From IMG/VR virus record IMGVR_UViG_3300017971_000130, positions 1 through 40,646 of that record: 40,646 nt of DNA. One strand, given 5' to 3'. Positions 1-40,646 of the stretch are shown here, one piece after another. The translations under genes and the position numbers were made by a program. Positions within the stretch are counted from its first letter, which is position 1. The number at the start of each line of letters is the position of its first letter. Under the pieces are notes generated by a model. That model saw only the letters and a program-made list of their open reading frames with translations. It was not told the DNA's origin and made no database searches. This DNA is from a virus. Lineage: Duplodnaviria > Caudoviricetes.

Positions 1-123
1 ATATCAACCCACAAAATCTGATTCGTTTGCTGGAGATTTGTAAATACAGCCGAATGCATTGCGATTCCGGACAGCTTTGAAGCGGCATCACCCATTGTAG
101 CAGCTGCCTTAATAACATTGGTA
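1..123. repeat. Terminal direct repeat (circular assembly overlap), identical to 40524-40646
   Basis: The 123 nt ATATCAACCC...AACATTGGTA occur at both ends, and the capsid ORF reads in frame across the junction. Unit genome length is 40523 bp. Confidence 0.97.
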
Positions 124-629
124 GAATTGATGATATTAGCATCAGCAACAGACGACTGGGTTGCTATAGAAGCATCGTAAACCATATCACCAGAATCATT
201 AGCAACATTATCAGCAATTACACCAGTTAAAGTAGCGATTAATGCCGCCTGAAGTCTGCGAGCTTTATAATCCGCTACACGATCTGCAATCATTATCATA
301 GGATCATCACCGGCAAGATCAGCGGCAAGATCATTAACCGTCCATGCCCGACCACGAGTCAGCAATGCGGCTTTGTCTGTACCAGAAGTTACACCGGCAG
401 GCGTTAATGGTGAAGTATCAGACAGCACTTCATCATCGCCAGTCAGATCATTCCAAAACGGCATTGAAACAAGCTTTCCACCGGCATTGGCGGTTGAGCC
501 AATACGATTATCGATTTCAGGGCTGGTAGAAATTATACCACCCATATAAAAATTCATTAATTCAGTTGTTCTCTGAAGCACGTAAGGATTAAACACTTCA
601 GGAATAACAACATCAGCAACATGAGTCAT
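1..629 (-). CDS. Major capsid protein, SPP1 gp13-like, 5' part (continues to 40115; about 345 aa in total; absent from the ORF track)
   Basis: Manual translation from ATG at 629 (SD AAGGAG upstream): MTHVADVVIPEVFNPYV...MPFWNDLTGDDEVL...RGRAWTVNDLAADLAGDDPM...IAMHSAV. This closely follows SPP1 gp13 motifs (PELFNPYV, MPYWNDLDG, GSDPM, IGMHSA). Confidence 0.93.
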   Translation of the reverse strand, partial: MTHVADVVIPEVFNPYVLQRTTELMNFYMGGIISTSPEIDNRIGSTANAGGKLVSMPFWNDLTGDDEVLSDTSPLTPAGVTSGTDKAALLTRGRAWTVNDLAADLAGDDPMIMIADRVADYKARRLQAALIATLTGVIADNVANDSGDMVYDASIATQSSVADANIINSTNVIKAAATMGDAASKLSGIAMHSAVFTNLQQTNQILWVD

Positions 630-657
630 TTTGAACTCCTTTAATTAAATAAGCGAT

Positions 658-1335
658 TTAATACCCAGCTGCCTTCTTCAATTTAGCGGCAAGCTCTGGG
701 TTTGATTTTAAAACTTTGCCCTGATTGCCGAGATGAAAATGTTCACGTGACCAAGGATTCTTTAAATTCCAATCAGGCTCTCCTTCGCCATCACCGAGAT
801 CAACAGTTCTGCCTTCAAGCTTTTCTTTTACTCTCTTATTGACTTCACTCTCGAATACATCAGCAAGCCCATTGATAATATTTTTAGTACCATCAATATC
901 CTTGCCTAAAAGATTGTCAATAATATTGGTAAAAGGCAACTTTTTCTCGGAAATAAGCATCATGGCAGTATTCTTCAGCTCATTCCTTTTATTAGTTGCT
1001 TCAAGCTCTTCAATCCTTCTTCGATTCTCCCTGTTTTCTTTTTGCTCAGGTGTTTCGTCAGGATTTAATTCTTTGATTTTTTCTTCAACTGCTTTGTCAA
1101 CTTCTTTCTTAAAGTTGTTATCACGAAAAGTATTAACACCAGTAGTGATACCGGCATCAATTTTAGATTGAATCAATTTCTTTCCGTCATCCGACTCCAA
1201 ATAAGTCGCTACATCCTCAGCCTTCACCGTAGCTGTTCCCAAATTCGGAAATAGCTTCAGCAATTCTGCTGACAATGATTTCTTATCCGCATCAGATAAG
1301 CTGTTGATTGCTGTTAAAATCTCTTGAATGGTCAT
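658..1335 (-). CDS. Capsid scaffolding protein (SPP1 gp11/DUF4355-like)
   Basis: Coiled-coil, K/E-rich, directly upstream of the capsid gene. C-terminal KNPWSREHFHLGNQGKVLKSNPE resembles the SPP1-type scaffold tail. Start moved to ATG 1335 (SD AAGGAG). Confidence 0.85.
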   Translation of the reverse strand: MTIQEILTAINSLSDADKKSLSAELLKLFPNLGTATVKAEDVATYLESDDGKKLIQSKIDAGITTGVNTFRDNNFKKEVDKAVEEKIKELNPDETPEQKENRENRRRIEELEATNKRNELKNTAMMLISEKKLPFTNIIDNLLGKDIDGTKNIINGLADVFESEVNKRVKEKLEGRTVDLGDGEGEPDWNLKNPWSREHFHLGNQGKVLKSNPELAAKLKKAAGY

Positions 1336-1489
1336 TTCCATCTCCTTTAGTGTTTTATCCCACCGAGTCATTGCCAAGGTGCGATCTGCTCCCATTCATT
1401 CTCCTGCTAAAGCACGATTCAAAATGGAAAATTATTAAGTATTAGTTATTTGTTAGGTAGGTTTTTAAATATTAAATTTGTCTTTTTTA

Positions 1490-1540
1490 AGAACACTATT
1501 AATATAAGGAATAAAAAATCTAAAATCTACTTTTTTATTA
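1490..1540 (-). promoter_or_regulatory. Putative promoter for scaffold/capsid genes
   Basis: TTATTCCTTATATT motif on the minus strand, shared with sites near 6190(-), 6780(+) and 7214(+). Confidence 0.5.
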
Positions 1541-1544
1541 TTTC

Positions 1545-1727
1545 TTACGGCGCAACATACTCATCAATCTTTCGTACTATTTCAGTAGTACATTCATGAC
1601 CACATTTTTTGATAGCAGCCAAGATTGCTTCTTTGATGATTGATTTCCTTGTATCACTTACTTTTATCTCATTCCTGAATGCTTCATTGCCATCAATCTT
1701 TAGAATAGTTTCAAAATCAACTTCCAT
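1545..1727 (-). CDS. Hypothetical protein (60 aa)
   Basis: SD AAGGAG overlapping the gp7 stop codon; co-oriented in the head operon. Confidence 0.65.
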   Translation of the reverse strand: MEVDFETILKIDGNEAFRNEIKVSDTRKSIIKEAILAAIKKCGHECTTEIVRKIDEYVAP

Positions 1728-1736
1728 GATTTCTCC

Positions 1737-2687
1737 TTATTTCTTTGATTTGACTTTTTCCTTATACCAATCATCATAATTGGTAAAGCTTATATTTTCA
1801 TCATTCAGTTGATCCCGTCTTTTATCAGGCAATTCACCATCTATCGCCACTCCAAAATCACACCGGCAATGAATGTCGTGTTTTGCTACTCCTGATAATC
1901 CTGGGGCATCACAAATAGTTCCATCCGGTAAATGGAACAGACCTTCTTTATCAGCGAATTTTGAATCCATTGATTGATGGTGCGGTCTTGTCTTTGTATC
2001 CAAAGTAGAAATCCAGAATTTCTCCATTGTATCATCTGGTAAATTATTAAAAGCTTCCAATGATGATATGCTTCTCGACCGATTAGACTCTGTCCAAATT
2101 ACTCTCTGGATTTGCTTAAAGGATGAATTGAAATTATCTTTTATTGATCGAGCTGTCTTAGCATATCCGTGCCCTTGTATTAGCCCATTAGATAATGATG
2201 CCTTGATAGCCGTATTTGCTTGCATTATACTCTTCTGGTTTAATTCCTTTAAATGGAGCTTCCAGTTGACCAGACCCAAGCTCTGATTAATCGAAGCATC
2301 AATTGTTTCCTTAGTTAATAATCCAAAGTTTATACTCTTAGTTAATATGCTATCATATGTATAAGTCTTTTTATAAAAGGTCTCATCAAAGGTTGTATAG
2401 ATATTCCCAGTCATAATCTTTTGGTTTATTATTCCTAAATCCTTTAGAATCTCTTCCAGTTGAGCATGGACTTTTGTAAGCCGATTATATTTCATCATAT
2501 CGGCATTAGAAACATTGTCACCAAATTTCTTATACATATCAGCCAATATCCGGTCTACTTGCTTATATGAATCATAGTAATAAGTGCCCAATATCCTTAT
2601 ATCCTTAGTGGTACCAGATTTCCAAGAATTATATATAATTCTATTAGACTTCTTTAAATTACTATTTATCTTTTTGATTGATGGCAT
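1737..2687 (-). CDS. Minor head protein, SPP1 gp7/MuF family
   Basis: WISTLDTKTRPHHQSMD and HIHCRC motifs; follows the portal gene. Confidence 0.9.
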   Translation of the reverse strand: MPSIKKINSNLKKSNRIIYNSWKSGTTKDIRILGTYYYDSYKQVDRILADMYKKFGDNVSNADMMKYNRLTKVHAQLEEILKDLGIINQKIMTGNIYTTFDETFYKKTYTYDSILTKSINFGLLTKETIDASINQSLGLVNWKLHLKELNQKSIMQANTAIKASLSNGLIQGHGYAKTARSIKDNFNSSFKQIQRVIWTESNRSRSISSLEAFNNLPDDTMEKFWISTLDTKTRPHHQSMDSKFADKEGLFHLPDGTICDAPGLSGVAKHDIHCRCDFGVAIDGELPDKRRDQLNDENISFTNYDDWYKEKVKSKK

Positions 2688-4183
2688 TATTCATTACCTT
2701 CATCATCACCATCTGTTTTGTCATCATCGTCATCCGGTATTTGAATCAACTCTTGCTCATCTTCCATGGCTCTTATTTCTTCATCTGGATCAGCTATAAA
2801 ACTCAACCTGCTTAAACGAGTTTTTTCTGATACCAGACCTTTTAAAATATTAGAAGTTTCAGCTTCATATTTAGAGTCTACCGGAATATTGGGTGTAAAT
2901 CCAATAGATAAATTTAATACATTAAATGGTATACCGATTAAATTCCAATAGGTCTGTATACACTCATACTGGTCATATATAGACTCTTCAAATTGACCCT
3001 GTTTTATTATAGCCCGATCCACTATTGATTTAAGCTTCCACTTTCTACTCTCACCGGATTGACCTGCTCCTGAGAACTTCTCATCAGACATATCCACTGT
3101 ACCGGAAAATTTATATACATTCTCCTGTAGAGTCTTTTTGTGATTCTCGAAAAACTGATCATTTATCTCTTTAACAAGCCAATAGACTTTCCCACCTTCA
3201 CCAATAGATAATGCGCCTTGAGCTCTTAATTTATTTAGTGTATCTGTATCAACTCCTAAATTCTCGAATATTAAATAAGCATTTCTGAACTGGTCTATTT
3301 CGTCCTGAGAGCAAGAAACCGTATGATCATATCCATCAATCAAAGCTCTAACGAGATTGAAATCACCAAGCCTTTCATCATTATTTTTAAATTCAATTAA
3401 TGGTACGGATTTAAAGTTGTGATACTCTTCTGATTTGCCATTCGATCCTGCCACTGGAGCAAAATCTTTCTTCTTAGTTTCCTGAAAATAATATACCTTT
3501 TCTCGATCATACCATTCCACGTAATACCGAGTTTCAAGTTGCTCATCTCCATAATAAACCTTCATAGGAAAATAGCGCATAGCATAAACAACTTCATCAA
3601 TAGCCTTATCCCTAATGAAAATAGTTTCCCATGGGCTAACATGCTGGGCTCTTAAATTCTTATCAACATCTACATATAATAGCCGAGAAGAAGTGCCGCA
3701 AATACCCATAAATTTTGCTGTCTTCATATCGAGTGACCGCATCTTATTCATAGCATTAAAATCAGTCATAGCCATATCAACTTTTTCATATTCCGTAGCA
3801 TTATATCGGGACTCGTCATTGACATAAGTAATTGGATTGCCAAAGGAATAAGAGAAATGCTGTTTTGTTATTTCGCCACGATAATCATTGATCATTTTAT
3901 TATTTGGTTTATTATTATCAGGATCAAAAGCAATTGTCTTTTCTTCTATCGGGAGCTTGCCCCTGTATTCGTCATATAAGAGCTTATAGAATTGGGATTG
4001 GAATATATGGTCATTTATTAAATCGGAAATTATCTTGCTGGTCGGACTCTTAGCCATAGACTCCATCTGCTTGATAACAGCCAAGTGCTTTTCGTATGGA
4101 TCGATATAAGCCTTTGCATACTGCTCTGTCTTGGCATCGTTCCTTCTGTAATTATCATCCAAATTATCAACTTTATTAGACAT
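2687..4183 (-). CDS. Portal protein, SPP1 gp6-like
   Basis: NNKMINDY, FGNPITY, VPLIEFKNNDERLGDF, LIDGYD and SGESRKWK motifs; 498 aa; downstream of TerL. Confidence 0.92.
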   Translation of the reverse strand: MSNKVDNLDDNYRRNDAKTEQYAKAYIDPYEKHLAVIKQMESMAKSPTSKIISDLINDHIFQSQFYKLLYDEYRGKLPIEEKTIAFDPDNNKPNNKMINDYRGEITKQHFSYSFGNPITYVNDESRYNATEYEKVDMAMTDFNAMNKMRSLDMKTAKFMGICGTSSRLLYVDVDKNLRAQHVSPWETIFIRDKAIDEVVYAMRYFPMKVYYGDEQLETRYYVEWYDREKVYYFQETKKKDFAPVAGSNGKSEEYHNFKSVPLIEFKNNDERLGDFNLVRALIDGYDHTVSCSQDEIDQFRNAYLIFENLGVDTDTLNKLRAQGALSIGEGGKVYWLVKEINDQFFENHKKTLQENVYKFSGTVDMSDEKFSGAGQSGESRKWKLKSIVDRAIIKQGQFEESIYDQYECIQTYWNLIGIPFNVLNLSIGFTPNIPVDSKYEAETSNILKGLVSEKTRLSRLSFIADPDEEIRAMEDEQELIQIPDDDDDKTDGDDEGNE

Positions 4184-4194
4184 TTCAAACTCCT

Positions 4195-5667
4195 TTATAA
4201 AATATTAGGCACTGCTTCAATATTGCCTTGGAACTTAGTTATATCTTCAATAATACCAGTACAACAATCAGGAGCATCATCGTGCTGGTCTTTTATTTCT
4301 AATTTCTGATATGATATCATAGCTCCGTGAAAATCGGGATACATAGACTCCCACCCTTTAGGGAATAATAACAGTTCTTCAACGCTGGTAGCATTAGTTA
4401 ATATTCTTGCCCTTTTATTCTTAGATTGATGGAACCATTTAATAACAGGTGTTCTTGATTCGAATTTCTGCCATAATTTTGTTTTAACATTACGAGCAAA
4501 ACCACGACCACCATTATTGCTTTCAATCTTACAATGTTTAACTCCATTATGGTAGAGCATGTCAGCAGTCTTTGGCTCAGTTTCTTCCATAGCGGCATCA
4601 GTAAAATATATATCAAGCACATAAGCATAACCCAAATATACACCATAGGCAATAGCGCATAGCCAATCCTCTCCTGTATCAGCAGTATCAACATACGCCT
4701 TAATCTCTGAAAATAATAAATTACCCTTTACATCCTTAGGCAATTCATCATAGGTCTTAAAATTCTTATATAAAGAGCCAACCAAATCCATAGTCTTTTG
4801 ATGGTAATTAGCTTGGAAAATATGGGCTGGAATAGTTTTCTTTATATGATCATATCTGCCTTTATTAAGAGTAGTTGGAGAAAGCATCTCATCTTTTTCT
4901 TTGTCGTAAACTTCTCTGAGAAATTGGTACCAATTATCGGCATCATCAGAGTCCAAAATCCTTCCACATAAATCCTTCTTAGCCCATCGAGTCATTAGGA
5001 TAATTTCTAACGGCTCTCCAAACTGGGCTGATACTCTGGACATGAAAGTTCCGGTATACCATAGCCAAATCTTTTCTAAGAGATTTTCATTCATAGCTTC
5101 AAATGCGCCTTTTATCGGATCATCCACTATTTGTAATGTTGCTCCCTTAGAAGTAATAGAACCACCAATACCAGCACCAAGATAATTAAAATGTTCTCCT
5201 TCTAAAGCCCATTTATCCAGAGCACTGCTCCCTCTCTTCAATCGGCTATTCGGAAAAATATCACGATAAACTGTAACTGATGGATCTATTTTATCCATCT
5301 CAATTTCATCTCTCGAATACTTAGAGAAATCAAAAGCAATACGATCATTGTATGAAGCTGTAATAATTCTTTCTTGCCTATTCCTTCCAAGCACCCAAGT
5401 ACAGAAATGTATCATTGTACGAGTCTTTTTATGCTGAGGCGGCAGATTAATCATTAGCTTTTTATATGGCTTTCCATCAGGCTTTAATAAATTACCGTAA
5501 TAGAAATTATTCAATATATCACAATACTCTTCCAGATATCGATCATCATTTACATAACCATCCGGATCGATTATGCGGCAGTAATCATAGAAAGAAAGCC
5601 GAGCCAATGCTATCTTAGCATGCTTCTTTAAATAAGCTTTTTGTATTTCCTGAGTTACTAAATCCAT
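4195..5667 (-). CDS. terL: Terminase large subunit
   Basis: Walker A-like LPPQHKKT, Walker B IVDDP, MTRW coupling motif, nuclease motifs YVDTA and HDDAPD. Confidence 0.93.
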   Translation of the reverse strand: MDLVTQEIQKAYLKKHAKIALARLSFYDYCRIIDPDGYVNDDRYLEEYCDILNNFYYGNLLKPDGKPYKKLMINLPPQHKKTRTMIHFCTWVLGRNRQERIITASYNDRIAFDFSKYSRDEIEMDKIDPSVTVYRDIFPNSRLKRGSSALDKWALEGEHFNYLGAGIGGSITSKGATLQIVDDPIKGAFEAMNENLLEKIWLWYTGTFMSRVSAQFGEPLEIILMTRWAKKDLCGRILDSDDADNWYQFLREVYDKEKDEMLSPTTLNKGRYDHIKKTIPAHIFQANYHQKTMDLVGSLYKNFKTYDELPKDVKGNLLFSEIKAYVDTADTGEDWLCAIAYGVYLGYAYVLDIYFTDAAMEETEPKTADMLYHNGVKHCKIESNNGGRGFARNVKTKLWQKFESRTPVIKWFHQSKNKRARILTNATSVEELLLFPKGWESMYPDFHGAMISYQKLEIKDQHDDAPDCCTGIIEDITKFQGNIEAVPNIL

Positions 5668-6125
5668 TAATTATACGCCAATTCTCTCAAATCAGTAACA
5701 GGCATTTCACCCATTAATTTATCAATAAACTTCTCATTCGTCTTGTCTTCTATCATAACTTTTTCCGTGAACATAGCCAAATGTTTACCCACCAATTCAA
5801 CAGCCCTTAATGACACGGCAGGTCTGAACTCGAAAATATCTTGTTCAACGCCATCTTCATTTGTTTCTGTTCTTACTGGAATCTCACCAAGACACATCCG
5901 GTTTATTCTATCAAGATATGTTAGTACATAATCCTTGTCCAGATTAAGTTCTGCTGAAATGATTTTTTCAGCTATAAAATTCTGGACTTCTTCGCTATCT
6001 AAAGTCTTAACAACAAACTCTGGAGCTTTATTCGGTTTTACACCTGCTTCTTCTGCGGCTTTTAATGGTTGAAAATGAGTTAAATAGCGTTCTATAAATA
6101 ATGTTCTTCTTGCTGACATAGCCAT
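5667..6125 (-). CDS. terS: Terminase small subunit
   Basis: N-terminal HTH (FIERYL...AAEEAG) and ALRAVELVGKHLAMFTEK-like C-terminal motif; stop overlaps the terL start. Confidence 0.88.
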   Translation of the reverse strand: MAMSARRTLFIERYLTHFQPLKAAEEAGVKPNKAPEFVVKTLDSEEVQNFIAEKIISAELNLDKDYVLTYLDRINRMCLGEIPVRTETNEDGVEQDIFEFRPAVSLRAVELVGKHLAMFTEKVMIEDKTNEKFIDKLMGEMPVTDLRELAYN

Positions 6126-6174
6126 CGTATTGCTCCGATAAATTGATATAATTAGGTAGGTTTAAAAGATTTTA

Positions 6175-6225
6175 TAAACACTATAATATAAGGAATAAAA
6201 TGCCATAAATAAAATTTAAAAAAAA
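6175..6225 (-). promoter_or_regulatory. Putative promoter for the packaging/head operon
   Basis: TTTTATTCCTTATATTATAGTGTT on the minus strand, near-identical to the site upstream of the scaffold gene. Confidence 0.5.
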
Positions 6226-6700
6226 TTACGTTAGGTTTTTAAGATGGTTACGCCTAACGATGCCCAAATATAATATTCTTAAATAACCAGTAAAAAACCA
6301 ACTCGACCGTTTGGGCGAACGATTCCTAAAAATAAGAATAACAGTATAAAAAGGTTACGGCAGGGGTAACGGCAGGAAAGTCGGATAACGTGTTGTTTTT
6401 ATTAGTTTTAAACGGCGTAACGGCAAATTTCCCTATATAACTATATTTTTATATATCTACCCTCTAAAATACCCTATTTTAGTTAGTTAGTATTAACTAA
6501 CTTCATACCCTTAATTATATAAGTATATATACTTTATATATAAAAGTAACGTAACTATACGTAAGTATAAAGAAAACACCACCATATCCGTTACCCTTCC
6601 CGATACCATCCCGTAAACCGGACACAACTCGAAATCCCGTCACGCCTACTCTCACAGCACCTTATGGGATTCCAGCAGGGACTTAACAGCGTAACCACCA
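6226..6700. other. Putative replication origin: GTAAC/GTTAC repeats flanking an AT-rich palindromic core
   Basis: ORF-free region at a strand switch. GGTTACGG, GGTAACGG and GCGTAACGG lie on the left; CCGTTACC, CCGATACC and CCGTCACG on the right. Palindromes at 6481-6502 and 6521-6534. Confidence 0.55.
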
Positions 6701-6753
6701 CTTCAGATAGCCTAAACCGGATAAAAGGAGCTATAAAAAAAATAACAAAAAAT

Positions 6754-6810
6754 TAAAAAAATACTTTACTTTTGTTAATTTATTCCTTATATTTGTAATG
6801 AACGCAATAA
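6754..6810 (+). promoter_or_regulatory. Early-type promoter, copy 1 (57 bp, identical to 7188-7244)
   Basis: A-tract, TTTACT (6765-6770), 17 bp spacer, TATATT (6788-6793), then SD AAGGAG. Confidence 0.8.
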
Positions 6811-6825
6811 CTAAGGAGAAGCAAA

Positions 6826-7125
6826 ATGAGACAGCAACAAATTAAAGTTCACTTGAGAGCTTTTGGAAACAGGGAAAGACATGACATGAGAATAGTAGAA
6901 ATCCCAGATGTTTCTGATTGCACTTACGGAAGTAAATCAGATATTTTGGATAGAATTTTTATCCAAGGTCAGAACGATTTTCACCAATTGAATATTCGAA
7001 GCGTATCATCTGAAGATATTATTGAGTATGATGGAGAATTTTTCGGAATATTGATGGCTGGATATAAAAAGCTCAATAGCTTAGATGAAGAATTTGATAT
7101 GTTTGATTCAGCAGATTTGTTATAA
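6826..7125 (+). CDS. YodL-like small protein (99 aa)
   Basis: LDRIF...RSVSSEDIIEYDGEFFGILMAGYKKL resembles the YodL pattern L..IF...RSLSVSDVV...GFK.L; has its own promoter, SD and terminator. Confidence 0.55.
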   Translation: MRQQQIKVHLRAFGNRERHDMRIVEIPDVSDCTYGSKSDILDRIFIQGQNDFHQLNIRSVSSEDIIEYDGEFFGILMAGYKKLNSLDEEFDMFDSADLL

Positions 7126-7142
7126 AATCTACCTAATTAAAG

Positions 7143-7168
7143 AGCCGGCATTGTCCGGCTTTTTTTTT
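7143..7168 (+). terminator. Intrinsic terminator, copy 1
   Basis: AGCCGG-CATTGT-CCGGCT plus T-run; part of a 44-bp block (7123-7166) repeated at 7595-7638. Confidence 0.85.
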
Positions 7169-7187
7169 ACAAAAAAATTAAAAAAAA

Positions 7188-7244
7188 TAAAAAAATACTT
7201 TACTTTTGTTAATTTATTCCTTATATTTGTAATGAACGCAATAA
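7188..7244 (+). promoter_or_regulatory. Early-type promoter, copy 2
   Basis: Identical to 6754-6810; TTTACT at 7199-7204, TATATT at 7222-7227. Confidence 0.8.
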
Positions 7245-7261
7245 TTAAAAGGAGAACCAAA

Positions 7262-7597
7262 ATGACAGATTTCCAAGCAATGTTAGAAGTAGAAAAAGGC
7301 GAATTCAAAAAGAGCCTGAAGATGATTTTGGAAGATAATGATTTTGAACTCGTAGAATTACCTTTAAAGGATTTGCATGGTGGAGAGATTGTAAAAGGTG
7401 CTTACTACCGGATTAATGTTAGTGGTGAAATAGCAATTGATTGCCTCGTATCTGATGGAGTGAATATTATGAATATTTACCATCTTGGAATAATGTTTGC
7501 CCAGCTTTATATTGATCCAAATTGTGATGTTAATCCAAATCTTGAAGATATAGTTTTTCTTTTATCTGAATATTCTGGAGATGACTCTTTTAAATAA
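7262..7597 (+). CDS. Acidic hypothetical protein (111 aa)
   Basis: SD AAGGAG then ATG at 7262. The ORF-track extension to 7085 crosses a terminator and a promoter, so I rejected it. Confidence 0.75.
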   Translation: MTDFQAMLEVEKGEFKKSLKMILEDNDFELVELPLKDLHGGEIVKGAYYRINVSGEIAIDCLVSDGVNIMNIYHLGIMFAQLYIDPNCDVNPNLEDIVFLLSEYSGDDSFK

Positions 7598-7614
7598 AAT
7601 CTACCTAATTAAAG

Positions 7615-7638
7615 AGCCGGCATTGTCCGGCTTTTTTT
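7615..7638 (+). terminator. Intrinsic terminator, copy 2
   Basis: Same hairpin as 7143-7168. Confidence 0.85.
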
Positions 7639-7653
7639 ACATCTAAAATCCAT

Positions 7654-7753
7654 GAGCTCCAAATTCGCCATCTAAGAGCCGCAAATTTTCCGAGTCTTAT
7701 TATATAGCCCACCACGAGATCGTAGAATCAGGGCTATCCTGACAAGCCATTTT
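7654..7753 (+). repeat. Dispersed element, copy A (core 7691-7722)
   Basis: GAGCTCCAAATTCGCCAT...CGAGTCTTATTATATAGCCCACCACGAGATCGTAGAA...ATCCTGACAAGCCATTTT. Confidence 0.8.
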
Positions 7754-7755
7754 TA

Positions 7756-10020
7756 TTAAAATACATCATCTTTTTCTTTATCCGGTAATTTATCGATAGG
7801 AGTGTAATTTGTCAGCGGTCTTTCATTAATAGTCTGTAAAAATTCTTTGAAGTCTTCATCATTAGCAAAATTAATCGGGATGAACCTTCCAGCTTTACCA
7901 CGCAACTTCTTAGTTTTCGTATCATAGCCTTTGAAGTTTAAAATGGCGTGTAATCGTTTAGGATTTAGCCTGACGCCAGTTTTGGTTTGTAAATATCCTA
8001 ATAAAACACTGGGAATAACAAGGTAGCATTCATCTTCTTTTATATCTGCTGGTTCTGTATATATTTTTAAAAGTTCTTCTTCTGCGATATCAATCTTAAA
8101 TCTACCACTAACATCATTTAAATTTTTCACATCTTCTTTTTTAAGCATCCAATCATTACCGATTTTACTCCATTCATTATAAGCTTGGATAAAAAGCTTA
8201 TTTTTATCTATCGCCTCAAATTTAGGTAAATCAATATCATTGACTTGGATTGGAATGATCCTTCTATTTCCAGTAAAGTCTTCCAATAATTCAGTGGTGT
8301 TAGTGGTGCCGGCAAATACGCATAGCCTTTTCTTTATAATAGGATATCTGCCGTATGGTGGTCTGTAAGTTATCTCATCTTTTGAAACAAGCTCTTTAAA
8401 ATCCTTTACTTCACGTCTGGTTTTTCCGGTATACTCATCATCAAGAATTATTAATTTTTCAGTCATTAGTCTTAAATCGTCTTTGTCTGTTTTATCGATC
8501 CCTTTAGTGGTGAAATATTCTCGTAAATCGTCTGGTAAAAGATTTCTAAAAAATTGAGTTTTCCCTATTCCTTGCCCACCGGAAAATATTAGAACTAAAA
8601 TCGAGTGCGTGCCGTGTATTGAAGATATCATACCTAAATACCATGATTTGAAAAACTTGTATAATAAATCAGGCTCCATATCAGCATCAAGACAGCTTGT
8701 AATTTCTTTGAAATAATCTACACCATTTAGATCGATATTCTGGTGGGTTTGGATAAACCGTTTAAAGGGATTAAATGGATTGGTCAATTTAACAGAATTA
8801 AATATAGATTGTATATCCGCAGCTGCGAATTTCAAGCCCATAAAATCGAGTAAATTCATCCGGATTTTATCCAGAAATTCATCCCTTAATGGTTGACCTT
8901 CCACGAGTAGTGTCTCGGTGATTTCGTTAAATTTTACATCATATAAATGGTCAACTATAATCTTTAGAATGTCTATTCGTCTGGTGTATTTAATTAGGTT
9001 ATTTTTATCAGCTCTTCTCATGTCGTAAACTTCATCAATTGCATCGAGTTCTGCCTGATCCTTATATCGGCTTTTTAGCTCTTCTTTGTCCCTACTGAAT
9101 GACGTGAATATTGCGGCTATTTCCTTGACCTGTTCTAAATTCTCATTGATAATCGGGATGCCTGCTTCTTTAGCATAATAAAGGAAAGTCTTAATTGAAA
9201 CAGAGTCATCTCTGGTCTTATTATAATGCTCTAAGCACTGATCAAATTGTCTGTCGCAACTCATCTCATTATAATTAGGATAGAATTGCGAAACCTTATG
9301 GAATCTACCACGAGCCTCATCTTTATATTTAGCTATAAGGCTAAAGCATATTTTCACCCATACTTCATAGTCGGTAGTGATATCAATTTCTTCATCAATT
9401 ATCTTTTGTATTACTTGGTCTATTTCATTATTGGTTAAGTCTACTTTAATTGTAGACTTCTCTGGGTTTTTATTGTCCTCTACAATTTGGGTAAATGGCT
9501 GGGCAGTTTTATTGAAGTATGCTTCTGGATCATAAGAGATAAATCTGGCTCTGGTAATATCCTTACAAGCTGGATCGATGATAACATTATATCGGTGAAG
9601 GTAGTAATTCTCTAAGGCTAAAAAGTGATTGCCGAATTTCTCTTTGCTTCTCGGCACTAAATGGCATACGGCTAATCCACGACCGGATACAGATACATGA
9701 GCCCATTCCACTGTTGGGTCTTTTTTAAGTTGTTCTAACAAAGCTCCAAAATCTAAACCTGGATTGCTCTTAGCATCAACATCAGCAACCATCCTACCGG
9801 AAGCAGATATCAAATTCTTCAAATCTCTTTTACTGAATAATCCCGATGGCGTAACTAAGGGAAGGTATTTTTTCTGTATTTTTCCATTTCGATAATCTTC
9901 AACTTTGGACTTCCACTTTCCTTCTTTAATATACTCTATGTATTGTTCATTAGTTAATTTTGATTCTGGTATTGGTTCCAAAGCGGAATGAAAAAATGAG
10001 ATAAAAGTGCCTTGCGCCAT
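7756..10020 (-). CDS. Primase-helicase: VirE_N/BT4734-like domain + PriCT-2 + VirE/VapE P-loop helicase
   Basis: LPLVTPSGLF, DVD, SVSGRGL and DPACKDITRARFISYDP (VirE_N); YEVWVKICFSL (PriCT-2); GGQGIGKT, LDDE, YRPPYGR and FTGNRR (VirE). Confidence 0.88.
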   Translation of the reverse strand: MAQGTFISFFHSALEPIPESKLTNEQYIEYIKEGKWKSKVEDYRNGKIQKKYLPLVTPSGLFSKRDLKNLISASGRMVADVDAKSNPGLDFGALLEQLKKDPTVEWAHVSVSGRGLAVCHLVPRSKEKFGNHFLALENYYLHRYNVIIDPACKDITRARFISYDPEAYFNKTAQPFTQIVEDNKNPEKSTIKVDLTNNEIDQVIQKIIDEEIDITTDYEVWVKICFSLIAKYKDEARGRFHKVSQFYPNYNEMSCDRQFDQCLEHYNKTRDDSVSIKTFLYYAKEAGIPIINENLEQVKEIAAIFTSFSRDKEELKSRYKDQAELDAIDEVYDMRRADKNNLIKYTRRIDILKIIVDHLYDVKFNEITETLLVEGQPLRDEFLDKIRMNLLDFMGLKFAAADIQSIFNSVKLTNPFNPFKRFIQTHQNIDLNGVDYFKEITSCLDADMEPDLLYKFFKSWYLGMISSIHGTHSILVLIFSGGQGIGKTQFFRNLLPDDLREYFTTKGIDKTDKDDLRLMTEKLIILDDEYTGKTRREVKDFKELVSKDEITYRPPYGRYPIIKKRLCVFAGTTNTTELLEDFTGNRRIIPIQVNDIDLPKFEAIDKNKLFIQAYNEWSKIGNDWMLKKEDVKNLNDVSGRFKIDIAEEELLKIYTEPADIKEDECYLVIPSVLLGYLQTKTGVRLNPKRLHAILNFKGYDTKTKKLRGKAGRFIPINFANDEDFKEFLQTINERPLTNYTPIDKLPDKEKDDVF

Positions 10021-10189
10021 TTCAAGCTCCCTTTTGAATGTGCTAAGAAAAATATATTTTTTTATAAGGATAAAACCGACCGTATAATATACGAAAAAGA
10101 AGGCTCGAAAAAAAATTTTTTACTTTTCCTTTTTTATCCTTATATTTAAAAAGGCTCGAAAATAAATATTTAACTAATTAGGATTTAAG
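10021..10189. promoter_or_regulatory. Divergent promoter region between primase and helicase operon
   Basis: Rightward TTTACT-16-TATATT (10119-10146); leftward TTTTCGTATATT; inverted TTTATCCTTATA pair; direct repeat AAGGCTCGAAAA x2. Confidence 0.6.
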
Positions 10190-11599
10190 ATGAAAATTAA
10201 GAAGCAACTTTCCTATGATTATCTTTACGCCCACCAACAAGAAACTGTCCAGAAATTTTTAGACTTGCCATTCTCTCATCCTTATTTCGCTGATTTATCA
10301 CAGCCGGGCACTGGCAAAACTTTAGTACAGATTTATATGTTACAACAGCTATTCGTTGATCCGGTTTTAATCATCTGTCCCAAATCAATTATGGAGTCGG
10401 TTTGGAAGGAGCAATTAAGCGAATACTTTCCAGATTATACGATCCAAATTTTGGTCGGGGGCACGGCTAAAATAAAGAAGGCTTTAAAGGATGGTGTGAA
10501 GTCTTTTAACATAATAAATTATGATTCTTTCTGGAGAGTCTATGACGAGTTAAATGAGATTGATTGGAAATATATAATCCTTGACGAGTCTACTAAGATT
10601 AAGAATATTAAGAGCAAGAGAACACAAGCCATTTTAGCATTAGCTCGAAATCAAATGAGCAGAACTTCTAAGGATAACCAGCCGAGATATAGAGCTATAA
10701 TGACTGGAACCATTGCCCCTAATAACCTGCTGGATATATTTACCCAATTGCGATTTCTTAGCTGGTCTGTTTTCGATATAACAGCTACATCAATTAAAGC
10801 TGAGTTTTATAAATTCCGGTATAGGTATTTTTATCAGCCGCCATGGCTTGAATATTCTTGGATTCCGCACGATGATACATATGATATAATCCTAAATAAA
10901 ATCAATAAATTTTCCGTACAGCATAAGAAAAGAGATTGCGTTGATTTGCCCCCGATCACTTCTGAGATTAGGACATATAGCCTTCTAAAAGAGCAAGAAA
11001 CCTTATACATGGAAATTAAAAATGATTGCTTATACCAGATTGATGAAGAGCTTTACACAGTAGACTTTATTATGACCCAGCTTATGAAATTGAGACAGGT
11101 GTCATCTGGTTTCCTATTTTACGAGGATGATATGACCCATAGATTTAAAACCGGAAAAGTGGAAGTGCTGGATGAGATTATTGAAGAACTTGGAGATGAT
11201 CAAGCTTTGCTATTTAACCACTTTATAGAATCTGCGTCATTTTTAAACAACCATTTAGGTGATAAAGTTCTCCACTTAACATCTGGTGATAAAGAAGTTC
11301 AGGAGAAAATAGAATCATTTAGGAATGGAGATTATCAATTCCTTTTAATGAATCCTAAATCTTACGCCCATGGGTTAAATCTCCAATTTTGCTCTAATAT
11401 AATTAGGTGGGAGCTTGACTGGGATTTAGAATCCTATCTCCAAAGCCGTGACCGGATTAATAGGATTGGTCAGATGAGCCCGATGACTGAATATTTCATC
11501 ATTAATAAGCTTATAGAGAAATATATATATGATAACCTATTAAGCAAAAGAAAGATGAATGTAAAGCTTGATATTAACCGGATAAGGGAGAGTCTATGA
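10190..11599 (+). CDS. SNF2-family (SF2) helicase
   Basis: PGTGKT, ILDEST, MTGT, HGLNLQ and QSRDRINRIGQ motifs. Confidence 0.92.
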   Translation: MKIKKQLSYDYLYAHQQETVQKFLDLPFSHPYFADLSQPGTGKTLVQIYMLQQLFVDPVLIICPKSIMESVWKEQLSEYFPDYTIQILVGGTAKIKKALKDGVKSFNIINYDSFWRVYDELNEIDWKYIILDESTKIKNIKSKRTQAILALARNQMSRTSKDNQPRYRAIMTGTIAPNNLLDIFTQLRFLSWSVFDITATSIKAEFYKFRYRYFYQPPWLEYSWIPHDDTYDIILNKINKFSVQHKKRDCVDLPPITSEIRTYSLLKEQETLYMEIKNDCLYQIDEELYTVDFIMTQLMKLRQVSSGFLFYEDDMTHRFKTGKVEVLDEIIEELGDDQALLFNHFIESASFLNNHLGDKVLHLTSGDKEVQEKIESFRNGDYQFLLMNPKSYAHGLNLQFCSNIIRWELDWDLESYLQSRDRINRIGQMSPMTEYFIINKLIEKYIYDNLLSKRKMNVKLDINRIRESL

Positions 11600-11835
11600 A
11601 GATAACAGTTTTAAAAGATTCGGATGACCTTGTTAAAAGATGGCTTGATATCGAAGAGTGGTACATAGTTCCATATATCGCTATCAGCAATGATTTTGAC
11701 AGTATTTATGATAAGTTTTTTGCAACTAATAAAAAGACGGGAGAAATGAAAAGTGAATTCAAGACGATCGAAGAAGCAAAGAATTGGATCAAAGAAAGAG
11801 AATCAAATGATGGAAAGAAGAGCAATGGAAAATAA
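11596..11835 (+). CDS. Hypothetical protein (79 aa)
   Basis: ATGA overlap with the helicase stop; SD GGAG. Confidence 0.7.
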   Translation: MKITVLKDSDDLVKRWLDIEEWYIVPYIAISNDFDSIYDKFFATNKKTGEMKSEFKTIEEAKNWIKERESNDGKKSNGK

Positions 11836-11968
11836 GCTCGATGAAATCTATTCCAGCGGTGCAAAAAAAGCTCCTAACGCCCATGTAGATTTTATAAATA
11901 AAAGGATGGCTTGGGATAAAATGCTACTTCATAGAGTCATTAACGAATATAGGTATGGACGAATATGA
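11807..11968 (+). CDS. Hypothetical protein (about 53 aa; start uncertain)
   Basis: Fills the operon gap; ATG at 11807 is in the ORF-track frame. Confidence 0.5.
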   Translation: MMERRAMENKLDEIYSSGAKKAPNAHVDFINKRMAWDKMLLHRVINEYRYGRI

Positions 11969-12066
11969 TTGAAGAACTTTTAATGCTTTATAATGGATTT
12001 ATTATAGCCTATTTTATATATGATACTTTTCTCGGCTATACTGGGAAGGAAAACAAATTATGGTAG
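11965..12066 (+). CDS. Small hydrophobic peptide (33 aa, MIEELLMLYNGFIIAYFIYDTFLGYTGKENKLW)
   Basis: ATGA coupling with the previous stop; fills the gap before the SD of the next gene; below the ORF-track size cutoff. Confidence 0.45.
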   Translation: MIEELLMLYNGFIIAYFIYDTFLGYTGKENKLW

Positions 12067-12079
12067 GAGAGTTACCACT

Positions 12080-12577
12080 ATGAAATATTTGATCTTATTT
12101 GCTTTTTTATCAGGTTTTTCTAATAACATAATGGATACAATAATTCATCACTGCCGGAACGATAATCAGAATTGGGTACAGAAATGGGTTTGGAATGTTT
12201 TATCTAAATTTGGTGATTGGAAAATTAAGCCATTTACAAAATTACGATTCCTAATGTATATTTCCCGATTCCAGTATTGGTTTACTTATAATGATGTTTG
12301 GAAAGAATGGGATGATTTAGATGATCGCCCAATGTTCCCAGTTTTATATTGGATAGGAAATTATCATTTTAAAATTTTCAATAGAACTATTTATCCATTT
12401 CACTGGATCGCTATTTATAAAGACGGATGGCACTTCTTCAAGTGGTGGTGCCTCGGCTTATTGGGTTTATCCGGTCTATGGGCAAGCAACTTAATAGATT
12501 TAATAATTATGGCTTTTAGCTGGTTTGTAGGATTCTTTCCTATGTACCAAACTTATCGAATTTGGAAGGAGAAATAA
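12080..12577 (+). CDS. Trp-rich membrane protein
   Basis: SD AGGAG, ATG at 12080; hydrophobic N- and C-terminal segments; DGWHFFK motif. Confidence 0.7.
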   Translation: MKYLILFAFLSGFSNNIMDTIIHHCRNDNQNWVQKWVWNVLSKFGDWKIKPFTKLRFLMYISRFQYWFTYNDVWKEWDDLDDRPMFPVLYWIGNYHFKIFNRTIYPFHWIAIYKDGWHFFKWWCLGLLGLSGLWASNLIDLIIMAFSWFVGFFPMYQTYRIWKEK

Positions 12578-12904
12578 ATGGCATGGCATTGGCAAATTAC
12601 ACTGGAAATCCCTGCTAAGATTATAGTCCAAGATGAAATTGATTGCAATTTGGAAGCTCTCGGTATAGATAGCGCAGAGCAAAAAGTGGAAGTGGTGAAA
12701 CAATACATACAATTAGGCTCAATAGCTACTTGGAGGCAAGCCAGCCTTGCTGAAGGTGGGAAGGATACTTTGATTGTAATGGATAGTGGTGAATATATTA
12801 TCAGCCCTATTCACGTGGATCAATTTACCAAATTCTTTTTTACCGCACTACAAGAGCACGGAATAAAATTTGAAACTAAAACATTAGATTTAGAAAAGGA
12901 GTAA
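12578..12904 (+). CDS. Hypothetical protein (108 aa)
   Basis: SD AAGGAG; abuts the previous gene. Confidence 0.75.
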   Translation: MAWHWQITLEIPAKIIVQDEIDCNLEALGIDSAEQKVEVVKQYIQLGSIATWRQASLAEGGKDTLIVMDSGEYIISPIHVDQFTKFFFTALQEHGIKFETKTLDLEKE

Positions 12905-12906
12905 AC

Positions 12907-13236
12907 ATGCCAAAGAAAAGAGTATTTTTTCTCAACTGGGCTGGGCACGATTTAAGACCAGCGAAAAAGTTTTCAGATGAAATAATAATGATCACGAAGG
13001 GTGATCAGGATTTATTTGAACTCGACCGATTAAGGTACAGAATCAGAGAGTCCCTAACAAGGCATAATTTTAATACTGATACAGATTATCTTGTGCTGTC
13101 CGGATCGAGCATCATGACTTATATAGTCGGCACTATTATGGGAGAACAATTCCAGCACGTTACCGTCTTGTTATGGGATGCTAAAAAGCAAACCTATAAA
13201 GTGCAGGATCATTCACCCAAAACCAATAAAATATAA
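12907..13236 (+). CDS. Small alpha/beta protein, possibly CARF/Csx20-like
   Basis: SD AAGGAG; VFFLNWAGHDL...DYLVLSGSSIMTYIVG...VTVLLWD pattern. The gene is solid; the fold call is tentative. Confidence 0.6.
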   Translation: MPKKRVFFLNWAGHDLRPAKKFSDEIIMITKGDQDLFELDRLRYRIRESLTRHNFNTDTDYLVLSGSSIMTYIVGTIMGEQFQHVTVLLWDAKKQTYKVQDHSPKTNKI

Positions 13237-13245
13237 GGAGAAAAT

Positions 13246-13680
13246 ATGGAAGATCAAGTTGTAGACATTATCACTGAGCCCATGGATCGGAATAAGCCGA
13301 TTGGAGCAAGGATCGATAGGCTTCAAGAAATCCGTGTAGAAAAAGCTCGACTAAATTCTCAGATTAAACAACTTAATGAAGTTTATTCTAATATTGAAAA
13401 AGGCGTGCTTGAAGAGATGGAACATTTGGAGATTGATAAGGCTTCAGGAGCTACTGCTTCAGTGACCTATAAAATAGAAACCTATGCTGGAGTTGAAGAC
13501 ATTGAAGCTTTCCTGAAATGGGTTATGTCCAATGGGTCATTCGAGTTTGTACAGAAGAGAGTTAACAGTGCTCCTGTTAAGGCTATGTATGAAATTGAAA
13601 ATGAGTTGCCTGATGGAATAGGAGTCCATACTGAGCCCAAATTAAATATCCGGAAAAAAACCAAAGTGGAGTTTGCATGA
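13246..13680 (+). CDS. Coiled-coil phage replication-module protein (Gam/Gp157-like architecture)
   Basis: N-terminal coiled coil; C-terminal LPDGIGV..EPKLNIRK; strong SD. Confidence 0.55.
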   Translation: MEDQVVDIITEPMDRNKPIGARIDRLQEIRVEKARLNSQIKQLNEVYSNIEKGVLEEMEHLEIDKASGATASVTYKIETYAGVEDIEAFLKWVMSNGSFEFVQKRVNSAPVKAMYEIENELPDGIGVHTEPKLNIRKKTKVEFA

Positions 13681-13898
13681 TGGCAAGAGTAGCTGATGTG
13701 TTATTAGAAAATAACAAGTTGTATGTTTGGGATGGTGAAAAAACTATAATATTTTCAAAATTGGGTGTTGAAAATATTAAGAATTTTAGTGATGGCACTA
13801 AAGAAATAAAACTTATCACCAATAAGCCTATGCTAATTTCACCATTCAACTTAACCATAAAAGAAAGGAGAAAAAAGAAGAAGAAAAAGAAGAAGTAA
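13677..13898 (+). CDS. Hypothetical protein with poly-Lys tail (73 aa)
   Basis: ATGA overlap; SD GGAG; ends RRKKKKKKK. Confidence 0.6.
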   Translation: MMARVADVLLENNKLYVWDGEKTIIFSKLGVENIKNFSDGTKEIKLITNKPMLISPFNLTIKERRKKKKKKKK

Positions 13899-13937
13899 CA
13901 ACCTAATTAATTCAACCTAATAACTAAGGAGAAACAA

Positions 13938-14732
13938 ATGAGTGGTAAAGAAATCGTAAAACAAGATGATTATTCTCATCTTAAAATTATGACTGGTGCT
14001 GAAGAAGTAAAAGGCTTGGCTCCATTGTCTGAAGAGATGATGCTGGTGCCGAGAATTAAATTGGTACAGCCATTATCTGATGAAGTATCAGCAATGAAAT
14101 ACCAAGCAGGGATTTTAATTGATTCTATTTCCAAAGATATTCTTTGTGAGGATGGCTCTCTGGAAATCGTTCCGATTATGTATAAAGAAAGCCGATTGAT
14201 GTACCATCCAATCGATTCTGGTGGTGGTGTAAAATGCATGTCGGCTGATGGCAAAACTGGTAATGGTGATCCGGGTGGCAGTTGTTTAAATTGCCAATAT
14301 CGCCAGTGGGCTAAAAAGTACAATGAGAAGACAAAGAAAGAAGAAAATGTACAGGAATGTTCCACTGTTGCGAACATCGTTTGTATTCCGGTTAATGTTC
14401 CGGTGGAAAATCAATATCCTATCATAGCAACTTTCATGAAAACTTCATTCCCTACCGGAAAGAAATTGATCAACTCAATCTACCAGAAAAGAGTTAACCC
14501 ATGGCACTTCAAATACGAGATATTCACCGAGCTTGTAAAAGGAGAAAAAGGAACGTATTATGAGATGCGTTTTAAGCCATCTGGTAAAGCTCCTGAAGCA
14601 ATCGTAGAATACATGGAAAGTATTTTTGATTTAATGAATGAAAAAGGTTACGATGTTCATTATGATGAAGGTGAAATGGAAGCTGAAGCTGAAGCTATGG
14701 CGGATGCAGACAGTGATGATACATTCAAATAA
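13938..14732 (+). CDS. Putative ssDNA-binding protein (OB-fold type, possible Zn ligands)
   Basis: PRIKLVQPLS motif, C...CxxC...C, acidic C-terminal tail ending DDTFK; strong SD and a following terminator. Confidence 0.65.
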   Translation: MSGKEIVKQDDYSHLKIMTGAEEVKGLAPLSEEMMLVPRIKLVQPLSDEVSAMKYQAGILIDSISKDILCEDGSLEIVPIMYKESRLMYHPIDSGGGVKCMSADGKTGNGDPGGSCLNCQYRQWAKKYNEKTKKEENVQECSTVANIVCIPVNVPVENQYPIIATFMKTSFPTGKKLINSIYQKRVNPWHFKYEIFTELVKGEKGTYYEMRFKPSGKAPEAIVEYMESIFDLMNEKGYDVHYDEGEMEAEAEAMADADSDDTFK

Positions 14733-14743
14733 GTAGTAAATTT

Positions 14744-14771
14744 AATAGGCAGGGCATTTGCCCTGTCTATT
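14744..14771 (+). terminator. Hairpin terminator/attenuator after the SSB-like gene
   Basis: AATAGGCAGGGCA-TT-TGCCCTGTCTATT. Confidence 0.7.
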
Positions 14772-14797
14772 TATAATAACCTAATTATGGAGAAAAG

Positions 14798-15028
14798 ATG
14801 AGTGCTAATGAAAGTCGAAATAGATGGGATGGTTTGAGAGTCGGTGATATGGTTTCTTTAAGATCACGTACAGGATTTACACGGGGAAAAGTTGTTGGAC
14901 TTTCCGCTACAGATAATAATAGAGTCATAGTTGATTGGTATGATGCTAATGGCAATCGAAAAAGAAAAGTAGAAGTTGCCGAATGGTTAAGGCTTGAACA
15001 AAAAGTTGAGGATATAGACCATGCTTAA
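14798..15028 (+). CDS. Small SH3/KOW-like protein (DUF2158/YodC-like pattern)
   Basis: LRVGDMVSLRS...GKVV...VIVDWYD. Confidence 0.55.
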   Translation: MSANESRNRWDGLRVGDMVSLRSRTGFTRGKVVGLSATDNNRVIVDWYDANGNRKRKVEVAEWLRLEQKVEDIDHA

Positions 15029-15236
15029 ATTCTTTTTATACATCTCAATAATGGGAACTATTCTCGGAATTGCTATCTGGAATGTTGGAGCTTTTTTTCT
15101 ATCTCCAAAAGATTTTTGCTTGCCTGAATTGATAATAGCTTTAGTGATTTTTATTTTTATGTGTATTTCCCTACAGGTAGAAAACATGAAATCTAAACCA
15201 AGAAAATATACGAAATATCAAAAAGGGAATAATTAA
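15021..15236 (+). CDS. Small two-TM membrane protein
   Basis: Two hydrophobic stretches, basic C-terminus, SD GAGG. Confidence 0.65.
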   Translation: MLKFFLYISIMGTILGIAIWNVGAFFLSPKDFCLPELIIALVIFIFMCISLQVENMKSKPRKYTKYQKGNN

Positions 15237-15310
15237 AAGATGTATAAGGCTATAAACAAAAATGATCCACTTTGCCCAGTAGTATCAGCAATCCATGTTT
15301 TCTTTTGTTC

Positions 15311-15365
15311 CGAGTGTAATTATATGGAGCAAACCGATCGTTTGTTAGAAGCCGAATTTGGAGCT
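15311..15365 (+). repeat. Dispersed element, copy D (core 15311-15340), upstream of the modification operon
   Basis: CGAGTGTAATTATATGGAGCAAACCGATCGTTTGTTAGAAGCCGAATTTGGAGCT, followed by promoter-like TTGATA-16-TATATT. Confidence 0.75.
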
Positions 15366-15427
15366 TTTAGAAGGTATTGATAAAATATATGATTTTCGTA
15401 TATTTATAAATAAAAAGGAATATTTAT

Positions 15428-15994
15428 ATGGATGAAGACAAATTAATTTTAGAGTTTGACGGCTACAAAATGTACCAATCAGCAAAATCATTAATGCTAA
15501 AACACAAAGATGGAACGGTAAAATGCTATGAAGGTTTAGACTATTTTGTAATAGTTAGGCTGATCCAACAAATTAAAAATTTAACTAATGACTTGAAGGA
15601 GTTTAAGATGAACAAAGACAGCAAGCAGTTTGAAAAAATTATGCTCGGCTTATTACCGGATGTCGAAAATGAGATTTTAAACATGATCGATTTACACAAA
15701 AAGAAATCTAAAGACTCAGGAAATAAATGGGCGCAAAATAAAAATACTTCTATTCTTGAAATGTTCTATGGTGGAATAAAAAGACCTTTTTCAAGACTGG
15801 AAAATTTTGCGGAAAAATGGCTGGTGGGAATATTCGAAAAAAATGTCGTGGCATCAGATAATGTTCTGGACTATTTAAGGGACATCGCAATTTATGCTAT
15901 TATGTTTTATGTGGTGATTAAAAATGACCACCTGAATTTAAACCGGATTTATTTCAAAGAATTAATTAAGGAGCATACTGATGAAAAAAAGTAA
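15428..15994 (+). CDS. Nucleotide-modification-associated domain 1 (Nmad1/DUF1599)-like protein; alternative internal start at 15608
   Basis: LHKKKSKDSGNKW...IKRPFSRLEN...DYLRDIAIYAIM resembles the KN.DYG..W / K..RL / DTL.DLANYA signature. Strong SD AAGGAG precedes ATG 15608. Confidence 0.65.
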   Translation: MDEDKLILEFDGYKMYQSAKSLMLKHKDGTVKCYEGLDYFVIVRLIQQIKNLTNDLKEFKMNKDSKQFEKIMLGLLPDVENEILNMIDLHKKKSKDSGNKWAQNKNTSILEMFYGGIKRPFSRLENFAEKWLVGIFEKNVVASDNVLDYLRDIAIYAIMFYVVIKNDHLNLNRIYFKELIKEHTDEKK

Positions 15995-16406
15995 TGTTTT
16001 GATTATTAATAAAAAAGAAGCTTGGTCTGAAATCAGTGATGGAGATGCATTGAAAACAATTCTAAATTATGAAGAAATCGAATTCACAGAAGCTTTTTTC
16101 TATGATCCCTTAATAACGGATTGCTCGCAGTATGACGCCATTTTCTTTATCACTCGATTTCGTGATCCATTGACTATGGTCGGACTTGGTCAAGCCACAA
16201 TGACTTATTCGGGCTTAATTATTACATTTGATATGAATCATACTGCTCCTAAATATGATCCCAGATTAACTGAATTAAGACATCATTTTCACAGAAAGAA
16301 TCCGTTGAAAAGATTTCTAAGGGATAGTGGCTTGTCAGTTATGGCTGGGATGACTCCATCAGAAGAGCAATATTTCAAGCAAAAGAGATCAAGGAGAAAT
16401 TCATGA
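15981..16406 (+). CDS. Divergent nucleoside 2-deoxyribosyltransferase/N-glycosidase-like protein
   Basis: YDAIFF...RDPLTMVGLGQA...LIITF aligns by eye with D.V.A...D.GT..E.G.A...PII; the catalytic Glu position appears to be Gly. Confidence 0.45.
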   Translation: MKKSNVLIINKKEAWSEISDGDALKTILNYEEIEFTEAFFYDPLITDCSQYDAIFFITRFRDPLTMVGLGQATMTYSGLIITFDMNHTAPKYDPRLTELRHHFHRKNPLKRFLRDSGLSVMAGMTPSEEQYFKQKRSRRNS

Positions 16407-17272
16407 AAGCTCGATTTGATTATATTATTCTTGGTGGTGGTTTAGCTGGTCTTGCTTTTGCTCAGAAATTTAAACATTTAAATCCGGTTATATTAGAATC
16501 AGGCTACCAATTCCAAAATAAACATTACCGGATATATTCCCATAAAAAGAATGAGCTAACAATGGAGGAGCCAGTGCCATTAACCACCAAGTATCATTCT
16601 GGTAGTGGGGATTTTAAAGCTGAGTATATTAAGAAGGTTTATAACAAAGATGGTGCAGTAGAATTATTCACCCATAAGAAAAAGCTCGATGAATTATACA
16701 ACTATAATCTTCAGGCTTTTTATTCCGATGTTAACCTATATGGAAATATGGAAGTTGAAAGAATTGATTTAAACTCTAAAGAGATAACTGGAAAGATTTT
16801 ACATTCTAATGAAAAATTCTTAATTGAATATGGGTATTTAATCAATACAATTCCATTACATAAATTCTGCAAATTAGTACGATATGATTTATTCCAAAGT
16901 TATAAGATATTCATCCAGTATTACCCTGTTGGTGTGAAAGTCCTACCGAATAATCAGTTTCATCCTGAGAATGAAATTATATTAGAATACTACTCTGATC
17001 CACTTATTCCTTTTTATCGAAGGCATATTGAGCAGAATAATATTTTTTATGAATATTGTATTAATAAGCCGATGGAAGAAAGCTTTACATTCATCCAGAA
17101 AATCGGTAAATTCCACAAGGTAGAAAAGGAGAAAATGGATAAACTTTTCCGTCAATTAAATCACTATGATGCTTATATGGTTGGAAGGTTTGCTTCATGG
17201 AATCCTGATTTTATAATTGAGCATATTTTAAATGAAACCGATCAACAAATTAAGGAGTTCAAACGTGGTTGA
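16403..17272 (+). CDS. FAD-dependent oxidoreductase, UDP-galactopyranose mutase (Glf)-like superfamily
   Basis: DYIILGGGLAGL...ILE dinucleotide-binding fold, YLINTIPL, C-terminal YMVGRFASW. Confidence 0.8.
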   Translation: MKARFDYIILGGGLAGLAFAQKFKHLNPVILESGYQFQNKHYRIYSHKKNELTMEEPVPLTTKYHSGSGDFKAEYIKKVYNKDGAVELFTHKKKLDELYNYNLQAFYSDVNLYGNMEVERIDLNSKEITGKILHSNEKFLIEYGYLINTIPLHKFCKLVRYDLFQSYKIFIQYYPVGVKVLPNNQFHPENEIILEYYSDPLIPFYRRHIEQNNIFYEYCINKPMEESFTFIQKIGKFHKVEKEKMDKLFRQLNHYDAYMVGRFASWNPDFIIEHILNETDQQIKEFKRG

Positions 17273-18029
17273 ATATAACAAAATACCAGACCAGAGAGAG
17301 CCAAGTGTAACTTTGCTTAGCCATACGGATGATCCGCTATATGCTATTGCTATGGCTGTGGAAGCATGGGAGTCTGATGACTTAATGCCTTTAGATAGGA
17401 AAGATCACACTAAGATTCTTAGGCACGTGAATAAGGCTCTTAGAGCTTATCACAGAACGGCTCTCGAATATGTATCTTTAACTTTCCTGATTAAGAATGT
17501 TAGTCGAGCTTTCCAACAGCAACTAACTCGTACACGGCTGGCATCCTATTCAATCCAGAGTTTAAGAGTAGTCAGTAAAAAAGGATTTGCTACAGGCGGT
17601 CACTATACGATGCCCCCGAATTTAGATGAGTTTAAAAAAGCTCAATTCCATGTAGCAATGTTACAGATTCAAGATCAATATGAGTATTTTATCGAAAAGG
17701 GATTTGATCCAGAAGATGCTCGTGGAATATTACCTTTGAATATCCATTCGGATATAACCATGACGATTAATCTAAATGCTCTATACCACATGACTGAGCA
17801 GAGATTGTGCTTGAATACCCAGCACGAATATCGGAATGTAGTGATGCGAATAGCTAAGGAAATTAGAACTAAATTGCACCCAGTTCTGGCTGACCGAATA
17901 TCTGCTCCATGCGTTAAAGTTAATAAATGCGCTGTAAAAGAATTTTGCGGAATTAAAGTATGGGAATTAAATCGAGAAGGTCAGGAACTGGCATATGAAA
18001 CTTATTCAAAAAATAGGAGCAAAAAATGA
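17265..18029 (+). CDS. thyX: Flavin-dependent thymidylate synthase homologue with a non-canonical motif
   Basis: HRTALEY, VSRAFQQQLTRTRLASYSIQSLR, EDARGILP, QRLC..TQHEYR. GTG start at 17265 after AAGGAG. Confidence 0.88.
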   Translation: MVEYNKIPDQREPSVTLLSHTDDPLYAIAMAVEAWESDDLMPLDRKDHTKILRHVNKALRAYHRTALEYVSLTFLIKNVSRAFQQQLTRTRLASYSIQSLRVVSKKGFATGGHYTMPPNLDEFKKAQFHVAMLQIQDQYEYFIEKGFDPEDARGILPLNIHSDITMTINLNALYHMTEQRLCLNTQHEYRNVVMRIAKEIRTKLHPVLADRISAPCVKVNKCAVKEFCGIKVWELNREGQELAYETYSKNRSKK

Positions 18030-18583
18030 CACCGAGAGAATATCAAAAAGCCACTTCATTAACAGCCATCTATCCTAAAGATAATGATTATGATTTAATT
18101 TATTTAGCCAACGGAATTATGAGTGAAGTTGGAGAAATAATGGGGAAAAATAAAAAGATTATCAGAGATGATAATTGCCAATATTCACCAGAGAAAATTG
18201 AAGCTATTAGCAAGGAGATTGGAGATGTACTTTGGTACATGTCAGAAATTGCTTCTGCTTTCGGGATTGATTTTAACTTTGTTGCTGGTAATAATTTCCA
18301 GCAGCTTGAAACTACTAAATTAACACTCCAGCATACAATGATATCTCTTGGCTATAATACTGGATATTTACTAAGGCATATGGATGATATAATCACCCAT
18401 GGTTATGTCCGTACTGCCTATGCTGAATATATTCGTAATACATTGATGAATATTTATGTCGACTTAATGAGTTTAGCGATTAATTTTGATTTATTCATGG
18501 TTGATATAGCAGAAGAAAATGTTGCTAAATTACAAGACCGGAAAGAAAGAGATGCCATCAAAGGAGATGGTGATGAAAGATAA
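18026..18583 (+). CDS. mazG: MazG-like NTP pyrophosphohydrolase with an internal degenerate repeat
   Basis: EYQ...TAIYP, SEVGE, KEIGDVLWY, C-terminal NVAKLQDRKERDAIKGDGDER. Confidence 0.88.
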   Translation: MTPREYQKATSLTAIYPKDNDYDLIYLANGIMSEVGEIMGKNKKIIRDDNCQYSPEKIEAISKEIGDVLWYMSEIASAFGIDFNFVAGNNFQQLETTKLTLQHTMISLGYNTGYLLRHMDDIITHGYVRTAYAEYIRNTLMNIYVDLMSLAINFDLFMVDIAEENVAKLQDRKERDAIKGDGDER

Positions 18584-19511
18584 AATTAATGTAACAATAA
18601 TAATCCCAGTATATAAAGATTTAGACATGATGAAGCAATGTGTAAAAAGTCTGTTTGATAATATAGGAGAAAGTAAATACAATCTAAATGTTTTTATCTA
18701 CTCTCAAGGCTATACAACTGAAGAAAAAAATGAGTTGAATGATGCTATTGGATTCCCAGAGCCTTGTATACATGTAGGAGTTGATAAATACCCAGAGCCG
18801 ATTAAATTCTCAAGAATAATATCGGACGCAATAATTGAATCGAATAATTATTTTCATTCTGATTTCTTTATTGGTGTTGATTCTGATTTCCTATTTAAAA
18901 AAGGGAGCTTTAAAAAATATGATCAGGCAATCGATTATCTACTATTGAATGATCAATGTGGAGTTGTCTGGTGCTCTTCTTTTCTTGGCGGCTCTCAACA
19001 AGGCGATGATATAATCCCTTTTTGGGGTGGGTTCCCATGGAGAGATCGTGGATTGGTATTTAGGAATATGGAGCAAATATTCCCATTAGATTTCGCAGGA
19101 TTTATCCATAATGATTTAAGAGATATTACAGGATTATTTGATGAGCAAATGAGCATTTGGACTATTGCTAAATATGGCTTTTATCCGGCTAAGCAAATGA
19201 ACAATCCAACTCTCCATAGAAGAAACACTGCTTTAAATGCTAAAAAAAGGGAAGGTGGGATGGCGGCTTTGGATAGCGACCATTATGTAATAGTTGGTGA
19301 AGTAAATAATTATCTTAACAATTTACTTGGCACTAATTATGATGTGAATAGGATTGTAGAATTACAGCAATTAAATATGTTTCAGCAAGGCGATTTCCAA
19401 ATTCCAAATTCTTTTACTCAATCGTATATTGATGCTGCCAATAAGTTATTTGGTTACTGCCAATTAGAACGTGAACCAGTAGTAAGATATTCAAAATACT
19501 TTAGGAAATAA
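18573..19511 (+). CDS. GT-A fold (family 2-like) glycosyltransferase
   Basis: VTIIIPVYK...CVKSL N-terminus and DxD motif FIGVDSD; ATG at 18573 after AAGGAG. Confidence 0.78.
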   Translation: MKDKINVTIIIPVYKDLDMMKQCVKSLFDNIGESKYNLNVFIYSQGYTTEEKNELNDAIGFPEPCIHVGVDKYPEPIKFSRIISDAIIESNNYFHSDFFIGVDSDFLFKKGSFKKYDQAIDYLLLNDQCGVVWCSSFLGGSQQGDDIIPFWGGFPWRDRGLVFRNMEQIFPLDFAGFIHNDLRDITGLFDEQMSIWTIAKYGFYPAKQMNNPTLHRRNTALNAKKREGGMAALDSDHYVIVGEVNNYLNNLLGTNYDVNRIVELQQLNMFQQGDFQIPNSFTQSYIDAANKLFGYCQLEREPVVRYSKYFRK

Positions 19512-19512
19512 A

Positions 19513-22500
19513 ATGGAATTTACCAATCTTCACGTACATACTACATACTCTTTTTTAGATGGATACGGAACGCCTAAGCAATATGCTGAGAGATTAAAAG
19601 AGCTTGGGCAAGATAAAATAGGATTAACAGATCATGGCTCCACGTGGGCGCATATCCCCTTCTATTTCCAATTAAAGGAAAAAGGAATAAAAGCGATATT
19701 GGGTTGCGAATTTTATTATGATATCGATGTTGAAGAAAAGAATAAACAAAGATATCATTTAACCGTAATTGCTAAGAATAATGAAGGACTTCATAACCTT
19801 TATAAGCTAATGACTTTTGCCTATAAAGAAGGGATGTATTATAAACCACGCATTGATAACAATATACTATTCCAGCATCAAAAGGGCTTGGTTGTTTTAT
19901 CTGGATGTATGGGTGATGGTTTTCCAGTTAGGCATGCTGAAAGTGATCCTGAATTAACACTACACTGGATGAAAATAATGGATCGGAATATTGATGATTT
20001 TTATATCGAAGTCAGTCCATTTTTCGAGAGGCAAGTTGAACTTGAGTCGATTATTAAATTGGCTGATCAAGCAGAAATTCCTATCGCCATGACTTCAGAC
20101 ACACACTTCCCAGCTCCTAAAGATCATCAAGCTCAAGACATTATGCTATCTATTGGTATGAAGCAAGATTATTGGAGCCAAAGCCGAATAAAACTATGGG
20201 ATCATTTATTTCTACTGGAAAGCGAAAGAGCCTCAAATTTGGCTTTTAAGCTCTTTAAAGAAAGAGCCATGGAATTTATCGGGAATACGAATAAAATAGC
20301 ACAGGTGGCGAATGCTGGCTTTGAACCGGCAAAATTTCTAAGATACGGGAACACGCCTAAAGAAAGCCGTGAATTATTCGAGCAATGGATTGATGATGGG
20401 ATTAAAAAAAGATTTGGGCATAATTATACGGCTGATAAGAAGGATCGAATAGAGTATGAAAAAGGGATTATAATTGAAAAAGATTTTGTTGATTATTTCC
20501 TTATAATTTCCGATCTTGTAAAGTGGGCTAAATATACCAAAGGAATGTTAGTTGGTGCTGCTCGTGGTTCTGCTGCTGGGAGTCTAATTGCTTATGTATT
20601 AGATATCACAGAAGTTAATCCGCTGAACCATGGCTTAATGTTCGAAAGATTTATTGATCATTATAGAACTGATCCACCGGATATTGATATTGATTTCCCT
20701 CATAAAAGAAGGGATGAAATTTACTATTATTTGGAGAAGAAATATGGCAGGGATCATGTCGCACTTTTAGGTACAATATCTTATTTCAAAGGAAAGAATT
20801 CAATCTGGGATATTGGTAGAATATTCAACTTGCCGAGAAAAGACATTGAATCTCTTGCTAAAAATATTATTGAGCGCAGTTCTGGTGATAGCAGGGCTGA
20901 CTATTGCATTGAAGATTCCATTTCAGAAATTGAAGAAGTGGCTACAATGATGGATCGTCATAGCGAATTTAAACTTGCTACAAAAATCGAAGGTCAAGCC
21001 AGACAGTCGGGCATCCATGCTGCGGCAATAATAATAAGCGAAGATGAGCTTGAGAAGTATGGAAGCTTCATGCCTTATGAGGATAAAAAGCTACTAACAA
21101 TTGATAAAAAATACGCTGAGGATTTAAACCTATTAAAAGTCGATGCGTTAGGATTAAAGCAACTAACTGTAATTGAGAGTGTTTTAAACCTAATCGGAAA
21201 AGACAATACATGGCTTTACAATATCCCGTTAGATGATCCCAAAGCATTTAAGATTTTAAATGATCATCTCTTTTCCGGTATATTCCAATTTGAAGGTGCG
21301 GCTCTGAAGGCTGTTAGCAAGCAAAGTTATCCGGACAATTTCGATTCTATGCATGAGATTTCAGCATTAGCAAGACCGGGCACTTTACATTCCGGCATGA
21401 CTACAAAATACTTAAATCGCAGAGCTTTCGTAAAGAAGTTTAAAAGAAAAACAATGGAGAAACCGACCTATATCCACCAATCTCTTGAAGAGATAACAGA
21501 AGAGACATTAGGGATTGTAATTTATCAGGAGCAAGTTATCAAGATCATGCGAGAGATCGGAAAAATGAGCTGGAAAGATACGAAAGAAATCAGAACTCTT
21601 ATTTCCAAATCTAAAGGCGTGGAATTTTTCAATACCTTCTTAGAAACCTTCACCAAAGGAGCAAAGGAAAATGGTCTCAATGAATACGAGATTGATGATC
21701 TGTGGAATGGCATCTGTACATTCGGTTCATGGGCTTTTAATAAATCCCATTCAGTTTCTTATGGCTATATATCTTATTGGACTCTTTATTTAAAAGCAAA
21801 CTACCCTGCCGAGTTTATAATTTCTACTTTACAAGAAGAAGGAGATGAAGATTCAATTAAACTCTTATTAAAAGAATGGCTTGAACACTTCGATGGCAAA
21901 TTCGTTCTGCTCGATCCTAATAAATCAGAGAAAACATTCTCATTAAAAGACGGCATCATATATGGTGGCTTTTCCAATATTAAGGGAATAGGAGAAAAGC
22001 AGGCAGATAAAATAATTGAAGCCAGAGACAAGGTAAATTCGATCCAGCAATTTAAGAAATTAGTTGGAGCTAAAAACTTTGAATTGTTAAGAAAGTTTAA
22101 TGCGTTGCCTACTTCTTTTAAAGTAGAGCAAAGTGATTTATTCGCCCAACCTATAAACGAGCGAGAGCCAGATGCTAAAATCCCGTATGAATTTGCTCAA
22201 TGGGCTGATTTCTATCCTATTGGCGATGACTATGATGAGTATTATAAGGAGAAAAATTTCAAGTATATACGAGATGTTGATGATGATACAACCACTGTGC
22301 GATTAATTGGAAAGATAAAACTGATAAATTTAAGGAGCATTAATGAGTTGACAGTTCAGAAAAAAGCTGAGCATGAAAAAAGAAATTACCGGAATGCAGA
22401 TTTGGATAAATTCTTTAACTTAGTTATTGAGGATGATACTGGGACTATATTTGCTGGTATTAATCGATTCCGGTATGCTGATTTTAAAGATGAAATTTTT

Positions 22501-22602
22501 AAAGCAAAAGTCGGGGGCATTATAGCTTTAGAAGGCGACAAGTTAGATGGTTTTATGAAAGTTCAAATTACTAAAATGAAGGTGCTCAAATATGCCGAAT
22601 AA
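19513..22602 (+). CDS. dnaE: DNA polymerase III alpha subunit (family C)
   Basis: PHP motifs LHVHTTYSFLDG and TDHG; RGSAAGSLIAY; PDIDIDF; LKVDALGL; FNKSH; HhH IKGIG; C-terminal OB fold. Confidence 0.96.
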   Translation: MEFTNLHVHTTYSFLDGYGTPKQYAERLKELGQDKIGLTDHGSTWAHIPFYFQLKEKGIKAILGCEFYYDIDVEEKNKQRYHLTVIAKNNEGLHNLYKLMTFAYKEGMYYKPRIDNNILFQHQKGLVVLSGCMGDGFPVRHAESDPELTLHWMKIMDRNIDDFYIEVSPFFERQVELESIIKLADQAEIPIAMTSDTHFPAPKDHQAQDIMLSIGMKQDYWSQSRIKLWDHLFLLESERASNLAFKLFKERAMEFIGNTNKIAQVANAGFEPAKFLRYGNTPKESRELFEQWIDDGIKKRFGHNYTADKKDRIEYEKGIIIEKDFVDYFLIISDLVKWAKYTKGMLVGAARGSAAGSLIAYVLDITEVNPLNHGLMFERFIDHYRTDPPDIDIDFPHKRRDEIYYYLEKKYGRDHVALLGTISYFKGKNSIWDIGRIFNLPRKDIESLAKNIIERSSGDSRADYCIEDSISEIEEVATMMDRHSEFKLATKIEGQARQSGIHAAAIIISEDELEKYGSFMPYEDKKLLTIDKKYAEDLNLLKVDALGLKQLTVIESVLNLIGKDNTWLYNIPLDDPKAFKILNDHLFSGIFQFEGAALKAVSKQSYPDNFDSMHEISALARPGTLHSGMTTKYLNRRAFVKKFKRKTMEKPTYIHQSLEEITEETLGIVIYQEQVIKIMREIGKMSWKDTKEIRTLISKSKGVEFFNTFLETFTKGAKENGLNEYEIDDLWNGICTFGSWAFNKSHSVSYGYISYWTLYLKANYPAEFIISTLQEEGDEDSIKLLLKEWLEHFDGKFVLLDPNKSEKTFSLKDGIIYGGFSNIKGIGEKQADKIIEARDKVNSIQQFKKLVGAKNFELLRKFNALPTSFKVEQSDLFAQPINEREPDAKIPYEFAQWADFYPIGDDYDEYYKEKNFKYIRDVDDDTTTVRLIGKIKLINLRSINELTVQKKAEHEKRNYRNADLDKFFNLVIEDDTGTIFAGINRFRYADFKDEIFKAKVGGIIALEGDKLDGFMKVQITKMKVLKYAE

Positions 22603-22963
22603 AGAAGGAGATTTACTGGAAGGTGAAGCAAGAGAAATGATATTGGCTACATTCCGAAAACATTTTGGAGTTAAAAATGTTGACTTCATTAATGTGCATG
22701 GTTCTAAATTTATGAAAAAAGGTTTACCAGATTTGATGATCCTAATAAAAGATCATATGCCTTATTGGATTGAAATAAAACGCAATTTTCATGATACACC
22801 AGAAAAACTTCAAAAATTTAGAGTAAAGCAATATAGTCGTATGGGATTTATCACTGGTTTTTCTGATGGCAGATTCATTAAATTTAATTGGTCAGATGAT
22901 ATTAAGCATGAAATAGATAACTTTATTAAAATAACAAAAAGGAGCTGTAATGGAAAAGCATAA
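22592..22963 (+). CDS. VRR-NUC (PD-(D/E)xK) nuclease / Holliday junction resolvase
   Basis: KGLPDLMIL...WIEIKR...LQ. Confidence 0.82.
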   Translation: MPNKEGDLLEGEAREMILATFRKHFGVKNVDFINVHGSKFMKKGLPDLMILIKDHMPYWIEIKRNFHDTPEKLQKFRVKQYSRMGFITGFSDGRFIKFNWSDDIKHEIDNFIKITKRSCNGKA

Positions 22964-23309
22964 TGCCAACATGAAAATTAATGAATCGATGGAACAGAAG
23001 GAAATAATGAAAAAGGCGAAACAGTTAAATGGAGATTTTAACAAAATAGGAATAGCCACTCAATTTTCTGTTGTTAGTGATGAAGTCGGAAAGCATAAGA
23101 ATGTAATCACGATGTCTATTCCCAAAACCGGATTCACTATGGCTATGATAATTACGGATATGGATAATCCAAATCTATTCGCCTTATTAAAGGATTCTAT
23201 ATTCAAATATTTAACTACTCATATTGAATTAGTGGGCAAGGAAATGAAGCTCTGTAAGAAGGTTTTCAATAACATTAAAAATCCTGCTGGATTAATCCTT
23301 CCGAGCTAA
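22950..23309 (+). CDS. Hypothetical protein (119 aa)
   Basis: SD AAGGAG; last gene of the operon. Confidence 0.7.
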   Translation: MEKHNANMKINESMEQKEIMKKAKQLNGDFNKIGIATQFSVVSDEVGKHKNVITMSIPKTGFTMAMIITDMDNPNLFALLKDSIFKYLTTHIELVGKEMKLCKKVFNNIKNPAGLILPS

Positions 23310-23312
23310 ATT

Positions 23313-23362
23313 CAAAAAAAATAAAAAAAACTTTACTTTTGGTTTTTTTGTCCGTATATTTG
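23313..23362 (+). promoter_or_regulatory. Early-type promoter, copy 3
   Basis: A-tract, TTTACT (23332-23337), 17 bp spacer, TATATT (23355-23360); near-identical to 24174-24225. Confidence 0.8.
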
Positions 23363-23400
23363 ATATGACAACAATAACTAACCAAATGAAGGAGTCAGAG

Positions 23401-24120
23401 ATGACTAAGCAAGAATTAAGCTATTTAGAAACTGAAGACTTACAGGTGCTGGCAAAAGCAAATGGAGTCGACATCAATGGTAAGAGCCGCAGTGATGCTG
23501 AAGATGCTATCCTTAAAGCAGTAGAAGCAAAAGCTTCAACTAAAAAAGCGAAGAAAGAATCAGCACCAAAGGTACGTGTGGCTGACACTCTATCTGATCT
23601 GCGTAAATTCGGGAAAGAGCTTGGAGTTGAAACTATTGATCGTGTAAAGGGTGATCCTGCTGTTCCTTTTGCGATTTCGTTTGTAATGCCTAATGGAATT
23701 CGTGCCGCTGTATTCCCCAGAGTTGATGGCAATATGAAGATTGCCTACCGGACAGGATTGTATATGGTTAATAATGAAACTTTCTATCCTTATGGAACTG
23801 CCACTACTGCCCTTAAAGCGATCTTTAAAGATGCTGTTGCTGAGAACGCTGTAGCTGAGCAGAAGGCTAAAGAAGAAGCTGAGAAGAAAGAAGCTGAGAA
23901 GAAAGCTAAAGAGATTGCGAAGAAAGCTAAGGCAGCTGCGAAAGAAGCTGAGAAGAAAGCAAAGAAAGAAGAAGCAGACCGGAAAAAAGCTGAAGCCAAA
24001 GCTAAAAAAGAAGAAGAAGCAAAGGCAAAGAAAGAAGAAGCAGACCGGAAAAAAGCTGAAGCCAAAGCTAAAAAAGAGAAAGCGGCACCTGAAGCAGACG
24101 GTCAAACAGAAAAGAAATAA
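23401..24120 (+). CDS. Rho-N/HeH-like domain protein with Lys/Ala/Glu-rich repeat tail
   Basis: SD AAGGAG, ATG at 23401; LQVLAKANGVDINGKSRSDAEDAIL; about 90 aa KAE tail. Confidence 0.7.
   Translation: MTKQELSYLETEDLQVLAKANGVDINGKSRSDAEDAILKAVEAKASTKKAKKESAPKVRVADTLSDLRKFGKELGVETIDRVKGDPAVPFAISFVMPNGIRAAVFPRVDGNMKIAYRTGLYMVNNETFYPYGTATTALKAIFKDAVAENAVAEQKAKEEAEKKEAEKKAKEIAKKAKAAAKEAEKKAKKEEADRKKAEAKAKKEEEAKAKKEEADRKKAEAKAKKEKAAPEADGQTEKK
23959..24077 (+). repeat. Intragenic 53-bp exact duplication (66-bp period)
   Basis: 23959-24011 equals 24025-24077, encoding AKKEEADRKKAEAKAKK twice. Confidence 0.9.
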
Positions 24121-24140
24121 GCCCACACTTATTCCTTCCG

Positions 24141-24168
24141 AGCCAGTCCATTTGGGCTGGCTTTTTTT
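24141..24168 (+). terminator. Intrinsic terminator
   Basis: AGCCAGTCC-ATTT-GGGCTGGCT plus T-run. Confidence 0.85.
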
Positions 24169-24173
24169 ATTCC

Positions 24174-24225
24174 CAAAAAAAAATAAAAAAAAACTTTACT
24201 TTTGGTTTTTTTGTCCGTATATTTG
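24174..24225 (+). promoter_or_regulatory. Early-type promoter, copy 4
   Basis: TTTACT (24194-24199), 18 bp spacer, TATATT (24218-24223). Confidence 0.78.
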
Positions 24226-24263
24226 TAGTGACAATAACAATCTACCAAATTAAGGAGTACAAA

Positions 24264-25073
24264 ATGAAGAATCAAGAAACCACCACCAATCCTTTTTACT
24301 CGATCCGGACAGAAGACATCCAAACCATCGAAGGGAAAAAGAGAGTAGCAAGGCAAGCTGTAATTAATGCTGATACTGATGAAATCATCTCAGTAGTTTC
24401 AGACAAGTATGAAGTAGTATCAAACAAAGCCGTTGTTGATACTCTGGAAAAGTATCTAAAAGAAACTGATGTTAAGTTTAAAAGAGTATCAGAAAAATTA
24501 AACAGAACTGGTAGCAGATTCACGGCTCGCTATATTCTACCGGAATACTCTATTGAATGCGGAACGCACGAAACCAGTTATGGCGAAGTTCCAGACAATA
24601 TTCAATTGGGCATCGACCTCCATAATTCCTATGATGGAAGCTCAACATGGGGATTCTCAATTTTTGGTTACCGTCTGGTTTGTTTAAATGGGTTAAGAGT
24701 CCCTGAGGAAATGCACTCTTTTAAAACTCGCCATTTTGTAGAAGAGAGTGAAATGGTTGATAATTTGATTCTTTCGATCCAAACTGCTATTTCAATATTT
24801 CAGAATGATGTAAAGAAATCCTTTGACTCGATCAAAAAAATGGATTTCGAGAAAGCCAAAGCCGCTGAGCTTTTTAAGGCTCTTGAATTAGGAAAGCTTT
24901 ATGCTAAGAAATTAGGCAAGTTGTATAAAGATGAGTTGAAAGCTAAGAATCTAAAAACCATGTGGGATTTCTACCAAATGGTAACTTGGTTTAGCTCTCA
25001 TGTCGTAGAAAACAGGAATGTTGAATTGGCGAAAAAGATTTCATCATCTGCTTATGACACTTTAGTTCAATAA
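24264..25073 (+). CDS. DUF932/DUF945-family protein
   Basis: VVSDKYEVVSN, LHNSYDGSS, RLVCLNGL and TRH motifs; ATG at 24264 after AAGGAG. Confidence 0.85.
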   Translation: MKNQETTTNPFYSIRTEDIQTIEGKKRVARQAVINADTDEIISVVSDKYEVVSNKAVVDTLEKYLKETDVKFKRVSEKLNRTGSRFTARYILPEYSIECGTHETSYGEVPDNIQLGIDLHNSYDGSSTWGFSIFGYRLVCLNGLRVPEEMHSFKTRHFVEESEMVDNLILSIQTAISIFQNDVKKSFDSIKKMDFEKAKAAELFKALELGKLYAKKLGKLYKDELKAKNLKTMWDFYQMVTWFSSHVVENRNVELAKKISSSAYDTLVQ

Positions 25074-25097
25074 ATCCTACCCAAACCGACAAAAAAT

Positions 25098-25125
25098 AGC
25101 CAGATTCCCCAATCTGGCTTTTTTT
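25098..25125 (+). terminator. Intrinsic terminator
   Basis: AGCCAGATT-CCCC-AATCTGGCT plus T-run, preceded by an A-run (possibly bidirectional). Confidence 0.88.
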
Positions 25126-25153
25126 ACATCTAAAAACTACCCTTTTATATAGT

Positions 25154-25265
25154 ATTCGCCATCAGACGCCCAAATCCACCATTTGCCAGCCGTTCTACTT
25201 TCCGAGTCATATTATATAGGTGATATCGAGATCGTAGAACTGGAGCCATCCTGACAAGCCATTTT
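25154..25265 (+). repeat. Dispersed element, copy B (core 25203-25234)
   Basis: TTTCCGAGTCATATTATATAGGTGATATCGAGATCGTAGAA...ATCCTGACAAGCCATTTT; highly similar to copy A. Confidence 0.8.
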
Positions 25266-25268
25266 CGA

Positions 25269-25625
25269 CTAAAAGCCGAATAAAAAGCCGAATAGTAGAA
25301 TGGCTATAAAATAACCAACATAATCCAGAAAAAGGTCTGCTGGATCGAATAAGCCTTCAGAAGTAAATATCCATTTGCTAAATTTCGACCAGCCAAGGAT
25401 TCTTTCTTCATCATTATATAGAACTTTTTTAGTGTCCCATAGCTCCATTAAGAATGGGAAGGTGACCAAAAGCATAACTGCCAAAAAGATTGTGAAATTG
25501 ATAAAGAATCCACCAACTTCAGAAGGAGCAGAACCGATGTAAGCTAACAATAGAAAGCAAACAATGAAACCACGTACAATATGCCACTTGCTCCATTTAT
25601 CCTTAAATACTTTTTTCCAATCCAT
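25269..25625 (-). CDS. Three-TM membrane protein (lysis region)
   Basis: Three hydrophobic segments; SD AGGAG; follows the amidase gene. Confidence 0.7.
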   Translation of the reverse strand: MDWKKVFKDKWSKWHIVRGFIVCFLLLAYIGSAPSEVGGFFINFTIFLAVMLLVTFPFLMELWDTKKVLYNDEERILGWSKFSKWIFTSEGLFDPADLFLDYVGYFIAILLFGFLFGF

Positions 25626-25644
25626 TACGTTCTCCTAATTAAGT

Positions 25645-26127
25645 TTAACATGTGTAAATATCATTAATAAATTTAGTCCATGGGAAACCATTGCCCGGAT
25701 CATATTTCCTTTCAGGATCAAGGAAACTATGTTTAAAAATCCTATCTTTCTCAATATCAAATTTTCCCACCCATGATTTAACAAGAGAAACACCAGCTTT
25801 ATATTGAGCTGGGGATATATAAGGCTTATCAATAGCTGATAAAAAAGTTTCATAAGTATGCAATCCTGCAACTAAAAATTCAACACCTAAAGAGTTTACA
25901 TTATATCCCTTACAATGCCAAGCTCCTTGATTATCTGATCTACTTCTAATGATAACTCCAGTTGGAGTTATGAAAGCATGGACGGACAATTCAAGTTGTT
26001 CAAGCCAATTCGGAGCATAAAAATCAATCTCATCATTATCTATAATTTCACCCATGGAATGAATAATGATTTTATTAGGCTCATTAGAGTTGCCGCCAAA
26101 ATAATTTGGCATTTGTGCTTTAATCAT
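25645..26127 (-). CDS. Endolysin, N-acetylmuramoyl-L-alanine amidase (Amidase_2)
   Basis: IIIHS, SVHAFI, AWHC, SLGVEF, KHS and KYDPG motifs. Confidence 0.92.
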   Translation of the reverse strand: MIKAQMPNYFGGNSNEPNKIIIHSMGEIIDNDEIDFYAPNWLEQLELSVHAFITPTGVIIRSRSDNQGAWHCKGYNVNSLGVEFLVAGLHTYETFLSAIDKPYISPAQYKAGVSLVKSWVGKFDIEKDRIFKHSFLDPERKYDPGNGFPWTKFINDIYTC

Positions 26128-26339
26128 TCAAAAAGCTCCTTAGATATTTTTTCTGCCAATGTATTACTCGAAGAAATCATTTCAGAGCCAGATATTCTGG
26201 TGTCATATTTCTTTAACTCATTATAGACTTCTCTGGCTATAATTGATACCGCTATCGCCTTCACTTCTGTATTCTCACGAAAGATTTCACGGACGCATTT
26301 CTTACAGGTGTTCCATTTTTTTAACCATCTATCTGGCAT
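26124..26339 (-). CDS. Hypothetical protein (71 aa)
   Basis: Overlap-coupled between the HNH and amidase genes. Confidence 0.55.
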   Translation of the reverse strand: MPDRWLKKWNTCKKCVREIFRENTEVKAIAVSIIAREVYNELKKYDTRISGSEMISSSNTLAEKISKELFE

Positions 26340-26622
26340 TACTTTTTTTCCGGTTTGTTTTACGGGATACGATTCTCAAATTACTTTTGGCATTAGTGCC
26401 GCCTTTAGACAAAGGAATTATATGATCCACTTCTCTTGGATCACCAGTTTTTAATCCCATAATCTTTCGGGCTTGCTTCCGCATGACTCGAAATTTTATC
26501 TGTTCAGGCTTGCCGTGAAAATTAGCATATTCCTTCTTGTAATCCCGTTTAGCTTTCTTCTTTTTTGATCCTGATTTTCTGGACTTTTTCAATTCCCCTG
26601 CTCCCAAAGTAGAATGTAACAA
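26329..26622 (-). CDS. HNH endonuclease (start may be TTG at 26592)
   Basis: RDYKKEY...EVDHIIPLSKGGTNAKSNLRIVSRKTNR. Confidence 0.85.
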   Translation of the reverse strand: MLHSTLGAGELKKSRKSGSKKKKAKRDYKKEYANFHGKPEQIKFRVMRKQARKIMGLKTGDPREVDHIIPLSKGGTNAKSNLRIVSRKTNRKKSNAR

Positions 26623-27004
26623 CCGTAACCATTATAGTAGTAAAGAAGCCAATCCAATCATCCACTAATGCTTGCATATCTGGCTCTACAGCGAAGATTG
26701 TGACATAGGCAAGTAAAGTAACGGCTAACACGAGAAAAGCCATTACAAGTGGTCTGATGTTCTTAGACAGCCAACTATCTGACATCATATCGGTCTTGTG
26801 GCGTTCCGTGATTTCTTTTTCGTATTGGTGTAGAAGTTCTAACTGCTCTGCTTCCAATTCATTAAAAGTCTTTTGTAGCTCTATTTTAGCCTGATCTCTT
26901 TCTTCATCAGTGGTGATGACATTATCAAGTAATCCGGTAACAGAGTCAACTGCTTTAGATATTCCACCGGAAAAAAGGCTGGTGATGTTATCAAAAATTC
27001 CCAT
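26549..27004 (-). CDS. Holin, 3TM (GTA-type) family
   Basis: TTDEER, SDSWLSKNIRPL, TM helices, FYFGSRGIEK; ATG at 27004 after AAGGAG. Confidence 0.82.
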   Translation of the reverse strand: MGIFDNITSLFSGGISKAVDSVTGLLDNVITTDEERDQAKIELQKTFNELEAEQLELLHQYEKEITERHKTDMMSDSWLSKNIRPLVMAFLVLAVTLLAYVTIFAVEPDMQALVDDWIGFFTTIMVTVVTFYFGSRGIEKVQKIRIKKEES

Positions 27005-27005
27005 G

Positions 27006-27431
27006 CTATTCTCCTTTATGAAATTCGTCAATCTTGTCGGATAACTCTTCATAATTTTTATCCAACTTTGATTCTATATTTATTAAGTATTGAGCATCTG
27101 CATTTCGCATAGAGATTATCTGATCCATTTTCTCATCAAGTGATTTTAGCATCCCTTTTTGGGCTTGGAAATCTGTATGGAATTGCAAATCAACATGTAA
27201 ATCTTTTTTGTTTGCATGCTCGTGAATTAAATATTTATTCGATTCAACCTGATTTTCCATTTTTTCCTTATCGCCGTTTTCAAAATGAACTTTGGAATTA
27301 AGCGGATGAATGAATACATTAAAAACAAGCAAGCCCAGCACAGCAATCCATGGAAAGTAATATTTCATGAATTTCTTATACGGTGAATCATCAACTCTTT
27401 CTTTAATTACATTGCCATCTTGATCTTTCAT
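27006..27431 (-). CDS. Single-TM coiled-coil protein (possible lysis accessory)
   Basis: One TM segment (WIAVLGLLVFNVFI) then a coiled coil; ATG at 27431 after AAGGAG. Confidence 0.6.
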   Translation of the reverse strand: MKDQDGNVIKERVDDSPYKKFMKYYFPWIAVLGLLVFNVFIHPLNSKVHFENGDKEKMENQVESNKYLIHEHANKKDLHVDLQFHTDFQAQKGMLKSLDEKMDQIISMRNADAQYLINIESKLDKNYEELSDKIDEFHKGE

Positions 27432-27444
27432 CTGAACTCCTTTT

Positions 27445-28020
27445 TTAAACAGGCTCCTCAGCTTCCCAGTCATCCGGATTCTCTTCCAGATATTCATAAA
27501 TAGTTTTTCTACCGGCAGCTGCTTCTTCTTCTGTTACGGATTTATAATAAGCATCTTCGATCTCTCCTGCTTGCTTTAAATCCTGTATATAATTCGCACC
27601 ATTAAAGGTAATATCACCAGTGGCAGTTTCCTTCCGGTAATTCAAATCAATTTCATACAATGCCATAGTTCCATCATTCGATTGCCGCTTGTTAGCAAAA
27701 GCTAATGGTGGAAGAGCCGTGAAATAATTATTATCTTGAAAATCTACTTCTTCACCGGAAATAGTGCCAGCCGTTTGGAATATTCCATCATTAGAATTAA
27801 GAGTATTAAATTGGGTCTGAGTCAGAACCAAAAATGCTTTTCGAGTTAAATTCTGTACAGGTGGAACTGGTTCAAGATCAACGGAATATTTTTGGTATGT
27901 AAGTGACTGGACTTGCTTTCCGTATTTGTTAGCAATTTCCTCAGCATGCCTATAAGAAGAAAAGACGATTGCCCTGCCCTTATAGTCAACATAATAGATT
28001 GTTTTAATTGGATAAGCCAT
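27445..28020 (-). CDS. Hypothetical protein, possibly fibre-associated
   Basis: Follows the LamG gene; SD GAGG before ATG 28020. Confidence 0.65.
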   Translation of the reverse strand: MAYPIKTIYYVDYKGRAIVFSSYRHAEEIANKYGKQVQSLTYQKYSVDLEPVPPVQNLTRKAFLVLTQTQFNTLNSNDGIFQTAGTISGEEVDFQDNNYFTALPPLAFANKRQSNDGTMALYEIDLNYRKETATGDITFNGANYIQDLKQAGEIEDAYYKSVTEEEAAAGRKTIYEYLEENPDDWEAEEPV

Positions 28021-28021
28021 T

Positions 28022-30841
28022 TTATAAGTCCTCATAATATTGTTTTTGCTGATCGTAATTATATTGAATTATATCTGCTACAAATCCAGATGGTAAAGCA
28101 GAAGGTCTGCCGTCATTACCGTCAAAATGATACATTTGAGCCATACCGATTTTTCCTATAATCCAAGCATTCTCATTGCCATTTGCTCCAAGATTAAGTG
28201 AATCATCATTTGTTGTATCGCCTGTAGCTGTTAGAGCAGTTCCCGATCCTTGTTCAACTCCATTAACAAAACATCTTAAAAGCGTATTCCCATTATCACG
28301 GACAAGGCAAATATAATTCCAGCCAGCAGTTATTGTTCCATAGTCAATATCCTCATTTGTTGTTCCCCTGACCCTTACTTGTATTTGACCAGATGTACTG
28401 CCATAAGCAATCTCATATCCAGTTCCAGAGCCATGAGCATCTCTATTCCCGAATATCATTTTATTATTATAATAAGTTGCCCAATCCTTTGTATCATCCC
28501 AGTGAACCCAAACACCAAGAATGAAATCAATATTAGCATCAGGTTCAAATATATCTTCCTTGCCAAAATCAACGAAATCATCCACGCCATCAAGATTTAA
28601 AGAAAATGGATGCTCGAGATCGTTTGTTTCGAGTGAGTTTTTTATAAGACCTTCATAGCCATTGCCCAAATACTCTAAATATATTTCGCCAATTTCAAGA
28701 TAAGCGGCAGTACCACCAGTACTTGATTGAAACCTTAATCGAGCTAATCCTGTGTGATAATGTACTTCATCTACTTCTATAGCATCACCAGTATTGGCAG
28801 GCTGATTTGAGTCTGCATATCCAAAATTATCTAAATACATTGTCCTACTTGATCTGTACTTATATCTAACACGATAAAAACCTGCGCCAGTATCACTGAA
28901 AATTGGGCAATTTAAATAATGATAACTTCCACTTGCATCAGTTTCAGACCTTTGTGCATTGTAAGTAAATCCATTCCCAGTCACCAATGAGTATGTTTTG
29001 ACTGTTGCATTGCTTGTTCCTTGCCAACCATCACCTACTCCGTCAGTATCAGTATCAACAATGTTTTCAGTATAACCTACATTTGATATCTCAACTTCAG
29101 TCCATTCTTGACCACCATTAGAATAATCTTCAAGATAATGATCAGCTCTGCCATTATCAATCTGTGAAGCATTTAGGACTTTTTGAACCTTAATGTATTC
29201 AAGATAAAAATAGTTGTTGCTTGTTAGTGGAAGAAATTCAATATAATTACCAGTTTTCGTTGCTTCGTTAAAGTATACTGAGTACGTATCAGCATCAGTA
29301 GGATGTGCAATATAGCCAGTAGGTACGTTGTATAATCGATTAGTTGCACTGCCATTATTTGTGTATAATATTTTAAAAGTAAGCTTGTATAATTGATCAT
29401 TTTCAAGAGTCGCTGGAAATTTAGTATAGCCGCCATTGCGAGAAATAGGTTGAGCAAATATATCAGCACTATATCTTGGAGCAAGATTTGTTGCATAAGT
29501 ACCGACAGCGAAAGTTGCTCCTTTGGAAAGATTATAAGCCATTCCAACTTCACTTGCTGTCATTACTTTGCCAATATGGATCATAACTTCATACACACTG
29601 CCAGCTAAATATCCGCCATCAACATAAGGGCGTCTGCCTATTGTAAAAAATCTACCTGAAGATATTTGGTCGGTTACTGTCGATATATCAGCACTGGCAA
29701 CTTGAACTCCGTTTAAATATAAATACATCATATTAGCTGTCCGGTCAACTGTGCCAACAACATGGCAAAATGTATTAGCAGGAATGATACCAGCTGAGCT
29801 ACTTGCGGTAACTTGATTGGCTGAATCATCACGTATTACAAACGATAAACTCTCGTCATAACCAATTTTTATATCCCATCCTGGAGTTCCATCGCCACAG
29901 CCCATCAATGATCTTGTGTCATTGCCTTGAGTGGGTTCTTTAAATGAAATAGCCACGCTGAAATCATCGCTTAATGGATCAATAGCATTTGTATCAGTGT
30001 TATCGAGATACAGCCTGTCATCAACTCCATCAAATTGCAAGCCATTACCATCTTTATAGATCGGTGAACCAGAAACAAGTTCATCTTCAAAATCTGTGCT
30101 CATCCCTACTGATATTAAATGCCTCCCATTAGCAGATAAATCTTCATTTATTTCAAGCCCCGTCTGCTCGGTTTCATGGTATGTATCATCGAATATCCAA
30201 TGGGCTTTTGTGTACTGTGGGTAATGAGCATTTACATACATGTGATCTATACTCATTACATGAGCTGTAATACCTGCATTTGGGTGGAGTATTCTTATAC
30301 TAACATTTCCAGATATTGTATGTTCAGGTTCAAGCCCGAAAGCCGCATCAGCCAAATCTGTCCGAGCTTCCCAAATTCCGATGTCATCCCAGCTTGTACC
30401 GTTATGAGCCTGTATTGTTAAGTCATGGCTTGAATTATGTGATCCTGTAAGGTGAAAGTATAAACCTATGTAATTCGTAGTAATCCCAAAGTCAAAGTCA
30501 ATATCCATGCCCGGTGTTGCTGATTGAGTTTCTCGGATATCAAAGGTATTGCCATTAAGAGCTGTTGTATCTGACAGTGCTCCATCATCCACAGAGCCTT
30601 CAGTTAAAGTATAGGCATCGGCAGTTTCATCAATAGGGTCTCCACCCTCAAATTGATCCATTGTATAATCATGGAAATCACCGTTTGGTATAATATTATC
30701 GCCGAGTGATTCAGCCATAGAGCCACCAAGCAATTGCATTGCTGGATTTGTAGCAAGCACTAAACCTTCTGTAGCAAATAATGGTGATACTTCGCTATCT
30801 TTTGAGTGAAATGGGTGCCCATGACCACGACCATTCATCAT
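28022..30841 (-). CDS. Large virion fibre/adhesin with two LamG (ConA-like) domains (939 aa)
   Basis: LQFDGVDD...HVVGTVDR...LYLNGVQV and LNLDGVDD...WNYICLVRD...CFVNGVE; other jelly-roll segments (IIPNGDF). Confidence 0.82.
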   Translation of the reverse strand: MMNGRGHGHPFHSKDSEVSPLFATEGLVLATNPAMQLLGGSMAESLGDNIIPNGDFHDYTMDQFEGGDPIDETADAYTLTEGSVDDGALSDTTALNGNTFDIRETQSATPGMDIDFDFGITTNYIGLYFHLTGSHNSSHDLTIQAHNGTSWDDIGIWEARTDLADAAFGLEPEHTISGNVSIRILHPNAGITAHVMSIDHMYVNAHYPQYTKAHWIFDDTYHETEQTGLEINEDLSANGRHLISVGMSTDFEDELVSGSPIYKDGNGLQFDGVDDRLYLDNTDTNAIDPLSDDFSVAISFKEPTQGNDTRSLMGCGDGTPGWDIKIGYDESLSFVIRDDSANQVTASSSAGIIPANTFCHVVGTVDRTANMMYLYLNGVQVASADISTVTDQISSGRFFTIGRRPYVDGGYLAGSVYEVMIHIGKVMTASEVGMAYNLSKGATFAVGTYATNLAPRYSADIFAQPISRNGGYTKFPATLENDQLYKLTFKILYTNNGSATNRLYNVPTGYIAHPTDADTYSVYFNEATKTGNYIEFLPLTSNNYFYLEYIKVQKVLNASQIDNGRADHYLEDYSNGGQEWTEVEISNVGYTENIVDTDTDGVGDGWQGTSNATVKTYSLVTGNGFTYNAQRSETDASGSYHYLNCPIFSDTGAGFYRVRYKYRSSRTMYLDNFGYADSNQPANTGDAIEVDEVHYHTGLARLRFQSSTGGTAAYLEIGEIYLEYLGNGYEGLIKNSLETNDLEHPFSLNLDGVDDFVDFGKEDIFEPDANIDFILGVWVHWDDTKDWATYYNNKMIFGNRDAHGSGTGYEIAYGSTSGQIQVRVRGTTNEDIDYGTITAGWNYICLVRDNGNTLLRCFVNGVEQGSGTALTATGDTTNDDSLNLGANGNENAWIIGKIGMAQMYHFDGNDGRPSALPSGFVADIIQYNYDQQKQYYEDL

Positions 30842-30853
30842 TATTACTCCTTT

Positions 30854-31135
30854 TTATTTTGTTGCTAAAACAACTGTTATTGAAGAAGCAGTTGTATTCG
30901 CATTTAAAACCTTTTTAGCACCGCAATCAAGCCAGCCAACCCAATTAGAAACTATTACAGTATTATCTTCAAGATCAACAATAGATAAATCACCCTGAGT
31001 TCCTACATGGATATTTTTAATCGGATTGCCAGCAGGTGGTGTATAATCAGTAGAACTAACATCAATTGTTCTCGGTAATCCTGCTGTTGTTATTGCGTTT
31101 AAAGCCGCAAGTGCATCCCCATAATGCCTGTTCAT
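30854..31135 (-). CDS. Putative head-spike base protein (RcGTA Rcc01079-like)
   Basis: IHVGTQGDLSI...WLDCGAKKVLNANTTASSITVV matches the YVG..G.V.V...LP..V.RV..TGTTA..I pattern; 93 aa. Confidence 0.65.
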   Translation of the reverse strand: MNRHYGDALAALNAITTAGLPRTIDVSSTDYTPPAGNPIKNIHVGTQGDLSIVDLEDNTVIVSNWVGWLDCGAKKVLNANTTASSITVVLATK

Positions 31136-31147
31136 TCTTTTCTCCTT

Positions 31148-31579
31148 TTATGGTTTGATATGCTGATCGAGATCAACATAATCAGTGGAAATAAATTTCA
31201 TTATTAAAACATCTTCAAAATTATGCTGAGTTAAATATATTGGTTTAAATTCTATCATCCTAAACATTACCGGATCACCAGAACTATCGTCAAAAGCTCC
31301 TGAATCCCTGTGCAAGTAAAAAGTTAAATCTTGATTTTTCAATGCTAAATAGGAGTTAAATTTAGTTGAAATATTTGTCTCTTTCCAAAGATTGACTTTA
31401 ATCTCGATTGAAACCTGAACGCCTTTTTCATAATGACCAATCTCACCAGCAACTTTAGATTTATTGATTATATTATCTTGCAAATAATCAATGTTTAAAA
31501 TTTCACAATAATCTATATTAACCGTAGTTGGAGTTGCTCCGTATTCTACCTTTGGTTTGCCTGTTCCAAATATGCTCAT
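31148..31579 (-). CDS. Putative tail-tip protein (Dit-like size)
   Basis: Beta-rich, 143 aa, coupled to the upstream tail gene; positional call. Confidence 0.5.
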   Translation of the reverse strand: MSIFGTGKPKVEYGATPTTVNIDYCEILNIDYLQDNIINKSKVAGEIGHYEKGVQVSIEIKVNLWKETNISTKFNSYLALKNQDLTFYLHRDSGAFDDSSGDPVMFRMIEFKPIYLTQHNFEDVLIMKFISTDYVDLDQHIKP

Positions 31580-32913
31580 TATGTAACAGCTCCTAAATTA
31601 ATGCATTTAAACTCAGTTAAATTTTGAGTGTATTTTTTCTTCCATCCTATTATCTGGAATTTATAACCATTTAAAGTGAAATTCTTAAAGAAATCATAAT
31701 CAATTCCTTCAGCAGTAATTCGATGGATAATTGTATTAGCAGGATCACTCCTAAAATAGTATTGCTGATCGGCTGTCATCTTTCCAGAATCAGCTGTCCA
31801 AGTTGTCCCATCAGTATCAGGATTCCTTACACCTGTTATATTCAAAGTAGTGCCATCAGACGTAAGAATTGTTGATGGGTTAGTGCCTAAACTCGTACCA
31901 AAGAAATAACAAGTCCAAACTCCACCACCAATAGTATTCTCGATAAACATATCCATCACTGTTTTGCGATCACTTTTATCATCAGAGAAATTTAGGTTGC
32001 CAGCTGTCCATGTTCGATTCACTGTAAAATTGGAAAAATTTTCCAACCTAAAATAGTTTTTAATCCCGTGCTCATAAGCAACAATATGGCTTTGAACTTT
32101 ATTTAAAGTTTGTAAATCCGTGCCATCATACCGATATAGTTGTACCAGAAAAGGCGTATCAACATTAAGCATACCGATCATAGAATTTGTATTAAAAGCT
32201 AAATAATCTAAAAACTCAACTAAGGAATTAACACCCCATTGCTGAGAGAAAAATGTCAATAATTGATGATACCAATATAGATCGGCAAGCCCAACTGTTG
32301 CTGGTGTTCCACTCGTTCTATAATCCCAGCTATGCTTGATGATTATATCTGATTCAGCATAATTTTGACCAGTACCAATTTTAAATATTTTATTCAAATA
32401 GAACCACATTTTAAAACACCAAGCACCACTCGGTTGATAAAGTGGATAATCTGAAAATGGGTCTTGCCAAGTCGGTGTTGTCTCATCATTATTCCAAATT
32501 GGCTGATCCTTAATTTTATCTGTTGGCGGTGATACCGAGAAAGTCACCACTCGATTAGAGTAATCAAATTCAATAGAATCCTCAATAACATTACCGGAAA
32601 AATCAAGACTTGAATTAAGATTAATCTCAACCAAAGCATTTTTAGCCGCATCTTCATTCAGGAAAAAATAATCAAACAACTCCATCTCAATATCAGATAT
32701 AGTAATTTCAATTTGGCTCGGCATTATTACAGGATCATCAAAATTGAATTCAACACTCGGCTCTCCGTAATCCAACACAATTAAAGATAAATCAGCTGCA
32801 TCAATATTATCATCTGAAGCCTGACCATCGATCTCGAAAGAGATCACAAGCTCCAAATCATCCCCATCAGAATTTAAAACATGGGTTGGAAATGTTATAA
32901 TATCAGCTGCCAT
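31579..32913 (-). CDS. Putative tail-tip/baseplate hub protein
   Basis: Immediately downstream of the tape measure gene; 444 aa, beta-rich; positional call. Confidence 0.55.
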   Translation of the reverse strand: MAADIITFPTHVLNSDGDDLELVISFEIDGQASDDNIDAADLSLIVLDYGEPSVEFNFDDPVIMPSQIEITISDIEMELFDYFFLNEDAAKNALVEINLNSSLDFSGNVIEDSIEFDYSNRVVTFSVSPPTDKIKDQPIWNNDETTPTWQDPFSDYPLYQPSGAWCFKMWFYLNKIFKIGTGQNYAESDIIIKHSWDYRTSGTPATVGLADLYWYHQLLTFFSQQWGVNSLVEFLDYLAFNTNSMIGMLNVDTPFLVQLYRYDGTDLQTLNKVQSHIVAYEHGIKNYFRLENFSNFTVNRTWTAGNLNFSDDKSDRKTVMDMFIENTIGGGVWTCYFFGTSLGTNPSTILTSDGTTLNITGVRNPDTDGTTWTADSGKMTADQQYYFRSDPANTIIHRITAEGIDYDFFKNFTLNGYKFQIIGWKKKYTQNLTEFKCINLGAVT

Positions 32914-34694
32914 TAAACATACCTTTTTCTAAGTTGACTTTGTTTCTCGTAGCTCTTATATATATCACCTTTTCTAATACGACTTTCACCTTCAATGCTT
33001 ACATTAACTTCACTGTTTTTACTCCTAACTTGGTTCATATTAAGGGCTTCAATTCTACCTATAAGGGAGCGCATTAATGCGTCTTGTGAAGCGGCACCAG
33101 CTCTCGTCTGGACTGTAACTCTCTCACCAGAATCGACAAGCATAGGGAATTTATCATTTTGGAATCCGTGTGGCACCGTGAAGTCTCCACCGCCTTGCAT
33201 TTTCTTAACTGGAATACCATTAAAGCCGTGTTGGGCTCCTACAGCCCCAGCAGCTGTGCCGAGAGCTGTTCCAGCACCCGGACTTATAGCATTAAGCATC
33301 TGAATTATCGCCATCTTAGCAGCCAATTGTACAAGTGCCTGTATCATTGCGTCCACCATATTAAGGACAATCTGAGTTGCCATATTAGCATTTTCTCGAA
33401 TGTCCTCAGTCATCTCATTCCATACAGTCATCAAACCAGAAGTAATTAAAGCTGATGCACCAGCTTCCCAAACCTTCTCCATCTGTTCCATGCCTTCTCT
33501 TTCAGCGGCAATTTTTTCCTGTATCCTTTTCCTTTGAGCACTATTATCAATTTGTTCTACGCCATCCCAGAATTTAATTCTTTGCCTTGTAAGCATCCCA
33601 TCTGCTTCTTGCCCATATCTATATCGTGCATCATAATATTCTTTAATTTTAGCTTGCTTTTCCTTTAATTTTTCTGCTTCATAATCTTCACCAAATGTAA
33701 GATTAGGAGCAAGGGCTTCACGTTGAATCATTTTTACTTTGCCCAATAATTCAATATAATTTTTAAGCTCTACATTCACTTCTTTTTGTGAATTCGCACT
33801 ATTTTTTTTCTCAGCAGCTGCTTTGCGTTCTTCATCTGATTGCTCTTTAATTGCATTAGCAGCAGCTTCCATTATCCCTTCGCCTTCAGACATCTTTTTA
33901 ACCCATCTGCCAGTCCAATCTACTGCATCAGAAATGAATTGAATTGCTGGTTTTAAAACAGGCATCAATAAATCACCAATAGCATCAGCAAGTCTGGTGA
34001 CTCCATCCCAAAGATTTGATACCATACCATTAAATGATTCTTTCATCTTATCAGTAGAACCAGCAACAGTTCCAGATGTATCTGTGAAAACAGTAAGCAT
34101 CGCCTGTCTAAATTGAGGCAAAGTCATTTTAGTTAAATCTTGGATTCCTGTTTTCATTTTAATCAAGTTTAATACGCCACGTTCTCTCAAAATATCAGCA
34201 GCACCAGCTCCACCAGCAAAAGCTCTGCCCATAGCATTTGCGGCATCAACAATATCCGTGCCCATATAAGCCGCAAGATCAGCGGCAACCTTTGTAGTCA
34301 ACTCGGCATCAAGCCCAAAAGCTTTCATCTGAGCACCTGCTTCAACAACTTTGCTAACTTCAAAAGGCGTAGTGGAAGCAATCTTTTCGAGCTTTTTAAA
34401 TACTTCAGCACCTTTTTCCGCAGAACCATAAAGATTGCTAAGTCGCAATTCAAGCATTTCCATATCAGCAGAAGCAGTAATGGCTGCCTTGCCAAAATCC
34501 AATACTTTCTTGATAGCTAAAAGTATTACACCTTTTTTAAGAATGGCATTGAATCCTTTACCAAAACCTTTTCCGGATTTTTCGCCCTCTCTCTCGGATA
34601 AATTTCGAACATTTTTGAAATCCTGCTTTAGCTGATCGTAATTAGCTTTAATAGCAACATATAATTCTTCAAGTGTCTGTTGTTCTTTCGGCAT
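32913..34694 (-). CDS. Tape measure protein (593 aa)
   Basis: Ala/Gly-rich and helical; ASTTPFEVSKVVEAG tape-measure domain; GMVSNLWD; C-terminal GGG...GERV motif. Confidence 0.9.
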   Translation of the reverse strand: MPKEQQTLEELYVAIKANYDQLKQDFKNVRNLSEREGEKSGKGFGKGFNAILKKGVILLAIKKVLDFGKAAITASADMEMLELRLSNLYGSAEKGAEVFKKLEKIASTTPFEVSKVVEAGAQMKAFGLDAELTTKVAADLAAYMGTDIVDAANAMGRAFAGGAGAADILRERGVLNLIKMKTGIQDLTKMTLPQFRQAMLTVFTDTSGTVAGSTDKMKESFNGMVSNLWDGVTRLADAIGDLLMPVLKPAIQFISDAVDWTGRWVKKMSEGEGIMEAAANAIKEQSDEERKAAAEKKNSANSQKEVNVELKNYIELLGKVKMIQREALAPNLTFGEDYEAEKLKEKQAKIKEYYDARYRYGQEADGMLTRQRIKFWDGVEQIDNSAQRKRIQEKIAAEREGMEQMEKVWEAGASALITSGLMTVWNEMTEDIRENANMATQIVLNMVDAMIQALVQLAAKMAIIQMLNAISPGAGTALGTAAGAVGAQHGFNGIPVKKMQGGGDFTVPHGFQNDKFPMLVDSGERVTVQTRAGAASQDALMRSLIGRIEALNMNQVRSKNSEVNVSIEGESRIRKGDIYKSYEKQSQLRKRYV

Positions 34695-34927
34695 TATAAT
34701 AAGCCCTGTCTTTTTAATTCTTTATATTGCTCTTTCAATAGCAGGTCTTCATCAGCAACTTCATCTTTATTCATTTTCAACTCTCCACCAGCATTGAAAT
34801 TAATCAAATTTAAAGCTTGATTTAAAATCAATCTATATGAATTAATCCCCAAAGTTAAAATTTCATAGTCATAATTAAACACACTTTTAATAAGGAAAAA
34901 TGACGTTTCATAATCTATGAATCCGCT
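34694..34927 (-). CDS. Tail assembly chaperone C-terminal extension (gpT-like), reached by -1 frameshift
   Basis: The -1 frame is open from the A9 run at 34927-34935 through the 34694-34882 ORF; no good SD at the GTG. Confidence 0.72.
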   Translation of the reverse strand, partial: SGFIDYETSFFLIKSVFNYDYEILTLGINSYRLILNQALNLINFNAGGELKMNKDEVADEDLLLKEQYKELKRQGLL

Positions 34928-35325
34928 TTTTTTTTATCATCTTTCTTCTTGATATCATGTTGTTGCTTCACATCGATTCCATCAAGCTCTAATACAATAT
35001 TTGACAAATTAACTATCGCCTCAGTTGGATTTTCATTAAATATTATTGTTGGCTTTAGGAATTTAACAATTTTAAATTTCTTAATAAGTTGATACCATTT
35101 CAAAGAGTTGTAATAAACTTTTACTGATTGGGAAATAGCCTTGCAATGAAGTAAATTCAATCTAAGCATTACGTCAGTGCCATCAGCACCATCAGCTTGA
35201 TCCTTACGGATCGCATTAAACTCTTCGAAATATTCAAAATAATCCGAAGCATCACGATCATACAGCCTAATAGTGATGCCATTAATTTCTACATCTTTAA
35301 ATTTACGTTCAAATATAGGATTCAC
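34915..35325 (-). CDS. Tail assembly chaperone (gpG-like)
   Basis: Between tail tube genes and TMP; ends GAT AAA AAA AAA GCG GAT TCA TAG. Confidence 0.78.
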   Translation of the reverse strand: MNPIFERKFKDVEINGITIRLYDRDASDYFEYFEEFNAIRKDQADGADGTDVMLRLNLLHCKAISQSVKVYYNSLKWYQLIKKFKIVKFLKPTIIFNENPTEAIVNLSNIVLELDGIDVKQQHDIKKKDDKKKADS

Positions 35326-35674
35326 TCAATGCTCCATTAATTTTAAATGTTAGTTGTGTTTTAATAGCTGTTTCAATGACTATGCTTTCAGATTTCGCAA
35401 CGCAAATTGCGCTTCCAGAATATCGAACATTTTGAGCATCTAATTGAAAAGAAAACCCAGCTCCACCTACAACTGGCAATACTTGATTTGCTTCTCTCCA
35501 TATATCCAAAGTGAAATCGCCTTCGAGTATACCTGCTTTAAAATCTTTATTGCTGCCAGAATCTTGATCAGTAACATCAAGAACATCAGCTGAATAATTC
35601 ATATTGCAATTAGTAAATGCATATGATATGCTATTAAAGGTAAATGATCCTGAAAGCAGAATGATCTTAGCCAT
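35309..35674 (-). CDS. Tail tube protein paralogue 4 (121 aa)
   Basis: LDVTDQDSGSNKDFKAG...YSGSAI...FKING; aligns with the three upstream paralogues. Confidence 0.78.
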   Translation of the reverse strand: MAKIILLSGSFTFNSISYAFTNCNMNYSADVLDVTDQDSGSNKDFKAGILEGDFTLDIWREANQVLPVVGGAGFSFQLDAQNVRYSGSAICVAKSESIVIETAIKTQLTFKINGALSESYI

Positions 35675-35686
35675 TTTTATTCCCTA

Positions 35687-36055
35687 TTAAGTTGCTGGAG
35701 TTTCAGTAACTGCTCCAGTAAATCTACCTTCAACTGTCATTTTCACGCCATCGTCAATTGCGGCTGAATTTTTAATTGATAGCAGAATAATATTGCCGGA
35801 ATATGTAAAGCCTTCGAAATCCAAAGAACCAGCATACACTTCACCCAGCGGTGGATCAGCTTGATTCACATCTTTCCACATTTCTACTGTTAATGGACGT
35901 TCTTGCCTGCCCGCAAGATATTCTTTTTCATTGCCAGTCGTATCAGTATCTGTCATATCTACTTCAGACAGGTTTTTATCGAGCGACAAATTTGTCACCC
36001 CATAAGTGACGGAATTGTACACAAACTTTCCGGTAGTTAAAACTTGCTTTGCCAT
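35687..36055 (-). CDS. Tail tube protein paralogue 3 (122 aa; likely the major one)
   Basis: GVTNLSL...EVDMTDTDTTGNEKEYLAG...YSG...IDDGVKMTVEGRFTG; strongest SD (AAGGAG) of the four. Confidence 0.82.
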   Translation of the reverse strand: MAKQVLTTGKFVYNSVTYGVTNLSLDKNLSEVDMTDTDTTGNEKEYLAGRQERPLTVEMWKDVNQADPPLGEVYAGSLDFEGFTYSGNIILLSIKNSAAIDDGVKMTVEGRFTGAVTETPAT

Positions 36056-36076
36056 TATTTTCTCCTTGTATATAAA

Positions 36077-36835
36077 TTAAGCAATTTCTTTTACACTTGC
36101 AGCTGTTACTGCTCCTCTGAATGAACCTACACCAAATTGAACAACTAAGCCTGTTGTGCCAACATCACCAAAAACTAAAAATGTTCCAACTTCACCAGCT
36201 GGTGTTGTTATTATTAAAGCTCCACAAATAGCAATTACACTACCAGAAGTACATGAAGATATTCTAACCAAATACATATATTCCGTTGATGATGTTGGTG
36301 TGAAATCATTTGTAACCGATGCTGCTGCAGATACTCCTGATCCAACAACAAGCTCCCCACCAGTTATCTCACAATCAACTCCGGTCGGATTTGAAATAGT
36401 CCAGCCAGTATCTGAATTGAAATTTGGTGATGTTAATTCTTCAGCACCAATAGTCTTTTGTGTTTCAGTCATTCCACCAGTAAATCTGCCTTCAATAGTC
36501 ATTTTGATTCCATCATCAATAGCAACAGAATTTTTAATGGAAAGAAAAATAGCTGAACCTGAATATTCATAGCCTTCAAAATCAATCCTAACATCTGAAA
36601 TTATAGAGCCTATTGGTGGATCAGCTTCATCAACTTGTTTCCAAATTTCTACAGTGAATGGAACTTCTTGCCTACTTGCTTGATATTCTTTTTCATCACC
36701 TGTTGTTAACGTATCTGTTAAATCAACTTCATTTAAATTTTTATCAAGTGATAAATTCGTAACGCCATAAGCCTTATAGAGATTAGTGTCAATCTGATAG
36801 GCAAAAAGCCCAGTTGCTAAAATTTGTTTTGACAT
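36077..36835 (-). CDS. Tail tube protein paralogue 2 with C-terminal jelly-roll/CBM-like domain (252 aa)
   Basis: N-terminal half is very similar to 35687-36055; the extension begins GAEELTSPNFNSDTGW. Confidence 0.78.
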   Translation of the reverse strand: MSKQILATGLFAYQIDTNLYKAYGVTNLSLDKNLNEVDLTDTLTTGDEKEYQASRQEVPFTVEIWKQVDEADPPIGSIISDVRIDFEGYEYSGSAIFLSIKNSVAIDDGIKMTIEGRFTGGMTETQKTIGAEELTSPNFNSDTGWTISNPTGVDCEITGGELVVGSGVSAAASVTNDFTPTSSTEYMYLVRISSCTSGSVIAICGALIITTPAGEVGTFLVFGDVGTTGLVVQFGVGSFRGAVTAASVKEIA

Positions 36836-36838
36836 TGA

Positions 36839-37648
36839 TTAACTCTCCGCTTTATATAGGTCAATCGACCGGATATTCAACCAATATGCTTCACCAGCAT
36901 CAGAATCCTTTATTACAAATTTAGTTGAAGCACTTGTAGTTGTAGTTAAATTAAATAAAGTGCCATCAGCAGCATCACCATTATCAAGTGTTAATATTAC
37001 ATCATCCTGAGTGCCTTCAAGTTGAACTGTAAGTTCTGCTCCGGCATCAAAACTGGCATCACTATATTTGAATTTATTTAAATAAGTTGCCCCATTTGTC
37101 AAAGCTGATGCGAAAGTTTGCTCGAATGAACATCCAGTCTGATCAACTATTTCCATATAAACATAATCACCATCAATATCGCTGCCCAGACTTAAATCTT
37201 CATAAGAGCCAACCACACTCCAATTATTAGGCGTTCCAGTTCCATCCCAACTTGTTTGATCAAAACCATTGGAATTAACCATTAGCTGTTCAAACAGTTT
37301 ATAGGTAGCACCGCTGAACTTAGCTCCTATGCTTAGCTTTACGGCGTCATCTATTTTTCCAGTCTCTTGAATCGAGAATATATATAAATCACCATAATAC
37401 ATGTTCTCACCGAAATCAATAATAACATTCTCGTATAGTGTACCGGCAACTAAATCAGCATCATCATTATCTCTAAACAAATCGATTGAAACTCCAAATC
37501 CTTTAATGCCTGCGCCATACTCCTTATAGCCGCCAGAATCAGTATCAGTTAAATCTATTTCACCAACTGATTCGCTGACTTGGAAATTAGTAACGCCCCA
37601 TGAATTACTTCCGATATATAATTGCCCAGTTGTAAACAGATACTTCAT
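36839..37648 (-). CDS. Tail tube protein paralogue 1 with C-terminal beta domain (269 aa)
   Basis: GVTNFQV...EIDLTDTDSGGYKEYGAG...IDDAVKLSIGAKFSG, then about 150 aa extension. Confidence 0.75.
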   Translation of the reverse strand: MKYLFTTGQLYIGSNSWGVTNFQVSESVGEIDLTDTDSGGYKEYGAGIKGFGVSIDLFRDNDDADLVAGTLYENVIIDFGENMYYGDLYIFSIQETGKIDDAVKLSIGAKFSGATYKLFEQLMVNSNGFDQTSWDGTGTPNNWSVVGSYEDLSLGSDIDGDYVYMEIVDQTGCSFEQTFASALTNGATYLNKFKYSDASFDAGAELTVQLEGTQDDVILTLDNGDAADGTLFNLTTTTSASTKFVIKDSDAGEAYWLNIRSIDLYKAES

Positions 37649-38037
37649 TATGATGTCTCCAACTCTAAAGTTGCTTCAATTAAAAGTTGTCTTGTTTTAT
37701 CATCAACTACATTCTCAAGCTTATTTGTCAACCTTAAATCTATAAACGAGAAGTTGCTGAAACTTAAATATTGATCTCTCGTTTTGATAAGATCAACAAA
37801 TTCAGATTCTAAAAATTCGCCATCAGAAAGATGCTCGCAATAAATAGATACTTGGAAATCTATCATTAAATATTCCTTCATTGTATCTCTATCATGAGCC
37901 GTATTAATTTCTGAAATTATAGCATAGTCACCAGATATATCAAAATCATCAGGTGCCTGATCCCAAAATAAATTACTTGAAACTGATGCGGCTCGATTCA
38001 GCAATCCATATATTTGAGTTCTAATCTCAGTATTCAT
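37648..38037 (-). CDS. Tail terminator/completion protein (SPP1 gp17-like)
   Basis: DQAP...YAII...FQVSIY pattern; position before the tail tube genes. Confidence 0.72.
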   Translation of the reverse strand: MNTEIRTQIYGLLNRAASVSSNLFWDQAPDDFDISGDYAIISEINTAHDRDTMKEYLMIDFQVSIYCEHLSDGEFLESEFVDLIKTRDQYLSFSNFSFIDLRLTNKLENVVDDKTRQLLIEATLELETS

Positions 38038-38369
38038 TATGCCTTGCCTTTTAAAATTTTGATTATTTTCTTTCTATTCCCTCTTAATGCTGGTCTTAAA
38101 TATGGTCTTGCCGCCAGCCCTCTTTGAGTCCCGAATTCAATATGAGGTGCGTATTCAACATTGGTTCCAATAGTAACAGTAATTGCTCTTCCACCTTTTT
38201 CAACAAATGGAGCAGACACTTCGATTGATTTTCTCAAATTCCCAGTCTTAACTGGAACCAAACTTTTGGCTGAAGTTTGAACAACCACTCCAGCTTTCAT
38301 AACTCTTCTAACCAGTATCCTATTTAATTTCGTTAGGAATTTGTCGCCATACCATTTGTTACTTTTCAT
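38037..38369 (-). CDS. HK97 gp10-like tail completion protein
   Basis: AKSLVPVKTGNLRKSI, GTNVEYAPHIEFGT, ARPYLRPA. Confidence 0.92.
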   Translation of the reverse strand: MKSNKWYGDKFLTKLNRILVRRVMKAGVVVQTSAKSLVPVKTGNLRKSIEVSAPFVEKGGRAITVTIGTNVEYAPHIEFGTQRGLAARPYLRPALRGNRKKIIKILKGKA

Positions 38370-38431
38370 TTTTTATACCATTTTTCGTATATTTATACGA
38401 AATCCCATATTTTCAATAAAATCTACAGACA

Positions 38432-38485
38432 CGCCCAAATTTAGCTTCTAACAAACGATCTCAGTCACCCATATAATTACACTCG
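38432..38485 (-). repeat. Dispersed element, copy E (core 38456-38485), upstream of the tail genes
   Basis: Minus strand reads CGAGTGTAATTATATGGGTGACTGAGATCGTTTGTTAGAAGCTAAATTTGGGCG; nearly matches copy D. Confidence 0.78.
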
Positions 38486-38629
38486 CAAAAAAAGATAACA
38501 TGAGTTGTTGATATGACTCATGTAAACGGTGGATACATAACCTAAACAATATCGTTTTATCAGTAACCTAAATTTTCAATGACCGTATAAAAACCGTATG
38601 CGATTTTCATTAATTATCTAAATTTTATA

Positions 38630-38803
38630 AATTTTCTAACGTACCAGTATAGCCTTTTCCTAACGTCTGATAAGTCTACTTTTCCTAACGTCTGATAAGT
38701 CTACTTTTCCTAACGTCTGATAAGTCTACTTTTCCTAACGTCTGATAAGTCTACTTTTCCTAACTGTTTTCAAAGAGCCTTTTCCTAACTTTCTCAAGTT
38801 AGC
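38630..38803. repeat. 25-bp tandem array (4 perfect units plus 3 degenerate units)
   Basis: CTTTTCCTAACGTCTGATAAGTCTA at 38654, 38679, 38704 and 38729; CTTTTCCTAAC recurs in phase at 38754 and 38779; a degenerate unit lies near 38630. Confidence 0.93.
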
Positions 38804-39139
38804 CTATTTTCTCAAGTTCAAATAAATTTCTTGATGGTGATTTTCTGCTCTCTTTACACTCGATAAAATTTCAACTGAAAAAATCTCAAATGTATTTCCA
38901 TCCCAAACAATCCTATCATTTTCCGCAATCGAAATATTAGGATCACAGAAGAGTCTGTAATCAGCGTCAACTTCATTCTTCTCATTTCGTAAAATCTCAC
39001 TCCCACTTAAAGGCTCGATAAATCCCTTAAATGGTGAACCAGCCAAGGCTGAATAAGTTTTCTCAATAGAGCCACCGGCATCAGTTGTGTTAAGTTGAAC
39101 TTGGACTGTAAAGTCATGTATGTAATTTGCTGAAATCAT
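38804..39139 (-). CDS. Head closure protein (SPP1 gp16-like)
   Basis: DAGGS, IEPLSGSE, DRIVWDGNTFEI, HHQEIYL. Confidence 0.85.
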   Translation of the reverse strand: MISANYIHDFTVQVQLNTTDAGGSIEKTYSALAGSPFKGFIEPLSGSEILRNEKNEVDADYRLFCDPNISIAENDRIVWDGNTFEIFSVEILSSVKRAENHHQEIYLNLRK

Positions 39140-39729
39140 TATACGATTTTAGCCCTCATGTAAGGTCTGAGTTTGCCAATTATTGAAGCTGGGTAACTTA
39201 ATATTGCTCCACTTGATCCACCACCGCTATCTCCATTCGTATAAGAGTAATTGCCGATTTTTTCAGACTTCAAACCAGAACTCGAAGAAACCATTTGTTT
39301 CATTCCGTATTGAATCATCATTGAAAAAGGTATTTTTAAACCGGCAGGAAAATTCACTTTGAATATATATACCGTATCAGGCTGTTTACTTTCGAGTTCA
39401 TCAACAAGTGTGTATATACTATTGATAGTAATTTCAGTATCAGTCAAAGTATTAATAGTCAAAACACTATCATTGTTTATAGACTCACAAATATAAATAT
39501 CATCACCAGCTGAAAACTCATCGGTGAAATTAGAGCCATTAGAAATTACATTTGTTGTGTTAGTGAAAGTAAAAGTCCCAGAAACATATAGCCTTTTATC
39601 TATAAAATAATTATTAAGCAAATCAACCAGATTATTCTGGGTCACCGGAATTAAAGAATTGATAAGATCATCATAAGTTGAACCAGTTATATTTAAAATG
39701 GCTTTTATTTCTTCTAAAGTAGCAATCAT
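39139..39729 (-). CDS. Head-tail connector/adaptor (SPP1 gp15-like) with inserted beta domain
   Basis: ATLEEIKAIL...DDLINSLI...NNYF N-terminus; GLKSEKIGNYSYT...YPASIIGKLRPY C-terminus. Confidence 0.82.
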   Translation of the reverse strand: MIATLEEIKAILNITGSTYDDLINSLIPVTQNNLVDLLNNYFIDKRLYVSGTFTFTNTTNVISNGSNFTDEFSAGDDIYICESINNDSVLTINTLTDTEITINSIYTLVDELESKQPDTVYIFKVNFPAGLKIPFSMMIQYGMKQMVSSSSGLKSEKIGNYSYTNGDSGGGSSGAILSYPASIIGKLRPYMRAKIV

Positions 39730-39734
39730 CTTGT

Positions 39735-39803
39735 AAGCTCCAAATTCGCCATGTAAGCTCTTAAAATTTTTCGAGCCTTATTATATGGCTTTAGTTGAGA
39801 TCG
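39735..39803 (+). repeat. Dispersed element, copy C (core 39772-39803)
   Basis: AGCTCCAAATTCGCCATGTAAG...TTTTCGAGCCTTATTATATGGCTTTAGTTGAGATCG. Confidence 0.78.
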
Positions 39804-39814
39804 GCTCACTGCGG

Positions 39815-40033
39815 CTATTCAGTGGCTTCACCTTCGGATTCTAAGTGATTTATAATTGCTTCGAGAATTTCTGCCTTTTTCATATCATGATCAATAATGA
39901 TATCAAGCTCTCCAGCTTTTTCAATGAGTTCATCCTTCTTTAATTTCTTCAATTCTACATAAGGATCAACTTCTGGTTTAGCATTTTGATTCCTTCTCAT
40001 TCTTTGAAAGCTTGTAATATTAGCAGTACTCAT
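39815..40033 (-). CDS. Small Rho-N/HeH-like domain protein downstream of the capsid gene
   Basis: LKKLKKDELIEKAGELDI...MKKAEILEAI; SD AAGGAG. Confidence 0.75.
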   Translation of the reverse strand: MSTANITSFQRMRRNQNAKPEVDPYVELKKLKKDELIEKAGELDIIIDHDMKKAEILEAIINHLESEGEATE

Positions 40034-40071
40034 TATAAACTCCTTAATTTATTGTAATTAGATTGATATAG

Positions 40072-40099
40072 AAAAGGCAGGGCAAAATATGCCCCACCT
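40072..40099 (-). terminator. Terminator/attenuator after the capsid gene
   Basis: Minus strand AGGTGGGGCA-TATTT-TGCCCTGCCT-TTT. Confidence 0.65.
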
Positions 40100-40114
40100 A
40101 ATCAGGAGGCAAGA

Positions 40115-40646
40115 CTAACTTGTAACATTAACGATAAGTGCGGCAACTCTGATGTTTTTCCGATCATAAACACGATCCCACGCTGTTGCCAACGCAAGCT
40201 CGGCATTACTCGGTGTATCATCAGTGATTGACGGCTCAGCATAAGCAATACCACGAATATGCATAATGACATGCCAACGAGTTACCATTACATCATCACC
40301 CTGTAGAGAATCACGGGCAAATTCTACCGGATATTTTGGATCAGCTTGACCAAAGCCAACTGCTCCCATTCCGAATAGAAAACAGGTGTAAGAATAACCA
40401 CCAGTAATAGCAGTTGTCGGCAGACCATCATCAACAACAACTCGATAACCAAGATAAGTCGGTATTGCTATTTTACCTTCGGATGGTGCGGCATTCTGAT
40501 TAATATTTACAACATTACCAGCGATATCAACCCACAAAATCTGATTCGTTTGCTGGAGATTTGTAAATACAGCCGAATGCATTGCGATTCCGGACAGCTT
40601 TGAAGCGGCATCACCCATTGTAGCAGCTGCCTTAATAACATTGGTA
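40115..40646 (-). CDS. Major capsid protein, 3' part
   Basis: IPTYLGYRVVVDDGLP, FLFGMGAVG and WDRVYDRKNIR match the SPP1 gp13 C-terminal half. Confidence 0.93.
   Translation of the reverse strand, partial: TNVIKAAATMGDAASKLSGIAMHSAVFTNLQQTNQILWVDIAGNVVNINQNAAPSEGKIAIPTYLGYRVVVDDGLPTTAITGGYSYTCFLFGMGAVGFGQADPKYPVEFARDSLQGDDVMVTRWHVIMHIRGIAYAEPSITDDTPSNAELALATAWDRVYDRKNIRVAALIVNVTS
40524..40646. repeat. Terminal direct repeat, identical to 1-123
   Basis: Exact match read by eye. Confidence 0.97.

What the first reader, a model, noticed from the sequence alone, without database searches (positions are those of the whole stretch)
15428..22602. Candidate new DNA base-modification pathway: Nmad1-like, NDT-like, flavoenzyme, variant ThyX, MazG, glycosyltransferase and DnaE
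Seen: seven overlapping or abutting co-oriented genes behind their own promoter-like site, ending in the phage polymerase. Established: phage hypermodification loci typically combine a thymidylate-synthase-family enzyme making a modified dNMP, a pyrophosphatase removing the competing dNTP, a dedicated polymerase and a DNA glycosyltransferase (T4 glucosyl-hmC is the paradigm). The characterised examples I know use ThyA-fold enzymes and family A or B polymerases. Inference: here a ThyX-fold enzyme and a family C polymerase fill those roles, with a Glf-like flavoenzyme and a GT-A enzyme making a sugar-decorated pyrimidine. I found no dNMP kinase, so a host kinase or one of the unknown ORFs would be needed.
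Basis: partly seen in the sequence, partly recalled or inferred. Interest (0 to 1): 0.88.

Follow-up and report, generated by a model that had tools for sequence, protein, structure and literature searches.

The report
Phage sugar-thymidine genes, Pbunavirus type
Beside its DNA polymerase gene, this uncultured phage carries an altered thymine-making enzyme and a sugar-mutase-like protein, a pair also found in Pseudomonas therapy phages reported to have sugar-decorated thymine, so the genes likely make a sugar-bearing form of the DNA letter T, though nothing here shows that this phage's own DNA is modified.

Summary
The seven genes are real and lie in a circular 40.5-kb tailed-phage genome. The conserved core is a UDP-galactopyranose-mutase-like flavoprotein plus a ThyX lacking catalytic Tyr91, beside DnaE. 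The flavoprotein accompanies this ThyX in 20 of 24 contig groups fetched by ThyX alone (22 with an iterated profile) and 0 of 66 canonical-ThyX loci. The same pair is in Pbunavirus F8 and 14-1, whose DNA is reported to carry sugar-modified thymidine (362 and 390 u) made by unknown genes. The glycosyltransferase and NDT-like gene are not conserved; relatives carry methyltransferases, a sulfotransferase, reductases or other glycosyltransferases instead. Best reading (0.4): the ThyX variant couples a sugar to C5 of dUMP, as SP-15's pentyl-uracil suggests. Rivals: hydroxymethyl handle plus O-glycosylation (0.25), ordinary dTMP supply (0.25). Against: the genome still avoids many restriction sites and lacks the TG-sparing pattern seen in F8; it keeps the folate-stacking His; SP-15 lacks the flavoprotein. 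This scan reported the module three times before on other DNA; my ten paper searches found no characterisation of it.

The parts
15278..15422 (+). Leader repeated (70%) upstream of the gene block that starts at 38369 on the - strand; candidate phage promoter/regulatory element
   Evidence: sigma-70 scan not above chance
15428..15994 (+). Nmad1/DUF1599-like all-alpha protein (residues 83-166) with an N-terminal extension; likely nucleotide pyrophosphatase fold
   Evidence: hhalign vs 8 locus homologs P 79%, E 1.6e-5; phrog_1485 E 0.0014
15981..16406 (+). Orphan, flavodoxin/Rossmann-like fold at low confidence; NDT assignment inconclusive
16403..17272 (+). UDP-galactopyranose-mutase-like flavoprotein, 289 aa, much shorter than UGM; homolog of Pbunavirus F8 gp65 (phrog_4828)
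17232..18029 (+). ThyX-fold enzyme; keeps equivalents of T. maritima H53, E58, Q75, R78, R80, S88, R90, R147, R174; H79 is Thr, Y91 is Val; C-terminal Cys cluster invariant in 58 homologs
18026..18583 (+). MazG-like NTP pyrophosphatase
18573..19511 (+). GT-A (GT2-like) glycosyltransferase, DSD at the DxD position; first ATG at 18519, probable start 18573; accessory, no close homolog
19513..22602 (+). DnaE-type (family C) replicative polymerase with PHP domain and PDIDID motif
22592..22963 (+). Endonuclease (phrog_93), coupled to dnaE; part of the replication module

Best explanation
The cluster is the Pbunavirus-type flavoprotein-ThyX-DnaE module, and it likely makes a thymidine substitute in which a sugar-derived chain is joined to carbon 5 of uracil. 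Shown: gene content, folds, residue changes, co-occurrence, presence in F8/14-1. Inferred steps: (1) the UGM-like flavoprotein opens or activates a sugar (or sugar nucleotide) on flavin N5; (2) the Tyr91-less ThyX adds the sugar carbon, not a methylene, to C5 of dUMP, then reduces it or leaves it to cyclise; (3) host kinases raise it to the triphosphate; (4) MazG and the Nmad1-like protein trim dUTP or dTTP; (5) DnaE inserts it at a fraction of T positions; (6) in this phage the GT-A adds a further sugar to a side-chain hydroxyl, where relatives add a methyl or sulfate or reduce a ketone.
For: Flavoprotein beside the Tyr-less ThyX in 20 of 24 contig groups fetched by ThyX alone (22 of 24 with an iterated, partly circular profile) and in 0 of 66 Tyr-bearing ThyX loci. 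32 of 33 Tyr-less rows, including this one, F8 and Wifcevirus Bas100, fall on one branch (SH-aLRT 96, quick tree). Y91A slows T. maritima ThyX over 100-fold and Y91 is proposed to expel the carbinolamine water (PMC8316439). F8 and 14-1 carry T derivatives of 362 and 390 u at about a quarter of T (PMC12191111); these masses equal tetrahydroxypentyl-dU and dU + hexose - water. They extend the series 330 (SP-15, Carin-5) and 346 (YerA41), and those three phages all encode a divergent ThyX-fold protein; SP-15's base is made before DNA synthesis. The flavoprotein is fused to a dUTPase_2-like domain in L013, L014, L015, L017, tying it to nucleotide pools. Module loci spare TG-containing 6-mer palindromes more than canonical-ThyX loci (median +0.118, n 28, vs -0.030, n 46; p 3e-4).
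Against: No chemical data for this phage. Its genome shows no TG sparing (+0.025, p 0.39; 19 of 46 controls as high) and strongly avoids CTAG (0 vs 66 expected), GGCC (0/70), TGCA (55/147), CCWGG (3/43). It keeps H74 (= H53, folate-stacking, role recalled), which F8 has lost, so a one-carbon donor remains possible. The masses are equally those of O-ethers of hydroxymethyl-dU, and the paper reads them as thymidine derivatives in a TG context, which suits a step on DNA better than a pool nucleotide. SP-15, YerA41 and Carin-5 have no detectable flavoprotein homolog. This phage has no detected SDR, HAD phosphatase or kinase. The co-occurrence may reflect a single origin. TC palindromes also differ between the sets (p 0.003), so the TG signal is not unique.
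Confidence: 0.4

Rival explanations
1. One reading: the ThyX variant releases 5-hydroxymethyl-dUMP (or another hydroxyl handle), DnaE inserts it, and a furanose made by the UGM-like enzyme is O-linked on DNA by the GT-A.
For: H53 equivalent kept; 390 u equals an hmdU pentoside; Rhizobium phage RL38J1 has a proposed UGM + thymidylate-synthase homolog + GT pathway (PMC13326640); GT2 genes recur inside the module in L017, L047 and, as a distant homolog of this GT, L052.
Against: F8 and 14-1 have no annotated glycosyltransferase in the 36 kb examined yet are modified, and three quarters of their T is plain T, not hmdU; a GT was seen in only 3 of 24 groups by tool (5 with two read by eye; not every ORF was scanned); the flavoprotein is about 180 residues shorter than its best UGM match.
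Confidence: 0.25
2. Ordinary dTTP supply: the variant still makes dTMP, perhaps with the flavoprotein as redox partner that replaces the lost Tyr/His functions; MazG removes dUTP; the GT acts on virion proteins or the host surface; DNA is unmodified.
For: Most dUMP-binding residues and H53 kept; strong restriction-site avoidance and no TG sparing in this genome; GT is a singleton; it is the phage's only thymidylate synthase homolog.
Against: Leaves the Pbunavirus modification without candidate genes; does not explain why methyl-, sulfo-, glycosyl-transferases and SDRs keep appearing between these genes or why canonical ThyX never has the partner (0 of 66).
Confidence: 0.25
3. The modification is installed after replication on T (or on a ThyX-made precursor) in a sequence context, by the flavoprotein acting on DNA; or the target base is C.
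For: TG context inferred for F8 from ten restriction enzymes; the short flavoprotein has room for a larger substrate (inference).
Against: Fusion to and clustering with nucleotide-pool enzymes; R174 equivalent, which reads uracil (role recalled), is invariant; no known chemistry for a UGM fold on a thymine methyl.
Confidence: 0.1

Closest known systems
Pbunavirus F8/14-1 and Wifcevirus replication module (F8 gp65 flavoprotein, gp59 ThyX, gp57 HAD fusion, gp55 DnaE, gp49 MazG)
   Same: Homologous flavoprotein (profile E 5e-27; both hit phrog_4828), RTR and Tyr-less ThyX on the same branch, DnaE, MazG, SNF2-type helicase, Pam3 gp33/gp34-like genes.
   Different: ThyX only about 29-32% identical, H53 kept here and lost there; this phage has a GT-A and an orphan but no HAD or separate exonuclease; modification measured only for F8/14-1; genes untested in either.
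Actinophage clusters D/DG/DV/EF/BN 'oxidoreductase-phosphatase-FabG-DnaE-MazG-ThyX' block (Xenia2, Nocardia P3.1, Streptomyces phiRKBJ001)
   Same: Their 'oxidoreductase' matches the flavoprotein profile (P3.1 E 1e-16, phiRKBJ001 E 6e-28); ThyX lacks Tyr91.
   Different: They add SDR, HAD and methyltransferase; no base analysis found.
SP-15 / YerA41 / Carin-5 5-(hydroxypentyl)uracil systems
   Same: Partial T replacement by a C5 side chain that is then glycosylated; divergent ThyX-fold gene, beside an SDR in SP-15 and near one in Carin-5.
   Different: Their ThyX-like protein is about 400 aa and very remote; family A polymerase; no flavoprotein homolog detected.
Glycosylated 5-hydroxycytosine of RB69, DLP3, RL38J1 (PMC13326640) and T4 glucosyl-hmC
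   Same: Thymidylate-synthase-type enzyme, sugar mutase and glycosyltransferases in one cluster.
   Different: ThyA fold, cytosine target, full replacement, canonical UGM (Foldseek 1603 to 4rpl in their table); here ThyX fold, a truncated UGM-like protein and DnaE.
Canonical ThyX (and PolB)
   Same: Fold (Z 17.3) and most dUMP/FAD residues.
   Different: RHR is RTR and the conserved Tyr after Arg90 is Val.

Membership tests
Canonical ThyX (dTMP synthase) | ThyX fold | tested here: met
   AF2 model pLDDT 89.5; Z 17.3 to Mtb and H. pylori ThyX, next non-ThyX 3.9
Canonical ThyX (dTMP synthase) | RHRx7S motif | tested here: not met
   RTR invariant in 58 of 58 clade members; Ser kept
Canonical ThyX (dTMP synthase) | Tyr91 after Arg90 | tested here: not met
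   Val113; Tyr in all control loci
Canonical ThyX (dTMP synthase) | dUMP-binding Gln75, Arg78, Arg90, Arg147, Arg174 and His53 | tested here: met
   Q97, R100, R112, R164, R191, H74; roles recalled
Canonical ThyX (dTMP synthase) | Makes dTMP / complements thyA | not testable with these tools
   needs assay
UDP-galactopyranose mutase (Glf) | FAD-binding fold closest to UGM, GxGxxG and GRxxxW | tested here: met
UDP-galactopyranose mutase (Glf) | Substrate Arg in YF...PFYR (A. fumigatus R327) | tested here: met
   Y196 and R206 at least 90% conserved in 96 sequences and aligned to the motif
UDP-galactopyranose mutase (Glf) | Full-size substrate (uridine)-binding part and diphosphate tyrosines | tested here: not met
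   289 aa vs 363-473 aa chains; UGM 'GYP' and 'WRYE' tyrosines align to K236 and P268; that the missing part is the helical uridine-binding domain is inferred, residue roles recalled
UDP-galactopyranose mutase (Glf) | Pyranose-furanose mutase activity | not testable with these tools
   needs assay
Pbunavirus-type flavoprotein-ThyX module | UGM-like flavoprotein + Tyr-less ThyX + DnaE + all-alpha pyrophosphatase | tested here: met
Pbunavirus-type flavoprotein-ThyX module | Modified T in virion DNA | not testable with these tools
   only contigs are served for the two holding runs
Pbunavirus-type flavoprotein-ThyX module | Sparing of TG-containing restriction palindromes (indirect sign, defined here) | tested here: not met
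   window p 0.39, F8 p 0.006, close relatives L003 p 0.011, L011 p 0.035, L009 p 0.76
T4/RB69/RL38J1 glycosyl-cytosine pathways | ThyA-fold dCMP-modifying enzyme | tested here: not met
   no ThyA family hit among 51 ORFs
Nucleoside 2-deoxyribosyltransferase | Family match and catalytic Glu | tested here: inconclusive
   no Pfam hit; weak resemblance to SP-15 gp127 second domain, E 6.5
DNA glycosyltransferase | Homology to a characterised DNA GT | tested here: inconclusive
   no PHROG hit, no PDB sequence hit for the five-member profile; L017 GT weakly hits beta-glucosyl-HMC-alpha-glucosyltransferase, E 5e-4

The most novel reading that the evidence does not exclude
A branch of ThyX has given up one-carbon transfer and, with a truncated UGM-like partner, forges a C-C bond between a sugar and C5 of dUMP. 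This would be the missing entry step for C5-polyol thymidines (330, 346, 362, 390 u) in Pbunavirus and, by a sister enzyme, SP-15-like phages, with each phage capping the chain by its own glycosyl-, methyl- or sulfotransferase.
Probability: 0.3. Interest if true: 0.88.

Novelty: new variant of a known kind. Interest (0 to 1): 0.62.

Why it matters
The genes for the thymidine modification of Pbunavirus, a main group of Pseudomonas therapy phages, are unknown, and so is the origin of SP-15's pentyl chain. This gives two named candidate enzymes, a one-residue marker (loss of ThyX Tyr91) that predicts the module, and a chemical hypothesis that can be tested in culturable F8 or 14-1. All characterised viral nucleotide-modifying synthases in the papers read are ThyA-fold; a ThyX that transfers a sugar would be new flavin chemistry. 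For this particular phage the gain is smaller: one more member with a private glycosyltransferase.

Tried and rejected
Sigma-70 scan: not above chance. tblastn of the flavoprotein and of 15981-16403 against cultured phages: no match; the Pbunavirus link needed profiles. ThyX clade in GTDB genome contigs: 57 pattern matches, none confirmed. SP-15, YerA41, Carin-5: no flavoprotein homolog, so the idea that they use the same pair was dropped. L042 has a Tyr-less ThyX and no flavoprotein in its record (56% complete); L044 could not be searched. A TA-sparing signal in the window (p 0.009 of 7 tests) was rejected: 11 of 46 controls are as high. Complex prediction ThyX x2 + flavoprotein: no answer, score 0.00; no weight either way. 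Sequencing runs: no RNA holder listed; two DNA holders, both possibly the source, as contigs only; one contig spans 13000-23352 without differences. Iyer et al. 2013 (Nmad definitions) is not held; its content is recalled only. Two 336-339 aa ORFs in L012 and one in L048 look GT-B-like by eye but hit no Pfam or PHROG family. The careful tree did not finish; the quick tree kept the motif columns and placed L021 on a long branch outside the group.
Full report
Setting. The window is a circular tailed-phage genome: a 123-nt overlap joins its ends inside the major capsid gene, with terminase, portal, tape measure, amidase and holin genes. The seven ORFs are present as stated and the run continues past dnaE into an endonuclease and one more gene. 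The sigma-70-like site is not above chance, but the leader 15278-15422 has a 70% copy before another gene block and shares a core motif with three more intergenic places.

Flavoprotein. 16403-17272 has 9 close relatives and 347 at E 0.001 among 1.84 billion representatives. A 96-row profile matches eukaryote-type UDP-galactopyranose mutases best (E 2e-17). The AF2 model (pLDDT 90.9) matches them by Foldseek and VIA-align (Z 19.1, 280 residues, rmsd 3.6; next 15.6). It keeps the FAD motifs and the PFYR arginine but is 289 aa against 363-473 and lacks two tyrosines. It is UGM-like, not a member.

ThyX. 17232-18029 heads a clade of 58 proteins (bits 293 or more, next 213) with invariant RTR and IQSxR. 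The fold is ThyX. Against T. maritima the dUMP arginines, Gln75, Ser88 and His53 are kept, His79 is Thr and Tyr91 is Val. PMC8316439 (passages) proposes Tyr91 as the acid that expels water from the flavin carbinolamine and reports a more than 100-fold loss for Y91A.

Conservation. Viral contigs fetched by ThyX patterns alone collapse to 24 groups with a Tyr-less ThyX. The flavoprotein profile hits 20 at E 0.001 (one contig had contributed to the profile) and 22 after iteration (partly circular). The misses are L042 (none; record 56% complete) and L044 (contig edge). It hits 0 of 66 Tyr-bearing loci: 58 from a canonical-motif scan, 6 and 2 cultured phages; 10 of them are under 12 kb and the other 56 reduce to 46 distinct. 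DnaE lies in the held DNA of 21 of 24 and of 13 of 66. A quick tree puts 32 of 33 Tyr-less rows on one branch (SH-aLRT 96), so the link may be one ancestral event. The genes between differ: class I methyltransferases (L009, L011, L014, L044, L052, also L006), a sulfotransferase (L001), radical SAM (L015), SDRs (L019, L047, L048, L051, L052), HAD or HD phosphatases, GT2 (L017, L047), DUF1599, dUTPase_2 domains, the last fused to the flavoprotein in four loci (selected ORFs, not all). The window's GT has no close homolog and one distant one in module locus L052 (E 1e-6). 15981-16406 has none.

Link to measured DNA. F8, 14-1 and DL60 carry the flavoprotein (E 1e-27 range; F8 gp65 is phrog_4828, which the window's protein also hits), an RTR, Tyr-less ThyX, MazG and DnaE. 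362 phage records match F8 gp65. PMC12191111 (preprint; passages; spectra not visible) reports T derivatives of 362 and 390 u replacing about a quarter of T, a TG context inferred from ten enzymes, and no known genes. F8 and 14-1 differ in product although gp65 is 97% and ThyX 94% identical, which no reading here explains.

Chemistry (inference). 362 u fits tetrahydroxypentyl-dU or an hmdU tetritol ether; 390 u fits dU + hexose - water or an hmdU pentoside. SP-15 has 5-(4,5-dihydroxypentyl)uracil made before DNA synthesis and two Thy1 genes (PMC5977210, passages; the 1978 paper on ribose label seen as a title only). Carin-5 and YerA41 have linkers of 88 and 104 Da (PMC12686479, PMC13697223, passages). 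All three encode a remote ThyX-fold protein of about 400 aa but no detected flavoprotein. UGM and ThyX both work through flavin N5 adducts (UGM recalled; ThyX). A sugar iminium needs no water expulsion and needs room, which would explain the loss of Tyr91. I put this at 0.4; the hydroxymethyl route, with precedent in RL38J1 (PMC13326640, abstract, passages, sections 28 and 29), at 0.25.

Against. A test on restriction palindromes recovers the TG pattern in F8 (p 0.006) and across module loci (28 vs 46, p 3e-4; 21 uncultured only, p 0.009; not tree-corrected), but not in this genome (p 0.39), which avoids CTAG, GGCC, CGCG, TGCA, GGWCC and CCWGG. SP-15 shows no TG pattern either, yet spares T-containing 4-mers, which this genome does not. 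So protection here is at most partial, and an unmodified genome (0.25) stays open. His53 is kept. No kinase, SDR or HAD gene was detected; F8 also has no annotated kinase in the region read.

Prior art. Ten searches found no paper assigning a function to this pair; the library lacks most subscription journals and I read no supplements. PMC11385102 (first part) lists the same block in actinophages without function; PMC7824862, PMC8989533 and PMC11990801 (passages) add nothing on it. The scan noted the module three times on other DNA.

Verdict: real, conserved core, likely a thymidine-modification pathway of the Pbunavirus type (about 0.7 summed over mechanisms), unproven for this phage; new variant of a known kind; interest 0.62.

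Noticed in passing
window 6734-6814, 7168-7248, 23301-23381, 24164-24244: Four copies of an 81-nt AT-rich element with TTTACT-17-TATATT spacing just before small early-type genes; likely the phage's strong promoter.
   Followed up: no
window 15309-15345, 38374-38518, 7687-7753, 25199-25265, 39736-39789: Shared intergenic motif (CGAG..ATTATAT.G..GATCG) at five unit boundaries in mixed orientation.
   Followed up: partly
window 38654-38778: Tandem 25-nt repeat, about 4.4 copies, in an intergenic gap; candidate origin iterons.
   Followed up: no
window 23365-24120; L023:20279-21172: Lys/Glu/Ala-rich protein; F8 gp66 is of like composition, and acidic or Lys-rich ORFs precede the flavoprotein in many module loci.
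   Followed up: no
L001:9058-9849: Sulfotransferase inside the module, between ThyX and the exonuclease; would imply a sulfated DNA base.
   Followed up: partly
L132:9730-12911 (SP-15 gp127-gp130): Tandem NDT, SDR and remote ThyX-fold gene lie together; published as a hypothetical hmdUMP synthase, a candidate for the pentyl-chain step.
   Followed up: partly
window 35700-36006 vs 36462-36771: Internal duplication (about 75%) between adjacent tail-region genes at 762-765 nt spacing.
   Followed up: no
window 28022-30841: 939-aa tail protein with two LamG/concanavalin-like domains; probable receptor-binding protein.
   Followed up: no
whole window: CTAG, GGCC, CGCG, GGWCC and CGWCG are absent, pointing to a host rich in type II restriction systems.
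   Followed up: partly
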